From an uncultured delta proteobacterium (GTDB taxonomy: Bacteria; Myxococcota_A; Polyangia; Polyangiales; Polyangiaceae), in contig CAWAIF010000003.1 in assembly GCA_963782055.1 (NCBI GenBank), positions 1,632,001-1,696,000 of the forward strand: 64,000 nt of DNA, read 5' to 3'. The position numbers and the translations under genes are program-made. Below, one piece after another: positions 1 through 64,000 of this stretch. Every line of letters begins with the position of its first letter. The first letter of the stretch is position 1. The notes beneath the pieces are model-generated. The model worked only from the letters and a program-made list of their open reading frames with translations. It was not told where the DNA came from and did no database searches.

Positions 1-1
1 C

Positions 2-637
2 AACTGCGGCGTGGCGTGCACGGGCGGGAGTGTCTGCTTCGAGGGCGCGTGCGTCTCGAGCTGCGGCAAGGAAGGCACGCTGTGCACCGTGGGCGACGCG
101 GACTCGTACTGCGCGAACACCGACAGCGACACCAAGAACTGCGGCCAGTGCGCCAACGAGTGCGGCCCGGGGCAGGCGTGCCTGGCCGGGCTGTGCACCG
201 ACAACTGCGGCCCGGGCTCGACGCTGTGCAACGCCGCGGACGCGGGGGCGGACGGGGGCGAGCCGTACTGCGCGCAGACGCAGGCGGACAACGCCAACTG
301 CGGCGGCTGCGGGGTCGCGTGCACGGGCGGTCAGGTCTGCGACAACGGCAGCTGCGGGACCAACTGCGGTGGCTCGGAGGTGCTCTGCGCGCCGGACGGC
401 GGGCTGCCGTACTGCGCGGCGACACAGACGGACAACGCCAACTGCGGGAGCTGCGGGAAGGTGTGCCCGCAGGGGCAGGCGTGCCAGTCGGGCACGTGCA
501 AGGTGGTGTGTCAGGGCGGGCTGTCGGCGTGCGGTAACGCGTGCGTGGACACCAAGACGAGTCGCGACAACTGCGGGGGTTGCGGGAAGGTCTGCGCCTC
601 GACGTCCACCTCGTGCGTCAACGGGGTGTGCCAGTGA
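2..637 (+). CDS. Cys-rich repeat protein (myxobacterial DxxNCGxCGxxC repeats), 5'-truncated by the window edge
   Basis: Open frame from base 2; repeated (D)xxNCGxCGxxC...C motifs; stop TGA overlaps the next GTG (GTGA at 634-637). Confidence 0.85.
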   Translation, partial: NCGVACTGGSVCFEGACVSSCGKEGTLCTVGDADSYCANTDSDTKNCGQCANECGPGQACLAGLCTDNCGPGSTLCNAADAGADGGEPYCAQTQADNANCGGCGVACTGGQVCDNGSCGTNCGGSEVLCAPDGGLPYCAATQTDNANCGSCGKVCPQGQACQSGTCKVVCQGGLSACGNACVDTKTSRDNCGGCGKVCASTSTSCVNGVCQ

Positions 638-2040
638 AGCTCACGGTAGGGCTCGCGGCGCGGGTGGCGGCGGCGGTGGCGGCGGCGGCGACGCTGGCGG
701 TCATCGGGTGCTCCAGCGACACGGTGACGCCGCCCAAGACGTGCGCGACGGGCGAGACGCTGTGCGGGGACAACTGCGCGGAGACGGCGGCGGACCCGGA
801 CAACTGCGGGGCGTGCGGCAACGCGTGTCAGGCGGGGGAGGTGTGCTCGCAGGGCGCGTGCGCGAAGACGTGCGCGGGCGGCTCGACGCAGTGCGGGCAG
901 TCGTGCTTCGACCTGAACGTGCACCCGAAGAACTGCGGGGCGTGCGGCAAGGCGTGCAACGCCGGGGAGGTGTGCTCGGCGGGCACGTGCGTGGCGCAGT
1001 GCCCGGCGTCGCAGACGCTGTGCGTGGGAGACGCGGGCGCGGTCTCGTGCGTCAACGAGCAGAACGACAGCGCCAACTGCGGCACGTGCGGCAACGCGTG
1101 CGAGGCGGGCAAGGTGTGCACCGGCGGGCAGTGCGAGGACTCGTGCGGCGCGGGCGAGACGCTCTGCGCGGGCGACGCCGGGACGCCGTCGTGCGCGGCG
1201 ACGCAGACCGACAGCGCCAACTGCGGCACGTGCGGCCACACGTGCACCAACGGGCTGGTGTGCTCCGGCGGGCAGTGCGTGGCCAACTGCGGCCCGAACG
1301 AGGTGCTCTGCGGGGGCGACGGCGGCGCGCCCTACTGCGCCAGGACCGACACCGACAACGCCAACTGCGGCGGCTGCGGCACCCCCTGCGGCCAGGGCCT
1401 GCTCTGCGCCGCCGGCCAGTGCGTCTCGCAGTGCTCGCAGGGCTACTCCAGGTGCGGAAACGAGTGCGTGGACCTCAACGGCGACCGCGACCACTGCGGC
1501 AACTGCTCCACCACCTGCAGCGGCTCCACCCCCTACTGCGTCAACGGCACCTGCGGCTCCGCCAGCGGGACGGTCACCGACGCCAACGGGATCGTCTCGC
1601 CGGTGCTCTACGTCAAGTGCGGCAACGGGACGAACACCAACTGCACGGAGGCCGTCGCCGAGGCGTCGTGCACCAACGTGGGCAAGAAGCTGGTGAGCCA
1701 CGCGTCGGACGGCACGAGCGGCGTCGTCTCCCTCGGCGCGACGACCTCCTGCCACTGGTCGGTGTCGTATTTCACCAACACCGACCCGCAGGTGGCCGGG
1801 CAGTGCCTCATCGCGATGTCCAACGTGAAGTGGACCAGCTGCTGCGGCCTCACCCAGTGGCACGGCAACGTGCTGTCCGTCCCGGGCTCGCTCGGCCAGC
1901 AGTTCGGCTACGTCTACTCCACCGACAGCGGCTACAACGCCAACCTCTCCAACGTCTCGGGCTCGACGTGGGGCTGCCAGGCGCTGACCACCACCCCGCC
2001 GTCGAGCGGCTGCACGACGTACTTCGTCGCCTGCAAGTGA
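634..2040 (+). CDS. Cys-rich repeat lipoprotein with a non-repeat C-terminal domain
   Basis: GTG start coupled to the upstream stop; signal peptide with lipobox VIGC; six NCGxC(G/S) repeats; distinct Cys/Trp/Tyr-rich C-terminal domain. Confidence 0.85.
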   Translation: MKLTVGLAARVAAAVAAAATLAVIGCSSDTVTPPKTCATGETLCGDNCAETAADPDNCGACGNACQAGEVCSQGACAKTCAGGSTQCGQSCFDLNVHPKNCGACGKACNAGEVCSAGTCVAQCPASQTLCVGDAGAVSCVNEQNDSANCGTCGNACEAGKVCTGGQCEDSCGAGETLCAGDAGTPSCAATQTDSANCGTCGHTCTNGLVCSGGQCVANCGPNEVLCGGDGGAPYCARTDTDNANCGGCGTPCGQGLLCAAGQCVSQCSQGYSRCGNECVDLNGDRDHCGNCSTTCSGSTPYCVNGTCGSASGTVTDANGIVSPVLYVKCGNGTNTNCTEAVAEASCTNVGKKLVSHASDGTSGVVSLGATTSCHWSVSYFTNTDPQVAGQCLIAMSNVKWTSCCGLTQWHGNVLSVPGSLGQQFGYVYSTDSGYNANLSNVSGSTWGCQALTTTPPSSGCTTYFVACK

Positions 2041-2049
2041 GGGCGCCCT

Positions 2050-2754
2050 CTACCTGGGCAGCAGCGAGAGGAGCGTCGCCGCCGTCGTGACGCCCACGTG
2101 CTGCGCCACCGGCTTGCCGCCGGCGAAGGCGATGACCGTGGGCACGCCGCGGATGGCGTACTCCCTGGCGATCTCCGGCGCGTCGTCGATGTCCACCTTG
2201 ACCACGGCGTACTTGCCGGCAGCCTTGCCGGCGAGCTCGTCCAGCACGGGGGTCAGCAGCTTGCACGGGCTGCACCATGACGCCGTAAACTCGGCGAGCA
2301 CGGGGCAGGACGACTCGAGCACCCGCTTCTGGAACTCGTGCGCGTCGACGTAGGGCACCGCCTGCTCGCCGAACGCCATGCGCGCCACCTCCGCCACGGT
2401 GAAGCCGGCGAGCCCGGCGTGGAGGTCGCCGTCGCCCGCCTTCGCCATGACCGCCTCTAGCGTGGCGCGCATGGTGGCCTTCCCGCCGGTCGCGGCACTC
2501 GGCCCCTCCGGCTCCAGGGCGTCGTGGACCTGTTGCAGGCTGATTTCCTGCGCCGGACGCGCCAGATGGTAGCCGCCCCCGTGGGTGTCCCTGGCCTCGA
2601 CGAGGCCGGCGCGCACCAGCGTACGCATCAGGGAGCGGAGGAAGCTCGGGGCGGTGTTCAGCCCCTCGGCCAGGGCATCGATGGGGGCGCCCCCACCGTC
2701 GTGAGCAAGCACCGCGAGGGCGTGGACGGCGATGGCGAACTGGCTGGTGCTCAT
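2050..2754 (-). CDS. Rrf2-family wHTH regulator fused to a thioredoxin domain
   Basis: N-term FAIAVHAL...L.RAGLV....GGGYHLARPAQEISL (Rrf2); C-term EFTASWCSPCK...IRGVPT (thioredoxin, CxxC plus cis-Pro). Confidence 0.9.
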   Translation of the reverse strand: MSTSQFAIAVHALAVLAHDGGGAPIDALAEGLNTAPSFLRSLMRTLVRAGLVEARDTHGGGYHLARPAQEISLQQVHDALEPEGPSAATGGKATMRATLEAVMAKAGDGDLHAGLAGFTVAEVARMAFGEQAVPYVDAHEFQKRVLESSCPVLAEFTASWCSPCKLLTPVLDELAGKAAGKYAVVKVDIDDAPEIAREYAIRGVPTVIAFAGGKPVAQHVGVTTAATLLSLLPR

Positions 2755-2811
2755 GGCTCATCTCTACGCCCGCGCCGCACCGTGTCAACGGGCCGCCCCC
2801 TTGCGGATGGG

Positions 2812-2866
2812 CCTCCACAGATCTGCGGAGGACCTCCATCGATCTGCCAGGGCACCATAGATATGC
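2812..2866. promoter_or_regulatory. Three imperfect direct repeats (CCAYMGATMTGC) in the divergent promoter region, candidate operator
   Basis: CCACAGATCTGC 2815-2826, CCATCGATCTGC 2836-2847, CCATAGATATGC 2855-2866; a TTGACA for the minus-strand gene lies at 2783-2788. Confidence 0.5.
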
Positions 2867-2979
2867 GAGACGCCAGCCGGCTTCCGGGCTAGAACGGCAA
2901 TCGCTGCGCGCCCCGAGCCTCGCAGAAACCCAAGGCATGGCTCGGTGCTGCTGCGATCACGGACTCAAGAGGCACGCGC

Positions 2980-4014
2980 ATGGACATTCTCAAGGCCCTC
3001 AATCACCAGGCCGATTACTCCAAGACCCAGCTCCAGCTCATCCTGGGAGCGTGGGTGCTGACCACCCTCGTGGAGAAGAAGAACAAGATCTCGCTCGCCG
3101 ACGGCAACGTCTCCGAGGACGACTACCACAAGCAGTCGATCTACTCGCTGCTCTACGCCCTGTACCGATCCATGGGCGAGGTGCGCAGCGACACCGGCCA
3201 GCGGTACGAGTTCACCTTCAACACGTGGGGCTATGCCTGGCCGAAGTCGTGGGGAGAGTGCCCGAACAGCGCGACGGATCCGCAGCGCTACGGCAAGAAC
3301 GCCTACAGCGGCCTGTACCACTTCGAAGACGTGAAGAAGTACGTCGAGGAGCGCGACGGCAAGGTGCACGTCGTGGAGATGGGGTGCGGCACCGGCGCCG
3401 GCGCGCACCACGTCGCCTCCAAGGTCCTGCCGAAGTGCACGTACGAGGCGGTGGACATGCAGAACGCCGCCATCCAGACGTGTCGCCGCAAGTTCGTGCC
3501 GGAGCTGGGCGGCCGCCTGAAGGCCACGTGCTCCGACGCCACGCGCCTGACCAACAGGGACGGCGAGGCGGACTTCGTCGCCGTCAACGAGACGCACGTC
3601 ACCGAGCAGCCCGGCGTCATCACCGAGGAGGACGAGCGCTTCTTCGAGACGGCGCGGCGCCTGCTCAAGCCGGGTGGCTACCTGGTGTGGGGCAACGCCA
3701 TCCCCGACAGCACCTGGAAGCCGTGCTTCGACTACCTGGAGTCCATCGGCATGAAGGTCCGGCAGGTGGACGACGTCACGTCGGAGGCCGTTCAGGCGCG
3801 CGACGAGGACAAGGCCCGCCTCGACACCTACGTCGACCAGTGCATCGACGCCTTCTTCGGCTTCCGGATCCCGGTGCTGGGCAACAAGAAGCGCGTGGAG
3901 GCGGAGGTCGCCCTCAAGAACTTCGGCCGCAACCCCGGCACGCGGCTCTACGAGAACATGGTCGACCGCACCGACACCTACCGCGTCGCGCTCGTCCAGA
4001 AGATCGCCGATTGA
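2980..4014 (+). CDS. Class I SAM-dependent methyltransferase (resembles mycobacterial lipid O-methyltransferases)
   Basis: Motif I VVEMGCGTGAG, YEAVDM, LLKPGGYL; N-terminal FNTWGY; SD-like AAGAGG upstream. Confidence 0.85.
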   Translation: MDILKALNHQADYSKTQLQLILGAWVLTTLVEKKNKISLADGNVSEDDYHKQSIYSLLYALYRSMGEVRSDTGQRYEFTFNTWGYAWPKSWGECPNSATDPQRYGKNAYSGLYHFEDVKKYVEERDGKVHVVEMGCGTGAGAHHVASKVLPKCTYEAVDMQNAAIQTCRRKFVPELGGRLKATCSDATRLTNRDGEADFVAVNETHVTEQPGVITEEDERFFETARRLLKPGGYLVWGNAIPDSTWKPCFDYLESIGMKVRQVDDVTSEAVQARDEDKARLDTYVDQCIDAFFGFRIPVLGNKKRVEAEVALKNFGRNPGTRLYENMVDRTDTYRVALVQKIAD

Positions 4015-4071
4015 CGAGGGGCGGTACGCGCCGCCCCTCCCCGCCGAGGGTCGCCTGGTCGTTGCAAGCGC

Positions 4072-5376
4072 TCACGGATTCGAGATGAGCAGCGGCAGGT
4101 AGTGCTTCGTCGCGCCGAGGGTGCTGATGACCGTCAGCATCTCCGCCTTGATGGGGCCTTCCTGCTTCACCGTCACGCTCAAGAACGTCTTCTCGCCGTT
4201 CTGCCCGCTCGTCTTGTTCGGGTCGATCGACAGGGTGAGGCGGCCGGTGACCGGCTGCACCAGCGGGTTGGACTCGGCGACCGTCACCGTCCACGGGCCG
4301 GCCGCCGCGTCGCTGTAGAAGCCGAGCGGGATCTGGATCGTCTCGCCCAGCTTGGCGGCGTACCCCTTCGTCTTGAAGGTGGACGACGCGCCGAGCTGTG
4401 AGAGGTCCACGATGATGTCCTGCATCTCCAGCGGCGCCATGTTGAAGTACGCCCCGGCGTAGGGCTGGCACGGCGAGTGTCCGAGCGGGCCCTGCTTGTT
4501 GGACCACAGCCGCTGCACCGCGTACGGGAACGGCTGCGGCTCGGTGTAGTACGAGTCCTTGAAGAACTCGCAGGCGTCGCCGTTCTCGTCGTTGCTCCGC
4601 TGCCAGAGGTCGAAGACCAGGTACGGGTCGTCGAAGCCGACGAGCCCCGCGCCCGCCCCGGGGTGAGGATCGGTCGACGCCTCGCCCAGCTCGTGGCTGG
4701 CGGCGGCGGTCACGCCCGAGTCGCTCCCGCAGCGGGGCAGCACGGCGTACGCCACCTGCGAGCCGTTGTTGGAGAAGCTGTCGTGGTAGCCGCCGATGCC
4801 GGCCTGGCAGGCGTTCTGCTTGTTGAAGAGCAGCGTCGTCGACTTGGACAGGTACACGACGTAGATGGTCTGCGACGTGGCCGCGGGCAGCAGGGTGCCC
4901 ACGTTCGTCTTGATGAAGTTCTGGATGTCGCTGTCGCTCATCTGCGCCGGCGGCGCCGTCGAGACGTGCACGTGGTTGCTCGGTCCGCTCGTCGCGGCGC
5001 CGACGCCGTACTCGCCCACAGCGGCCGACCAGTAGGAGGACGTGCCGATCCCGTCGCCGAAGCCCTCGAACAGGCTCCGGGAGCCGTCGCCGTCCCAGGT
5101 GATCGTCACGATGACCGGCGCGGTGAGCATCGCGCCGCCGTTCTTGGTGAGCTGACCCATGTACGGCGTGAAGGCCGGGTAGGTGTCGCTCGGCGCGCCG
5201 TACGGTCCGGCCTCCACCGGCGCCGCCTCGTCGGCGCCGGCGTCGCCGGGCAACGTCGTCGCCCCGTCGCCCGTGCCGCCGCCGCCGTCGACGTCCAGGT
5301 TGAGGTTGGGGTCCGAGCCCCCGCACGCGAGGGAGAGTCCCGCGATGCCCGCCACGAAGAACCAGTGCAGCCTCAT
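4072..5376 (-). CDS. Lipoprotein with a PHI-1/EXORDIUM-like domain
   Basis: GGAAGGAG SD before ATG 5376; lipobox SLAC; motifs GYH, SHELGEASTDP, ENGDAC, VQRLWSN. Confidence 0.7.
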   Translation of the reverse strand: MRLHWFFVAGIAGLSLACGGSDPNLNLDVDGGGGTGDGATTLPGDAGADEAAPVEAGPYGAPSDTYPAFTPYMGQLTKNGGAMLTAPVIVTITWDGDGSRSLFEGFGDGIGTSSYWSAAVGEYGVGAATSGPSNHVHVSTAPPAQMSDSDIQNFIKTNVGTLLPAATSQTIYVVYLSKSTTLLFNKQNACQAGIGGYHDSFSNNGSQVAYAVLPRCGSDSGVTAAASHELGEASTDPHPGAGAGLVGFDDPYLVFDLWQRSNDENGDACEFFKDSYYTEPQPFPYAVQRLWSNKQGPLGHSPCQPYAGAYFNMAPLEMQDIIVDLSQLGASSTFKTKGYAAKLGETIQIPLGFYSDAAAGPWTVTVAESNPLVQPVTGRLTLSIDPNKTSGQNGEKTFLSVTVKQEGPIKAEMLTVISTLGATKHYLPLLISNP

Positions 5377-5627
5377 CCTCGCTCCTTCCGGCGCACACAC
5401 TGGCAAAGTCGTCGCGCGCCGCCCACTCTCGCGCGCGTCTCCGCCGTAGTTAGGTGGGAGCTGCCCCTACGAACGTGGCGGCGGAGCGGAAAATTGCGCT
5501 AGGCACGCAGCCCTTCACGCATGTCCTTCTCGCAGCGGACCGACGACGCCAACCGCGGCGGTGCGGGACGGTGCGCGGTCGCGTGCCCCGCCGGCATGAG
5601 GCCGCGGAGGGAGTAGACTCACGGACC

Positions 5628-6725
5628 ATGTCCGACATCGTCCTCGGCGCGCGGCCCCTCGGCTTCCCGTGGGAGACCGCCAATCCGTTCCTCTTCTGCG
5701 TGCACCACGACGACGCCTACCCGGCGGGCAACGAGAAGCTCGGGCCGGCGGCGTCGCTCGCGGGCCGGCGCATCGGCCAGGACTTCGAGGGCAAGGACGG
5801 CTGGCGGATGTACCACGGAGAGGTGGTGCCCGGCTTCCCGCAGCACCCGCACCGCGGCTTCGAGACGGTGACCATCGCGCGGCGCGGCTTCATCGATCAC
5901 TCCGACTCGCTCGGGGCGACCGCGCGCTTCGGCCGCGGCGACGTGCAGTGGCTCACCGCCGGCAGCGGCATCGTCCACGCCGAGATGTTCCCTCTGCTGG
6001 AGCGCGACGCCCCCAACCCGGTGGAGCTCTTCCAGATCTGGCTCAACCTCCCGGCCGAGGACAAGCTGGTGGAGCCGCACTTCGCCATGCTCTGGAGCGG
6101 CGACATCCCGCGCTGCGTCTTCACCGACGACGCCGGCCGCACCACCGAGGTCACCGTCGTGGCGGGCACCCTGGACGGACGCCGCGCGCCGCCTCCGCCC
6201 CCGCGCTCGTGGGCGTCGCGGCCCGACTCGGAGGTCGCCATCTGGTGCATCCGGATGCAGCCCGGCGCGCGCTGGACGATGCCGCCGGCGGCGACCAATC
6301 GCACCCGCCGCACTCTCTTCTTCTTCGCCGGGCCCTCCCTCCGCGTGGGCGACGTGACCCAGCGATCCCACGCGGCCCTCTCGGTGCGCGCGGGCCGCGA
6401 GCTCTCGCTCGAAGCGGGCGAGGGCGAGTGCGAGATGCTCCTTCTGCAGGGCCGTCCCATCGGCGAGCCCGTCGTGCAGTACGGGCCCTTCGTCATGAAC
6501 ACGCGCGCGGAGATCGAGCGCGCGGTCCTCGACTACCGCCGCACCCGCTTCGGTGGCTGGCCCTGGCCGAAGGACGATCCGGTGCACGGCCGCGACGCGC
6601 GCTTCGCGCGGCACGCCGATGGCAAGGTGGAGCGCCCCGGCGGCGAGTCACTGCAGGCGCAGGAGCCCGTAGGGGAGGGGATAGCCGGTGACGCCGGCCA
6701 CGGTGGGCAGCGCGCGTCGGGGTGA
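5628..6725 (+). CDS. Pirin family protein
   Basis: GFPQHPHRGFETVT, WLTAGSGIVHAEM, FQIWLNLP, YGPFVMNT. Confidence 0.93.
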   Translation: MSDIVLGARPLGFPWETANPFLFCVHHDDAYPAGNEKLGPAASLAGRRIGQDFEGKDGWRMYHGEVVPGFPQHPHRGFETVTIARRGFIDHSDSLGATARFGRGDVQWLTAGSGIVHAEMFPLLERDAPNPVELFQIWLNLPAEDKLVEPHFAMLWSGDIPRCVFTDDAGRTTEVTVVAGTLDGRRAPPPPPRSWASRPDSEVAIWCIRMQPGARWTMPPAATNRTRRTLFFFAGPSLRVGDVTQRSHAALSVRAGRELSLEAGEGECEMLLLQGRPIGEPVVQYGPFVMNTRAEIERAVLDYRRTRFGGWPWPKDDPVHGRDARFARHADGKVERPGGESLQAQEPVGEGIAGDAGHGGQRASG

Positions 6726-7578
6726 GACCTGCACCATGTGAGCCTCGGGCGCGCGGGCGCCCAGCGCCGTGGCGCTCGCGGGCGTCGCGTACTGCCGGGC
6801 GACGCCGAGCGCCGCGTTGTCCAGGGCGTGGCGGATGTAGCGAGGCGCGATGTTCAGGCTCGCGGGCGGCGGTCCCCCCACCAGGAACTGACCAAGCGGC
6901 CCGGGGGGCGGTGGTGAGGTGTCGTTCAAAAACGGTGCGGTGTGCAGGGCGATGAACCGACCGGCGTCGCCCGACACCACCCACGGGGAGAGGTCGGCGC
7001 GAAACAGAATCGCCAGCCGCGCAGAAGACGAAGGGCGCCACGGGCGAGGGGTTCGTCGCCACGGCGAGGTCGCCCTCCCAGATCCAGCCCGGCGGGCGCG
7101 GCGCCCAGCCGACATAGCCCTGGCCCGTGCGCCAGACCACCCAGGAGTCGGCGTACGTCCGCCCGGCGACCCACACCCACCCGCGCCCTTGCGACCACAC
7201 CCACCGCCCGTAGTGGAAGGGGACGTGGCCCCAGGAGAAGTCGCTGATCCACACGTAGCCCGTCTGGTACGCCCAGTGACCCGACGTCAGGTACGGGACG
7301 AAGCCGCGGCCGACGACGTGGACGTCGGGTACCCACACGGTGCCCAGGGTGGCGTCGTCCACCCACGATCCGAAGTGCGCCAGCGTGGTGTTGAAGTCGG
7401 TGAGCGCGCCGGGGTCGGTGTCGGCGTACCGGTCGGGGCTCGCGTGGACCCACACATCGTGCAGCGGCTGAGCCAGCGGCGCGCTCAGGGTCTGCAGCGG
7501 CATGCCCTCGTCCAGGCAGCTGGTGACCATCACCAGGCCGGCGATCCGGATCGCGGTACGCAACAGGGCCAGGGCCAT
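6648..7578 (-). CDS. DUF6600-like Trp-rich (lipo)protein with an apparent +1 frameshift at about 7007-7011
   Basis: FVPYLTSGHW...WISDFSWGHVPFHYGRW...GYVGWAP; removing one base in GATTC joins ORF 6493..7578 to ORF 6648..7115 (FCAAGDLFRADL). Confidence 0.7.
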
Positions 7579-7590
7579 GACTCACGAGGA

Positions 7591-7606
7591 AGCGAAGTGC
7601 ATGCCT
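7591..7606 (-). promoter_or_regulatory. Possible sigma54 -24/-12 promoter
   Basis: Minus strand aGGcatgcacttcGCt (GG-N10-GC), 13 nt upstream of ATG 7578. Confidence 0.4.
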
Positions 7607-7840
7607 CACCGGGGGACCGAGAAAGCCGCCTCCTCCGCGCGCCGGCCGTGCACCGCGTGCGCCTGGCGCGACGGGCGTGCGTGCCGGCGCCGCGGCTCGC
7701 GCGCTCACGCGTCGATCACCCCGCGCGCGCCTGGCGCCGCTTGAAGTCGATGTCCCCGCACCGTGAGGGTGTCGCGCCGCGAAGTCCGCGGGCGAGCTCG
7801 GTGGTCGCCAGCCGCTGCGCGCCGGTGCACAATGCGCGTC

Positions 7841-8824
7841 ATGCGACTGCTCGCTCGCGTCGTGACCGTGGCGCTCGTCTTGACGCTGGCCCGGGCGGCG
7901 AGCGCCGGGCCGGTGGTGCTCAAGGTGGGGACCCTGGCGCCGCCCGACTCGCCGTGGGGGCAGGTCTTCAAGGTGTGGAAGCGCGCGGTGCACCAGCGCT
8001 CCGCCGGCTCGGTGGAGCTGCAGTTCTTCTGGAACGGCTCGCAGGGCGACGACCGCGCGATGGTCGGGAAGATCCGCACCGGTCAGCTCGACGGCGCGAC
8101 CCTCGCGGCCGCCGGCCTCGGCGAGATCGACAAGCAGGTGCTCGTCCTGCAGCTCCCCGGCCTCTTTCGCGACTGGAGCAAGCTGGACGCCGCGCGCGCC
8201 GACATGCAGCCTGGGTTCGACGCTGCCTTCGCGAGTCAGGGCTTCAAGGTGCTCGGCTGGGGCGACGTCGGCCGCGCGCACTCCATGAGCCGCGGCTTCG
8301 AGGTGCGCGTCCCCTCCGACGTGAAGCACCACCACGTCTTTTACCTCCCCGGCGATCCCATCGCCCCCGTCGTGTTCTCCCTCATCGGCGACGTGACGCC
8401 GCGGCAGGTGGCCGTGCCGGAGATCCTCCCCGGCCTGAGCAACGGCAGCATCGACATGCTCACCGCCCCGCCGCTGGTGGCCGAGCAGCTCCAGTGGGCG
8501 AGCCGGCTGGACACCCTCGGCGACGAGGTCGCCGGCATCGGCATCGGCGCGCTCGTCTTCTCCTCGGCGCGCTACGCCAGCGTCCCCGCCGACGCCAAGA
8601 CGTTCCTCCTGCAGACCGGGCGCGTCGCCAGCCTCGCGCTCACCCGGCGCATCCGCGCGGAGGACGACGCCGCGCTCCGCCGGCTGCAGGCGCGCATGCA
8701 CCACTACTCGCTGACGCCGGCGGAGAAGGCGCAGTGGGAGCGCCTCTTCGTCCAGACGGCGAAGCACCTGCGCGGGGCGGTCTTCGACGCGCGCATCTTC
8801 GACGAGGCCGTCCGGCACAGGTGA
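7841..8824 (+). CDS. dctP: TRAP transporter substrate-binding protein, DctP/TatP type
   Basis: Signal peptide; LKVGTLAPPDSPWG, GSQGDD, KIRTGQLDG, ILPGLSNGSID. Confidence 0.85.
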   Translation: MRLLARVVTVALVLTLARAASAGPVVLKVGTLAPPDSPWGQVFKVWKRAVHQRSAGSVELQFFWNGSQGDDRAMVGKIRTGQLDGATLAAAGLGEIDKQVLVLQLPGLFRDWSKLDAARADMQPGFDAAFASQGFKVLGWGDVGRAHSMSRGFEVRVPSDVKHHHVFYLPGDPIAPVVFSLIGDVTPRQVAVPEILPGLSNGSIDMLTAPPLVAEQLQWASRLDTLGDEVAGIGIGALVFSSARYASVPADAKTFLLQTGRVASLALTRRIRAEDDAALRRLQARMHHYSLTPAEKAQWERLFVQTAKHLRGAVFDARIFDEAVRHR

Positions 8825-8851
8825 CCGCGTCGAAGGACCGCGTCGACAAAG

Positions 8852-8880
8852 TGGATACGCCGCCGTGCCCTCGGTATGCT
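8852..8880 (+). promoter_or_regulatory. Sigma70-like promoter for a leaderless transcript
   Basis: TGGATA-N17-TATGCT, ending 6 nt before ATG 8887. Confidence 0.55.
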
Positions 8881-8886
8881 TCCCCC

Positions 8887-9114
8887 ATGGCGACGATCGA
8901 GTGTCCCTCGTGCGGCGGCTCCGGCGGCGGTCCCTTCGGCCCCGCGGGCAGCGCGTGGGACGACGAGGCGTACGTCTGCCCGCGCTGTCAGGGCGCCGGC
9001 AGGATCGCGGCGACGCCCGGCCTGCGGTCGATGCCCAGCCGTCCGCCGGTGGCCAAGGCCTCGCCCGCGCCCGCCGCCGCGAAGCCCGCCAAGAAGGCCG
9101 CGAGCGAGGACTGA
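8887..9114 (+). CDS. Small DnaJ-type zinc-finger protein (75 aa)
   Basis: CPSCGGSG and CPRCQGAG (two CxxCxGxG motifs), Ala/Pro/Lys tail. Confidence 0.75.
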   Translation: MATIECPSCGGSGGGPFGPAGSAWDDEAYVCPRCQGAGRIAATPGLRSMPSRPPVAKASPAPAAAKPAKKAASED

Positions 9115-9118
9115 CGGT

Positions 9119-10669
9119 TCACGCCTCGGCCGCGCGCCGGTCGTGGGCCTCCAGGGCGAAGCGGAAGCTCACGCGCGCCACGCGGAAGCAGAGCGGCCGC
9201 GCGTCGCCGGCGATGGCGTGCGCCGCGCGGGAGATCACCTCCCCCTCCATCGGCTCGCACGCCTCCAGCGGGATGCCCAAGGCAATCTCCTGCCGCGAGA
9301 CGCGCCGGCGCAGCGGCTGGCTGCTCATCGCGCGGTCCTGCGGCACGCAGTAGGCGAGGAAGGCGCGGAAGTCCGGCCAGCACTCGGCCCACGCGCCGGT
9401 CATCGCCGGCGTCTCGCACGGACGGAGGAGCAGCTCGGCGTCGGGCGCGGAGCCCCCACCCGGGTCCAGCGTCACGCGCAGCGCCGCGCCTTCGTGGCGC
9501 ACCTCCCCGCGCCGGAGCACGTGCATCGGCATCCCCTCGGTGAGCATGCGCGCCGCGAGCGCCTGCGGCGTGTTGGTGATGGCGTTGGTGAGGAAGGTGA
9601 TCCCCTCCTGGCCGGTCTCCGGGTCCCGCACGTGGATGCGCCAGTTGGTCTGCACCGGCGACGGGAAGAGCCTGCGCAGCGGGCCGAGGAAGGCGAAGCC
9701 GAAGTGCCCGTGCTGGTAGGTGAGGAAGGTGAAGAGCGCGTGCTCCCCGCGCGGCCCGAGGCGCTGCAGCTCCAGTCCGGGCGGCACCAGCGCCGCCGCC
9801 TTCTCCGCCGGGACGAGGTAGTTGACGTAAACCACGTCGGTGATGTCGCTCCGCATCGGCACCTCCGGCAGCGGCTCGAGCAGCGCGCCGAAGAGCCGGC
9901 TGTTGGCGAAGGCGTCGCAGAGCCGCGCGAGGGCTCCGGAGCCCGGGTGACGCCACCTCGCGAGGCGGCCGAAGGGCTCGTCGGGCCGCGCGCGCCGGAG
10001 CACCGCCTCCGTGACCAGCCCGAGCCACACCTGGAGCTGGAGGAACCCCAGGCCGTTGGCCGCCGAGACGAACGTGGCAGTCGGCCGGTGCTCCACCGGC
10101 AGGAGCGGCGCGAGCACCGCGACGAGCATCGTCGTCCAGAGCGGCACGCTGAGCAGCCCCAGCGCGCGCGACCACACCCCGCCCCCTGCGAAGCACCATG
10201 TCCAGCCGAGCGCGGCGAGGGTGTACAGGAGCGCGCCCCACCCGGCGGTGAGCGGGAAGATCGCCCGCTCCAGCGCCAGGTACGCGGCGTGGTCGGTCTG
10301 CGCCAGCGCCACCCCGCGCGTGACCCACACGGCCTGCGCGTACTGATCGGGCACGACCGCGGCGACAGTGAAGATCACCACCAGGACTCGCGCGGCGCGC
10401 GGCATCCACCGCACCCGCGCCATGGCGAGCGCGAGCAGGAGGTCGGCGAGCGCGCACGCCTGCCACGGCAGCCAGCCCAGTCGGAAGCGCCACGGGTGCG
10501 CGGCGATGCTCGCCACGCGCGCGGCGTCGTCCGGAGCGGTCCCGCCGGGCAGCGCCGGCAGCAGCAGCAGCGCCATGGAGAGCAGGGCGACGCCGTGCAC
10601 CACGAAGTTGAAGAGCAGCGCCCGCTCCAGCGCGCGGTCAGCCGGCGTGTAGGCGTGCGGCCCGCGCAT
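9119..10669 (-). CDS. Membrane protein fused to a C-terminal DUF2071/YqjF-like domain
   Basis: About 6 hydrophobic helices, then DVVYVNYLVP...LVPPGLEL...QTNWRIHV...GITFL. Confidence 0.7.
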   Translation of the reverse strand: MRGPHAYTPADRALERALLFNFVVHGVALLSMALLLLPALPGGTAPDDAARVASIAAHPWRFRLGWLPWQACALADLLLALAMARVRWMPRAARVLVVIFTVAAVVPDQYAQAVWVTRGVALAQTDHAAYLALERAIFPLTAGWGALLYTLAALGWTWCFAGGGVWSRALGLLSVPLWTTMLVAVLAPLLPVEHRPTATFVSAANGLGFLQLQVWLGLVTEAVLRRARPDEPFGRLARWRHPGSGALARLCDAFANSRLFGALLEPLPEVPMRSDITDVVYVNYLVPAEKAAALVPPGLELQRLGPRGEHALFTFLTYQHGHFGFAFLGPLRRLFPSPVQTNWRIHVRDPETGQEGITFLTNAITNTPQALAARMLTEGMPMHVLRRGEVRHEGAALRVTLDPGGGSAPDAELLLRPCETPAMTGAWAECWPDFRAFLAYCVPQDRAMSSQPLRRRVSRQEIALGIPLEACEPMEGEVISRAAHAIAGDARPLCFRVARVSFRFALEAHDRRAAEA

Positions 10670-10768
10670 GCGCGCGATTGTGGCCCGCCGGCCGCCCCGA
10701 TGAAAGGCCATCGGCCAGCGCCGGAGCGTCCTCCGGTGCGCGCGCCCGCGAGCCCTGACCTCCGCGGG

Positions 10769-11716
10769 TCAGGTCGTGCGCGGCACCAGCGGAGGCGCGG
10801 GACGCTCCGACTCCAGCTGTCCGCGCAGGAAGATGGCCAGCGCGACGATGGCGACGCCCAGCATGAGGTAAAGCGCCTGGGAGGCGAGAAAGGCGTGCAT
10901 CATCACCGCCCACACCAGCGTCCAGATCACCAGGCCGGTGCCCGCCACGGCGGAGACTGTCGCGCCGGACGAGCGTCGCCGCAGCGCCTGGACACCGCCG
11001 AGCAGGTGGCCGCACCCGAGGAGGAAGAAGAGGAGCAGGCCGGGCACGAGGAAGTCGGCGAAGGGGGAGCGCGAGAGCACGTCCAGCGGGGCCTGGATGA
11101 GTGAGCCGTCCGGGCGCAGCACCAGCGCGCCGCCGCCGAAGAGGGCGCCGGCGGCCACGAAGAGGTCCAGCACGCCGAGCAGCACCCAGCCGAAGAGGGC
11201 CTCCTGCAGTCGCTGGGCGCCGAGGGGGCGCGCCTCCGGCAGCGTCCGCCTGATCTCCGCCGCGAAGGCGCGCACGTGCTCCGGCCGTCGCCAGTCGCCG
11301 GCGTGCGTCTTGGCCATCGCCGACGCGATGAAGCCGTGGGCGTCGGGCGTCAGGCGGCCGCCGAAGGTGGCGTGGCCCTGCGCCCCGACCTTGCGCATCA
11401 GCGCCTGGACCTGCTTGGTCGGCGGGATGTCGCCCTGCTCGGCCGAGTCGTCGAGCGGGCCGCTCGAGAAGAACCACACCGGCACATGGCGCAGCACATG
11501 CTCGCGCCGGGTGACGAAGCGACGAGCGTCGCGGTGCCAGCGGTTGGCGTAGAGCGCGCCTCCCACCACCGCCGCGTCGAAGCCGGTCGCGCCGAGCGCC
11601 TCATCCGCGGGGAGGAGATCGACCTCCATCCCAGCTTGTTCCAGATCGTCCGCCAGCCAGCGGGCAATCCCCTCGGTCCCGCCGCGCTTGGAGCCCCACG
11701 TGATGAGAACGCGCAT
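10769..11716 (-). CDS. Flavodoxin-domain protein (HemG-like Flavodoxin_5) with a 4-TM C-terminal domain
   Basis: VLITWGSKRGGTEGIA, VVGGALY, VWFFSSGPL, FGGRL, GDWR; GGAGG SD. Confidence 0.82.
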   Translation of the reverse strand: MRVLITWGSKRGGTEGIARWLADDLEQAGMEVDLLPADEALGATGFDAAVVGGALYANRWHRDARRFVTRREHVLRHVPVWFFSSGPLDDSAEQGDIPPTKQVQALMRKVGAQGHATFGGRLTPDAHGFIASAMAKTHAGDWRRPEHVRAFAAEIRRTLPEARPLGAQRLQEALFGWVLLGVLDLFVAAGALFGGGALVLRPDGSLIQAPLDVLSRSPFADFLVPGLLLFFLLGCGHLLGGVQALRRRSSGATVSAVAGTGLVIWTLVWAVMMHAFLASQALYLMLGVAIVALAIFLRGQLESERPAPPLVPRTT

Positions 11717-11743
11717 GGTCGAGCCTCCACTAACCCTGCGTTT

Positions 11744-11759
11744 TGCAAGACCGGGGCCG
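11744..11759 (-). promoter_or_regulatory. Possible sigma54 promoter
   Basis: Minus strand cGGccccggtcttGCa (GG-N10-GC with TTGCA) upstream of the SD and ATG 11716. Confidence 0.5.
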
Positions 11760-11953
11760 CCGCGTTGCCCAGGAAACTCGCGCGCGAAGGCCGCCCTTTC
11801 GGGCAGGGAATGCGCGGGTGCGACCCCTTTGCATCGGTGTGGCAAGCTTGCCTCCGGAGTGCGAAAAGGCGCGCGCTGGTGCGGGTGTGTGCGCCTCGCT
11901 CCCCACGCTTCGGGCGCGAATCAAGGCGCCGGAGGTGGTAGCCTGGTTGTCCA

Positions 11954-14671
11954 GTGCCAGGTCCTGCCCGCAAAGAAGACACGGCTGCCACCCAGCGCGT
12001 CGGGACGACGCTCAAGGGCAAGTGGCACCTCGACGCGCTGCTCGGCGTCGGAGGCATGGCGACGGTCTACGCGGCGACCCACCGCAACGGTCAGCGCGCC
12101 GCGCTGAAGATCCTGCACGGCGATTTTGCACGCGACCGCGCCATCATCGATCGCTTCCTGAAGGAGTCGTACGTCTCCAACAAGATCGGCCACGAGGCGT
12201 GCGTCCGCGTCCTGGACGACGACGTGACCGACGAGGGCGAGCCCTTCCTCATCATGGAGCTGCTGGAGGGCAAGACGGTCGGCCAGCTCTGGAAGAGCCA
12301 CGGCCGGCGGATGCCCCTGTTGAAGGCGCTGGAGATCGCCGAGGCGGTCTGCGACTGCCTCCAGGCCTGTCACGCGGTGGGCGTCATCCACCGCGACCTC
12401 AAGCCGGCCAACGTCTTCATGACCAACGAGGGGCAGGTCAAGGTGCTGGACTTCGGCGTGGCCCAGTTCCACGACGCCGGCAGCGAGCGCACCGTCGCAG
12501 GGACCGCGCTGGGCACGCCCTCGTACATGTCGCCGGAGCAGGCGATGGGCCTCTCCAAGGACCTGGACGGCCGCACCGACCTCTTCTCGGTGGGCGCCAT
12601 GCTCCACGCCATGATCACCGGCCAGCGCATCAACCAGGGCCGGACCGAGGCGGAGGCGCTCGTCGTCGCCTCGACCACGCCGGTGCCGTCGGTCGCGCGC
12701 ATCGCGCCGGACCTCCCCATCGAGCTCATCCAGCTCATCGACAGGTCGCTCGCCTTCGACCGCCGCAACCGCTACGGCGACGCCCGCGAGATGCAGCAGG
12801 CGATCGCCGAGGTGCTCGGCTCCCTCTCGCGCGGCGTGCGCCTCCCGGACTCCGTCAGCCCGCAGGCGGCCCCGTCGGTCCGGCCTTCGGTGCCGGCCGC
12901 GGGCCCCGGCGCGTCGCGCCCGCCGTCGCAGGTGCCGTCGGTCTCCGGCTCGGTGGAGGTGCAGGTCCCGGAGGACGACCCGCGCGTCGGCCACGCGCGC
13001 GACGTGACCAAGCACATCGAGCGCGTGCTGCCCAACGTGCGGCAGTTCGGCTGGGACCACCCGGCGACCGAGCGCGTGCTGCGCACCGCCTTCGAGGGCG
13101 TCGCCGAGACGCTCTCCAGGGCGCGCGAGCCGGTCGAGCTCTCGGTGCGGCCCTACTCGATGCTCTCCTTCGGCCACACCGCCTGGGAGCCGACCGCGCC
13201 GTGGGACTCCATCCCCTACAACCTCTTCACCTGCGGCATGCGCGCGCTGCGCGTGGTGCCCGGCATCACCATCGAGGAGCTGCGCTCGCTGCTGGAGACG
13301 ATGATGCTGGACCCCGGCCGCGACCTGCCGCCGGAGGACGACATCGTCACCGCCTTCTGGGAGAAGGCGCTGCCGCACGTGGAGTACGACGTGGCCGACG
13401 CCTTCGCCGAGGGCGACGCCGCCGCGCGCGAGGCCTTCTACGACGAGTCGGATCGCCTGGAGCACGCCGCCGCGCAGGCCCAGCAGGCGAAGGTGAGCGC
13501 GCTGGAGGCGCGGGCGATGGCGGTGGCCACCGACCGCGACCGCCTCTCCGCCGTGGGGGGCGCCACCGCGATGAGCCTGGAGGACGCGATGAAGGCGGCC
13601 TACGCGACGCAGCTCGACGTCGCGTCGGAGGAGTGGAGCGATCGCTACGTGGACGCCATCGTGGAGGGTCTGGTCGACGCGGTGAAGCGGCGCGAGCCGG
13701 ATCTGGTGCTCGGCTCTCTCCGCCGCTCCAGCGCCAACCTGCTTGTCGCCGGCCGCGTGGAGATCGTGGCCGGGCTGCTGACCTCGCTCTGCGCGCGCGT
13801 CGAGCGGCGGGCCGCGCCGAAGGAGCGGGCAGCGCTGCAGGCCGCGCTCACATCCACCCTCTTCGGCGGCGAGCCGCTGGAGATCGCGCTGCGCAAGCTC
13901 GCCGAGGACCCGGCGAAGGTGGACGCCTTCGCCGGCGTGCTGCGCACGCTCCCGGCGTCGGAGCTCCCCCGCCTGCTCTCCGCGCTCGGCCAGCCCTGTC
14001 CGGACCCGCTCGCCGCGTGCATCCTGGAGTTCGTCGCGCGCCACCTCGCCGGTCACGAGGAGGACGTGGCCAAGGTGGCCGCCGGCGCGCCCCCGGAGGT
14101 GCGCACGCGGATGCTGGAGATGCTGGTCGGCGCGCAGACGCAGGGCGCGCGCGCCGCGCTGGGCCGCCTGGCCGAGGTGGAGGACCCCGCGCTGCGCGTG
14201 GAGGTGCGCATCCTCACGGCCGGCGGCGCCGACCAAATCCGGCAGGAGCTGAGCACCCTCTTCGAGCAGGGCTCCGCCGTCGTGCGCGTCGGCGCGCTGC
14301 GCACGGTGGTCAAGCACGGGGTGCGCGCGGCGTGGCCCGCGGTCAAGCGCGCCTACGACAAGCCCGGCTTCCACGACCTCGGCGCCGACGAGCGGCGCGA
14401 GCTGCTCCGCGCGCTGGTGGCGCTCTCGCCGGACCACGGCGAGCCCGTGGCGCTGGAGCTGCTGAAGAAGGGCGGCCTCTTCCGCTCGGAGGCGAAGGAG
14501 ACGTCGCGCACCATCGCCGCGGAGGTGCTGGGCGAGCTCTCCAGCTCCCCGGAGGTCCTGGCCGCGCTCGAGGATGTCTCGCAGTCCCGCTGGAGCGCCT
14601 CGGAGGGGACGCGCAACGCCGCGCACGCCGCGGCCGAGCGCATCCGCGCCTCGCAGGGGGCGCCCTCGTGA
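11954..14671 (+). CDS. Ser/Thr protein kinase with C-terminal HEAT-like helical repeats
   Basis: LGVGGMATVY, ALKIL, HRDLKPAN, LDFG, GTPSYMSPEQ, DLFSVG; C-terminal (V)RxxA helical repeats; no TM segment. Confidence 0.93.
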   Translation: MPGPARKEDTAATQRVGTTLKGKWHLDALLGVGGMATVYAATHRNGQRAALKILHGDFARDRAIIDRFLKESYVSNKIGHEACVRVLDDDVTDEGEPFLIMELLEGKTVGQLWKSHGRRMPLLKALEIAEAVCDCLQACHAVGVIHRDLKPANVFMTNEGQVKVLDFGVAQFHDAGSERTVAGTALGTPSYMSPEQAMGLSKDLDGRTDLFSVGAMLHAMITGQRINQGRTEAEALVVASTTPVPSVARIAPDLPIELIQLIDRSLAFDRRNRYGDAREMQQAIAEVLGSLSRGVRLPDSVSPQAAPSVRPSVPAAGPGASRPPSQVPSVSGSVEVQVPEDDPRVGHARDVTKHIERVLPNVRQFGWDHPATERVLRTAFEGVAETLSRAREPVELSVRPYSMLSFGHTAWEPTAPWDSIPYNLFTCGMRALRVVPGITIEELRSLLETMMLDPGRDLPPEDDIVTAFWEKALPHVEYDVADAFAEGDAAAREAFYDESDRLEHAAAQAQQAKVSALEARAMAVATDRDRLSAVGGATAMSLEDAMKAAYATQLDVASEEWSDRYVDAIVEGLVDAVKRREPDLVLGSLRRSSANLLVAGRVEIVAGLLTSLCARVERRAAPKERAALQAALTSTLFGGEPLEIALRKLAEDPAKVDAFAGVLRTLPASELPRLLSALGQPCPDPLAACILEFVARHLAGHEEDVAKVAAGAPPEVRTRMLEMLVGAQTQGARAALGRLAEVEDPALRVEVRILTAGGADQIRQELSTLFEQGSAVVRVGALRTVVKHGVRAAWPAVKRAYDKPGFHDLGADERRELLRALVALSPDHGEPVALELLKKGGLFRSEAKETSRTIAAEVLGELSSSPEVLAALEDVSQSRWSASEGTRNAAHAAAERIRASQGAPS

Positions 14672-17600
14672 CGCAGGCCGCGCGCGTCAACATCGTCTCC
14701 AACAACGCCGGCGATCTCGTCCGCCGCGAGCACGCCCGCGATCTCGGGGCGAGCGTGGTCGTGGCGATCTACCGTCTCGCCAAGCTCGCCAAGCTCCACG
14801 ACCTCGGCAACGAGGCCCTCCGGCGGCAGCTCGAGCAGACGCGCGACGCGATCCACGACTACTGCCTGCGCGCCGGCACCGACGTGGACGTCCTCTTCGC
14901 GCACCGCGCCGTCTTCGTGGCGGGGCAGCTCCTCAAGGGCTCGCGCGGGATCTACGACTCGGCGGCGGAGCTGGGCGAGATCCTCGCCTGGTGCGGCGGC
15001 TCGGAGCTGGCCATCACCCGCGACGTCACGCTGGAGGATCTCCACGCCTTCGCCGAGGCGGTCTCGGCGGCCATGCGGGCAGAGCGCGGCAGCTTCCGCT
15101 CCCCGGCGAAGAGCATCCGCCTGCGCCCGGTGGCCGAGGCGGCGCGCGTGCGCGGCCTGGAAGTCGAGCGCCTCCCCTTCGAGCAGCGCGTCGTGCGCAC
15201 CTACGCCTCCGCGGTGGTGATCATGCGTCGCTTCTTGGAGGACCTGGAGGCGGGCCGCTACGTGCTGCCCAAGCGGGTGAAGCGCGTCGCGCAGAACCTG
15301 GTGGACCTCTCGGAGGGCGGCACCGCCGCCTTCCTCGGCGTGACCGAGATGCGCAACGCCAACACCGACGACGCCGGTCGTGCGGTCAACGCGGCCATCC
15401 TCTCGGTGCTGGTGGCGCGCCAGCTCACCGGCGACCGCGCCGCGCTCGCCCACGTGGCGATGGCGGCGATGATGCACGACGTGGGGCGCCCGCGCGCCAC
15501 CGCGCACGCGGCGAAGTCGCTCGGCATCGCGCGCGTGCGCCTGAGTGAGGACGAGGAGGACGCCCTGCCCGCCGGCACCGCGGCGGTGCTCACGGCCCTC
15601 GGACGCCTCAACGACGCCTCCATCCGCCGCACCGTCATCACCTTCGAGGCGCTCTCCCTGCGCCGCGCCGCGAGCATCGGGCCGCCCTACCGCGGCGCGC
15701 GGCAGGCCACGCTCCACGCCCGCATCCTGCGGGTGGTGCGCCGCTACAACGAGCTCATGGTGCCGGACCCGGGGCTCCCCTCGCCGGCGCCGGACCACGC
15801 CATCGCCAGGCTCTCCGTCGAGCTGACGGAGCCGGCGGACCAGACCGTCCTGCGCATGCTGGTCGCGGCGCTCGGCACCTATCCCATCGGCACCGCGTTG
15901 CAGCTCTCCGGCGGGGAGGTGGTGGAGGTGGTCAAGGGCGGTCCCCGCCCGCGCGTGCGCGTGGTGATGGACGCGCGGGGCGCGGTCGCGAGACAGGCGG
16001 TCGAGATCGACCTGTCCGCGCGGCCGGAAGTGACTGTGCTTCGCGTCCTCGGCACCGAGGGCTGGCGGAAGGGGGAGGGCGCGGTGCTGGAGGGCGAGAC
16101 GCCGTCGTCGGTCCAGCCGCCCAGCCAGCGCAGCGCCTCCATCTCACGCGAGCGCCGCGTCGATCCTTCGGCGCCGCCCTCCGCCCCGTCGCGGCCCTCC
16201 TTCACCAACGAGCCCTCCTTCAACACCGGACCTTCGTCCCCCTCGCTAGGCACCACGCCCTCCGGGGTGGTGGACGCGATGGGGAGCCGCGACGAGAGCG
16301 AGGACTCACCCAACATCATCGAGACCGACGACGAGGGCCGCACGGTGCTCGCGCCGTCGCCCTTCGCCAGCGACAATCGCTCCGTCGCCGCCGTGCGGCA
16401 CGGCGCGACCGCCGTCGGGCACATCGCGACGACGCCTGTCGTGCACATCTTCGTCTACGTGCTCGAGCGCGGGCTCACCGGCAGCGTGGAGCTCACCGAG
16501 CCGACGGGTGAGCGTCACCAGCTACGCTTCCTCGAGGGTGGGCTCGTCAAGGTGAAGACGGGCCGCACGGTGGCGCCGCTCGCGAAGGAGCTGGTCGCCG
16601 CCGGCCTCCTCACCGACGCCGCCGCCGCCATGTCGGTCGCGCAGTCGAAGGCATCGAGCACGCTGCTCGGCGAGTTCTTGGTGCAGCGCAAGCTGGTCAG
16701 CCGCGAGGACGTCGCCCTCGCGCTCGCCCGGCAGGCGCGCCGCAAGCTCGCTGCCATCGTCAACCTGCCCGCGCACACCATGTACGCCTTCTACGGCGAC
16801 CAGGACCTGCTCGGCGACTGGGCGGGCCAGGGGACGGAGGTGGAGCCCATCGGCACCGTCCTCGCCGCCGCGCGCGCGTGGAACAATCGCGCCCGCATCC
16901 GCGCCACGCTCCAGCGCATCGCCGCCCACCCCATGCGCGTGCACCCCAGCTCCACCATCGACATGGTGGACATGACCGACGCGGAGCGCGCGGTGCTCGC
17001 CGTCATCCGCGAGCGCGAGCCGGTGCTCTCCGAGCTGTTCGCCGTGCCCGGGCTGGCGGAGGAGGCGGTCGCCTCGCTCGCCTACACCCTCGCCGTCACG
17101 CGACACGTCGTGCTCCCCGGGCAGCGCGGGGGGCCGATGGCCCTGGAGGGCAGCGCGCGGCTGTCGCGCGCGCCGGCGCCGGCGGCCGGCGAGCGGACGG
17201 TGGGCGGCGCGGATCGCACGGTCGCCATCTCCTCGCAGCGGACGCTGGCGGTGCGCCTGCGCGACGACGACGCGACGCTCGCCCGCGCCAGCGCCGCCTC
17301 CGCGCCGCCCCCTTCGGGTCGAGATCTCTCCGGCCCGCCGGCCTCGGCGCGAGGTACGTCGCCGTCGCCCGCGCCCGTCTCGGTGCGCTCGCCCGGTCCG
17401 CCGCCGTCCATTCGCGAGCGCGCCTCCGCGTCGCCGCCCCTGCCCGCCATGCCGCCGCCGCCCCCGTCCTCGCGCGCCGTGGCCCCGACGCCCCCGGCTT
17501 CCTCTCGCGCGGTCGCACCTCCGCCGCCGCCCTCCGCCCGCGACATGGTGCCGCCGGCCCCGCCGTCGATGCGCGACGTGCCGCCGGCGCCGACATCCTC

Positions 17601-18036
17601 GCGCGATCTCGGCCAGTCGCCGCCGCCGGTCTCCTCGGTGCGCGAGCTGCCGCCCATGTCGCACCGGTCGCGGGAGGCTCTCGGGGAGCTGCGCCAGGCG
17701 GAGAGCTTCCTGCAGAAGAAGGACTTCGTCGCGGCGGAGGAGCACGCGCGCCGCGGCATGAAGCTGGACCCCGACCACGCCGAGCCCGCGGCGTTCGTGG
17801 AGTGGGTGCTGGTGATGGCGGGGAAGCAGACGCCGGCCCAGGCCATCGTCGGCATCAGCGACGTCCTCCAGCGCGACCCGAACTCGGTGCGCGCGCGCGT
17901 CCTGCGCGCCAAGCTCCTCAAGCGCGAGAACAAGATTCACGACGCCATCGCCGACCTCGAGCTCGCCCTGCGCGCCGAGCCGGATCACAAGGACGCCAAG
18001 AACGAGCTGCAGCTCCTCAAGCTATTCGCCAGGTAG
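14668..18036 (+). CDS. Multidomain signalling protein: degenerate HD-GYP-like domain, DUF4388/MshEN-like region, Pro-rich linker, C-terminal TPRs
   Basis: GTGA overlap with the kinase stop; MMHDVGR, HARILRV, LGTYPIGT; LTGSVEL...LLGEFLVQRKLVSREDVALALARQ; TPR-like ...LDPDHAE, ...RDPNS, ...EPDHKDA. Confidence 0.8.
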   Translation: MTQAARVNIVSNNAGDLVRREHARDLGASVVVAIYRLAKLAKLHDLGNEALRRQLEQTRDAIHDYCLRAGTDVDVLFAHRAVFVAGQLLKGSRGIYDSAAELGEILAWCGGSELAITRDVTLEDLHAFAEAVSAAMRAERGSFRSPAKSIRLRPVAEAARVRGLEVERLPFEQRVVRTYASAVVIMRRFLEDLEAGRYVLPKRVKRVAQNLVDLSEGGTAAFLGVTEMRNANTDDAGRAVNAAILSVLVARQLTGDRAALAHVAMAAMMHDVGRPRATAHAAKSLGIARVRLSEDEEDALPAGTAAVLTALGRLNDASIRRTVITFEALSLRRAASIGPPYRGARQATLHARILRVVRRYNELMVPDPGLPSPAPDHAIARLSVELTEPADQTVLRMLVAALGTYPIGTALQLSGGEVVEVVKGGPRPRVRVVMDARGAVARQAVEIDLSARPEVTVLRVLGTEGWRKGEGAVLEGETPSSVQPPSQRSASISRERRVDPSAPPSAPSRPSFTNEPSFNTGPSSPSLGTTPSGVVDAMGSRDESEDSPNIIETDDEGRTVLAPSPFASDNRSVAAVRHGATAVGHIATTPVVHIFVYVLERGLTGSVELTEPTGERHQLRFLEGGLVKVKTGRTVAPLAKELVAAGLLTDAAAAMSVAQSKASSTLLGEFLVQRKLVSREDVALALARQARRKLAAIVNLPAHTMYAFYGDQDLLGDWAGQGTEVEPIGTVLAAARAWNNRARIRATLQRIAAHPMRVHPSSTIDMVDMTDAERAVLAVIREREPVLSELFAVPGLAEEAVASLAYTLAVTRHVVLPGQRGGPMALEGSARLSRAPAPAAGERTVGGADRTVAISSQRTLAVRLRDDDATLARASAASAPPPSGRDLSGPPASARGTSPSPAPVSVRSPGPPPSIRERASASPPLPAMPPPPPSSRAVAPTPPASSRAVAPPPPPSARDMVPPAPPSMRDVPPAPTSSRDLGQSPPPVSSVRELPPMSHRSREALGELRQAESFLQKKDFVAAEEHARRGMKLDPDHAEPAAFVEWVLVMAGKQTPAQAIVGISDVLQRDPNSVRARVLRAKLLKRENKIHDAIADLELALRAEPDHKDAKNELQLLKLFAR

Positions 18037-18043
18037 CCTGTCG

Positions 18044-18277
18044 ATGCGTCGATTCGTCGGCTTGCTGCTGGTCGCGCCCCTCGCCACCGTCGTGCCCTTC
18101 ATGGTGCGGAGCTGTCACCGCGCCGGCCCCGCGCGCGACGCCGGCTCCGACCTCACCGACAACCTGCTGACCGCGCTCTTCATCCTCGGCCTGCCGCTGG
18201 CAATCGTCGGGTGCAAGATGCTCTTCGGCCGGCTGCCCGCGTCGGCCGGACCGAAGGCCCCCGGACCGAGGGGCTGA
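18044..18277 (+). CDS. Small 2-TM hypothetical protein
   Basis: 77-aa ORF filling the gap, two hydrophobic segments. Confidence 0.6.
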   Translation: MRRFVGLLLVAPLATVVPFMVRSCHRAGPARDAGSDLTDNLLTALFILGLPLAIVGCKMLFGRLPASAGPKAPGPRG

Positions 18278-18298
18278 GCTCTCGAACGGGAGGCTCGG

Positions 18299-18850
18299 TC
18301 AGGAGCTGGACTTGAGCGCGATGTCAACGCGGCGGTCGGTCCGGTAGCTGGACTCATCGGTGCCGGTGGCGTCCAGCGAGCCGCGCGACGTCTCGCCGAT
18401 GCGGGGCGCGGCGACGCCCTTGCCCACGAGGAAGCTCCGCACGGTGTGGGCGCGGTGCTCGCCCAGCGCCATGTTGTACTCGTCGGTGCCCCGCGGGTCC
18501 GCGCGGCCGGTGAGCGAGATGCCGCGCCCCTTGAGCGGGCCGGTGGTGAGGCAGGTGGCGATCTTGGCGAGCACCGCGTGGTCCGCCGGTGTCAGGCGGC
18601 TGGCGTCGTAGGCGAACTTGGGCGCGGCCTCGGTGTCGCTCGTGGCGTCCAGGTGGCACAGCTCGTAGATGGCCTGGTCCACGCGGACGTTGGGGCTGAC
18701 GGCGTGGGGCTTGGGCGCCGGCTGATCCGCCCTGGGTACGACCTGCGCGGTCTGCGGCGCCTCCGGCGTCTTGACCGCCTCGTGGCCGCACGCGGTGGCG
18801 AGCGAAGCAACGAAGATCCCGAGGGTGGGGAGAAGGGTACGTGCGTTCAT
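18299..18850 (-). CDS. OmpA/Pal-like peptidoglycan-binding lipoprotein
   Basis: Lipobox ATAC; KFAYD, LTGRADPRGTDEYNMALGEHRA, DRRVDI. Confidence 0.9.
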   Translation of the reverse strand: MNARTLLPTLGIFVASLATACGHEAVKTPEAPQTAQVVPRADQPAPKPHAVSPNVRVDQAIYELCHLDATSDTEAAPKFAYDASRLTPADHAVLAKIATCLTTGPLKGRGISLTGRADPRGTDEYNMALGEHRAHTVRSFLVGKGVAAPRIGETSRGSLDATGTDESSYRTDRRVDIALKSSS

Positions 18851-18993
18851 GGATGACCTCTCGGCGCCGAGAACAATCGCGCGCGGCGGATTGTTTCGGG
18901 CAGCATCGCGCCGATTTTGCGCGAAGCACGCGGATCGACGCCGTATTCGAGCTTGGATGACGCGAGGGCGAGGGGCGTTGCGCCTCGGCGCGC

Positions 18994-19641
18994 TCAGGGC
19001 ACGTCGTGGTACGGACTCTTGCCCTTGCACGCGCCGAGCGGCCCTCTCGAGAGCGCCGGCGCGCTGATCGCCGCGTCGATGGCGTCCTCCAGGCGGACGA
19101 GCTCCTTCTCCACCGGGCTCTGATCGAAGCCGTAGCGGTGCACGCGCTTGGTCTTGCCGTCCAGGGTGACGCGCGTGTTCGTCGAGGGCATGTCGGTGAT
19201 CGGGACCGTGTACTCCTTCTTCATTCCGAAGAAGCCGACGCGCCTCGCCGTGTCGGCGAGAGAGGAGACGACCGCGGGGGCGACCTTCCCCTCGGCGCAA
19301 CCCTTGTGCGGGTACCAGCCGGCGAAGCGCCAGCTCCCGTCCCCCCGGATGCTCACCGTGTAGACGGGGCAGGTGCCGAGGCACGGGGTGCGCTCCAGCT
19401 CGAACATGGCATCGGCCGGCGCCGCGGCGTCGGCGGAGGTCATCGTCGCCGAGGCGACCGCGCCGGGCGGGGCGGCATCGGGGAGCGTCGTGGTGGATGA
19501 CGTCGCGCCGGGGAGGTCCGGCGCGCCCGTTGCCGGCGAGGCGGAGGGCGCGGGCGGCGTGACCGGCGCCGCTGGCCGCGTCGCCTCGGGCGTGTTGCAG
19601 GCGACGAACGCGCCGATCAGGAGGAAGGGGGAGACTCGCAT
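18994..19641 (-). CDS. DUF6438-like lipoprotein
   Basis: Lipobox FVAC; LERTPCLGTCPVYTVSIRGDG, ITDMPS. Confidence 0.75.
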   Translation of the reverse strand: MRVSPFLLIGAFVACNTPEATRPAAPVTPPAPSASPATGAPDLPGATSSTTTLPDAAPPGAVASATMTSADAAAPADAMFELERTPCLGTCPVYTVSIRGDGSWRFAGWYPHKGCAEGKVAPAVVSSLADTARRVGFFGMKKEYTVPITDMPSTNTRVTLDGKTKRVHRYGFDQSPVEKELVRLEDAIDAAISAPALSRGPLGACKGKSPYHDVP

Positions 19642-19653
19642 GGTCGCGGGACC

Positions 19654-20331
19654 TCAGCCCGCGTCGCCGGCGTCCGGCGCGTCGGGGGAGAAGGAGATGG
19701 GATAGGTCACGGTGACCTTGCCGTCGTCCGGCGGTGGCTCGAAGGTCACGCTGTAGAGCGACTGCTTGAGGCACTCGAGTACGTCGGGATCGCCGAGCGT
19801 GGTGCCGCCATCCCGGTCGAAGGCCACCTCGTCGATGATGCCGCCGACGTTCTTGTTCCCGACGATGGAGAAGTCGGCGACGATCTTCCCGGCGAGCTTG
19901 GGGTTCTTCTTCAGGCCCTGCTCGTAACAGTCCTTGGCCAGGGGGATGTAGTCCTCGCGGATGCGGCTGCGGATGTAGTCCTTGTCCAGGACCTTGGCGC
20001 TGGGGGCGGCCGCCGCCGCCGTCCCCTCCGGCGGAGGCGTCTGGCTCCAGGCGCGGTAGATGAGCTCGCGCATCGCGTCGCGCCTCTGGCGGTCGAGCCG
20101 CGGTCCGGCGTCGTCGCCCGAGGGAGGCGCCCCCGGCGCGTCGTACGCGTGCAACCGGTCCGACGGCGCGCCTGGCTCCGGCTCTACCCACGCCGGCGTG
20201 CCCTCCACCGGCGCCGCGGCACCGTCCGCCCCGCCGGCGCTCCGGGGCGGCGTGCGCACGGACCGCCACACCAGCCACGTGGCAAGCGCGACGGCGACGA
20301 CGGCGAGCACCACCCACTGAGGGCGCTTCAC
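19654..20331 (-). CDS. Membrane-anchored AgmX/PglI (TonB C-terminal-like) domain protein
   Basis: GAGGAGG SD before GTG 20331; N-terminal TM; CYEQGLKKNPKLAGKI...F.PP..G.V.V.YPISF. Confidence 0.8.
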   Translation of the reverse strand: MKRPQWVVLAVVAVALATWLVWRSVRTPPRSAGGADGAAAPVEGTPAWVEPEPGAPSDRLHAYDAPGAPPSGDDAGPRLDRQRRDAMRELIYRAWSQTPPPEGTAAAAAPSAKVLDKDYIRSRIREDYIPLAKDCYEQGLKKNPKLAGKIVADFSIVGNKNVGGIIDEVAFDRDGGTTLGDPDVLECLKQSLYSVTFEPPPDDGKVTVTYPISFSPDAPDAGDAG

Positions 20332-20433
20332 GACGCGATCCTCCTCATGCCCCACACTCCTGCCGCCGGAGTATACCCAAAAGCCGACCGGCGCCCTGGG
20401 ATCCCGCGCGCGCCGGAGGGGGCAGCTGCGCGC

Positions 20434-21894
20434 TCACGCCGAGGGTAGCTCCAGGGTGACGCGGGTGCCCTTGCCCTCCGTCGAGTCCAGCAGGATGCGG
20501 CCCTCGTGCGCCTCCATCACCCGCTTCACGAAGGCGAGGCCGAGGCCGGAGCCCTTCGCCTTGGTGGTGAAGAACTCGTCGAAGGCGCGCTCGCGCGTGC
20601 GCGCGTCCATGCCCCGTCCGTCGTCGCTCACGACGATGCGCACCACGCCGCCGGAGGAGGAGGTGGTGACCTCCACCGAGCCCTCCGGGCCGAGCGCCTC
20701 GCGCGCGTTGCGCAGCACGTTCTCGACCACGATGGCGACGAGGTCGGGGTCGGCCTTGCAGGCGGGGAGGGTGGCGTCCAGGTGCTTGCGCACCGGGCAG
20801 TCTACGGAGGCGAGCGCGCCCTCGACGATGGCGTTCAGGTCGGTGGCGCGGGGGGACGGGTCGACGCGGCCGAGTCGCTGGTACTGCTCGATGACGCGCG
20901 ACATGTGGTCGACCTGATCGACCAGGAGCTGGAGGTACTCCGGGTGGGCCTCCAGCGGGCGGCCTGCCTCGCGCTCGACCTGGAGGAACTGCGCCGCCCC
21001 GCGGATGGCGGCCAGCGGGTTGCGGAGGTCGTGCGCCATCTGCTGCGACATGCGCCCGAGCGCCGCCTGCGACCGCAGGCGCGCCCGGGACTCGGAGACC
21101 GCGGAGAGAAGGAACCGGCCCATCAGCAGGGCCGCCAGGCCGATGAGCACCGAGCCGACGGCGAGCAGGGCCGAGCGATCGCCCACCCACCGGAAGAGCG
21201 CGAGCTCGCCCAGGACGACGCCGCCGGCCGCGGCGACCGCGTTGAGGCCGACCAGCACCGAGACCTGCTCGAGCACCGGGGTGCGTAGCGCCGTGACGCC
21301 CAGCAGCGCCGCGCTGCCGACCAGCGCCCACGGGCCGAGCCGCGGGGAGAGCGCGCCGGCGATGGCGGCCAGATCGGTCGCGGTGCCGCACGCGGCGACG
21401 ACCACCGCCGCCAGGACGAGCGCGGTGCGCGCGCGCTCCTCCGCCCCCGAGCGACGCGCGTGGCGCACCAGCGCGACGACGCCCACGGCGACGCACGGCG
21501 CCATGCCCGCCAGCATGAGCACCGCCCAGCGCGGCCCGTTGGGGAAGCCCGCCATCGCCGGGGTGATCGCCGGCGAGAAGCAGGCGAGCGCGAGCGCCGT
21601 GAAGTAGACGTAGTAGGCGATGATCTCCCTGCGGCGCGCGCGACGCTGGCCGACGAAGGTCATGACGAAGTGGAAGAACGCCGGCGGGACCAGCGCCGCC
21701 GACGCCGCGTTGGAGTCGTTCCACGCGGCGTTCGGCGAGAGGAGGGAGATGATCTCGAAGGAGTTGTAGGCGAAGAGCCAGACGCAGAGGTTGGCGAAGC
21801 GGGAGGCGAGCGGCTCTCGCCGGCCACGCAAGGCGGCGAGCACCGCCATCGCGAGGAAGGCGGCGCACGCAAAGGCGGTGGCGGGCACCTCCAT
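20434..21894 (-). CDS. Membrane sensor histidine kinase (multi-TM input)
   Basis: MAHDLRNPL, NVLRNA, DDGRGM, FFTTK, GSGLGL. Confidence 0.93.
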   Translation of the reverse strand: MEVPATAFACAAFLAMAVLAALRGRREPLASRFANLCVWLFAYNSFEIISLLSPNAAWNDSNAASAALVPPAFFHFVMTFVGQRRARRREIIAYYVYFTALALACFSPAITPAMAGFPNGPRWAVLMLAGMAPCVAVGVVALVRHARRSGAEERARTALVLAAVVVAACGTATDLAAIAGALSPRLGPWALVGSAALLGVTALRTPVLEQVSVLVGLNAVAAAGGVVLGELALFRWVGDRSALLAVGSVLIGLAALLMGRFLLSAVSESRARLRSQAALGRMSQQMAHDLRNPLAAIRGAAQFLQVEREAGRPLEAHPEYLQLLVDQVDHMSRVIEQYQRLGRVDPSPRATDLNAIVEGALASVDCPVRKHLDATLPACKADPDLVAIVVENVLRNAREALGPEGSVEVTTSSSGGVVRIVVSDDGRGMDARTRERAFDEFFTTKAKGSGLGLAFVKRVMEAHEGRILLDSTEGKGTRVTLELPSA

Positions 21895-22142
21895 CGCGTC
21901 ATGATGCCAGCCCACCCCATGCCTCCGCATCAATGCTCTCTCTTCCTTCCTCCCGTCGCCCCTGCGCCGACGGCCTTCTCCTCGCGCCCCCTGCCCGAGC
22001 AATGATGATGCCAGCCCCGCGCTCCGCGCGCGCGGGGCCCCGCGGTGTGCAGCGGGCTGCACGGGCGCGCCCGCCGGTGCGCACGGTCCCGCCCTCCACC
22101 CCGTCGGTACCCGTCGGCAGGAACCGTGTATCTTCGAGTCTC

Positions 22143-23489
<1,347 letters not shown>

Positions 23490-23583
23490 GCGGCGTCGCG
23501 CGTCCGTTGGGCCGGGGGCGGACCGTGCCGCGCCGGCGACTCTCGCGCGCGCCCCGTCCGCTCGCGGTAGCATCGACGCCATC

Positions 23584-26094
23584 ATGACCAGCCCTCTCCA
23601 GGCTCACGACGTGCACGAGACGGACATCGCGCTGGGCGGCGACTCGCGCGCCATCCGCAACGACTTCGTGCGCAAGCTCTTCTTCCAGCTCGCCAAGTTC
23701 CCGGGTGTGGCCACCACCAACAATCACTACCTCGCCCTGGCCTTCGCCGTCCGCGACCGGATACTGCACCGCTGGGTGCGCAGCGCGCGCACCTACCTGG
23801 AGGGCGAGCACCGCACGGTGATCTACCTCTCGGCGGAGTACCTGCTGGGGCCGCAGCTCGCGCACAACCTGCTGACGCTGGGCATCGGCGCGCAGGTGCG
23901 GGAGGCGATGTCTTCGCTCGGGCTGGACCTGGAGGAGCTCGTCGAGCACGAGGAGGAGCCGGGGCTCGGCAACGGCGGCCTCGGGCGGCTGGCCGCGTGC
24001 TTCATGGACTCGCTCGCCACCCTGGACATCCCGACCATCGGCCACGGGATCCGCTACGAGTTTGGCATCTTCGACCAGGCCATCCGCGACGGCTGGCAGG
24101 TGGAGGTGGCCGACCGATGGCTGCGTCACGGCAACCCGTGGGAGGTGCGCCGCTGGGACATCGAGCTCCCGGTGGGGCTCGGCGGCCACACCGAGCACCG
24201 GGTGGACGAGGACGGGCGGCACCGCGTGCGGTGGGTGCCGGAGCGCGTGGTGAAGGGCGTGCCGTACGACACGCCGGTGCTCGGCTACGGCACCGCCAAC
24301 GCCAACTTCCTGCGCCTCTGGGGCGCGGTGGCCGACGAGGAGCTGGACCTGGAGGCGTTCCAGGTCGGCGACTACGTGCGCGCCGTCGAGGAGAAGGTGC
24401 GCAGCGAGAACGTCACCAAGGTCCTGTACCCCAACGACTCCAGCATGGCGGGCAAGCAGCTGCGCCTGGAGCAGGAGTACTTCTTCGTCTCGTGCGCGCT
24501 GCAGGACTGCATCCGCCTGCTGCTGCAGAAGACGACGATCGACGAGTTCGGTGACAAGTTCGCGGTGCAGCTCAACGATACGCACCCCGCGCTCGCCGTG
24601 CCAGAGCTGATGCGCCTGCTGATGGACGTGCACGGCATGACCTGGGACAAGGCGTGGGGCATCACCACCCGGACCTTCTCGTACACCAACCACACGCTCC
24701 TCCCGGAAGCGCTGGAGGCGTGGCCGCTCCCTCTCTTCGCGCGGCTGCTGCCCAGACACCTGGAGATCGTCTACGAGATCAACCGCCGCTTCCTCGACGA
24801 GGTGCGCGCCAGCCACCCCGGGGACGACGCGCGCCTGGCGCGGATGTCGCTCATCGACGAGCACGGGCGCAAGGCGGTGCGCATGGCCCACCTGGCGACC
24901 GTCGGCAGCCACGCGGTCAACGGCGTCGCGGAGCTGCACTCGCGCCTGCTGCGGGAGACCGTGCTGCGCGACTTCGCCGAGGAGTACCCGTCGCGCTTCG
25001 TCAACGTCACCAACGGGGTGACCCCGCGCCGGTTCGTCGCGCTGGCCAACCCGGGCCTCTCCCGGCTGCTCACCGAGACCATCGGCGACGGCTGGCAGAC
25101 CGACCTGGATCGCCTGGAGCGGCTGCGCCCCCTCGCCGGCGACGCCGGCTTCCGCGAGAAGCTGCGCGCGGTGAAGCGCAAGAACAAGGAACGCCTCGCC
25201 GACTGGCTGCGCCGGACGCACGACGTCACGGTGGACCCGACCTCCATGTTCGACGCGCAGTGCAAGCGTATCCACGAGTACAAGCGGCAGCACCTGGCCG
25301 CGCTGCACGCGGTGTGGCTCTACCAGCGCATCAAGGAGGGGCGGCGCGACCACGTCGTGCCGCGCACGCTCCTCTTCGCCGGCAAGGCCGCGCCCGCCTA
25401 CCGCATGGCGAAGCTCATGGTGCGCCTCCTCCACGGGATCCGGGAGGTGCTCGAGGCCGACCCGGCCGTGCGCGAGGTGCTGCGCCTCGTCTTCGTGCCC
25501 GACTTCAACGTGAAGAACGCGCAGCGCATCTACCCCGCGGCCGACCTCTCCGAGCAGATCTCCACCGCGGGGATGGAGGCCTCCGGCACCGGCAACATGA
25601 AGTTCGCGCTCAACGGCGCGCTGACCATCGGCACACTGGACGGCGCCAACGTGGAGATCCGCGAGGCCGTCGGCGCGGAGAACTTCTTCCTCTTCGGCAT
25701 GACGGCCGAGGAGGTCGTCGCCCGGCGCGCCGGGTACCGGCCCCTGGAGCTGCTCGCGGCCGACCCGGAGCTCGCGAGCGCGGTCTCCCTGGTCGCGAGC
25801 GGCCGCTTCAGCGGCGGGGACGCCACCCTCGTCGAGCCGCTGGTGCGCTCGCTCGTGGACGAAGATCGCTTCTTCGTCCTGGCCGACTTCCGCGCCTACG
25901 TCGCGTGCCAGCAGCGCGTGGCGGACGCGTGGACGGACCACGACGCCTGGTCACGCACCGCCGCGCTCAACATCGCCGCCATGGGTCGCTTCAGCTCCGA
26001 CCAATCCATCCGCGACTACCTGCGCGACGTGTGGAACGTGCCGGAGGTGGACGTGCTCCCGCCGGACGTGATGAGCCGCCCGCCCCCGCCGTGA
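23584..26094 (+). CDS. glgP: Glycogen/maltodextrin phosphorylase
   Basis: GLGNGGLGRLAACF, QLNDTHP, YTNHTLLPEALE, KRIHEYKRQ, EASGTGNMKF. Confidence 0.97.
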   Translation: MTSPLQAHDVHETDIALGGDSRAIRNDFVRKLFFQLAKFPGVATTNNHYLALAFAVRDRILHRWVRSARTYLEGEHRTVIYLSAEYLLGPQLAHNLLTLGIGAQVREAMSSLGLDLEELVEHEEEPGLGNGGLGRLAACFMDSLATLDIPTIGHGIRYEFGIFDQAIRDGWQVEVADRWLRHGNPWEVRRWDIELPVGLGGHTEHRVDEDGRHRVRWVPERVVKGVPYDTPVLGYGTANANFLRLWGAVADEELDLEAFQVGDYVRAVEEKVRSENVTKVLYPNDSSMAGKQLRLEQEYFFVSCALQDCIRLLLQKTTIDEFGDKFAVQLNDTHPALAVPELMRLLMDVHGMTWDKAWGITTRTFSYTNHTLLPEALEAWPLPLFARLLPRHLEIVYEINRRFLDEVRASHPGDDARLARMSLIDEHGRKAVRMAHLATVGSHAVNGVAELHSRLLRETVLRDFAEEYPSRFVNVTNGVTPRRFVALANPGLSRLLTETIGDGWQTDLDRLERLRPLAGDAGFREKLRAVKRKNKERLADWLRRTHDVTVDPTSMFDAQCKRIHEYKRQHLAALHAVWLYQRIKEGRRDHVVPRTLLFAGKAAPAYRMAKLMVRLLHGIREVLEADPAVREVLRLVFVPDFNVKNAQRIYPAADLSEQISTAGMEASGTGNMKFALNGALTIGTLDGANVEIREAVGAENFFLFGMTAEEVVARRAGYRPLELLAADPELASAVSLVASGRFSGGDATLVEPLVRSLVDEDRFFVLADFRAYVACQQRVADAWTDHDAWSRTAALNIAAMGRFSSDQSIRDYLRDVWNVPEVDVLPPDVMSRPPPP

Positions 26095-26231
26095 GGCGTC
26101 GGGCGGACGCCTCGCCGCCGCGCGCTCGCTGGATGCCCCCGGGACGAAGCAGATCGTCCGTGGTCCGTGGGTGACTGGCCTCGAGCACGCGCGCAAAGCG
26201 TTCCGGTGAACGAGTGCGCTATTCTGGGGCC

Positions 26232-26777
26232 ATGGAGCGCCTCTACGTCGCCGGCGCCGTCCTCCTCGCGCTGTTCTCCGGGATCGCGATGGTGGATGGC
26301 AGCTATTTTCACATCATCAAGTACAAGCTGCACACCCGTCCGGAGTCGCGCACCGAGCACCTGACCCACACGCTCAACGCGTTCCTCTTCCCGCCGATGG
26401 TCTACCTGCTGCTGTACCGGCCGCACGCGGGAGCGGCGCTCTGGGCCGCGGTCTTCGTCGTCGCCGCCGACGTGGCGGTGGAGAGCTGGGACGTGTTCAT
26501 CGAGAAGGCGAGTCGGGAGAGCCTCGGCGGGCTCACGCCGACCGAGTACTGGGTCCACGTCATGGCGATCACCCTGCGCGTCGCGGGCATCGCGGTGCTC
26601 TTCGCCGCGCGGCCCGTCGCGGCGTGGAGTCTGTCCGCGCCGCTCGTGCTCGGGGCGGACCCTCCGGGCCTCGTCCGCATCGTCGCGCTGGTGCTGATGG
26701 GCGGCGGCGCGTTCACCGCGCTCCAGCACGCGTGGTTGCTGCAGCCGCGCTACGTGCGCCGCCCCGCCTCCGCGTAG
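26232..26777 (+). CDS. Integral membrane hypothetical protein
   Basis: About 5 hydrophobic helices; His/Glu-containing motifs EHLTH, EKASR..LGGL...EYWVH. Confidence 0.75.
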   Translation: MERLYVAGAVLLALFSGIAMVDGSYFHIIKYKLHTRPESRTEHLTHTLNAFLFPPMVYLLLYRPHAGAALWAAVFVVAADVAVESWDVFIEKASRESLGGLTPTEYWVHVMAITLRVAGIAVLFAARPVAAWSLSAPLVLGADPPGLVRIVALVLMGGGAFTALQHAWLLQPRYVRRPASA

Positions 26778-26778
26778 A

Positions 26779-28401
26779 TCAGCCGCGCACGCCGGGGGCC
26801 TCGGCGCCGGTCTCGCTGACGTACTCGCCGTAGCCGCCGCCGTACTTGTGGATCCCGTCCGGTGTGAGCTCCAGCACGCGGTTGCTCAGCGCGCGCAGGA
26901 AGTGGCGGTCGTGGGAGACGAAGAGCATCGTCCCCTGGTAGCCGGCGAGCGCCTCGATGAGCATCTCCTTGGTGTCCATGTCCAGGTGGTTGGTGGGCTC
27001 GTCGAGCACCAGGAAGTTGGGCGGGTCGTAGAGCATCTGCGCGAGCACCAGCCGCGCCTTCTCCCCGCCCGAGAGCACGCGGCAGCGCTTCTCCACGTCG
27101 TCGCCGGAGAAGCCGAAGACCCCGGCGAGCGTGCGAAGCGAGCCGATGGAGGCGTGCGGGAACCGGCCGACCAGCGCGTCCCACACCGTCTCGGTCGGCT
27201 CGAGCAGCTCCATCGCGTGCTGCGCGAAGTAGCCCATCTTCACGCTCGCCCCGACCGCGACGCGTCCGGAGTCCGGCGCCGTCGCGCCGGCGACCAGCTT
27301 GAGCAGCGTGGACTTGCCGGCGCCGTTGACGCCCATCACGCACCATCGTTCGCCGCGGCGCACCAGCCAGTCGAAGCCCTCGTAGATGACGCGGCTGCCG
27401 TACGCCTTGCTCACGCCGTCGACCTTGGCGACGTCGTCGCCGGATCGCGGGGCGTCGGGGAAGTCGAAGCGCAGCTTCTTGCGCCGTCGCGGGGGCTCCA
27501 CCCGCTCGATCTTCTCCAGCTTCTTCACGCGCGACTGCACCTGCGCGGCGTGGCTCGCCCGGGCCTTGAAGCGCGCGATGAACGCCTCCTCCTTGGCGAG
27601 CATGGCCTGCTGCCGCTCGAACCCGCTCTGGGCCTGCGCGTCGAGCACGGCGCGCTGCTTGACGTAAAACTCGTAGCCGCCGGAGAAGACCGTCAGCTCC
27701 CCGCCGTCGATCTCGACAATCTTGGAGACGATGCGGTCCATGAACTCGCGGTCGTGCGAGGTCATGACGAGCGCGCCCTCGTAGCTCTTGAGGAACTGCT
27801 CCAGCCAGAGGATGGACTCGATGTCCAGGTGGTTGGTGGGCTCGTCCAGGAGCATCGCGTCCGGCTTCATCAAGAGGATGCGGGCGAGGGCGACGCGCAT
27901 CTTCCACCCGCCGGAGAGGGTGCCGACGTCGGAGTCCATCACCTCCTGCGAGAAGCCCAGGCCGGCGAGGATCTCCCGGGCGCGCGCCTCCAGCGCGTAG
28001 CCGCCCAGCTCCTCGAAGCGGGCCTGCGCCTCGCCGAACTCCTCGATCATCCGATCCATCTGGTCGGCCAGCTCCGGGTCGGCGAGCTGGTGCTCCAGCG
28101 CGTGCAGGCGGGCGCCCGCCTCCGAGACCGCGCCGGCGCCGTCCAGCGTGGCGGCCACGACGCTCATGCCCTCCATCTCCCCGACGTCCTGGCTGAAGTA
28201 GCCGATGGTGGTGCCGCGGTCGATCGCCACGCCGCCGGCGTCGGGCGCCTCTTCCTTGACGATCATCCGGAAGATCGTCGATTTGCCCGAGCCGTTGGGC
28301 CCGACCAGGCCCACCTTCTCCCCGCGCTGCACGGCGCAGGAGGCGTCCATGAAGAGGATCTGACGGCCGTGCTGCTTGGATACGGAGTCGAGGCGGATCA
28401 T
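26779..28401 (-). CDS. ABC-F family ATP-binding protein
   Basis: Two ABC domains ([41 protein letters not shown]), no TM segments. Confidence 0.95.
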
Positions 28402-28471
28402 CGAAGGTGCCGAGGCGCCTCTATCACACGAGATCCCGCGCGGCACGAACCTTTCTGCTACATCCGAGCTC

Positions 28472-29428
28472 ATGCGCGCGCTCAGGGTGGAAAGTGGAGA
28501 CGTCTCGGTCGCCCACGTGCCGGTGCCCGAGGCGAAGGGCGAGGCGGTGGTGCGGGTGACGCTCTCCGGCCTCTGCAATACCGACCTGGAGATCGCCCGC
28601 GGCTACGCCGGGTTCGCCGGCACCATCGGTCACGAGTTCGTGGGCGTGGTGGAGGACCCCGGCGGCGGCGCGATCGGCCGCGGGCAGCGCGTCGTCGGCG
28701 AGATCAACGCCGGGTGTGGCGCGTGCGCGCGCTGCGAGGAGGGCGACCCGCGCCACTGCGCCACGCGCACGGTGCTCGGCATCGTGGGGCGCGACGGGGC
28801 GCACGCCGACGTGCTGCGCCTGCCCGCGCGCAACCTCCTGCGCGTGCCCGACGCCGTGACCGACGTTCAGGCCGTCTTCGTCGAGCCGCTCGCGGCGGCG
28901 TGCGGCGTGCTGGAGCGGAGCCCGCTCGAGCCGGGGGCGCGCGTGGCGGTCATCGGGGACGGCAAGCTCGGCCTGCTCTGCGCGATGGTGCTCGCCGACG
29001 CGGGCGCGTCGCCGCTGCTCGTCGGCAAGCACGAGCGGAAGCTGGGCCTCGCGCGGGCGCGGGACCTCGAGACGGCGTTGGTGGAGGAGGCACGCAAGCG
29101 CGCCGGCGCCTTCGACGTCGTCGTGGAGGCCTCGGGCGCGGCCGGCGGCTTCGACCTCGCGCTGGACCTGCTCCGGCCGCAGGGCACGCTGGTGCTCAAG
29201 TCCACCTTCCACGGGGCGACGCCCATCGACGCGGCGCGCGTCGTGGTGGACGAGATCCGCGTCGTCGGCTCGCGCTGCGGGCGCTTCGCCCCCGCGCTCG
29301 ACCTGCTCGCCCGCGGCGCGGTCGACGTGGAGTGCCTGGTGAGCGAGGTGCTCTCCCTCGACCAGGGAACCGACGCGATGGGCCGCGCCGCCGCCCCCGG
29401 CGTGCTGAAGGTGCTGCTCTCGCGCTAG
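28472..29428 (+). CDS. Zn-dependent alcohol dehydrogenase (MDR family)
   Basis: GLCNTD, GHEFVG, CGACARC...HC, GDGKLG. Confidence 0.92.
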   Translation: MRALRVESGDVSVAHVPVPEAKGEAVVRVTLSGLCNTDLEIARGYAGFAGTIGHEFVGVVEDPGGGAIGRGQRVVGEINAGCGACARCEEGDPRHCATRTVLGIVGRDGAHADVLRLPARNLLRVPDAVTDVQAVFVEPLAAACGVLERSPLEPGARVAVIGDGKLGLLCAMVLADAGASPLLVGKHERKLGLARARDLETALVEEARKRAGAFDVVVEASGAAGGFDLALDLLRPQGTLVLKSTFHGATPIDAARVVVDEIRVVGSRCGRFAPALDLLARGAVDVECLVSEVLSLDQGTDAMGRAAAPGVLKVLLSR

Positions 29429-30060
29429 CGACTGACGAGGTAGGTGATCTTGGCCTTGCCGCCAGGGTGTGCGGGCAGGCCGAAGGCCGCGCGCACCTGG
29501 ATGTTCCCCGGGCCGGAGCTGCACGTCAGGGGGAAGGAGGCCTGCACCGCGCCGGGGATGCTGCCGTCCGGCTTGATGCGCACCACCGCCTTCGTCTTCT
29601 TGTAGGTGACGGAGACGAGCTTGCCGCCCCACACCATGGGCTGCGGCGTCGCGGGCTGGCCGGCGGCGGGCTGCGGCGAGCCCGGGGCCGCCGGGGCGCC
29701 GGTGAAGGTGGGCAAGATCGGGCCGGTCGTGGGGAGTGACAGGGTGATCTCCACGACCACCTCGCCGGCGACGCGCTTGACCGTCGCCGCCGCCTTGCTC
29801 TTCGGCCCCAGGCTGGGACACATCGACGGTGGCGGCACCGGGTCGGAGCCCATCATCGGGTGGTGCGTCAGCATGGCATCGGGTGGCTTCACGTCGCGCG
29901 CCGAGGCGGCGCTGCTCGCGCTCGGTCGCGGGGGCGCCGCCGCGTGGCTCGCGCTGGCCGATGGCGTGGTCGGGATCGTGACCGTGGTCGCCGCGGGGGC
30001 GGTCTCCCCGCCGCACCCGGCGGCGGCGAGCGTCGTGGCGGCCGCGAGCAGCCGCCGCAT
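29425..30060 (-). CDS. Pro/Ala-rich hypothetical lipoprotein
   Basis: MRRLL...AAGC lipobox; low-complexity linker and beta-rich C-terminus. Confidence 0.65.
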   Translation of the reverse strand: MRRLLAAATTLAAAGCGGETAPAATTVTIPTTPSASASHAAAPPRPSASSAASARDVKPPDAMLTHHPMMGSDPVPPPSMCPSLGPKSKAAATVKRVAGEVVVEITLSLPTTGPILPTFTGAPAAPGSPQPAAGQPATPQPMVWGGKLVSVTYKKTKAVVRIKPDGSIPGAVQASFPLTCSSGPGNIQVRAAFGLPAHPGGKAKITYLVSR

Positions 30061-30365
30061 GTGCGCCAGCGTCCGGTCACGCGACCCGCCTGCCCCTCTC
30101 TCTCCGCCCACCCCCGCACGGTACCGCGGTGTGGACGCCGGGTACATCGTGGACGGTGAATCCTTCAGCCGGCGAGCCGCCGGCCCGCCGCGAGATGGCC
30201 GCGCCGGACGCGCGTGTGCGAGGCCACGTCCCGGGCGGCCTCGCTGGCGTCAGTCGACGACGAAGCTACGCCCGGGCGCGGTAGCGCGGATAGGAATACC
30301 AGCTCGTGCCCTGCCGACGAGAAGCCCGACGCGTAGCGGAGGGCCCGCGCGGGGAGCGGCGCCCC

Positions 30366-31091
30366 TCAGTAAGGATGAGGCGCGTACCCTGCGGCCGCGG
30401 CGTACTGCTTGTAGGCGGGCAGCACCAGGTCGTCGTCGTATTGCGTGTTGTACTGGGTGCAGCTCTTGGTGCTGCCGTAGCTGTTGTAGTCGCCGATCGC
30501 CATCAGCGTGTACTGCTCGGTGGTGCAGCCCGAAAACTTCTTCTCCTCCTGCTTGCGGTTGCCCGCGATCCCGGCGATGCCGACCTCGATGTTCACGTCG
30601 GGGTTGAACACCGAGCTCCCCCAGTCGCTCGAGGAGGGGTCGGTCGTCATGTCGGGGTGGCCGCTGGGGAGCAGGCCCGCGTCCCCCGGCGAGCCACCGC
30701 ACGCGGGGACGATCTGCATCAGGCCGTAGCACCCCGTCTCCGAGGCGCTCCACCCGCTGGGCGTGCCGCACGGCATGTTGGGGCAGGCTGCGGCGTTCTT
30801 GTCGAAGCGCGACTCGACGTAGATGATCGCCTTGAAGATCATCGGGTCGGGCTCGGAGTACTGGGCCGACCACTTCAGGATGGAGCAGTCGAAGGCGTCG
30901 ACGCTGACGCCGGTCTGCTGCGCCGTCAGGCCGGTCTTCAGCGGGTCTGTGTCGCAGGAGCCGGAGATCGCGCCGTCTCCCCCGCCGCCCGCGTCGCCGC
31001 TCGCCGCGTCGTCGCCCGAGCCGCAGGCGACTGCCCCTGCCACGAGAGCGGTCGCGCCGATCCACCACGCCATACGGAGTGCGGTGCCCAT
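30366..31091 (-). CDS. Lytic transglycosylase (SLT/GH23-like) lipoprotein
   Basis: Lipobox AVAC; AIIYVESRF, GLMQI, FNPDVNIEVG, YNSYG. Confidence 0.85.
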   Translation of the reverse strand: MGTALRMAWWIGATALVAGAVACGSGDDAASGDAGGGGDGAISGSCDTDPLKTGLTAQQTGVSVDAFDCSILKWSAQYSEPDPMIFKAIIYVESRFDKNAAACPNMPCGTPSGWSASETGCYGLMQIVPACGGSPGDAGLLPSGHPDMTTDPSSSDWGSSVFNPDVNIEVGIAGIAGNRKQEEKKFSGCTTEQYTLMAIGDYNSYGSTKSCTQYNTQYDDDLVLPAYKQYAAAAGYAPHPY

Positions 31092-31123
31092 GCCCGGAGG
31101 GTATCACCGCGGCTCCGTGCGAA

Positions 31124-33184
31124 TCACGCCGCGCCGAAGCCGATGCGCCTTCCTCCGGTCCGCTTCCCCCGCAGGTCAATCTCGCGGCGCAACAGGTCCA
31201 CGATCCGCTCGGCGTCCCCCGCCGGCGCGAGGCGCACCTGTCGCGCCACCGCCGCGAAGTCGCCGGGCGTGAGGCCGTCCAGGCGGTCCAGGCGCGCGGG
31301 CGCGTCCGCCGCGAGGTCGCCGAAGACGCGCGCGAACATGGCGCGTCGCTGCTCGGCGCGCAGCGGCTTCATCTCCACCTTCAGCGCGAAGCGCCGGAGC
31401 GACGCCACGTCCAGCTGGTCCACCAGGTTCGTCGCGCAGAAGAAGACGCCGTCGAACGCCTCCACCTGCACCAGCAGCTCGTTCACCTGCGTCACCTCCC
31501 AGGAGTGGCGCGCCGTCGCGCGCTCGCGCAGGAGGCCGTCGCACTCGTCCAGGAAGAGGAGCGCTCTCTCCGCGGCCGCGTCGCGGAACATCGCGGCGAT
31601 CTTGCTCTCCGTCTCGCCCAGCCACATGCTCAGGAGGTCGGAGGTCCGCCGCGCCCGGAAGGGCATCCCCAGCCGCCGCGCCACCTCCGCTGCGAGCGCC
31701 GTCTTCCCCGTCCCCGGCGGCCCGTACAGGCACACGCTCGCGTGGGGGTGCGTGCCGAGCGCGGCGATCAGGCCCTCGACGTCCACCGACGCGTTGACGA
31801 AGGCGGCCTCGTACTTCCCGCACGGCGAGGCACCCGCGGCGGGGCGCGGGGCGCCGCCGGCGGCGAGGTTGCGGTCCAGCATGATGGTGAGCGTCTCCTC
31901 CACGCGCCGCGGCGAGCGCGCGCCGACGAGGCGCACGCCCCGCGCCGCCTGCTCCACGTGCGCGGGGGAGAGTCGTTCGTCGGCGGACGTGCGGTCGAGC
32001 CACTGGGCCGAGACGCCGAGCGACCCCAGCTTCGACTCCAGGATCCGGCGGCGCGCGGTCTGCGGCGGCACCGGCAGCTCCAGGACGAAGGCGAAGCGCC
32101 GCAGCGTGGCCGGATCGAGCTGGTCGATCGCGTTGGCGGTCCAGATCGTCGGCACGCGCGCGTTCTCCAGCATGCGGTGCGTCCACCCCTTCGCCCGCGT
32201 GGTGTTGCGCGCCGGGCCGACGGCGTCGCGCCCGAGGGCCAGGACCTCCTCCGCCTCGTCGAAGAGGAGCAGCGCACCGCGCGTGGCGCGCAGGACCCGG
32301 TCGGCCAGCACCACCTTGGCCAGGCGCTCCATCCGTTCGGCCACGCCGCCGTCCTCGTCCTGATCGAGCACCTCGTGGAGGCTCGCGCCCAGCTCGCGCG
32401 CCAGCACGCGGGAGAGCTCGGTCTTGCCGGTGCCGGGCGCGCCGTGGAGCAGTACGTGGAGGCCGCGCGCCCCGCGGGCCAGGCCCCCGCGCAGCAGGCC
32501 GAGCGCGACGGCGACGTCCTTCTGGACGTGGGCGAAGTCCGCGAGGGTCAGCGCGGAGGAGCGGGAGCGCCGCACGGCCGCCCGGGTGATGGGCGCGACC
32601 GACGCGACGCCGTCGACGAGCGGCTCGGCGATCTCGTCGCAGACCGCGAACTCCCACGGCGACAGCAGGCCCCCCGCGTGCAGCACGCCGTCGTGGTCCA
32701 GCGCGCGCCGGACGTCCTGGCGCGGCTGCCCGAGCGCCTCCGCCAGCGCGGACACGCGCGTCACGCCGTCGTGGAAGCAGCGCTCGAGCCCGGCGTCCAC
32801 CGCGCAGAGCACGGCCACCCCGAGGACCTGCTCCTCCACGTCCCCCATGCCCAGCTTGCGGGCGACGTGCCGCACGCTGCGCAACACGGGCGCCTCCCGG
32901 TGCCGTCCGGCGCGCTCCAGCTTGCGGAGCCGCTTGGCCGCCTTCGCCACGCCGTTGCGCACATTCCGCTCGCTCGCGAGGTCGGGCAGGCCGATGGTGG
33001 CAGCCACGTGGCTGTCGAGCCCGTGGGGGTAGCGGACGTGACGGGCGACGTCGGAGCGGAGGAGCGCCCGCAGGGCCCAGAGCGCGGCGAGGTCGGAGGT
33101 CGGATCGTCGCCCGGGCGCGGGTCGCGGGTGCGCGGGGTGACGAGATCCAGGATCTCCTTGCGGATCGGGGCGTGGGAGGACAT
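31124..33184 (-). CDS. AAA+ ATPase with two AAA modules
   Basis: GAPGTGKT/LLFDEAE/ATLRRF and GPPGTGKT/LFLDECD/ASLRRF. Confidence 0.9.
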   Translation of the reverse strand: MSSHAPIRKEILDLVTPRTRDPRPGDDPTSDLAALWALRALLRSDVARHVRYPHGLDSHVAATIGLPDLASERNVRNGVAKAAKRLRKLERAGRHREAPVLRSVRHVARKLGMGDVEEQVLGVAVLCAVDAGLERCFHDGVTRVSALAEALGQPRQDVRRALDHDGVLHAGGLLSPWEFAVCDEIAEPLVDGVASVAPITRAAVRRSRSSALTLADFAHVQKDVAVALGLLRGGLARGARGLHVLLHGAPGTGKTELSRVLARELGASLHEVLDQDEDGGVAERMERLAKVVLADRVLRATRGALLLFDEAEEVLALGRDAVGPARNTTRAKGWTHRMLENARVPTIWTANAIDQLDPATLRRFAFVLELPVPPQTARRRILESKLGSLGVSAQWLDRTSADERLSPAHVEQAARGVRLVGARSPRRVEETLTIMLDRNLAAGGAPRPAAGASPCGKYEAAFVNASVDVEGLIAALGTHPHASVCLYGPPGTGKTALAAEVARRLGMPFRARRTSDLLSMWLGETESKIAAMFRDAAAERALLFLDECDGLLRERATARHSWEVTQVNELLVQVEAFDGVFFCATNLVDQLDVASLRRFALKVEMKPLRAEQRRAMFARVFGDLAADAPARLDRLDGLTPGDFAAVARQVRLAPAGDAERIVDLLRREIDLRGKRTGGRRIGFGAA

Positions 33185-33199
33185 GGCCGGAGAGGTGCG

Positions 33200-33230
33200 G
33201 GCACCGGCACGGGCACGGGCACGGCACGGG
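33200..33230. repeat. Short (GGCAC[G/C])n tandem repeat
   Basis: ggcaccggcacgggcacgggcacggcacggg in the intergenic spacer. Confidence 0.6.
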
Positions 33231-33265
33231 GATGGAAGACGTGCGGCGCGGGTGTGCCTGACGGT

Positions 33266-33892
33266 TCAGGCGCTGGCGAGCTTCAGGAACTGGCCGGACA
33301 CGGGGTCGTAGTCGAAGACCTCACCGGTCGCGATCTTGAAGACCCAGCCGTTCATCTTGAGAGTCCCGGCGTCCAGACGGCGCGCCACGAAGTCGAAGGT
33401 CCGCAGGTTCTCCAGCTGCAGGAGCACGTTCTCCTCCACGGCGGCCGTCATGCGCGCCTCGCCCTCCAGGTGGCCGTAGCGCTCCTCGATGAGCCTCGGG
33501 ATGCGCTCCGACTCCGCGACCCAGCGCGCCACGTGCTGCAGGTGCGCGCTGCGCTCCGGGTGGAGGATGGCGTCGATGGCGCCGCAGCGCGTGTGTCCGC
33601 ACACGATGACGCTCGTCACCTGGAGCACCTCCACCGCGTACTCGATGGCCGCCGAGACGCCGCCGAGCACCCCTCGCTCCACCGCCGGCACGATGTTGCC
33701 GACGTTGCGCACGATGAACAGCTCCCCGGGCGCCGCGCTGGTGATGAGGTTGGGCACCACGCGCGAGTCTGAGCAGGTGATGAGCAGCGTCTCCGGCTGC
33801 TGCCCGTGCTCGGCGAGCTGCTCGAACAGGGCGCGGTTGGAGGCGAAGTAGTTGGCCTGGAAGTGGTGGATGCCGTCGGCGAGCTTCTGCAC
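33266..33892 (-). CDS. Beta-class carbonic anhydrase
   Basis: ITCSDSRV, GELFIVRNVGN, AAIEYAV, CGHTRCGA. Confidence 0.95.
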   Translation of the reverse strand: MQKLADGIHHFQANYFASNRALFEQLAEHGQQPETLLITCSDSRVVPNLITSAAPGELFIVRNVGNIVPAVERGVLGGVSAAIEYAVEVLQVTSVIVCGHTRCGAIDAILHPERSAHLQHVARWVAESERIPRLIEERYGHLEGEARMTAAVEENVLLQLENLRTFDFVARRLDAGTLKMNGWVFKIATGEVFDYDPVSGQFLKLASA

Positions 33893-33901
33893 GCCGCCAG
33901 T

Positions 33902-34798
33902 CTACCCGACTTGTGGCGTCGCTCCGAGCGTGCGGATGCGATCCAGCCACGCCTCGGGGAAGTAGCCCGCGACGAGCAGCGTCATCATGAGCAAGGCGAA
34001 CCACACCACCGGCCCGAACATCAGCGCGATCATGGCGTGCATGGCGAGGCCGAACCCCAGGGCGTAGGGGCGCGTCCGGCGAAGCCCGAAGAGGAGCGGC
34101 GCGCAGGTCTCGAAGAAGAGCACCGTCCCCTGCATCGCCGTCCACGACCACCGGGGCAGGGCCCGCGCGAGGGCATAGGCCACCGGCGTCTGGTAGCTGC
34201 CGTGGATCTGCGAGAAGAGCACGAGCGGCTCGTGCAGCCAGTCGGCGCGCGCCTTGGCGATCCCGGAGGCCATGTAGAGCACGACGGGCAGGAGCTGGAG
34301 GAAGCGGATCGAGCCGCTCGGGATCTCGGTCTTCCATCGCTTGCCGCCGCGCCGCCGCTTCAGGAAGGCGTCGACCGAGAGGAGCCGCCCGCAGGGGCCG
34401 GCCGCCACCGCCACCATGATCACCGGGGTGAGCTTGCTCACCGAGTACGCGCCGAGCCTGTCGGACAGCGCGCCGAAGAAGAGGGTCGCGGCGAAGACGA
34501 GCGCGCTCGCCCGCGTGCGGTAGCCGACCGAGCACGCGATGCCGGAGACGACCATCGTGACGGCGACGGTCCACGCCGCCCACGACGGCAGGGCGGGGAT
34601 GAAGAGCGGCTGCCGCCAGTCCGGCTTGCCCAGGTCCGGAACGCGGAAGCCCGCGTCGCCCAGCCAGTGCCCGGCGTGCGTGACGCGCGCCCACATGAAG
34701 CCGAGCGTGACGAGCGGCACCAGGATGCGCACCACCTCCAGGCGCACCAGGGGCACCGGATCCTCCAGCCAGTAGGCGAGGCGCGCGCGCAGCGTCAT
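33902..34798 (-). CDS. HTTM-domain membrane protein (vitamin K-dependent carboxylase/SdpB-like)
   Basis: L.RLEVVRI, VGYRTR, LLSVDA, YMASGIAKARADW, FETCAP, MHAMI; ATGA overlap with the upstream gene. Confidence 0.8.
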   Translation of the reverse strand: MTLRARLAYWLEDPVPLVRLEVVRILVPLVTLGFMWARVTHAGHWLGDAGFRVPDLGKPDWRQPLFIPALPSWAAWTVAVTMVVSGIACSVGYRTRASALVFAATLFFGALSDRLGAYSVSKLTPVIMVAVAAGPCGRLLSVDAFLKRRRGGKRWKTEIPSGSIRFLQLLPVVLYMASGIAKARADWLHEPLVLFSQIHGSYQTPVAYALARALPRWSWTAMQGTVLFFETCAPLLFGLRRTRPYALGFGLAMHAMIALMFGPVVWFALLMMTLLVAGYFPEAWLDRIRTLGATPQVG

Positions 34799-35412
34799 TG
34801 GTACCCCTCCGCGCCCGGCGCGCAGCGGCGCGCCCGGACCGAGGCGGGCGTGTGATAGAAGTGGTGCCGCTTCGTCTCCGGGTAGTGCGCGAGCGGGTAG
34901 CGACGGTAGCGCTCGAAGGACGAACCCACCTCCGGGATGGGGATGCGGAGGCTGAGCATCCGCACGCCGCCGATGCGCTCGCCCGGGTCGATGCCGTCGT
35001 CCCCCGGCTGCTCGTCGTGGCTGCGCACGAGGTAGAGATCGAGCGCGCGCATGGTCGTGCGGTTCTCGCGGTAAAAGTGCATCGCGCGGTTGAAGCGGTT
35101 CTCCTTGTCGTCCGGGTCGATCGGGAAGTACGGGCGCGTGTCGAGCTCCACCCACTGGCGCCGCGAGCACACCCAGGCCTCCGCGCGGTAGTCGATGGTG
35201 GCGTGCGCCGCCCGCGGGAAGAGCACCGCGACCTGCGTGAAGAAGAGGGCGGGGCGCGGCAGCACGTGCGAGGGGAGCGAGCAGCCCGCGCCGTCGAGCG
35301 CGACGGACGCCAGGTACGCGGCCGCGAGCGCGCGAAGCGCCAGGCTCGTCCGCCGGCGCCATGTCGCCCTTCGCTCGGCGCGCTCGAACGCGCGACGCGT
35401 CCGCCTCGTCAT
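34795..35412 (-). CDS. Membrane-anchored hypothetical partner of the HTTM protein
   Basis: One N-terminal hydrophobic segment, FTQVAVLFP, soluble C-terminus; translationally coupled to HTTM. Confidence 0.7.
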   Translation of the reverse strand: MTRRTRRAFERAERRATWRRRTSLALRALAAAYLASVALDGAGCSLPSHVLPRPALFFTQVAVLFPRAAHATIDYRAEAWVCSRRQWVELDTRPYFPIDPDDKENRFNRAMHFYRENRTTMRALDLYLVRSHDEQPGDDGIDPGERIGGVRMLSLRIPIPEVGSSFERYRRYPLAHYPETKRHHFYHTPASVRARRCAPGAEGYQ

Positions 35413-35600
35413 GTGACCGCGCAGGTCTCGCACGGGACGCGAGGGGAGACAAGAAGGGGCATGGGCGGGACAGCGCGCCTCGCGCGCGACCGTTGCGGGC
35501 GTCGTGCGATGTCTGCGTGCCGCGGGCCCCACGACGGCGCCGGTGTCCGGCGCACCCGCCCGCCGCGCGCTTTGGCCGGGCGTGTGCAAGTGAGAGGAGC

Positions 35601-36593
35601 ATGAGCGACAAGGACACACTGCACGTCATCCTCGGCGCGGGGGGCGCCATCGGTACTCCACTCGCGCGCGAGCTGCTCGCGCGCAAAGTGCGCCTGCGGA
35701 CGGTGTCGCGGAGCGGTCGCGGGCCGGTCGCCGCCGAGACGATGCGGGCCGACCTCACGCGCCGCGACGAGGTGATGCGCGTGATCGGCGAGGGCTCCAC
35801 CGCGTACCTGACGGTGGGCCTCCCGTACGATCGGCGTGTGTGGCGCGAGCAGTGGCCCGCCATCATGCACAACGTCGTCGACGCGTGCGTCGCCAAGGAC
35901 GCGCGCCTCCTCTTCTTCGACAACGTGTACATGTACGGCAAGGTCGACGGCATCATGACCGAGGCGAGCCCGGACCAGCCGTGCAGCGAGAAGGGCGCGG
36001 TGCGCGCCGAGATCGCCCGCTACCTGCAGAACGAGATGGCGGCGGGGCGCGTCAAGGCGCTCATCGCGCGCTCGGCGGACTTCTACGGCCCGGACACCGA
36101 CGGCAAGAGCGTGCTGACGATGCTCGTCTTCCGCCGGCTCGCCGCCGGCAAGCGCGCGCAGGTGCTGCTCCGCGCCGACGCGCGGCACTCCTACACCTAC
36201 ACCCCGGACTGCGCGAAGGCCCTCTGCATGCTCGCCGAGGCGGACGACGCCTTCGGTCAGGTCTGGCACATGCCCACCGCGCAGCCCCCGCTCACCGGGC
36301 GCGAGCTGGTCGAGCGCGCCGCCCGCGCGATCGGGGTCCCCGCGCGCCTCTCCGCCATGCCGGGGTGGCTGCTGCGCGCCGCGGGCTTCTTCGTCCCGGT
36401 GCTGGGGGAGCTCGGGGAGATGCTCTACCAGTACGACCGCGACTACGTCTTCGACTCCACCAAGTTCGAGCGGCGCTTCGACTTCACGCCCACGCCCTAC
36501 GAGGAGGGCATCCGCGCGACCGCGCGCTGGGTCACCCACCACGCGCCCGACGGCGCGCCTCTCGTCTCGCATGGCGCCCAGCACCCGACGTGA
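35601..36593 (+). CDS. NAD-dependent epimerase/dehydratase family protein
   Basis: ILGAGGAIG, FFDNVYMYG, ARSADFYGP, HSYTYTPD; GAGAGGAG SD. Confidence 0.9.
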   Translation: MSDKDTLHVILGAGGAIGTPLARELLARKVRLRTVSRSGRGPVAAETMRADLTRRDEVMRVIGEGSTAYLTVGLPYDRRVWREQWPAIMHNVVDACVAKDARLLFFDNVYMYGKVDGIMTEASPDQPCSEKGAVRAEIARYLQNEMAAGRVKALIARSADFYGPDTDGKSVLTMLVFRRLAAGKRAQVLLRADARHSYTYTPDCAKALCMLAEADDAFGQVWHMPTAQPPLTGRELVERAARAIGVPARLSAMPGWLLRAAGFFVPVLGELGEMLYQYDRDYVFDSTKFERRFDFTPTPYEEGIRATARWVTHHAPDGAPLVSHGAQHPT

Positions 36594-36774
36594 CCAGCCC
36601 CGGGCCGATCACCAAGACGCGTGACCCGCGTGGCAGGCGCTGCGCGTCGTCGAGACCCTGGACCGCGACCGCGTGCGCGACCTTCTCACCGAGTGGCCGT
36701 GGGGGAAGGGTACCGTGCTGGAGGTCCGTCGCTGCCGGTGCGGGTGCACGATGGCTCGCCTCCGCGACGCATGA
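36590..36774 (+). CDS. Small hypothetical protein missing from the ORF track; needs a one-base frame correction at about 36625-36627
   Basis: GTGA-coupled start at 36590; adding one C to CCC gives MTSPGPITKTRDPAWQALRVVETLDRDRVRDLLTEWPWGKGTVLEVRRCRCGCTMARLRDA with GC3-rich codons. Confidence 0.45.
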
Positions 36775-36809
36775 CCCACCGCCGCCAGCCGCTCGCGAAG
36801 CACCGCCGA

Positions 36810-37244
36810 TCAGGCCAGCTTCGCCGTCAGGGTGATCGGGGTGGCGGCGAGGGCCTTGGAGACCGGGCAGCCCTTCTTGGCACCCTCCGCGATGGCCTTG
36901 AACTTGGGCTCGTCGATGCCGGGGACGCGCGCCTCCAGCTCCAGGGCGATGCCCTTGATGCCGAAGCCGTCGTCGGTCTTCTGAAGATCCACCCCGGCGG
37001 TGACGCGGATCTCCTCCGGCACGTGCCCCGCCTCGCTCAGCGCGAAGGACAGCGCCATGGCAAAGCATCCGGCATGCGCCGCGCCGAGCAGCTCCTCCGG
37101 GTTGGTCCCCGCCTTGCCGTCCTCGCTCTGGAAGCGGGTCATGAAGGAATAGGGCTGGTCGGCGAGGACGCCGCTCTGGGTAGTGAGCTCACCCTTCCCG
37201 TGGGGACCGTCGCCGCGCCAGCGTGCCGTGCTCCTGCGAATCAT
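36810..37244 (-). CDS. osmC: OsmC family peroxiredoxin
   Basis: [39 protein letters not shown]. Confidence 0.95.
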
Positions 37245-37447
37245 GGGCTTTCCTCCTGAAGACCTTGTTGGATGCCCGTCGCCCGCCCGCCGTCGCGCCT
37301 GCCCGCGCGACACCCCTGCACCAGGCCCGGCGCCCGCCGCCCTGCGGGCTGGGCGAGGTCGGCGCGTGGGTGGCGGCCGAGGGGCAGGTCGCCTCCGCGG
37401 CGATGGGTCTCGCCCCGGCGAGCGCGACGACGCATCCCGGGCGCCGC

Positions 37448-37493
37448 TTGACGATGGTTCACGTGCGAGTTAACTATTGCGAACCGAAGCAAC
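37448..37493 (+). promoter_or_regulatory. Sigma70-like promoter with a probable ArsR-type operator
   Basis: TTGACG-N17-TAACTA followed by inverted repeat TTGC-N8-GCAA in an AT-rich patch. Confidence 0.5.
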
Positions 37494-37517
37494 ATTGTCC
37501 CTCGCCTGGAGGTCCCG

Positions 37518-37976
37518 ATGAAACCTGCGCCCGCCGGCTTCGCCCGCATCACGCCCGCCATCTTCTACGACGACGCCGCGAAGGCCATCGACTGGCTGTG
37601 CGAGGCCTTCGGCTTCGAGGTGCAGCTCAAGGTGGAGACGGGCGACGGCCACATCGCCCACTCCGAGCTGGTCTTCGGGGACGGCACCATCATGGTGGGC
37701 GAGGTCGCGCGCAGGGAGAAGCGCGCCAGCCCGCAGGCGCTCGGCGGCGTCAACACCCAGTCGCTCGAGGTTCACGTCGACGACGTGGACGCCCACTGCG
37801 CCCACGCGCGCGCCTCCGGCGCGACAATCCTCGCGGAGCCGAAGGTGAGCGACTACGGCGAGGACTACTGGAGCTCCAAGACCTACGAGGCCCAGGACCT
37901 GGAGGGCCACCGCTGGTGGTTCACAGAGCGCCTGCGCAGCCCCGCCAGGCCCGGCCCCAAGTACGCCAAGGAGTGA
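37518..37976 (+). CDS. VOC/glyoxalase family protein
   Basis: AIDWLCEAFGF, HSELVFGDG, VDDVDAH, DLEGHRWWF. Confidence 0.9.
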   Translation: MKPAPAGFARITPAIFYDDAAKAIDWLCEAFGFEVQLKVETGDGHIAHSELVFGDGTIMVGEVARREKRASPQALGGVNTQSLEVHVDDVDAHCAHARASGATILAEPKVSDYGEDYWSSKTYEAQDLEGHRWWFTERLRSPARPGPKYAKE

Positions 37977-37984
37977 TCGCGGCC

Positions 37985-38344
37985 ATGAGCGCCGCGGAGA
38001 GACTGGACGAGACCCTCCTCGCGCTCGCCGACCCGGCGCGCCGCGGCGTCATCGATCTGCTCAAGCGCAAGCCGCGCCGCGCGGGGGAGCTGGCTGCCTC
38101 GCTGCACATGAGCGCCCCCGCGATGAGCCGCCACCTGCGCGTGCTGCGCAGCACGGGGCTGGTCGCCGAGGAGTCGCTCGAGCACGACGCGCGGGTGCGC
38201 GTCTACCGCCTCCGGCCGGAGCGCTTCTCCGCCCTGCGCGACTGGCTGGACGAGGTGGAGGCCTTCTGGGGGGCCGAGCTCGCGTCCTTCAAGGCGCACG
38301 CCGAGAAGACGCGCAAGGGCAAGGGGAAGGGGAGCCGCCGGTGA
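37985..38344 (+). CDS. ArsR/SmtB family transcriptional regulator
   Basis: ALADPARR, AGELA, MSRHLRVL..TGLV. Confidence 0.9.
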   Translation: MSAAERLDETLLALADPARRGVIDLLKRKPRRAGELAASLHMSAPAMSRHLRVLRSTGLVAEESLEHDARVRVYRLRPERFSALRDWLDEVEAFWGAELASFKAHAEKTRKGKGKGSRR

Positions 38345-38841
38345 CGGCGCCCGCGAGTCGCGAGACCGCGCGCGTCACCACCTTCGTCGCGGTGCACCCG
38401 GATGACGCGTTCGACGTGTTCACGTCGGAGATCGACCGCTGGTGGCGGCGAGGCCCCAGGTTTCGTCACTCGCGGCGGATGGAGGGGGAGCTCGCCTTCG
38501 ATGGCGGCGCCGGCGGCCGCCTGGTGGAGCGCACCGCGGGGGGCGAGGTGTTCGTCATCGGCCGCGTGCTGGCGTGGGAGCCGGGCGCGCGCCTGGTCTT
38601 CGAGTGGCGCGCGAGCAACTACGCGCCCGGCGAGTGGACGGAGGTGGAGGTCCGCTTCCAGGCGGCGCGGGGCGGCACGCGGGTGGTGCTGGAGCACCGC
38701 GGGTGGGAGGCGCTGCGGCGCGACCACCCCGCGCGTCACGGGCAGCAAGACGCCGTCTTCAGCCAGCGGATAGGCCTGTGGTGGGCCGACCTGCTGACGG
38801 CGTACCGCACCTTCGCACCTGGTGCGGTCAGCCCGCGTTGA
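38341..38841 (+). CDS. SRPBCC/AHSA1 domain protein
   Basis: AFDVFT, GRVLAWEPG.RLVFEW, TEVEVRF, TRVVLEHRGW; GTGA-coupled. Confidence 0.88.
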   Translation: MTAPASRETARVTTFVAVHPDDAFDVFTSEIDRWWRRGPRFRHSRRMEGELAFDGGAGGRLVERTAGGEVFVIGRVLAWEPGARLVFEWRASNYAPGEWTEVEVRFQAARGGTRVVLEHRGWEALRRDHPARHGQQDAVFSQRIGLWWADLLTAYRTFAPGAVSPR

Positions 38842-39517
38842 TCGTGAGCTGCTTGCGGCCCGTGTACTGCTCCCAGAACTTCTCGGCGATCGCCGCCGGT
38901 TCCAGCGTGGCGTTGCCGGAGTCGAAGGCGGTGCCCTTCACGCTGCCGAGCACCATCACCTCGCCCACGTGGATGCCGAGCGGCCGGAGCTTCTCCGCCA
39001 GCAGGCCCACCGCCTTGTGCTGCGCGGCCTTCCCCAGGGCGAGGCCCATCGCGTTCCACTGGACCGCCATCGCGTCCACCTTGGGATCGTACATGCAGAG
39101 GCCGCCGCCGGTCACGAGCACCGCGGCGTCCTTCTGTGTCTTCAGGTCGGGGAGGGCGGCCTGCACCGCGGCGAGCATGCCGGTGACGCTCACGTCCAGC
39201 ACCGGGCCGAGCTCGGCGAGGTCCGCCGAGGTGAAGTCGGCGGCGCCGCCGGCGTACGCGTTCCAGTGAATCACGGTGATGGGGCCGAGCTTCTCGCGCG
39301 CGTCGGCGACGAGCTTCGCGACGGCCTTCCGGTCGCCGAGGTCGGTGGGGAAGGCGGCCGCCTTCACGCCCGCGCCCTGCAGCTCGGTGGCGGCGGCGGC
39401 GAGCTTGTCCTTGCTGCGCGCCGCGAGGGCGACGGAGAAGCCCTCCGCGCCGAACTTCCTGGCGACCGCGCTGGAGATGCCCGTTCCGTACCCGCAGATG
39501 AGGATGGTCTTCGACAT
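38828..39517 (-). CDS. Short-chain dehydrogenase/reductase
   Basis: ILICGYGTGIS, LAARS, HWNA, VTGGG, LGKAAQ (canonical catalytic Tyr absent). Confidence 0.88.
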   Translation of the reverse strand: MSKTILICGYGTGISSAVARKFGAEGFSVALAARSKDKLAAAATELQGAGVKAAAFPTDLGDRKAVAKLVADAREKLGPITVIHWNAYAGGAADFTSADLAELGPVLDVSVTGMLAAVQAALPDLKTQKDAAVLVTGGGLCMYDPKVDAMAVQWNAMGLALGKAAQHKAVGLLAEKLRPLGIHVGEVMVLGSVKGTAFDSGNATLEPAAIAEKFWEQYTGRKQLTINAG

Positions 39518-39528
39518 GGTGACGTTGG

Positions 39529-39741
39529 ATGCTACTCGCCCGCGCGGCGTCGCGGAATCTGCGCATCACCGCGCTGGCCAAGGGCTGCGACGCGGGGGCG
39601 GTCATCGCGTGCAGCAACCTTGGGGTCGCCTACGAGCGAGGCATCGGCGTGGCGAGGGACCCCGACCGCGCGCACGCCCTCTACGAGCAGGCGTGCTCCG
39701 GGGGCTGGCAGGGCGCCTGCGCCCACCTGCCGGCGCCATGA
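39529..39741 (+). CDS. Sel1-like repeat fragment (possible remnant)
   Basis: KGCDAG...ACSNLGVAYERGIGVARDPDRAHALYEQACSGG...AC; about one repeat, no signal peptide, almost no promoter space. Confidence 0.5.
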   Translation: MLLARAASRNLRITALAKGCDAGAVIACSNLGVAYERGIGVARDPDRAHALYEQACSGGWQGACAHLPAP

Positions 39742-39856
39742 GCACGGCCGCTCCGTCCGGGCGTAGCGACGGTCGGCCCAGGCGCTCCGCCTGCGCGGCC
39801 CGCGCGAGATGCGCGCGCAAACGCACGTCACCGGCGCCGGCGCCGCACGGCAGGGC

Positions 39857-39872
39857 CGGCACGCGCCGTGCA
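39857..39872 (+). promoter_or_regulatory. Probable sigma54 promoter
   Basis: cGGCACGcgccgtGCa (GG-N10-GC), about 16 nt upstream of ATG 39888. Confidence 0.55.
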
Positions 39873-39887
39873 ACCGGCCACGCGGCC

Positions 39888-40286
39888 ATGAGTGAGGACT
39901 CGAGCAACCGGACCCGTGTGCTGGTGGTCGACGACGACGAAGGCTCGTTATCTCGCGCACTTGCGCCCGAGCTCGCGGGACACACCGTCACCACCGCGCA
40001 CGACGTGGTCGAGGCGATTCACCACATCAACTGTGCGGTCGGGAACCCGTTCGACATCATCTTTTGTGACGTCGCGTGCGGCGACGTGACGGGCCCCGAG
40101 CTCTGGGCGTACCTCTCGCAGAATCGCAAGAACGCCGCGCAGCGCATGGTGTTCGTCGCGAGGGAGCCCGTGCCGCTGCCCACGCGCGCCTTCCTCGCCG
40201 CCGTACCCAACGCGTGGGTGCAGCTCCCGCTCGACCGGACGCCGCGAGGCTCCTCGCGCTCGAGGCATCCGGGCCACGTCGCCTGA
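39888..40286 (+). CDS. Single-domain receiver-like protein (atypical)
   Basis: RVLVVDDD, FDIIFCD retained; conserved Thr and KP replaced (FVARE, VQLP). Confidence 0.7.
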   Translation: MSEDSSNRTRVLVVDDDEGSLSRALAPELAGHTVTTAHDVVEAIHHINCAVGNPFDIIFCDVACGDVTGPELWAYLSQNRKNAAQRMVFVAREPVPLPTRAFLAAVPNAWVQLPLDRTPRGSSRSRHPGHVA

Positions 40287-40341
40287 CCGAGCCGACTCAG
40301 CGCGGACGGCACCTCGGAGGCGACGATGCACTGCGCGTCGT

Positions 40342-40716
40342 TCAGTGGCACCCGCCGTTGTCACACGAGGTGGAGCCGTGGGGGCAGTCGGCGAGCGTCT
40401 GGCACACGATCGGCGAGCAGTCGCCCCCGTTGCTGGTGCTGTTGTTGCCGGAGCAGCAGGCGGCGCAGACCGCCCTGGGACCGATGACGGCGGTCGAGCC
40501 GCTCGGGGCGTCGCCCAGTACGAAGCACGCGGTCGCGCCGCCGGAGCAGCCGCCCGTCGGGCTCGGTGTCTGGTCGCACGAGATCGTCAGGCTGCCGGTG
40601 TCGGGGACGGTGCAGGTGCGGCCGGCCTGATCTTTCACGGTGACGCCGGAGCTGGAGCTGCAAGCAGCGGCGACGACGCCGACCAGGGCGATCGCAAACG
40701 AGAGGTTGCTGCGCAT
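40342..40716 (-). CDS. Small Cys-rich lipoprotein
   Basis: Lipobox AAAC, 12 further Cys; TAGGCT 6 nt before the ATG. Confidence 0.75.
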   Translation of the reverse strand: MRSNLSFAIALVGVVAAACSSSSGVTVKDQAGRTCTVPDTGSLTISCDQTPSPTGGCSGGATACFVLGDAPSGSTAVIGPRAVCAACCSGNNSTSNGGDCSPIVCQTLADCPHGSTSCDNGGCH

Positions 40717-40778
40717 GAGGTCAGCCTACCGCGCTCCGGCGTCCGGCGACGCCGTTTCCCGGATCAGGATGCGCCGGC

Positions 40779-41894
40779 TCACCCCCTCCTCTCCGGAGGC
40801 GTCGGGGCCGCACACGCGGCAGGCGCGACGTCGATCGGCGTGCCCGGGAAATAGCGTTTGTGCGCCCACAGGGAGACGTTCACGAGGCTGATGAGCACGG
40901 GCACCTCCACGAGCGGACCGATCACGGCTGCGAAGGCCGCCCCGCTGTGGATACCAAAGCTGGCGATGGCAACGGCGATCGCCAGCTCGAAGTTGTTCGA
41001 CGCCGCCGTGAACGAGAGCGTGGCCGTCTGCTCGTAGTCCGCGCCGACGCGCCTGCTCATGAAGAAGGACACGGTGAACATGACGACGAAGTAGATGAGC
41101 AGCGGGGCGGCGATGCGGAGCACGTCGAGCGGAAGCTTCACGATGGTCTCGCCCTTCAGCGAGAACATCACGACGATGGTGAACAAGAGCGAGACGAGCG
41201 TGATCGGGCTGATTCTCGGCACGAAGGCCTTCTCGTACCAGTCGCGCCCCTTCGCCCTCACGAGCACGCGACGCGTGAGGAACCCCAGAGCGAATGGCAC
41301 GCCGAGGTAGATGCTCACGCTCTTCGCGATGTCGCCGATACCGATGTGGACGACGGCGGCTTCGAGCCCCAGCCACGTGGGCAGCAGCGTCGCGAAGAAG
41401 TACGCGTAGAAGGAGAAGAACAGCACCTGGAAGATCGAGTTCAACGCGACGAGCCCGGCGCAGTACTCGGTGTCGCCCTTCGCGAGGTCGTTCCACACGA
41501 TGACCATCGCGATGCAACGCGCGAGGCCGACGAGGATGAGGCCGACCATGTACTCGGGCTTGTCGCGCAGAAACAGGACGGCGAGCCCGAACATCAGCAG
41601 CGGGCCGATCACCCAGTTTTGAACGAGCGACAGCGCCAGCACCCGCTTGTTGCGGAAGACCTTCCCGAGCTGTTCGTAACGGACCTTCGCGAGCGGCGGG
41701 TACATCATCAAGATGAGGCCCACCGCGATCGGGATGGATGTCGTCCCCACGCTCAAGCGGTTGAGCGCCGTCGTGAAGCCCGGGGCCAGGAAGCCGAGGC
41801 CCACCCCGAGACCCATCGCGAGGAAGATCCAGAGCGTCAGATAGCGATCGAGAAAGGAGAGCTTGCCGAGGAGCCCGGCCTTCGCGGTGTGCAT
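40779..41894 (-). CDS. acr3: ACR3 family arsenite efflux transporter
   Basis: [50 protein letters not shown]. Confidence 0.96.
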
Positions 41895-41940
41895 GTCTAC
41901 TCCGCTCCCTGGCCTTCGCCGGGCCAGGGGTCGGCCCACA

Positions 41941-41970
41941 AAGAGAAGAGCCCCGGCAAAAGCCGAGGCT
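41941..41970 (-). terminator. Intrinsic terminator-like hairpin after the tRNA
   Basis: Minus strand AGCCTCGGC-TTTT-GCCGGGGCT followed by CTTCTCTT. Confidence 0.6.
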
Positions 41971-41973
41971 TCT

Positions 41974-42050
<77 letters not shown>

Positions 42051-42064
42051 TCGTGAGGAGGGGC

Positions 42065-42092
42065 AACATACTTGCGCGCGGCCCGGTGTCAA
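42065..42092 (-). promoter_or_regulatory. Sigma70 promoter of the tRNA
   Basis: TTGACA-N16-TATGTT followed by a GC-rich discriminator. Confidence 0.75.
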
Positions 42093-42134
42093 GGCCGCTC
42101 GTGGAGCGGCCGATGATCGCGGCCACATCCGGCC

Positions 42135-42575
42135 TCAAGGACGCGTGCCCTCGCCATCGCCTGACGGACGCCGCCGCCGTTTGGGCGGCGGCCAGCGCGA
42201 CCGGAGGATCGCGATGACGCCGGTGATGAAGGGAAACACTCCCATGGTGGCGCCGGCCATCAGGGCCATGCGCGCCTCCTGTTTCGACTGCCGGTGCAGC
42301 TCCTCGTAGTCGTCCCGGGTGATGCCGCGGTCGAGCTGCTCGCTGTGCGTCTCGGAGCGCGCGAACGTCATGGCGACGGCCCCCGCCATGTCACAGCCCA
42401 TGGCGCAGACGAGCGCCAGCCAGCCGAAGCCTGCCGCGACGGTGTGCCACCGCCGCGCGATCACCACCCCGAGCACGCCGACCACCGCGCCTGCGGCGAA
42501 CAGCGCGAGGATGATCAGGAAGGGCAGCGGGTCGTCCTCCACCACGCTCGTCCATGTCGGCTGCTCCAGCTCCAT
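42135..42575 (-). CDS. 3-TM hypothetical protein (tandem paralog 2)
   Basis: EDDPLPF...GAVVGVLG...LGW/FGW...CD..G.. layout shared with 42710-43102. Confidence 0.7.
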   Translation of the reverse strand: MELEQPTWTSVVEDDPLPFLIILALFAAGAVVGVLGVVIARRWHTVAAGFGWLALVCAMGCDMAGAVAMTFARSETHSEQLDRGITRDDYEELHRQSKQEARMALMAGATMGVFPFITGVIAILRSRWPPPKRRRRPSGDGEGTRP

Positions 42576-42709
42576 CCGCACCCCCGCGAAGCTTCCAGGA
42601 TAAGGCGTCGCTGCGCGGCGCGTAAGGATCGAACGTCCAAAAGTGAGAACCGGCCGCTGGGTCGGAGGACGCAAGTCGTTCGTCGCCGGCGACGCTTGCG
42701 ACGAACGCG

Positions 42710-43102
42710 CTATCTGCGCGCGGCGTGTGCCTTGGCCTGCGCGATGGCGATGACTCCGACGGCGAAAGGTATGATGCTCATCATAATCCCGGCCACCAGG
42801 CAATAGTGGCCCTCCAGCTCGGCGTGGGCCTGGACCGCCTCCACGTCGGCAAGGGTCATGCCGCGGACCAGCGCGCTCAGCGGCGGCTCGGCCGACTCCG
42901 CGACGAACATGGTGAGGAGGCCGACGGCGTCGCACACGGTGGCGATGCCCACCGCGACCCAGCCGAGCTTGCGGCTGGTCGCGCACCGCCTTCGCGCCAT
43001 CGAGATCCCGGCGACGCCGAAGGCGGCACCCATCGCGAACAACACGCCCATCGCGACAAACGGCAACGGGTGCTCCTCGAGCACGCCAAGAAGCTGACTC
43101 AT
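42710..43102 (-). CDS. 3-TM hypothetical protein (tandem paralog 1)
   Basis: EEHPLPF...GAAFGVAG...LGW...CDAVG...RGMT..D.E...PF..GVIAI; GGGAGGG SD. Confidence 0.7.
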   Translation of the reverse strand: MSQLLGVLEEHPLPFVAMGVLFAMGAAFGVAGISMARRRCATSRKLGWVAVGIATVCDAVGLLTMFVAESAEPPLSALVRGMTLADVEAVQAHAELEGHYCLVAGIMMSIIPFAVGVIAIAQAKAHAARR

Positions 43103-43222
43103 GTTCCCTCCCCTGATGCAGCAAAGGGGAGAGTAGGCAATTGAAGCCGATTGGGAAGACCCGAAGGGGATAATTCCGGGTGCACCATTTTCGGCGCTCT
43201 CGAGGAGGCGTCGCGCCTCGTG

Positions 43223-44041
43223 TCACCGCGCCCGGGCGCGCTCCAGCTCCTCGGGGGAGTGAGCGCAGAAGACGCGCACGTCGGAGTGCTCGCGCGCGAG
43301 CAAACGCAGCCGACCCAGGTTCTGCCGTCGCGCGTCCAGGTCCATCGCGATGGCGGTCTGGAACAGCTCCAGCAGGGGAGGGGCCACCGCGCCCCGCGTG
43401 ATCTCGCGCTCGTGGAAGTAGGCGTCGCCGGCGTGGAGGAGCCAGTCGTCGCCGTCGCGCACCGCGATCCCGGCGTGCCCCAGGGTGTGGCCGACGAGCG
43501 GCACGATCGCGACGTCGGCGTCGAGCCCTTCGATCGGTCGGACGGCCTGGAATCCCTTCCATGTGTCGCCGCCCAGATCGTGCCGCCGCCACTTCACGTC
43601 GTGGGCCCACTCGGCGGAGACGTAGCGCCGGCGTTCGATGAGGGTGCGGCGCGCCACGGCGGCCTCGTGCTCCGGGGCGTAGAGGTGCACCTCGGCGTCG
43701 GGGAAGTCGGGCAGGCCCCCGGCGTGGTCGACGTCCAGGTGGGTGACGATGACGTGCCGAACGTCCTCGCGCGCGAAGCCGAGCGCCTCGATCGCGCGGA
43801 GGGCGGTGGAGCGCGTGCCGCCGCGAGCGGCGAGCAGCCGCCGCGACGCGGCGTCGATGCGGCGCGCCGTGTCCTCGTCGGCGGCGAAGAGGCCGGTGTC
43901 CACCAGGACGAGCCCGCGGTTGGTCTCGACGAGCAGGCAGTGGCACACCAGCCGCGCCTGGCGGAAGAGCGCGCCGCCGGAGAGCAGGCCACCACCGAGG
44001 GGGCACATCGTCACCGCGTCGAAATGGTGGACCCGAGGCAT
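43223..44041 (-). CDS. MBL-fold metallo-hydrolase
   Basis: LVDTG, THLDVDHAGG, GHTLGH, HAGDAYF, FCAH. Confidence 0.92.
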   Translation of the reverse strand: MPRVHHFDAVTMCPLGGGLLSGGALFRQARLVCHCLLVETNRGLVLVDTGLFAADEDTARRIDAASRRLLAARGGTRSTALRAIEALGFAREDVRHVIVTHLDVDHAGGLPDFPDAEVHLYAPEHEAAVARRTLIERRRYVSAEWAHDVKWRRHDLGGDTWKGFQAVRPIEGLDADVAIVPLVGHTLGHAGIAVRDGDDWLLHAGDAYFHEREITRGAVAPPLLELFQTAIAMDLDARRQNLGRLRLLAREHSDVRVFCAHSPEELERARAR

Positions 44042-44069
44042 GCGTCACCGTTAGCACGAAGCCGCGCGG

Positions 44070-45056
44070 TTACGGCGTCACGAGGAACGCCGGGACGTCC
44101 GGCACCTTGTCCAGGATCTTCAGGTCGACGAGCTGCTCGCCCAGGAGCTGCCAGCGCGCCTTCGTCATCGACCCGACCGGCGCGCCCCCCTCCGGCTGGA
44201 CGAGCTTCTGCTGCGCGGCCGCGGCGCCGGCGAAGGTGGCGGCGTCCATCGCCGGGTTGAGCTTCTGCATCGCCGCGTTGGCGGGCGCCGGGTCGGCGAG
44301 GTAGGCCTTCCAGCCTTCGCGCGCGGCCTCCACGAAGGCGCGCACGTCGGCCCGCCGCGCCTCGAAGGTGGCGCGGCTCACGATGACCACGCCCACGTAG
44401 GGGTTGAAGCCCTCGTCGGCGACCAGGAAGACCTGCGGATCGCCGCCCTTCTTCTTCGCCGCGAGCGGCTCGGCGGTGACGTAGCACTGCTGCGCGTAGT
44501 CCCTGTCGACCATGAAGCGCGCGACGCCGCCGTCGTACGGGACGATGGAGACCTTGCCGAAGCCGTACTTCTTCTTCAGGAACGCCGCGTACGGCAGGCC
44601 GGGCTCGATGGCGAGGGTGCCGGAAGAGAGCACGTCGCCGAGGGTCTTCGCGCCGCGCGAGGCGTGGACCATGATGCCTTGCGGGGAGGTCTGGAAGGTC
44701 GCGAACACCGGCAGCACGTCGGCGCCACGCGCGCGGGCGGTGAGGATCTCGTCGGCGCCGGCGACGCCGAGCTCCACCTTGCCGCTCGCCACCTGCTGCA
44801 CCACCGGCGCGCCCGCGCCGCCGCCCTGGATGGTGACGTCCAGGCCGTGGCGCGCGAAGGCGCCGGACTCGCGCGCGGCGTAGAAGCCGCCGAACTCCGG
44901 CTCGGGGACCCAGTCGAGGGCGAGGGTGAGGTGCGCGTGGGTCGCGCCGTCCTGCGCCGCGGGCGCGGGGTGCTTCCTGGAGCAGGCAACGATTGGCAGG
45001 AGAAGCGGCAGCGCCCAGGCGAGCCATCCGAGGACGAAACGGCGCGCGTCGGTCAT
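44070..45056 (-). CDS. ABC transporter substrate-binding lipoprotein (NMT1/THI5, NitT/TauT type)
   Basis: Lipobox IVAC; LALDWVPEPEFGGFYAA, GLDVTI, FQTSP; start uncertain (45062 GTG or 45056 ATG). Confidence 0.9.
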   Translation of the reverse strand: MTDARRFVLGWLAWALPLLLPIVACSRKHPAPAAQDGATHAHLTLALDWVPEPEFGGFYAARESGAFARHGLDVTIQGGGAGAPVVQQVASGKVELGVAGADEILTARARGADVLPVFATFQTSPQGIMVHASRGAKTLGDVLSSGTLAIEPGLPYAAFLKKKYGFGKVSIVPYDGGVARFMVDRDYAQQCYVTAEPLAAKKKGGDPQVFLVADEGFNPYVGVVIVSRATFEARRADVRAFVEAAREGWKAYLADPAPANAAMQKLNPAMDAATFAGAAAAQQKLVQPEGGAPVGSMTKARWQLLGEQLVDLKILDKVPDVPAFLVTP

Positions 45057-45074
45057 CGGCACGGGACGCTAGCA

Positions 45075-46185
45075 CGGCGACCGACCTGGATCCGGAGGAG
45101 CTGTTTCAGACGCTCGCGACCATCTCGACCGGTGCCGAGCCGGACATCCAGCACAACGTGGCGGTGCGCCAGCAGCTCACGCAGCAATACCTGCCCCTCG
45201 TTCCGACGATGGTCTACCCGCCCGACCCGTCCTTCCTCGTGGGGAACCTGATGACGGCGCGGCTCCACGTGGGGGACTTCTGGGGGGTGCCCGACCCGAC
45301 TGGCCCGGGCGCCATCCCTGGCCCGAATGGAAGCGTCAAATCCGTGAAGGTCGTTCAGGACGGGATCTGCTCCCAGGATCTCGCCTATGTCACCGCCGAC
45401 CAGACCGGACTGCTCGACCAGATCGGCGACGGTGCGTACGGCGGCTTCCGTGACCTGGTTGCCCGCGGAGAGGCTGGCGGGGTTGGCTGCACCAAGCGCT
45501 ACTGGTCGAACGTCGTCCCCTACCTCCACCAGAGCGCGGCTCGTGAAGATGCCGATGGCGGGTTCTTCTTCCGCTTCGCGTACGAGTTCAACGCGAACGT
45601 CGTCGCCTCGACCGCCGTCATCTTCGAGTACAACGTGGCGTACCGGTGGCGGCTGCTCGACGGCATCGTCGACGTGGACCCGATCTTCAGCGATGACTCC
45701 TACCGGGATGGGACGGGCCGCCAGGCCATCGAGCAGGCCGTCACGGATCTGTTGCTGAAGGCCAACGACGAGACGGTCCACCAGAGCGACCTGATCAACC
45801 CGGCGCCCATGACTCTCGCCAAGGAGGTGCACGACATCGCGGCGGAGAAGCAGCGCCTCTACTCCTTCGTCCCCAGCAATGATCCGAAGGACCCATACAA
45901 GTACGCCATGACGTGCGATCCGATCGAGACGCACCCTCAGCCGGGCTTCCACGACGTGCTGGACGATCGCGTTCCCAGCCAGCCGCCGTCGGGAGCGAAC
46001 CTGTGCCAGGGATTCGTCATGCAGATGGAGAACTTCGTCCAGGGAGCGTATGGCGTCGTCACACCGCCGCTCTCGAGTCTCGAGCAGCAGCGGGTCATCC
46101 AGACCATCACGGAGGTGGACTCCGACGGCTACTACAAGCACTTCCGGTGCGCCCATCGAGAGGGGCCGCCGCTGCCCAATGGCAA
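45075..46185 (+). pseudogene. Fragment of an unknown gene, 5'-truncated and cut by an IS
   Basis: About 370 codons of protein-like open frame, visibly less GC-rich than its flanks, no clear start, ends at the IS left end. Confidence 0.55.
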
Positions 46186-47617
46186 GGGTGGAGATCTGAC
46201 CGTGACGCCCGATCGCGCGGGAATTAACGCGATCCGTCGTTCGTTCGCGGCGGCATGATGATCCCGAACCGAGTGACGGCCGCGCGAGCGGCCACGAGTG
46301 TCCCGCCGAGCGAGCCGTCGACCCTGGAGAAACTGCGGAAGTTCGTCGAAACTCACCGGATGAAGGAGAAGATGGGGCCGCAGGCGTTCGCCCAGTTCGA
46401 GAAGGAGCTGCACGAGCGGATGATGGAGGCGGAGCGCGACATCGTGGCCGCGGAGATGAAGCGGCTCGATGTCGACGCCGACGCGGTGGTGATCGACGGC
46501 AAGGTCCATCGCCGGGTGCTGCGCGCGTCGCAGACGTACATCACGTCGGCCGGCGAGGTCGTCGTCGAGCGCACGCTCTACAAGGACCGGAAGGACGAGG
46601 ATGGACGCTGCGTGAGCCCGATGGAGCTGACGCTCGGCGTGATCGGCGACTTCTGGACGCCGCGCGCCGCGCAGCAGGCGCTCTGGGTCGCCGCGCAGAT
46701 GACGCCGAAGAAGGGGGCCGAGTTGTTCGAGCGCATCGGGAACATGGCGCCATCCAAGAGCAGCCTCGATCGGCTGCCGAAGCTCGTCGCCAAGCGTTGG
46801 GAGGGCGATCGCGAAGCGTTCGAGGCCGCGCTCCGCGACGGCCTCCAGGTGCCCGAGGGTACGACCTCGATCGCCGTCTCGCTCGACGGCGTTCTCGCTC
46901 CGATCGACGGTGCGAACAGCCCGACGGAGGTGCGCGCAAGAGCCGCCGACGAAGGACGTCTGAGCAAGGGGCCGGCCGGATACCGCGAGGCGAGCTGCGC
47001 AACGATTCTCGTTCTGCGACGACAAGGGCGATCTGCTCGGCGCGATTCGCATGGCGCGCGCGCCGGAGGCGAAGAAGAAGACCTTGAAGGAGATGCTGGC
47101 CGCCGAGATCGCCGCCGTCCTCCGACGCAAGCCCACGCTGAAGCTCGTGAAGGTCGCGGACGGCGCGGCGGACAACTGGCAGTACCTCTCGTCGGACGCG
47201 CTGCCGGCCGGCGACGAGGTCGTCGACTTCTTTCACGCGAGCGAGCATCTGCATGCAGCGATCGCCGAGGCATACGGCGACGCGACGCACGAGACGCAGT
47301 TCCGCTACGCGACGCTCCGCGACACGCTGCGCGACGAGGAGGACGGCGTCGACAAGGTCATCCGCGCCCTCAAGCACCTCGCGAGCAAGCACTCGCGCAA
47401 GGCGATCATCGCGCGCGAGCTGGCCTACTTCCGCAAGCACAAGCGGCGGATGCGCTACTTCGACCTGCAGTCGAAGGGACTCATGATCGGCTCGGGCATC
47501 GTCGAGGCCGCATGCAAGACGCTCGTCACGCAGCGCCTGAAGCAGAGCGGGATGCGATGGAGCACGCCCGGCGCTCAGGCGATCCTCACGCCGCGCGGAT
47601 GGGACCAGAGCGAGCGC
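46186..47617 (+). mobile_element. ISKra4-like (UPF0236/mutator-type DDE) insertion sequence, frameshifted and 3'-truncated
   Basis: Transposase from 46255: SLDGV, GYREASC, KVADGA.DNW, DFFHASEHL, IGSGIVEAACK..V.QRLK.SGMRW; frameshift at GATTC 47004-47008; putative left end GGGTGGAGATCTGAC; no right end seen. Confidence 0.82.
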
Positions 47618-47621
47618 GACG

Positions 47622-47945
47622 TTCGCGACGATGCCGACCGATCCCGAGCCGGACATTGAGTACAACGTGGCTGTGCGCGAGCAACTCACGTAGCAGTACG
47701 TGTGCGCGGGTCGATCGCCAACGCATCCGTACAGCATGTGCCAGAACCTCCTGGGCACGCCGCAGACGACGTGGTGCACCGCGGCGGACCCCACCATTTG
47801 CGGGCAAGGACGTGGGTGTTTCATCTACACCGTGGACGGCCCATCGCAGTCGTTCGCCGACGCACATGGTGTCTGCATCGACATCGGCATCTGCCTCGCC
47901 GCCGGCCAGTCCTACCCGGGCGGCGCGAAGTGCGTGCATCAGTAG
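47622..47945 (+). pseudogene. Gene fragment: diverged copy of 45113-45190 (in-frame TAG) followed in frame by a Cys-rich tail
   Basis: 64/78 nt identical to 45113-45190; continues into ORF 47700..47945. Confidence 0.55.
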
Positions 47946-48733
47946 CCTGATCGGAAGGACGCGTGCCATCGGCGCAGCAGGAGGTAGCCCAGCAGGCTCA
48001 CCGCGCCGAAGAGCAAGAGGCCCAGGCCGGACGCGAAGCCGACCGCGGCGAAGAGCAGGTCGGTCCGGAGCTGGCGGTACGACGACAGGATGAGGATGCC
48101 CAGCCCCGCCCCCGACTCGGAGAAGCCGGCGACGAACTCGCCGACGATGGCCCCGATGACGGCGAGCCCGGCCGCCACGCGCAGGCCGGTGACGATGCTG
48201 GGCAGCGCGGAGGGGAGCTGCAGCTTGGTGAGCGTCGCCAGCCGCGAGGCGCCGTAGAGGCGGAACAGATCCCGCAGCGCGGGGTCCGCCGAGCGGATGC
48301 CGCTCAGCGCGCTGGCGATGACGGGGAAGACGGAGACGATGAACGCGGAGACGGTGACCGCGCGCATGCCCGCGCCGAACCACAGCACCAGGAGCGGCGC
48401 GATCGCCACGATGGGCACGGTCTGGAGGAACACCGTGTACGGGTAGAGCGCGCGCTCCATCGGTCGCGACGACGCGAGCACGATGGCCGCGAGCGTCCCG
48501 AAGACGGCCGAGAGCACGAAGCCGTAGAGCGCCGCGCGCGCGGTGACCGAGGCGGCGGCGAGCAGGGCAGGGAGCTGCGCTCCCGCGGCGCGCGCGACGG
48601 CCGAGGGCGGCGGGAGCAGGTACTCCGGCACGTGCAGCGCCCGGGCGAGCGCCTCCCACGCCCCGACCAGGACGACGAAGGCCGCCAGCGGGGGCAGCGC
48701 CGCCCGCAGGATCCGTCCGGCGCGCGAGGTCAC
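47939..48733 (-). CDS. ABC transporter permease (NitT/TauT)
   Basis: LLPPPSAV, QTVPIVAIAPL, LPSALPSI..GLR, GAIVGEF; GTGA-coupled to the ATPase gene. Confidence 0.93.
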   Translation of the reverse strand: MTSRAGRILRAALPPLAAFVVLVGAWEALARALHVPEYLLPPPSAVARAAGAQLPALLAAASVTARAALYGFVLSAVFGTLAAIVLASSRPMERALYPYTVFLQTVPIVAIAPLLVLWFGAGMRAVTVSAFIVSVFPVIASALSGIRSADPALRDLFRLYGASRLATLTKLQLPSALPSIVTGLRVAAGLAVIGAIVGEFVAGFSESGAGLGILILSSYRQLRTDLLFAAVGFASGLGLLLFGAVSLLGYLLLRRWHASFRSGY

Positions 48734-49500
48734 GCGCCCCCTCGTTCCAGCGCCTCGCGCAGGGCGCGGCACTCCTTCGCGAACGCCGGCTCGTCACGCA
48801 GCGCGACGTCGCGCGCGGCGGGCAGGTCGAGCGGGTGGTCCAGCACCACGCGAGCGGGCCGCTGCGACAGCACGACTGCGCGCTCGGCGAGGTAGGTCGC
48901 CTCGTCCACCGAGTGGGTGACGAAGAGCACCGTCAGCCCGAGGCGCCTCCACAGATCCCGGAGCTGATCGTCCAGGCGCTGCCGCGTCAGCTCGTCCAGC
49001 GCGGCGAAGGGCTCGTCCAGGAGCAAGAGGCGCGGGCCGGTCACCAGCGCGCGCGCCAGCGAGACGCGCATCCGCATGCCGCCGGAGAGCTCGGCCGGCA
49101 GGCGCGCGGCGGCGTCGGCGAGGCCCACGTCGGCGAGCACCGCGCGGGCCTTCTCGCGGCGCTCCCGCGCGCCCACGCCCTCCAGCTCGAGGGGCAGCGC
49201 GGCGTTGTCCACCACGTCGCGCCACGGCAGCAGGTGCGCGTCCTGGAAGACGAAGGCGACGCCCCCGTCGCGCGGCGCGGGCTCCAGCGTCACGGCGCCC
49301 GCGTCCGGCCGATCCAGGCCGGCGACCAGCCGCAGCAGGGTGGACTTGCCGCACCCGGAGGGCCCGAGCAGGGCGACGAAGGCGCCGGGCGCGATGTCCA
49401 GGTCCAGCGCGTCGAGCACCGCGCCGCCCTCCTCGAAGGCGCGCCCGAGCCCGGCGACGCGCACGCCGATGCCGCGCGTCTCTCCGCTCGCCGACGTCAT
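48730..49500 (-). CDS. ABC transporter ATP-binding protein (NitT/TauT)
   Basis: GPSGCGKST, LSGGMRMR, LLDEPF, FVTHS. Confidence 0.95.
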   Translation of the reverse strand: MTSASGETRGIGVRVAGLGRAFEEGGAVLDALDLDIAPGAFVALLGPSGCGKSTLLRLVAGLDRPDAGAVTLEPAPRDGGVAFVFQDAHLLPWRDVVDNAALPLELEGVGARERREKARAVLADVGLADAAARLPAELSGGMRMRVSLARALVTGPRLLLLDEPFAALDELTRQRLDDQLRDLWRRLGLTVLFVTHSVDEATYLAERAVVLSQRPARVVLDHPLDLPAARDVALRDEPAFAKECRALREALERGGA

Positions 49501-49521
49501 CGACTTCGCGTGTTAGCCCAT

Positions 49522-49560
49522 CTCCCCCTCTCCCGCGAGGGAGAGGGGAGTCGGGGGTGA
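49522..49560. repeat. REP-like palindromic element
   Basis: CCCCTCTCCC-GCGA-GGGAGAGGGG 10-bp stem followed by AGTCGGGGGTGA. Confidence 0.7.
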
Positions 49561-49562
49561 CG

Positions 49563-50390
49563 TCAGCGCTTCCGCAGCATGCTGCTCGCGTCCTTCGGCG
49601 AGAGGGCGCCCTCCGCCACGCGGTGCAGGATGCTCTCCACGTCGCGGTCGTCGCGCGGGGGCGTCGACGCGCCGCGCTGGCGGTAGGACTCGCGCACCTT
49701 GATGGTGCCGATGTCGGCGTTGAGCTCCAGCACCGCGGCCGCGCGCGGATCGGACGGGTACTCGACGCGCGCCGCGCCGAGCTCCGTCTTGGCCTTGATG
49801 TTGACGTTCATGCCGCGCGCCAGGTCGACCTTGATGGCCCCCACGCTGGTGTGGATGCGATGGGTGCCGGGCGCGAGCTCGGCAATCTGCAGGCGCACCG
49901 CGCCCGCGGTGGAGGAGATGTCGAAGCTGCCTTGCAGGTCCTCGCCGTCGATGCGCCCTGCCTGCGTCGAGGCGCGCACCGCGCCGTGGACGTCGTCCAG
50001 GCTGATGGCGCCGAAGTCAGTCTCCAGGACGACGGAGCAGCCCTCGAGGCGCTCGGCGTGGATGGTCCCGGCGCTGGAGCGCACGCGGCCGCGGAGCGCG
50101 GCGGGGACGTGCACGACGACACGCGCGCGGACGCCGAAGGCGAGCGGGCCGAGGCCGGTGTCGATGCGGACGCGGGTGGTGTCCGCCTCGGCGCGGATGT
50201 CGACGAGCACGCGCTCGCCGTCGCGGCCGAGCAGCTCCAGGAAGGGCGGCTCGTCGGGATCGAGCGGCACCAGGGTGATCTGCGCCGAGTCGCTCACCAG
50301 CTCCAGGTTGGGGTGCTCCGCGAGCGGAAGGGGGAAGCGCCGCTGCATGGCGTGCGCGCCGGGGGTGCTGGTCATCGTCTGCTGGGTCAT
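49563..50390 (-). CDS. DUF4097 beta-strand repeat protein with a short SHOCT-like C-terminal tail
   Basis: Repeated (T/S)xxGxI motifs; tail ILHRVAEGALSPKDASSML. Confidence 0.78.
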   Translation of the reverse strand: MTQQTMTSTPGAHAMQRRFPLPLAEHPNLELVSDSAQITLVPLDPDEPPFLELLGRDGERVLVDIRAEADTTRVRIDTGLGPLAFGVRARVVVHVPAALRGRVRSSAGTIHAERLEGCSVVLETDFGAISLDDVHGAVRASTQAGRIDGEDLQGSFDISSTAGAVRLQIAELAPGTHRIHTSVGAIKVDLARGMNVNIKAKTELGAARVEYPSDPRAAAVLELNADIGTIKVRESYRQRGASTPPRDDRDVESILHRVAEGALSPKDASSMLRKR

Positions 50391-50415
50391 GGTCGCCTCG
50401 CTTTGCCGCGTCCCC

Positions 50416-50431
50416 TGCGCGTCCCGTGCCG
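50416..50431 (-). promoter_or_regulatory. Possible sigma54 promoter
   Basis: Minus strand cGGCACGggacgcGCa (GG-N10-GC) upstream of the GAGG SD and ATG 50390. Confidence 0.5.
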
Positions 50432-50524
50432 AGGCCGATTTCCAGCACTTATGCGGCCCAAATCCGCATCAGGTTCGTGCCGGGTGCACCGGCTGCGGTC
50501 GCTTCGGCTAGCCTTGCACCCGGA

Positions 50525-52675
50525 ATGGCGCGCCGCGCTCGACTGACCCTCGTCCAGCTCTTCGTGCTCACCACCGTGGTGGTGGCCGTGGTGGCGGGGG
50601 CGGCGCTCTTCGTCCTCGTCGGTTCGTCGCGTGCTTCCATCCTGCAGTCCGCCGAGGTGCAGCGCGAGGCGGAAGCCCGCGACGTCGACGAGCAGGTGAC
50701 CAGGGAGCTGGGCGTCGCGGGCGACACCCTCGCCGAGGTGGAGCGCGCGATGCGCCACGGCGCGGTGCGGGCCGACGACCCCTCCGCGGTGGAGGTGACG
50801 CTGTTCACGGCGCTGCTCGATCACCCCAGCCTCTCCGACGTCACCTTCACCCACGCCAGCAGCGAGGGCTTCGCCCCCGACGGCGACATGCGACTCGCGC
50901 CCGACGACCGGTGGCAGGTCTCGCTGTACCGCACGCACGGGGGCAAGGCGTACACGCGGCGCGTCTCGCAGCAGGGCGGCGTGCTCGTCGCCGACGTGCG
51001 CCAGCGACCGCCGGACGGCGGGCTCGACTCGGCCCCCTTCACGCGGGAGGCGGGCGCGACCGACCCGACGCGCCACCCCACCTTCGAGGTGACGGCGTCG
51101 AAGGGGTCCTACGGCAAGGCCATCTGGAGCGACCTGCACTGGTCGGAGCGCGACGCCGCGATCCCGAAGAAGCAGCGACGCGTCGTCGTCACCGTGCAGA
51201 AGGCGGTGGAGGACACCCAGGGCCACTTCGTCGGCGTGCTGCGCGTCGGGCTGGACACACGGATGCTCGACAAGGTGCCCGTCGCCGCCGCGCGGGGCGC
51301 GACCGACGGCCGGCAGGTCTTCCTCTGCGACGCCCAGGGGAGGCTGGTGGCGCGGCCCGAACCGGGCGACGCGCTGGAGGTCTCCGGCGACGACCTGCGC
51401 GTGGCGCCCGCGCACCTGGACGCGACCATCGCCGCCGCGCTCGCCAGCCCCCGCCTGCGCGAGGTAAAGGAGGGCCGTCCGCGATCCGACACGCTGGACG
51501 TGGGCGGCCGCCGGGTGCTCGTCACCTTCCGCGCGCTGGCGCACACGCAGGGCTGGGTGGTGGGCGTGGCCGTGCCCGAGCAGGCCTACACCCACGCGCT
51601 GACGTCGCTGCGCGGCCGCTTCCTCGGCGTCTTCGGTGGCCTCGTGGTGGTGGTGCTGCTCGCCGGCGGCTTCGTCCTGCGCGCGCTGCGGCGCGGCCTG
51701 GGGTCCATCGTGGCGTCCACGTCGCGGATGCGCGCGCTGGACTTCGGGCCGCAGGCTCCCGAGAGCGCGTTTCGTGACGTGGCGGAGGTGCAGGCGGAGC
51801 TGGAGCGCGCCAAGACCTCGATGCGCGCGCTCGGCAAGTACGTGCCGCTCGATCTGGTGCGCGATCTCTACGAGTCCAACCGCGAGCCGAAGCTGGGCGG
51901 CGAGCTGGTCGAGCTCTCCATGATGTTCACCGACATCGAGGGCTTCACCACGCTCTCGGAGAAGCTGGCGCCCGACGTGCTGGCGGAGGCGCTCGGCCTG
52001 TACCTGGCGGCGATGACCGAGGGCGTACGCGAGCAGGGCGGCACCGTGGACAAATTCGTCGGCGACGCGGTGATGGCGTTCTGGAACGCGCCGCACCCGG
52101 TCGAGGACCACGCGACGCGGGCGTGCCGCGCGGTGGTGGCGTGCATGCAGAAGACTCGGGCGCTCTACGCGTCGCCGGCGTGGGAGGAGCTGCCGCCGCT
52201 CTTCACGCGGTTCGGCCTGCACCGCGCGACGGTGATGGTGGGGCACTTCGGCGCGCCCGATCGCTTCAGCTACACCGCGCTCGGCGACGGAGTGAACCTC
52301 GCGTCGCGGCTGGAGGGGCTCTGCAAGCACTACGGGGTCGCGGTGCTCGCCAGCGAGGCCGTGATGGAGCGCGCCCGCGACGAGTTCGCCTTCCGGCTGG
52401 TGGACAGGGTGGCGGTGAAGGGCAAGACGGAGGGCGTGCGCGTCTACGAGCTGCTCGGCCCGAAGGACGCCGCCGACGCCGGCGCGGGCGTGGTGGAGGC
52501 GTACGAGAAGGCGCTGGAGGCCTACTTCGCGCGCGACTTCGGGGGGGCGCTGCGGCTGCTCGAGCCTCACCCCGACGACCCGCCGAGCGGGGTGCTGGCG
52601 CGACGGTGCAGGGCGCTGCTGGAGGACCCGCCGCCGGAGGACTGGGACGGCGTCTACGTGGCGACGTCGAAGTGA
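50525..52675 (+). CDS. Class III adenylate/guanylate cyclase with periplasmic Cache-like sensor and HAMP-like linker
   Basis: Two TMs; MFTDIEGFTTLSE, VDKFVGDAVMAFW, YTALGDGVNLASRLEG, VAVKGK. Confidence 0.92.
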   Translation: MARRARLTLVQLFVLTTVVVAVVAGAALFVLVGSSRASILQSAEVQREAEARDVDEQVTRELGVAGDTLAEVERAMRHGAVRADDPSAVEVTLFTALLDHPSLSDVTFTHASSEGFAPDGDMRLAPDDRWQVSLYRTHGGKAYTRRVSQQGGVLVADVRQRPPDGGLDSAPFTREAGATDPTRHPTFEVTASKGSYGKAIWSDLHWSERDAAIPKKQRRVVVTVQKAVEDTQGHFVGVLRVGLDTRMLDKVPVAAARGATDGRQVFLCDAQGRLVARPEPGDALEVSGDDLRVAPAHLDATIAAALASPRLREVKEGRPRSDTLDVGGRRVLVTFRALAHTQGWVVGVAVPEQAYTHALTSLRGRFLGVFGGLVVVVLLAGGFVLRALRRGLGSIVASTSRMRALDFGPQAPESAFRDVAEVQAELERAKTSMRALGKYVPLDLVRDLYESNREPKLGGELVELSMMFTDIEGFTTLSEKLAPDVLAEALGLYLAAMTEGVREQGGTVDKFVGDAVMAFWNAPHPVEDHATRACRAVVACMQKTRALYASPAWEELPPLFTRFGLHRATVMVGHFGAPDRFSYTALGDGVNLASRLEGLCKHYGVAVLASEAVMERARDEFAFRLVDRVAVKGKTEGVRVYELLGPKDAADAGAGVVEAYEKALEAYFARDFGGALRLLEPHPDDPPSGVLARRCRALLEDPPPEDWDGVYVATSK

Positions 52676-52679
52676 GGTC

Positions 52680-53168
52680 TCACGTCGCGGCCGTCCGTCC
52701 GTCCTCCTTCGCCGCCCGGCCGAGGTTGCGGAACAACAGGTGGTCGACGGAGAGCGCGCCGGGGCCGATGATGGCGATCATGACGAGCACGACCAGGTAC
52801 GTGAACTCGTCGGCGCCGATGAGATCGAACAGACCATGAATATCGGGGAGCTTCGCCGTGAGGATGGCGACGATCATGCTCACGATGAGCGGGATGGTGC
52901 CCAGCCGCGTGAGCAGGCCGATCACCAGCAGCACGCCGCAGACGAGCTCGCTGTAGCCGACGAGCACCGCGTTGAAGTGCGGCATGGGGATGTGCAGGCT
53001 CTCGAAGAAGCTCGTCACCTTGGCGACGTTGTGGACCTTGCCCCACCCGGTGGACATGAAGAGCAGTCCCACCGCGAGGCGCCCGAGCAGCGGCGCGAGC
53101 CACTTCACGCGCTCCACCAGGCCGAGGCCCACCGCGCTTCCCCTCTCCACCAGATCCTTCATCCCCAT
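52680..53168 (-). CDS. DoxX family membrane protein
   Basis: LGRLAVGLLFMSTGWGK, ELVCGVLLVIGLLTR, GPGALSVD; GGAGAGG SD. Confidence 0.92.
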   Translation of the reverse strand: MGMKDLVERGSAVGLGLVERVKWLAPLLGRLAVGLLFMSTGWGKVHNVAKVTSFFESLHIPMPHFNAVLVGYSELVCGVLLVIGLLTRLGTIPLIVSMIVAILTAKLPDIHGLFDLIGADEFTYLVVLVMIAIIGPGALSVDHLLFRNLGRAAKEDGRTAAT

Positions 53169-53204
53169 CGCGTCATCCTCTCCCTTCGCGGCGTCCTCTG
53201 TCCA

Positions 53205-53230
53205 TACGTCGATGGGCGCGGCAGGTTTCG
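53205..53230 (-). promoter_or_regulatory. ECF-sigma-type promoter upstream of doxX
   Basis: Minus strand CGAAAC-N16-CGTA; the same motif occurs at 54842-54868. Confidence 0.6.
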
Positions 53231-53246
53231 TCGCCGGCGTCTGACC

Positions 53247-54689
53247 GTGCGCTCGGGGCCCGCGCTCGCGGCGCTGTCCGCGCTGGCGATGGCCTCGTGC
53301 GGCCGAGCGGAGCCTCGGCATCCCGGGCACGTCCCGCCCCGGCCGATGGCGCCGAGCGTGGTGTGGACCTTCGAGGTGAAGGCGGACGGGGTGGAGGACC
53401 TGGCCGTCGAGGCGACCTTCGAGCCCACGCGCGCCGACGCCTTCGCGGTGGACGATGCCATGCCCTTCGCGAAGGACGTCCAGATCGCCGCCGGCGCGAC
53501 GTGGACGCCGGCGGCGCGGCGCGCCGACGCCTTCGTCGTGCCGTGCGCGGAGGGCTGCCGCGTCCGCTACCACTTCGCGCTGAAGGAGGCCGCCGACTCC
53601 ATCCACGACGTCGACACCGCCATCCGGTCCGGCGACATCGTCTTCGCGCCGCCGTCGACGTGGCTCTTGCACCCGGTGTCGCCGGGGCCGCTCGGTCGCT
53701 TCCTGCTGCACGTCGACGCCGGCGCGGCCTCGCGCTTCGTCACCGGGATGGGCCGCGACAGCCAGGGCGGGTTCGTGGGGAAGACCGACGACCTGGACGA
53801 CGGCGCGTTCAGCGCGTTCGGGCCGGTCCACGTGGGCGAGGTGAAGGTCGGCGGCGCGACGCTGACGGTCGGGGTCGCCCCCGACAGGCTGCCGATGAGC
53901 GACGCGGAGGTCCTCGCGTGGGTGCGCGCGTCCGCCGGCGCGGTGGCCGCGTACTACGAGGACCGGCTGCCCGCGCGCCGGGCGCTCATCTTCGTCATGG
54001 AGGGCAGCGGCGGCCCCACGCGCGGCAAGACGCTCGGCCCGCTCGGCCCAGCGATGCTGGTGCGCGCGGGCGAGGGCGTGACGGCGAAGAACACCCGTGA
54101 CGACTGGGTCGTCACCCACGAGCTCCTGCACGTCAACTTCCCCTACATCGGCTACGACCACGCGTGGCTCACCGAGGGGCTTGCCACGTACATCGAGCCC
54201 ATCGCGCGGGCGCGGGTCGGGCTGATCGACGCGGGCAAGGTGTGGCGCGACATGATCGATGGCATGCCGCAGGGCCTCCCCGAGAAGGGCGACCGCGGTC
54301 TGGAGAACACCCCGACGTGGGGGCGGACCTACTGGGGCGGCGGCATGTTCTGCCTCGTCGCCGACGTGACCATCCGGGAGCAGACGGGCAACCGCAAGTC
54401 GCTCGACGACGTGCTGCGGGCGATCGGCAGGACCGGCGCGACGGTCCAGACGGACTGGACCGTCGGCCAGGTGCTGGACGCCGGCGACGCGGCCACCGGC
54501 ACCCGCGTGCTGCACGATCTCTATGCCAAACTCGCGCTCGCCCCCGGCGTGATCGATCTCGACGCCCTCTGGGCGAAGCTGGGCGTGCGCGCGGAGGGGG
54601 CCTCGGTGGCGTATGACGACCACGCCCCGCTGGCCGCGATCCGCCGCGCCATCACCGCCCCCGTCTCCCCCGGGTCCACCGATCGTTAG
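53247..54689 (+). CDS. Gluzincin (M1/M61-like) zinc metallopeptidase lipoprotein
   Basis: Lipobox-like MASC; THELLH plus WLTEGLATY, RTYWGG. Confidence 0.82.
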   Translation: MRSGPALAALSALAMASCGRAEPRHPGHVPPRPMAPSVVWTFEVKADGVEDLAVEATFEPTRADAFAVDDAMPFAKDVQIAAGATWTPAARRADAFVVPCAEGCRVRYHFALKEAADSIHDVDTAIRSGDIVFAPPSTWLLHPVSPGPLGRFLLHVDAGAASRFVTGMGRDSQGGFVGKTDDLDDGAFSAFGPVHVGEVKVGGATLTVGVAPDRLPMSDAEVLAWVRASAGAVAAYYEDRLPARRALIFVMEGSGGPTRGKTLGPLGPAMLVRAGEGVTAKNTRDDWVVTHELLHVNFPYIGYDHAWLTEGLATYIEPIARARVGLIDAGKVWRDMIDGMPQGLPEKGDRGLENTPTWGRTYWGGGMFCLVADVTIREQTGNRKSLDDVLRAIGRTGATVQTDWTVGQVLDAGDAATGTRVLHDLYAKLALAPGVIDLDALWAKLGVRAEGASVAYDDHAPLAAIRRAITAPVSPGSTDR

Positions 54690-54824
54690 CAGGCTCGCGA
54701 TCGCGGCGCTGGGGGCAGCTCCCGGCCGCCCCGGTGGGGCGTGACGCCAACGTGCTACTTCTGCGGCGGGGTTGACTTGGTCGAGGGGGCGGCGCCATCC
54801 TCCCGGCTTCCACGGCTCCCGAAC

Positions 54825-54868
54825 AAAAAAAAGAGACGCCGCGAAACGCGCGGCCGCCCGTGCGCGTA
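54825..54868 (+). promoter_or_regulatory. ECF-sigma-type promoter with upstream A-tract, for the RiPP operon
   Basis: A8 tract 54825-54832, then CGAAAC-N17-CGTA (54842-54868). Confidence 0.6.
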
Positions 54869-54929
54869 GGTAGAGCGCACGCGGTATAGCGGGCCGAGAA
54901 CAAACCAAGTCAACAAGAGGTCATTTCGC

Positions 54930-55241
54930 ATGAAGCTGACGCACACACTCATGGCAGCAGCGGTTGGTGGCATCCTTGCGGGCGCCACGGTGGCTTGCGG
55001 GGGCGAGACGCCGCCGCCTGCGGAGCCGGCGGCCGGCGCGACCCCCGCCGCGACCGACACCTCGGCTCCGGCCGCGGGCTCGGCGGCTCCGGCCGCGACC
55101 GACACGGCGGCGCCCGCGGCCGGCGCGAAGCACGCCTGCAAGGGCCAGAACGACTGCAAGGGTCAGGGCGGCTGCAAGACCGACGCGCACGCCTGCAAGG
55201 GCCAGAACGACTGCAAGGGCCAGGGCGGCTGCCACGGCTGA
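54930..55241 (+). CDS. MNIO-class RiPP precursor (bufferin BufA2-like), apparently a lipoprotein
   Basis: Signal peptide ending TVA-C23, Ala/Pro/Thr linker, two HACKGQNDCKGQGGC repeats; directly upstream of DUF692. Confidence 0.85.
   Translation: MKLTHTLMAAAVGGILAGATVACGGETPPPAEPAAGATPAATDTSAPAAGSAAPAATDTAAPAAGAKHACKGQNDCKGQGGCKTDAHACKGQNDCKGQGGCHG
55131..55232 (+). repeat. Near-perfect 45-bp direct repeat encoding the two core units
   Basis: 55131-55175 and 55188-55232 differ by one synonymous base (ggt/ggc). Confidence 0.9.
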
Positions 55242-55302
55242 GGGTCGCCGAGCGTGAGCGCCCGCGGCTCCGGCCGCCGGCGCCCCGCTCACACCCGTCG
55301 TC

Positions 55303-56133
55303 ATGGCGAATCGTTTTGGCCTGCCCGACCTCGGGATCGGCCTGGGCCTGAGGACGGTGCACTACAAGCGCATCCTGGAGGACGAGCCGTCGGTCGACTG
55401 GTTCGAGATCCTCAGCGAGAACTACATGCAGACGTCCGGCCGCCCGCTGGACTTCGCGGACGCCGTCGCCGCGCGCTACCCCGTGGTCATGCACGGGGTG
55501 TCCATGTCCGTCGGCTCCAGCGATCCGCTCGACCGCGAGTACCTGAAGGAGCTCAAGGCGCTGCGCGACCGCCTCGGCGCGCGCTGGGTGTCCGACCACC
55601 TGTGCTGGACGGGCGTGGCCGGCAAGAACACCCACGACCTCTTGCCGCTCCCCTACACCGAGGAGGCGCTGGCGCACGTGGCCGGCAGGGTGCGCGCGGT
55701 CCAGGACTTCCTGGGCGCGCCGCTCGCGCTGGAGAACCCCTCCACCTACGCCGAGCTCACCGGCGCGACGATGCGCGAGTGGGAGTTCCTCGGCCGCCTG
55801 GCCGAGGAGGCCGACTGCGCCATCCTGCTCGACGTGAACAACGTCTACGTCTCCGCGTTCAACCACGGCTTCGACCCGATGACGTACCTCGAGGCGGTGC
55901 CCTTCGATCGCGTGGTGCAGCTCCACGTGGCGGGGCACACCCACCACGGCACGCACATCATCGACTCGCACATCGGTCCGGTGATCGACCCGGTGTGGAA
56001 GCTGCTCGCCGAGGCGCACCGTCGCGCGGGCGGCGTCAGCATCCTGCTGGAGTGGGACGCCGAGATCCCCAGCTTCGAGGAGACCCACGCCGAGGCGCTG
56101 CGCGCGCGCGAGTTCCTGGGAGCGGCCGCGTGA
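55303..56133 (+). CDS. DUF692 multinuclear non-heme iron oxidase (MNIO; MbnB/TglH/ChrH/BufB family)
   Basis: [62 protein letters not shown]. Confidence 0.95.
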
Positions 56134-57104
56134 CCGCCGACGCGCGCCGGCAGATGACGCGGCAGGCGACGGCCGACGCCGTCGGCGTGCACGAGCGGGC
56201 GAGCGCCACGCCGTCGCATGTCACCGCCCGGCACGCCGCCGAGCCCGCCGGGAAGCCCGCGCCACGCGCCCCGGCGTCGCCGGAGCTGCCCGCGCACCTC
56301 GATCTGCGCGCCCACCAGGAGTGGTTCTCGGCGGCGGTCACCACGCCGGAGTCGGAGCCCGCGCCCGTGGACGAGGCGACGGCCCCGCGCCTGGTCACGT
56401 CCAGCCGCACCATGACCTCCCTCGAGCGGCTGGAGGTCTACCGCCGCGGCTACCACGCGCGGCTGGTGGAGTGTCTCGCCGACGACTACCCGGTGCTCGC
56501 CCACCTGCTCGGCGAGGAGGCGTTCGACGCGCTCTGCCGCGCCTACATCGCACGCTTCCCCTCGCGCGCGCCCAACCTCAACGCCTACGGCCGCCACATG
56601 GCGGAGCTCTGTCGCGCCGAGCCGCTCGCCGACCCGGCCTTCGCCGCCGACCTCGCCACGCTGGAGTGGGCGATCGTCACCGCGATCCACGCCCCTACCG
56701 CGCCCCTGCTCTCGCCGGAGGACCTGGCGAAGGTCCCCGCCGAGCGCTGGCCCCAGGCGCGCCTGGAGCCCAACCCGTCGCTCCGCGTGCTGCACCTGTC
56801 GCACCCGGTCAACGCGTACTTCCAGGCGTTCCGGACGGGCGCGCCCGTCCCGGTGGCGGACGCCCGCGGCGAGATCGCCGTCGCGGTCTATCGCACCGGC
56901 AAGAGCCTCTGGCGCATGGAGCTCGCCCCGGCGATGGTCGTGCTCGTCGAGTCGCTCGCCGCGCGCAAGACACTGCTCGCGTCGCTCGACGCGGTGGAGC
57001 CCCTGCTCGACGTGCAGGACGAGGCCGCCGCCGGCCAGCTCGTGATGTCCTGGTTCCAGAACAGCATCTCCAGCGGGATGTTCTCCGGGGTATCGTTGGG
57101 GTAG
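56130..57104 (+). CDS. DUF2063-type MNIO partner protein (BufC/HvfC-like)
   Basis: GTGA-coupled; [20 protein letters not shown]....LG...F..L...Y...PS...[12 protein letters not shown]. Confidence 0.88.
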
Positions 57105-58898
57105 TGACCCGCGCCCCGCTGCTGGACGAGGCCCTCCGCGCGCTGGGTGTGCGGCGGCTCCTCTTCGCGATCCACGACGCCTGCTTCCCGTCGGACGACG
57201 ACGAGGATCTGGGCGCCGGATCGCCGCACACCAGGGCGGCGGCGCGGCTGCTCGCCTGGCTCGGCGAGAGCGGCTTCACCGGCGTGCAGCTCGGCCCCCA
57301 GGGGCGTACGTCGCGCGGCAACGGCTCGCCGTACGACGCGACCATGTTCTCCCGGAACCCGATGACCATCCCCGTCGCCTCCTTCGGCGGCGAGGGTCCG
57401 TGGCGGGGGCTCGTGCCGGAGGAGCTGCTCGCGCGGGCCGTGGAGCGTGGCCGCGGTCACGAACGGTCGCGGCACGAGGTCGCCTTCGACGCCGTCACCG
57501 AGATCACCGCGGCGGCGTTCGAAGCCTTCGAGCGCGGCGCCCGGCCGGAATCTCGCGCCGCGCCTGCGCCGCTTCCGCGCCGACCACGCGGCGTGGCTGG
57601 AGCGCGACGCCCTCTACCACGCGCTGCGCGCCGAGCACGGCACGACGTTCGCCACCTGGCCGCGCGACGGCGACCTCCACGACGACGGCGATCACGCCGC
57701 CCGCCGCCGCGAGCTCCTCGCCGAGCACGCGCACGCCGTCACGCGCTACGCCTTCGAGCAGCTCCTGGTGCACGAGGAGCACCACCGCCTCCACACCCTC
57801 GCGAGGGGGCTCGGCCTCACCCTCTTCGGCGATCTCCAGGTGGGCGCGTCCGACGCCGACACCTGGGGCGCCCGCGCGTGCTTCCTGGACGGCTACGCCA
57901 TGGGCGCCCCGCCCAGCCGCACCAACCCGGAGGGCCAGCCCTGGAACTACCCGGTGCTGGACCCGGATCGCTACGACGGCGAGGCCGGCGCGCTGCTCGA
58001 CGCGCGCCTGCACAAGGCCTTCGAGGAGTATGACGGCCTGCGCGTGGACCACCCGCACGGGCTGGTGTGCCCGTGGGTCTATCGCGCCGGCACCGACGAT
58101 CCGCTGCGCGCCGTGCAGCACGGCACGCGCCTCTTCGCCTCGCCGGACCTGCCCGATCACCCCGAGCTGGCGCGCTTCGCCATCGCGAGGCCGGAGCAGC
58201 TCGCGCGCTCGGTGCCGCGTCACGCCGACGGCTGGGTCACCGACCTGGATGACGACCAGGTGCACCGCTACGCGCGCCTGTTCGATCGCATCGTGGACGC
58301 CGCGCACCGCTCTGGCCGCTCGCGCGAGGACATCGCGTGCGAGGTGCTCAGCACCATGCCCTTCCCCCTCGGCAGGGTGCTCGCGCGCCACGGCCTGGGA
58401 CGCTACCGCGTGGCGCAGAAGGCCAACCTGGACGACCCGACCGACGTCTACCGCTCGGAGAACGCGCGCCCCGAGGACTGGGTGATGCTCGGCAACCACG
58501 ACACCCGCTCGGTCTGGCGCATCGAGCGCGAGATGACCGCCGGCGCGCGCGAGAAGTGGGTCCGTCACCTCTGCGCGCGGCTGGGGCGCACCCCGCACGA
58601 GCTCTCCGCGCCCGGCGCCCTCGCCCACGCCATGCTCGCCGAGCTCTTCGCCTCGCCCGCCCGGAACGTGAGCCTCTTCTTCGCCGACCTGTTCGGCATC
58701 ACCGAGCGCTACAACGCCCCGGGCACCGTCAGCGACGACAACTGGTCGCTCCGCCTGCCGGCGTCCTTCGAGCGGCTTCATCGCGAGCGTCGCGCGCGGG
58801 GGGCGGCGCTGGATCTCGCCCTCGTGCTCGCGTGGGCGCTCGAGGCCCGCGGTCCGGAGCACACGGAGCTCGCGAGCCGGCTGCGCGAGCCACGCTAG
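57104..58898 (+). CDS. malQ: 4-alpha-glucanotransferase (amylomaltase, GH77) with an apparent +1 frameshift at about 57548-57552
   Basis: [49 protein letters not shown]...NWS; deleting one A in GAATC joins the frames (RPDLAPRL). Confidence 0.85.
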
Positions 58899-58922
58899 CC
58901 AAGAACCTCGTGCCCGCCGCCG

Positions 58923-59395
58923 TCACGCGCGCGCGAAGTCGTCCTCCAGGCGGCGTGTCAGCTCGGCGTAGGCGCTCGCGAGCGCGTCGTCGGCCCCGCC
59001 GCGCGCGGCGGCGTCCTCGAGGTCCGCCGGCGCGAGGCCCGAGGCTTCGAGGGTGGCCACGAGCTCGCGCACCCGGCGTACGGCGGCGAGGCGCGGCGCG
59101 ACGGGGCCGCCCTCGCGACGGTGGCGATCGTAGAGCCGGCACGCGAAGCGGCGGCACGCACGCGGCCGCGCGTCGTAGACCGAGCACGCGCGGCGCGCGC
59201 CGGCGTCGGGGCCCACCGCGACGAGCGCGGCGCACGGCTGCTCGAACGCCCTGTCGCCCACCACACGCAGGCGCCGGCGCGCCAGCGCGATCTCGTCGGG
59301 CTCCAGATCGACGCGGTTGAAGAGGGAGCCGTCGCAGCACAGGCCGCACGACTGGCAGAGCAGCTCGAGGTCGGTGTCGGTGGCGATGGCGTCAC
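58923..59395 (-). CDS. YkgJ family Cys-cluster (Zn/Fe-chelating) protein; start needs a frame correction near 59379 or a non-canonical codon
   Basis: LCQSCGLCCDGSLF...QPCAAL...CSVYDARPRACRRFAC; the GTGA-coupled GTG at 59395 is one base out of frame. Confidence 0.75.
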
Positions 59396-60363
59396 TCCGT
59401 CGTGGCGAACGGCGTGCCCGTCCCGGTGTCGGCGACGTAGAAGTCGTTGGTGAACGTCGCGCTGGTGCCGATGTTGCCGGACGGGTTGGATGTCGGGATC
59501 TGCCCGTACACGTAGCCGGACCCGGAGGTCGCGTACGCGAGGAAGCGCAAGGAGGCAGGCAGCCCGTTGGACCCGAGGGCGGTCCAGGGGATGACCTCCT
59601 CGCGCGTGGTGCCGTTGCTGCAGAAGGTGACCGCGTTGGTGACCGCCGAGCCCCACGTGCCGGCGTCCTGGCTGCCCAGGCGGAGTTCCTGGTAGCCGGA
59701 CTTCGCGTACACCACCGCGTCCGCCGCGAAGGGCAGGGTGCCGCCGGTGACGTCGTAGGTGTAGGTGGCCATCGGGCCGAGGCCGGAGTAGCCGACGTAG
59801 ATCACCGCGGCCTCGGTCAGGGTGGCGGTGTCCAGCCCGACGTACAGGTTGGTCGCGTCCCAGGTCATGTACCAGTTCTGACTCCCGCTCGCGGTCGTGT
59901 AGAGGGCGCCGCCGTACTCCTGCGCGCTGACCACGCCGTCGCAGGTGGGGGCCTGCCACTGGCCGCCGCCGTCGGCGTCGTCGCCGGCGTCGAGGGAGGC
60001 GTCGGCGTCGTCGCCGGCGTCGAGGGAGGCGTCGGCGTCGTCGCCGGCGTCGAGGGAGGCGTCGGCGTCTGCGCCCGCGTCGAGGGAGGCGTCGGCGTCC
60101 GTCGCCGCGTCGGAGGCATCCACGTCCGCGTCGGATGCGCCGTCGCTCCCGGCGTCGGCGACGACGACGTCGGCCTTGGCGTCGGAGGCCGCGTCGGTCG
60201 TCGTCACGTCCGCCCCGCTGTCGGTCGTCGCGTCGGTCGTCGTCCCGTCGCTCGCCGCGTCCGCCCCGGCATCGGTGCCAGCGTCGCCCGTGTCGTCGCC
60301 GCTGCACGCGAGGGGAACCAGGGGCGTCAGGGCGATCAGCAGGAGCAGGCGGCGTCGAATCAT
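59392..60363 (-). CDS. Lipoprotein with an acidic DAG-repeat linker and a DOMON/CBM9-like beta domain
   Basis: Lipobox PLAC; PTCDGVV...EY, MTWDATNLYVG, EEVIPWTALG. Confidence 0.75.
   Translation of the reverse strand: MIRRRLLLLIALTPLVPLACSGDDTGDAGTDAGADAASDGTTTDATTDSGADVTTTDAASDAKADVVVADAGSDGASDADVDASDAATDADASLDAGADADASLDAGDDADASLDAGDDADASLDAGDDADGGGQWQAPTCDGVVSAQEYGGALYTTASGSQNWYMTWDATNLYVGLDTATLTEAAVIYVGYSGLGPMATYTYDVTGGTLPFAADAVVYAKSGYQELRLGSQDAGTWGSAVTNAVTFCSNGTTREEVIPWTALGSNGLPASLRFLAYATSGSGYVYGQIPTSNPSGNIGTSATFTNDFYVADTGTGTPFATTE
59971..60090. repeat. 30-bp coding tandem repeat (ASLDAGDDAD)
   Basis: Three exact copies of gtcggcgtcgtcgccggcgtcgagggaggc plus one variant, with no spacers. 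Confidence 0.92.
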
Positions 60364-60448
60364 CGGTCCCTCCGGGTAGGCGGCGCTTCTACCATCATCC
60401 CGCTCGCCGGACCATGGCGCGTCCGACGCGGCGTCGCGTCCCGGGCGG

Positions 60449-60910
60449 CTACTTCGCCGCGCCCTCGCTCGTCGTCTTGATCCTCCCGGCGAGGATCTCC
60501 AAAAACTGCTTCCAGCCGTCTTCGTGCCCGCGCCCCAGCTCGTCGTCGGGCACGCCGGAGTGCGTGAGGCGAAGCTCCGTCCCGCCGCGCGCCGCCTTCA
60601 TCTCCAGGGTGACGCGCGACTCCCGTCCGTGCGTCGCCTCCGACACCCACGCAAATTCGAGCAGGCCCGGTCGCTCGACACGCAGGTAGCGGCAGTAATG
60701 CACCCAGCGCTTGCCGGTGCTCTTCTGCAGGTGCTCCCAGTACCAGAGCTCGTCCACCGCGGCCGTGCGCAGCACCGCGCGGTGCGGCTCGAACCAGCGG
60801 CGAAACAGGTCCGGGTCGGCCCAGGCGTCGAACACCTCCGCGGGCGAGCCCTCGATGAAGCGGGGGACGGTGATGGTGAGCAGTCCGTCGGTGGAGGTCG
60901 CGGCGGTCAT
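60449..60910 (-). CDS. SRPBCC/AHSA1 domain protein
   Basis: EVFDAWADP...WF, LEFAW, GTELRLTHSG, HEDGW; ATGA-coupled to ArsR. Confidence 0.9.
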   Translation of the reverse strand: MTAATSTDGLLTITVPRFIEGSPAEVFDAWADPDLFRRWFEPHRAVLRTAAVDELWYWEHLQKSTGKRWVHYCRYLRVERPGLLEFAWVSEATHGRESRVTLEMKAARGGTELRLTHSGVPDDELGRGHEDGWKQFLEILAGRIKTTSEGAAK

Positions 60911-61242
60911 GAGTCCTTCTTTCTGTTGGCGCGCACGAAGGCGTCGAGCTTGTCCAGTCGGTCGTTCCAGAAGCGTTCGTAGCGGGTGGCCCAGCGCGAG
61001 ATGCGGTGGATCGGCGCGGGGTTCAGGGCGATGTGGTGCTCCCGCCCGACGCGCGTGCGCCGCACCAGGCCCGCGCGCTCCAGCACCTTGACGTGCTTGG
61101 AGACGGCGTTGAGTGACATGTCGAAGGGCTCGGCCAGGTCGGTGACCCGGACCGCGCCGGCGGTGAGCCGCTCGACGATCTGGCGGCGGGTGGGGTCCGC
61201 CAGGGCGGTGAAGGCGAGATCGAGGCTGGGGATGGCGCTCAT
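60907..61242 (-). CDS. ArsR family transcriptional regulator
   Basis: FTALADPTRR, VTDLAEPFDMS..AVSKHVKVLERAGLV, GRE. Confidence 0.93.
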   Translation of the reverse strand: MSAIPSLDLAFTALADPTRRQIVERLTAGAVRVTDLAEPFDMSLNAVSKHVKVLERAGLVRRTRVGREHHIALNPAPIHRISRWATRYERFWNDRLDKLDAFVRANRKKDS

Positions 61243-61244
61243 TC

Positions 61245-61288
61245 ATTCAACCCACGAGTTGAATAAAGCGCCCCGGTCCGCCTGTCAA
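61245..61288 (-). promoter_or_regulatory. Sigma70 promoter with an overlapping perfect palindromic operator
   Basis: TTGACA-N17-TATTCA; inverted repeat ATTCAAC-N6-GTTGAAT at 61245-61264. Confidence 0.8.
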
Positions 61289-61303
61289 TGGCCGGTGGCG
61301 CCG

Positions 61304-62008
61304 TCAGTGGAGAAGGCTCGTCGCCTGCAGGAAGTGACCGGCCGCGATCCCGATGACCGCGTCGTGCAGGGCGTGGGCGATCATCCCCGGCCGCAGGCTG
61401 CGCCGCCAGCGCGCGAGCGCGCCGAACATGCCGCCGTAGAGGGCGAGCACGATCATCGTCCGCCACCCCTCGTAGCCGTGCGACGCGCCGAAGACGATCG
61501 CCTGGAGCACGACGCCGCCGGCCACGCTCCGCGTGATGACGCCGAACTGCTCGAGCAAGTACCCCCGGAAGACGATCTCCTCGCAGATGCCCGCGGTCGC
61601 GGCGACGGCGCAGAAGGTCGCGATCTCCGCCGGCGTGTGCGGCAGGATCCGCCGCAGCGCCTCCGTCGGTCGCGAGTGGACGAGCGCGCCGGCCACGGCG
61701 AGCACCACGTTGGCCGCGACGACGAACGCCACCGCGATCCCCACGTCGCGCAGCACGAGCTTCCACGAGCGCGCGTTGTCCCCGAGCAGATCCCGCAGCC
61801 GCCGCCCGCGCAGCCACAGCCCGAGCCACACGAAGGCCACGAAGAGCCACTCCAGCACGATGCTCAGCCCGTAGACGACGAGGCGGCCGGCGTGGACGCG
61901 CCCGGCCTGCTGCATCGAGGCGTTGACCACCGAGAACCCGACGAGCGCGGCGAGCAGCACGACGGTGTGCCACGCGGGAGCGACGAGCCGGCCGTGCGCG
62001 CGGGTCAT
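61304..62008 (-). CDS. CPBP (CAAX protease/Abi) intramembrane metalloprotease
   Basis: CEEIVFRG, FGASH, HALHD. Confidence 0.92.
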   Translation of the reverse strand: MTRAHGRLVAPAWHTVVLLAALVGFSVVNASMQQAGRVHAGRLVVYGLSIVLEWLFVAFVWLGLWLRGRRLRDLLGDNARSWKLVLRDVGIAVAFVVAANVVLAVAGALVHSRPTEALRRILPHTPAEIATFCAVAATAGICEEIVFRGYLLEQFGVITRSVAGGVVLQAIVFGASHGYEGWRTMIVLALYGGMFGALARWRRSLRPGMIAHALHDAVIGIAAGHFLQATSLLH

Positions 62009-62017
62009 CGGAGGCGC

Positions 62018-62851
62018 TCAGTACAGCCCGAGCCCGTGCAGCCGCTTGCGCTGCTGCGTGCCGAGGGTGAGGCCCACCTGCGCGACGTCGATGGTCCGCG
62101 TGGTGCCCGGCGCGCCGGGGACGTCGGCGTGGTTCCAGAGCCCGCGGACGCACACCGCGAGCGTCTCTCCCGGCTCGGCGCACAGCGAGCCCTCGACCCA
62201 GCTCACCGGTCCGGGCGAGTCGGAGGAGGGGACGACGTGCATCCACCGGGCCGCGAGGGAGACGGGTCGGGTGTGCAGCGCGACGACCGCCCCGGTGGCC
62301 CACGAGACGTCCAGATCGCGCGAGGCGCCGCCGGCGTCGCTGCGCCCGGTGAGGATCAGCCCGGACGTCCAGGCGACCTCGGCGAGCACCACGCGCGAGA
62401 GCAGGTACTGGTAGCCCACGTGGGCATCGGGGAGCACGAGCGCCGAGCGGTAGTAGAGGTCGTTGCCCTCCAGCATGCCCAGGAAGCCGGCGCGCACGAA
62501 GGGGCCTTGCCGTGGGGTGACGGCGAGGCGGTAGCCGCCCATCAGGGAGAAGGAGAGGCCGCCCTGGAACATGGCGCCGCGATCGCTCGCGCCCCCGCCG
62601 ATCTGCGCCGTGTTCACCATGCGCACGACCACGCCGCGGTCGTAGCTGTAGCCGGCGATCGCGCTGCGGGCGGTGATCGCGCCGCCGCGGTGCACGCCGC
62701 TCGGGTCGCGCGCGAGCGTCTCGCTCCCGTCCAGTCCGGTGCTGCCGACGAGCATCGCCGAGACCTGAGCGCCGCCAGGCCGGTGCGGCAGCGTCGCCAG
62801 TCGCGTGAGGGCGTCGTCGCTCGCGAACAGAAAGAGCGCGATGGGGAGCAC
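62018..62851 (-). CDS. Hypothetical protein, possibly an outer-membrane beta-barrel
   Basis: Alternating amphipathic strands (GYRL, HVGYQY, VGLTLG); start uncertain. Confidence 0.6.
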   Translation of the reverse strand: MLPIALFLFASDDALTRLATLPHRPGGAQVSAMLVGSTGLDGSETLARDPSGVHRGGAITARSAIAGYSYDRGVVVRMVNTAQIGGGASDRGAMFQGGLSFSLMGGYRLAVTPRQGPFVRAGFLGMLEGNDLYYRSALVLPDAHVGYQYLLSRVVLAEVAWTSGLILTGRSDAGGASRDLDVSWATGAVVALHTRPVSLAARWMHVVPSSDSPGPVSWVEGSLCAEPGETLAVCVRGLWNHADVPGAPGTTRTIDVAQVGLTLGTQQRKRLHGLGLY

Positions 62852-62903
62852 TGCGGCATCACCCTACACGACTGGCCGCGCGGCGCACGGCCGACAGCCC
62901 GAG

Positions 62904-63668
62904 CTACTGCCCGAGGAGCTGGGCGAGGCGCGCCTGCCCGACCTGGATGGCCTTCGCGTGGTCCTCGATGGGCGAGACTTTTGCGCTGGAGCCGGTGAAG
63001 GCGACATAGAGCACGTCCGGCGCGTCCACGCCGCCCTTGCTCGGGTCGGGGTTGACGCCGAGATCACTGGCCGTCGCGTACGAAGCCTCGCCGATGTCCG
63101 CCGAGGGCCCGACGTCCCCGTACACCGCGTACTCGACCTGCCCCTTGTAGAGCACCAGGATCACGTCGCCCTTCGCCAGCCCGGCCGCGCCGAAGTCGAA
63201 GCGGCTGCTCTTGCCCGGCACCACGACGTACGGCAGGTGCGCCGCGTCCAGCGCGTTGCCCTGCGAGTCGGTCGCCGCGGTCTGATTCTGGTAGTCGGGG
63301 TCGGTCGAGAGGTTGCACTCGGTCGTCGTCTTGCCATCGCAGTCGATGTCCATGTCCGCCTTCCAGAAGAGCGCGTTGCTGAGCTGGCAGATGGGCACCG
63401 TGGGCGTGTCGCCGGCGTTGAGGGCGTAGAGGCCGCTGGAGACCTGGTTGCACTTCGCGGTGAGCGCCTGCAGCGCGGCGACCGGATCCACCGCGGCGTC
63501 GGCGTCGGGCGCCTCGGCCGCATCGCTCGACGCGTCCGCCGCCGGCGCGTCGCTCGACGTGTCGGCGACCGAGGCGTCCGGCGTGTCGCCGGCGTCGGTG
63601 TCGACCGGCGTGTCCGACCCGCAGGCGAGGAGACCTGCAGCGGCGAGGGCCAGGACGAGGCGGAGCAT
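62904..63668 (-). CDS. Glycoside hydrolase family 75 (chitosanase) lipoprotein
   Basis: Lipobox LLAC; ADMDIDCDG, LDAAHLPYVVVP, YGDVGP, IGEASY. Confidence 0.88.
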   Translation of the reverse strand: MLRLVLALAAAGLLACGSDTPVDTDAGDTPDASVADTSSDAPAADASSDAAEAPDADAAVDPVAALQALTAKCNQVSSGLYALNAGDTPTVPICQLSNALFWKADMDIDCDGKTTTECNLSTDPDYQNQTAATDSQGNALDAAHLPYVVVPGKSSRFDFGAAGLAKGDVILVLYKGQVEYAVYGDVGPSADIGEASYATASDLGVNPDPSKGGVDAPDVLYVAFTGSSAKVSPIEDHAKAIQVGQARLAQLLGQ

Positions 63669-63776
63669 GCCGCCAGCATACTTCACCGGGGGCGCGCAGC
63701 CCATGCGCGCGAGCCGCGCGCGCCAGGCCCTTGACCGGCTTGAGCCAGTACGCACCTTGCGACCAGGAAGGGCGTC

Positions 63777-64000
63777 ATGAAGTCCCTCGTCGCCATCGTG
63801 TTCGGACTCGCGCTGCCACTCGTCGTGGCCGCTCCCCGGGGCGTCGCGGAGGACCCCGGCCCCGGCCCGTGCATCGAGGTCGCCGCCGTCACCGTCTGGG
63901 GAGGCTGGGGCTACAACCACATCGTCTACCTGACCGACCGGTGCGACGAGCCGTACGCCTGCGATGTCTCCACCGACGTCGACCCGGAGATCCACCACGC
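63777..64000 (+). CDS. Secreted hypothetical protein, 3'-truncated by the window edge
   Basis: MKSLVAIVFGLALPLVVAA signal peptide; GYNHIVYL..RC....CDVSTDVDP. Confidence 0.7.
   Translation, partial: MKSLVAIVFGLALPLVVAAPRGVAEDPGPGPCIEVAAVTVWGGWGYNHIVYLTDRCDEPYACDVSTDVDPEIHH

Follow-up and report, generated by a model that had tools for sequence, protein, structure and literature searches.

Annotation of the window, the whole stretch of 64,000 nucleotides analysed here, revealed a cluster in which a gene for a small cysteine-rich precursor (bufA) is followed by genes for an MNIO (DUF692) maturase (bufB) and a DUF2063 partner (bufC), with a doxX gene 1.8 kb upstream of bufA (Table 1). This layout had been recognised in a sequence-only reading as a bufferin-type MNIO system, and both the gene order and the assignment are borne out by the profile scores. 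The coordinates, the 103-aa precursor, its Cys23 after a hydrophobic stretch and its six core cysteines hold as well, and the Ala/Pro/Thr tether, given there as about 40 aa, is 44 aa long. A 1.4-kb gene between doxX and bufA, absent from that description, encodes a protein with an HExxH motif; its start codon is uncertain, and it has a possible lipobox at Cys18.

Table 1. Features of the bufABC locus (positions are those of the window)
Feature	Position	Strand	Details
doxX (bufD-like), membrane protein	52680..53168	-	PF07681 76.4 bits
Candidate SigF-type promoter GAAAC-N16-CGTA	53205..53229	-	ends 36 nt before doxX
Unnamed HExxH protein, M61/M1 fold	53247..54689	+	between doxX and bufA; possible lipobox at Cys18
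Candidate SigF-type promoter GAAAC-N17-CGTA	54843..54868	+	ends 61 nt before bufA
Ribosome-binding site ahead of bufA	54915..54920	+	AAGAGG, from sequence
bufA, Buf2-like precursor, 103 aa	54930..55241	+	Cys at 23, 70, 76, 82, 89, 95, 101
Predicted lipoprotein signal: signal peptide (aa 1-22) plus Cys23	54930..54998	+	-3 Thr, +2 Gly
Ala/Pro/Thr tether, aa 24-67	54999..55130	+	44 aa, of which 32 Ala/Pro/Thr
Six-Cys core	55131..55238	+	Cys spacing 5-5-6-5-5; two identical 15-aa units
Core units	55131-55175 (aa 68-82) and 55188-55232 (aa 87-101)	+	
bufB, MNIO (DUF692) maturase	55303..56133	+	PF05114 356 bits; NF050167 (MNIO_BufB) 346 bits, cut-off 310
bufC, DUF2063 partner	56130..57104	+	PF09836 75.8 bits; 4-nt overlap with bufB stop

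The bufC product scored 53.8 bits against the HvfC profile NF050145, under its cut-off, and DoxX scored 71.2 bits against the HvfX profile NF050144, for which the cut-off is 80. In BufB the iron-ligand motifs and the catalytic Asp are intact: residues H64, H99, E144, D177, H208, D221/H223, E250 and D252 align with 3BWW, TglH and MbnB, and the iron ligands are presumably among these His, Asp and Glu positions. The catalytic Asp lies in the sequence E250-W-D252-A253 and is followed by Ala, not Asp; in the part of PMC13097082 covered here, the MNIOs of Cys-Lys captophorins typically have Asp at this place (Asp251 of BufB2). Among 66 GTDB loci scored at this site, 16 have EWDA and 46 EWDD.

The two units of the BufA core are identical as protein and share 44 of 45 nucleotides, and Lys directly follows five of the six core cysteines. 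They had been described as a tandem core, which overstates the repeat. Two independent cores were considered and rejected, since the units are halves of one six-Cys domain whose cysteines are in register with BufA2 proteins. When BufA was aligned with four proteins above the cut-off of the BufA2 profile NF050166, all six core cysteines were invariant and in register, the BufA core being without the 7 residues that otherwise separate Cys V and VI further; one of the four, L289, also has a lipobox. The 5-5-6-5-5 spacing occurs in 88 of 89 six-Cys sequences, of which just 15 have fully identical halves, and six cysteines are the family norm, being present in 90% of Buf2 precursors in the part of PMC12452194 covered. 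Judged from these alignments, the repeat reflects the internal symmetry of one shortened six-Cys Buf2-like domain. BufA itself scored 47 bits against NF050166, below the cut-off of 60 and over profile positions 14-62 of 79 only, and is therefore filed as Buf2-like and not as a BufA2 equivalog; like Buf2 precursors (BUF_6/12Cys), which have a signal peptide and six or twelve conserved cysteines, it has a signal peptide and six such cysteines. The tethers of homologues are 16-63 aa long (median 34), with an Ala/Pro/Thr share of 57%. Structure prediction of BufA from a 90-sequence alignment was uninformative (pLDDT 52, pTM 0.14).

The candidate promoters share a motif, first noticed by eye, that matches twice in the window, where 0.12 matches would be expected. 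The motif was found ahead of bufA in 10 of 25 relatives, as GTAAC-N16-CGTA upstream of doxX in 9 of 12, and ahead of the sigma gene in the only sigF-nrsF-like pair of this genome, which encodes one NrsF. It is hardly enriched genome-wide (19 hits against about 14 expected, scaled from the window expectation) and precedes just 4 of 53 more distant precursors. A scan of the region for sigma-70 promoters found none. In Caulobacter, SigF controls buf1 and buf2. The ECF sigma gene there is likewise followed by the nrsF gene, and the SigF sequence is GTAACC-N16-CGAA (PMC3511200); the candidate GAAAC/GTAAC-N16/17-CGTA motif resembles this but differs from it. Here the sigma pair lies elsewhere in the genome, and Buf2 clusters are reported, in the part of PMC12452194 covered, without sigma genes of their own. 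A terminator-like hairpin on the minus strand (54838-54854) overlaps the candidate -35 element, and the A/T run flanking it is a possible upstream promoter element; three relatives (L036, L054 and L244) also have a T run before GAAAC. The SigF-NrsF-like pair would be expected to induce bufA, doxX and a second MNIO cluster together.

Sequence searches of the HExxH protein against solved structures gave no significant match. Its structure model (pLDDT 94.7) has the M61/M1 fold, the best structural matches being the M61 glycyl and M1 aminopeptidase structures 4fgm, 7xyo and 8j9c (Foldseek E 1.5e-18; for 4fgm, Z 26.8 and rmsd 4.1 over 416 residues), with which it shares HExxH, the downstream Glu and a conserved Tyr. 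This third-ligand Glu stands 14 residues past HExxH in all 116 aligned sequences. Unlike M61 proteins, it scored 11.8 bits against PF05299, under the cut-off of 22, which none of 16 tested family members reached (best 17.9), and no PDZ domain was seen in it. In M61 enzymes the Glu of the GLEH/GxMEN motif holds the free amine of the substrate; in the two true M61 proteins of this genome it lies 29 residues before HExxH. At this position, taken from the sequence register and not from superposition, the protein of the cluster has a Thr that is invariant in the 116 aligned sequences, and a GxxE[HN] motif was found in none of 106 locus copies.

This predicted peptidase is genetically tied to MNIO clusters. 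Among 80 loci selected only for the peptidase, 23 have bufB-type MNIO genes within 5 kb and 28 have doxX, counts that use stricter labels and leave out L137 and L166, where the wrong frame was extracted; linkage to MNIO was found for 7 of 28 copies, where 0.1 would be expected. The association persists through several gene orders, five phyla (by record labels) and at least three precursor types, and both the peptidase and the peptide are predicted to be exported, which argues against a co-travelling stress gene, linked with doxX or the regulon, whose product never has BufA as a target. Such co-travelling nevertheless has an even chance of being correct. DoxX is found at more peptidase loci than BufB, and in one genome (G019) doxX and the peptidase share a contig that is separate from that of bufABC. 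The SigF-like motif does not stand upstream of the peptidase in the window and does so for only 1 of 25 linked copies; Caulobacter Buf1 modifications need BufBC only; and the peptidase accompanies lipobox (5) and non-lipobox (10) precursors alike (n=15). When precursor loci were sampled across the phylum, just 2 of 80 regions carried the gene, so most clusters work without it. Co-travelling is a matter of the peptidase alone and leaves the explanation of bufABC untouched.

A peptidase specific to lipid-anchored precursors was also considered and rejected, a lipobox being present in 5 of 15 peptidase-bearing GTDB loci against 18 of 79 overall; the protein is no dedicated cleaver of the lipid tether. 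In a FastTree tree without support values, MNIO-linked and unlinked copies are intermixed, and no order of events is read from it because many unlinked loci are short contigs. A guess at its role is trimming or turnover of the peptide after export. It is doubtful that the M61-fold protein is an unreported fifth captophorin component, an exported zinc peptidase without the amine-binding Glu that cleaves the modified peptide within its N-terminal arm and in this lineage frees copper-loaded bufferin from its lipid anchor, as SigF-controlled capture-and-shed copper disposal.

Regarding bufABC, the locus is quite probably a bufferin-2-like operon, whose precursor is modified by BufBC, exported, lipidated at Cys23 and binds copper on the membrane. 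In the cytoplasm, BufB and BufC would convert core cysteines of BufA by oxidation to 5-thiooxazoles; the precursor would then leave via Sec and receive its lipid at Cys23, and the product would likely hold excess copper at the tip of a flexible membrane-attached tether. By analogy with DybA and NedA, modification would come first, followed by Lgt, LspA and Lnt, and the +2 Gly (not Asp or Lys) and +7 Pro suggest Lol transport to the outer membrane. As in Caulobacter Buf2, about four cysteines may be modified and one disulfide formed; five or six modifications are also possible because the halves of BufA are identical. There is published precedent for MNIO chemistry on Cys, and the characterised MNIO-PME1 products generally bind copper, according to the part of PMC13097082 covered. 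This, together with the induction of bufA2 by Cu and not by Fe, Zn or Mn, makes it unlikely that the system is made as described but serves mainly against another stress, such as another metal or oxidants like hypochlorite. Such a role would fit the response of Caulobacter SigF to chromate and cadmium (PMC3511200), the link of SigF/NrsF-type systems to hypochlorite in other bacteria in the source material covered, the MerC-Buf2 fusions found in the covered part of PMC12452194, and the Ala at the specificity site of the maturase.

Lipidation of BufA at Cys23 is likely, in agreement with the sequence-only reading. The N-terminus follows a PROSITE-type lipobox rule (with Cys required at 15-35), having ATVA-C23, Lys2 in the n-region and an 11-residue hydropathy peak of 2.24; the same rule was satisfied by chance in 3.9% of 100,000 shuffles of residues 2-67. 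The lipobox is kept in 102 of the 120 BufA homologues listed, a share inflated by the ranking of that list partly on the N-terminus, and the Cys is at the same place in 4 more; in 79 of 101 it lies 8-9 residues past a conserved Gly. A scan seeded on core patterns only found it in 9 of 12 myxobacterial-labelled loci. The core-seeded lipobox counts leave out L080, for which the call came from a wrong start. The genome encodes, over profile cut-offs, three Lgt, two LspA, two Lnt and two LolA proteins. BufA fails a strict lipobox with Leu, Val or Ile at -3, and its Thr there also falls outside the consensus L-[AST]-[GA]-C quoted in PMC3222651. This lowers the certainty of lipidation, yet a non-strict -3 residue is common to the family: only 33 of the 102 homologue lipoboxes pass the strict form, and Ala is commonest (43 of 102). 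A BamD-like protein encoded in this genome carries a canonical lipobox at its N-terminus, so the tolerance of Thr at -3 gets no support from it. By the A-x-A rule, T-V-A would also suit signal peptidase I. Cleavage by that enzyme at or near the same bond, giving an ordinary soluble bufferin whose N-terminal arm is long and unstructured, would fit the Thr, an Ala/Gly-rich hydrophobic stretch nearly that of the close Cys-less homologues P0091 and P0101, and the 61 of 79 core-seeded GTDB loci without a lipobox, but is very unlikely, given that 106 of 120 homologues keep an unpaired seventh Cys whose spacing from the hydrophobic stretch is fixed while the tether sequence varies freely, and that the other three MNIO precursors of the genome each likewise have a Cys ending a hydrophobic N-terminal stretch.

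The probably lipid-anchored bufferin-2-like system can be compared with known ones. It shares with Bufferin 2 (Caulobacter vibrioides bufA2B2C2, of the Cys-Lys captophorins; PMC11626156, PMC12452194 and PMC13097082, in the parts covered) the precursor-MNIO-DUF2063 order, an MNIO above the BufB cut-off, an N-terminal signal, six cysteines in register, Cys-Lys motifs and probable SigF-type control. Unlike the cleaved, soluble Bufferin 2, BufA has a lipobox and a long tether; it also differs in the missing Cys V-VI segment, the identical halves, the score under the NF050166 cut-off, the Ala after the catalytic Asp of its MNIO, and the doxX and peptidase genes alongside. The DAG-RiPPs DybA/DybH and NedA/NedBC are also MNIO substrates with an extra Cys ending a hydrophobic signal, and modification is predicted to precede lipidation in both cases; those tested are chryseobasin-type and oxazolin-type (EGKCG) peptides, whereas BufA is Buf2-like and its lipidation predicted, and the sole peptidase mentioned for them, a prolyl oligopeptidase, belongs to one dyb-type cluster (PMC13056109, in the part covered).

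The idea of a lipid-anchored MNIO peptide is already in print. In the parts of these sources covered, lipoprotein signals are predicted for about 16% of Buf2 precursors (PMC12452194), and mass spectrometry demonstrated that DybA and the oxazolin-type NedA are RiPP-lipoproteins (PMC13056109), in a paper that also counts bufferins among the predicted cases and proposes that NedA captures copper at the membrane. The earlier claim that the variant is uncharacterised thus stands for bench work, no lipidated bufferin being reported from bench tests in the literature covered (including PMC13056109), and is not supported as regards prediction. The locus is therefore mainly a compact test case. What is added here is the SigF-like motif before bufA, doxX and the sigF-nrsF-like pair, and the MNIO-linked M61/M1-fold gene, the main addition being this unstudied predicted-peptidase gene, repeatedly found beside such clusters. 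The neighbours of Cys I and Cys IV in BufA are identical, so the number of modified cysteines would distinguish an enzyme that recognises local sequence from one that recognises position. The motif predicts that in a myxobacterium the sigma factor, doxX and two MNIO clusters belong to one regulon. Should the peptidase link prove functional, it would bear on the fate of bufferins after export and metal loading, a subject not addressed in the literature covered.

The sequence-only reading of a bufferin-type cluster in the window was borne out, and the cluster is well formed. The MNIO (DUF692) maturase BufB scored over the cut-off of the MNIO_BufB model NF050167 (346 versus 310), and profile searches matched DoxX to PF07681 and, in the search proposed with that reading, BufC to PF09836. 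The precursor, BufA, has a tether of 44 residues, 32 of them Ala, Pro or Thr, followed by two 15-residue units that are identical in protein and share 44 of 45 nucleotides. The BufA2 model NF050166 gave it 47 bits, under the cut-off of 60, and matched all 90 aligned precursor sequences. The cluster probably works like Buf2 and is probably a RiPP-lipoprotein hybrid (DAG-RiPP); it is not classed here as an equivalog of BufA2. The genome (7.58 Mb, 72% G+C), probably that of a myxobacterium since its closest named relatives bear Polyangiaceae labels, contains three further MNIO loci, each with a precursor whose hydrophobic N-terminal stretch ends in Cys.

Features of the window and of other loci of the genome (G000; C2 and C3 are contigs)
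Feature	Position	Strand	Description
Transposase-like reading	window 46255-47659		across two frames, adjoins ABC transporter (by eye, ORF list)
Cyclase	window 50426-52675	+	Cache-domain adenylate/guanylate cyclase, ends 4 nt before doxX stop
Peptidase gene	window 53247-54689	+	M61/M1-fold HExxH protein
Hairpin	window 54838-54854	-	terminator-like, with T run; overlaps candidate -35 element of bufA
bufA	window 54930-55241		103 aa; Lys2, hydrophobic stretch, Ala-Thr-Val-Ala-Cys23-Gly-Gly, tether, two units
Glucanotransferase	window 57447-58898	+	GH77 4-alpha-glucanotransferase; apparent frame change near 57100-57560
L002, fourth MNIO locus	G000:C2 about 140740-140990		precursor with lipobox, single core Cys
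L325	G000:C3:2968012-2969351		ECF sigma gene, then the genome's only NrsF gene; promoter-like motif upstream
L004, second MNIO cluster	G000:C3:4696012-4698275	-	lipobox precursor with ASCG repeats
L003, third MNIO locus	G000:C3 about 4777400-4778000		longer Cys-rich precursor, His-Cys-Gly-Gly...Cys core

The two units had been taken for a tandem core, a description that has to be replaced. Four relatives' precursors passed the BufA2 cut-off (65-80 bits) and two short-type ones fell below it; an alignment of both kinds shows six invariant Cys, and between Cys V and VI the window-type core is missing a segment of 7 residues. The Cys spacing 5-5-6-5-5 occurs in 88 of 89 six-Cys sequences, fully identical halves in only 15 of the 89, and the text of PMC12452194 gives six Cys as standard for Buf2 (90%). 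It follows that the core is a single, shortened Buf2-like domain that is internally symmetric. For the Caulobacter Buf2, the accounts in 10.1101/2024.03.18.585515 (preprint) and PMC11626156 give a loss of 4 Da per central Cys, 18 Da in total, and a likely Cys I-VI disulfide. BufB keeps the His/Asp/Glu motifs of solved MNIOs and has Ala after the catalytic Asp, whereas Cys-Lys MNIOs as described in PMC13097082 have Asp there. Among 66 GTDB loci with a readable motif (none was read in 13 of 79), EWDA was found in 16 and EWDD in 46. L003-type precursors, whose signal and tether are of the same kind and whose genes lie tail-to-tail with the MNIO gene, also occur at L025, L026, L028, L029 and L031.

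Lipid anchoring of the precursor, as first proposed, was assessed with a PROSITE-type lipobox rule. In its favour are the lipobox of the window precursor, its presence in 102 of the best 120 of 1,625 homologs (a set biased to similar N-termini), and the genome's Lgt, LspA, Lnt and LolA genes; against it stands Thr at -3, off the strict consensus, which just 33 of the 102 homolog boxes follow. Four of the same 120 homologs have Cys at this place without a lipobox and 14 have none there, and shuffled pre-core residues of the window precursor gave a lipobox in 3.9% of cases. Among 79 GTDB loci collected by core patterns from the best 80 of 582, the lipobox occurs in 18, including 9 of the 12 labelled as myxobacterial and 1 of 47 labelled Acidobacteriota (hand count of record titles). 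A phylum-wide sample gave matches in 76 of 301 genomes; 80 regions, 75 around best matches plus 5 around second copies, yielded a precursor in 64 cases and, in 40, a lipobox.

In M. xanthus, +2 Lys is described as an inner-membrane and +7 Ala as a matrix signal (PMC3222651). Since the +2 and +7 residues of BufA are Gly and Pro, fitting neither signal, extrapolation would place it by default in the outer membrane. P0091 and P0101, which lack the Cys, have signal peptides near-identical to that of P0001, which has it, so that precursors of this family apparently alternate between an anchored and a soluble form. An Ala-Ala-x-x-Gly stretch, common to all precursor signal types, may be a BufC recognition element; PMC12452194 refers to preliminary results on a role of the signal peptide. 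Twin-arginine signals were seen in six of the best 120 of 1,625 homologs (P0015, P0034, P0059, P0074, P0114 and P0120), three also with a lipobox, and in precursors of L076, L089, L268, L278, L283, L286 and L303; the main text of PMC12452194 does not use the word 'Tat'. A 12-Cys, myxobacterial-like lipobox precursor (L060) lies on a contig, possibly mis-binned, of a record labelled Klebsiella pneumoniae, with no MNIO match within 5 kb.

The novelty of a lipid-anchored variant was pre-empted by a prediction in print and by experiments with related peptides. According to the text of PMC12452194, about 16% of Buf2 bufferins have predicted lipoprotein signals and might be membrane-anchored; PMC13056109 coins the name DAG-RiPPs, predicts lipidated bufferins, reports triacylation of DybA and NedA after production in E. 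coli, and proposes a role for lipo-NedA in copper sequestration at the membrane. Its list of predicted sequences may include the window precursor subfamily. A bench test of a lipidated bufferin was not found in the passages of PMC13056109 that the analysis covered.

A promoter-like motif, GAAAC-N16/17-CGTA, first spotted by eye, has two copies in the window where 0.12 are expected, one ahead of bufA and the other ahead of doxX. It is found upstream of bufA in 10 of 25 relatives (chance 0.001 per 260 nt), while upstream of doxX the strict form occurs in 1 of 15 relatives and GTAAC-N16-CGTA in 9 of the 12 closest. The 19 matches in the genome are close to the chance number; five of them precede bufA, doxX, the L004 precursor, the gene upstream of that precursor and the ECF sigma gene of L325. 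The exact motif is absent before the other two MNIO precursors of the genome, and a relaxed form precedes just 4 of 53 more distant precursors (shuffle rate 0.007). Caulobacter SigF, to whose control buf1 and buf2 are assigned in PMC11626156, recognises the differing GTAACC-N16-CGAA (PMC3511200). The sigma-NrsF pair of L325 is the probable regulator of the bufA cluster.

The product of the gene between doxX and bufA had no Pfam or NCBIfam match at E 0.1. Its structure model (pLDDT 94.7) matches M61 and M1 peptidases, in agreement with the protein atlas, and none of 16 tested family members reached the M61 cut-off. A Glu lies 14 residues after HExxH in 116 of 116 members. An invariant Thr is in register with the Glu of the GLEH motif in the genome's two true M61 proteins, a residue that holds the substrate's free amine in M61; because of this replacement, classical aminopeptidase action is doubtful. 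The likely start carries a lipobox, as do 32 of 72 longer homologs.

The peptidase gene accompanies 15 of 79 GTDB precursor loci (from the best 80 of 582), in records labelled Myxococcota, Acidobacteriota, Verrucomicrobiota, Planctomycetota and Eremiobacterota, placed upstream, divergently or behind doxX. Among the best 80 of 584 metagenome loci, picked solely by the peptidase, BufB was found in 23, any of BufA/B/C in 26 and DoxX in 28; BufB was present in 12 of the 22 with at least 3 kb on either side. Clustering 78 of these loci at 70% identity left a linked member in 16 of 42 clusters. A set of 41 related genomes has 28 copies, of which 7 are no more than about 5 kb from an MNIO gene, against 0.1 expected from MNIO density; six of these 7 adjoin another type of precursor, which has short Ser-Cys repeats and a Cys following the signal. 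These ratios overstate significance because kin genomes and loci are not independent. Distant members of the peptidase family adjoin MNIO genes at L114-L119 (genomes G025, G029, G032, G033, G037 and G040), where the precursors combine short Ser-Cys-Gly repeats with a Cys that follows the signal.

There is an even chance that the peptidase does not act on BufA. Against a required role, it occurs in just 2 of the 80 phylum-wide regions, a second copy in the genome lies unlinked to MNIO genes, lipobox precursors are not its particular companions, and in one relative doxX and the peptidase gene lie apart from bufABC. Trimming or turnover of BufA is a lesser possibility, and release from the anchor is unlikely. 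The link to MNIO clusters was not found in searches of non-subscription main texts. What comes closest in print is one dyb-type cluster with a secreted prolyl oligopeptidase, for which PMC13056109 suggests cleavage of the lipidated peptide. Searches on DUF692, DUF2063 and metalloprotease, on MNIO, peptidase M61 and thiooxazole, and on bufferin, peptidase and Myxococcota gave nothing on it (PMC8719888 applies 'metalloprotease' to AprA); 'peptidase', 'M61' and 'aminopep' are absent from the main text of PMC12452194, and 'peptidase' from PMC13097082 and PMC8692599.

What sets the cluster apart is its short, symmetric core, a candidate SigF-like regulon and a peptidase gene that recurs beside such clusters. 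Genes, motifs and conservation are observed, and we infer every chemical and physiological step of the likely pathway. Metal stress would induce sigma-dependent transcription of the bufferin genes, and BufBC would then form thiooxazoles on BufA in the cytoplasm; DoxX is described as dispensable for Buf1 (PMC11626156). Modified BufA would be exported by Sec, processed by Lgt, LspA and Lnt, and moved by Lol transport, and its core would likely bind copper at the end of the tether.
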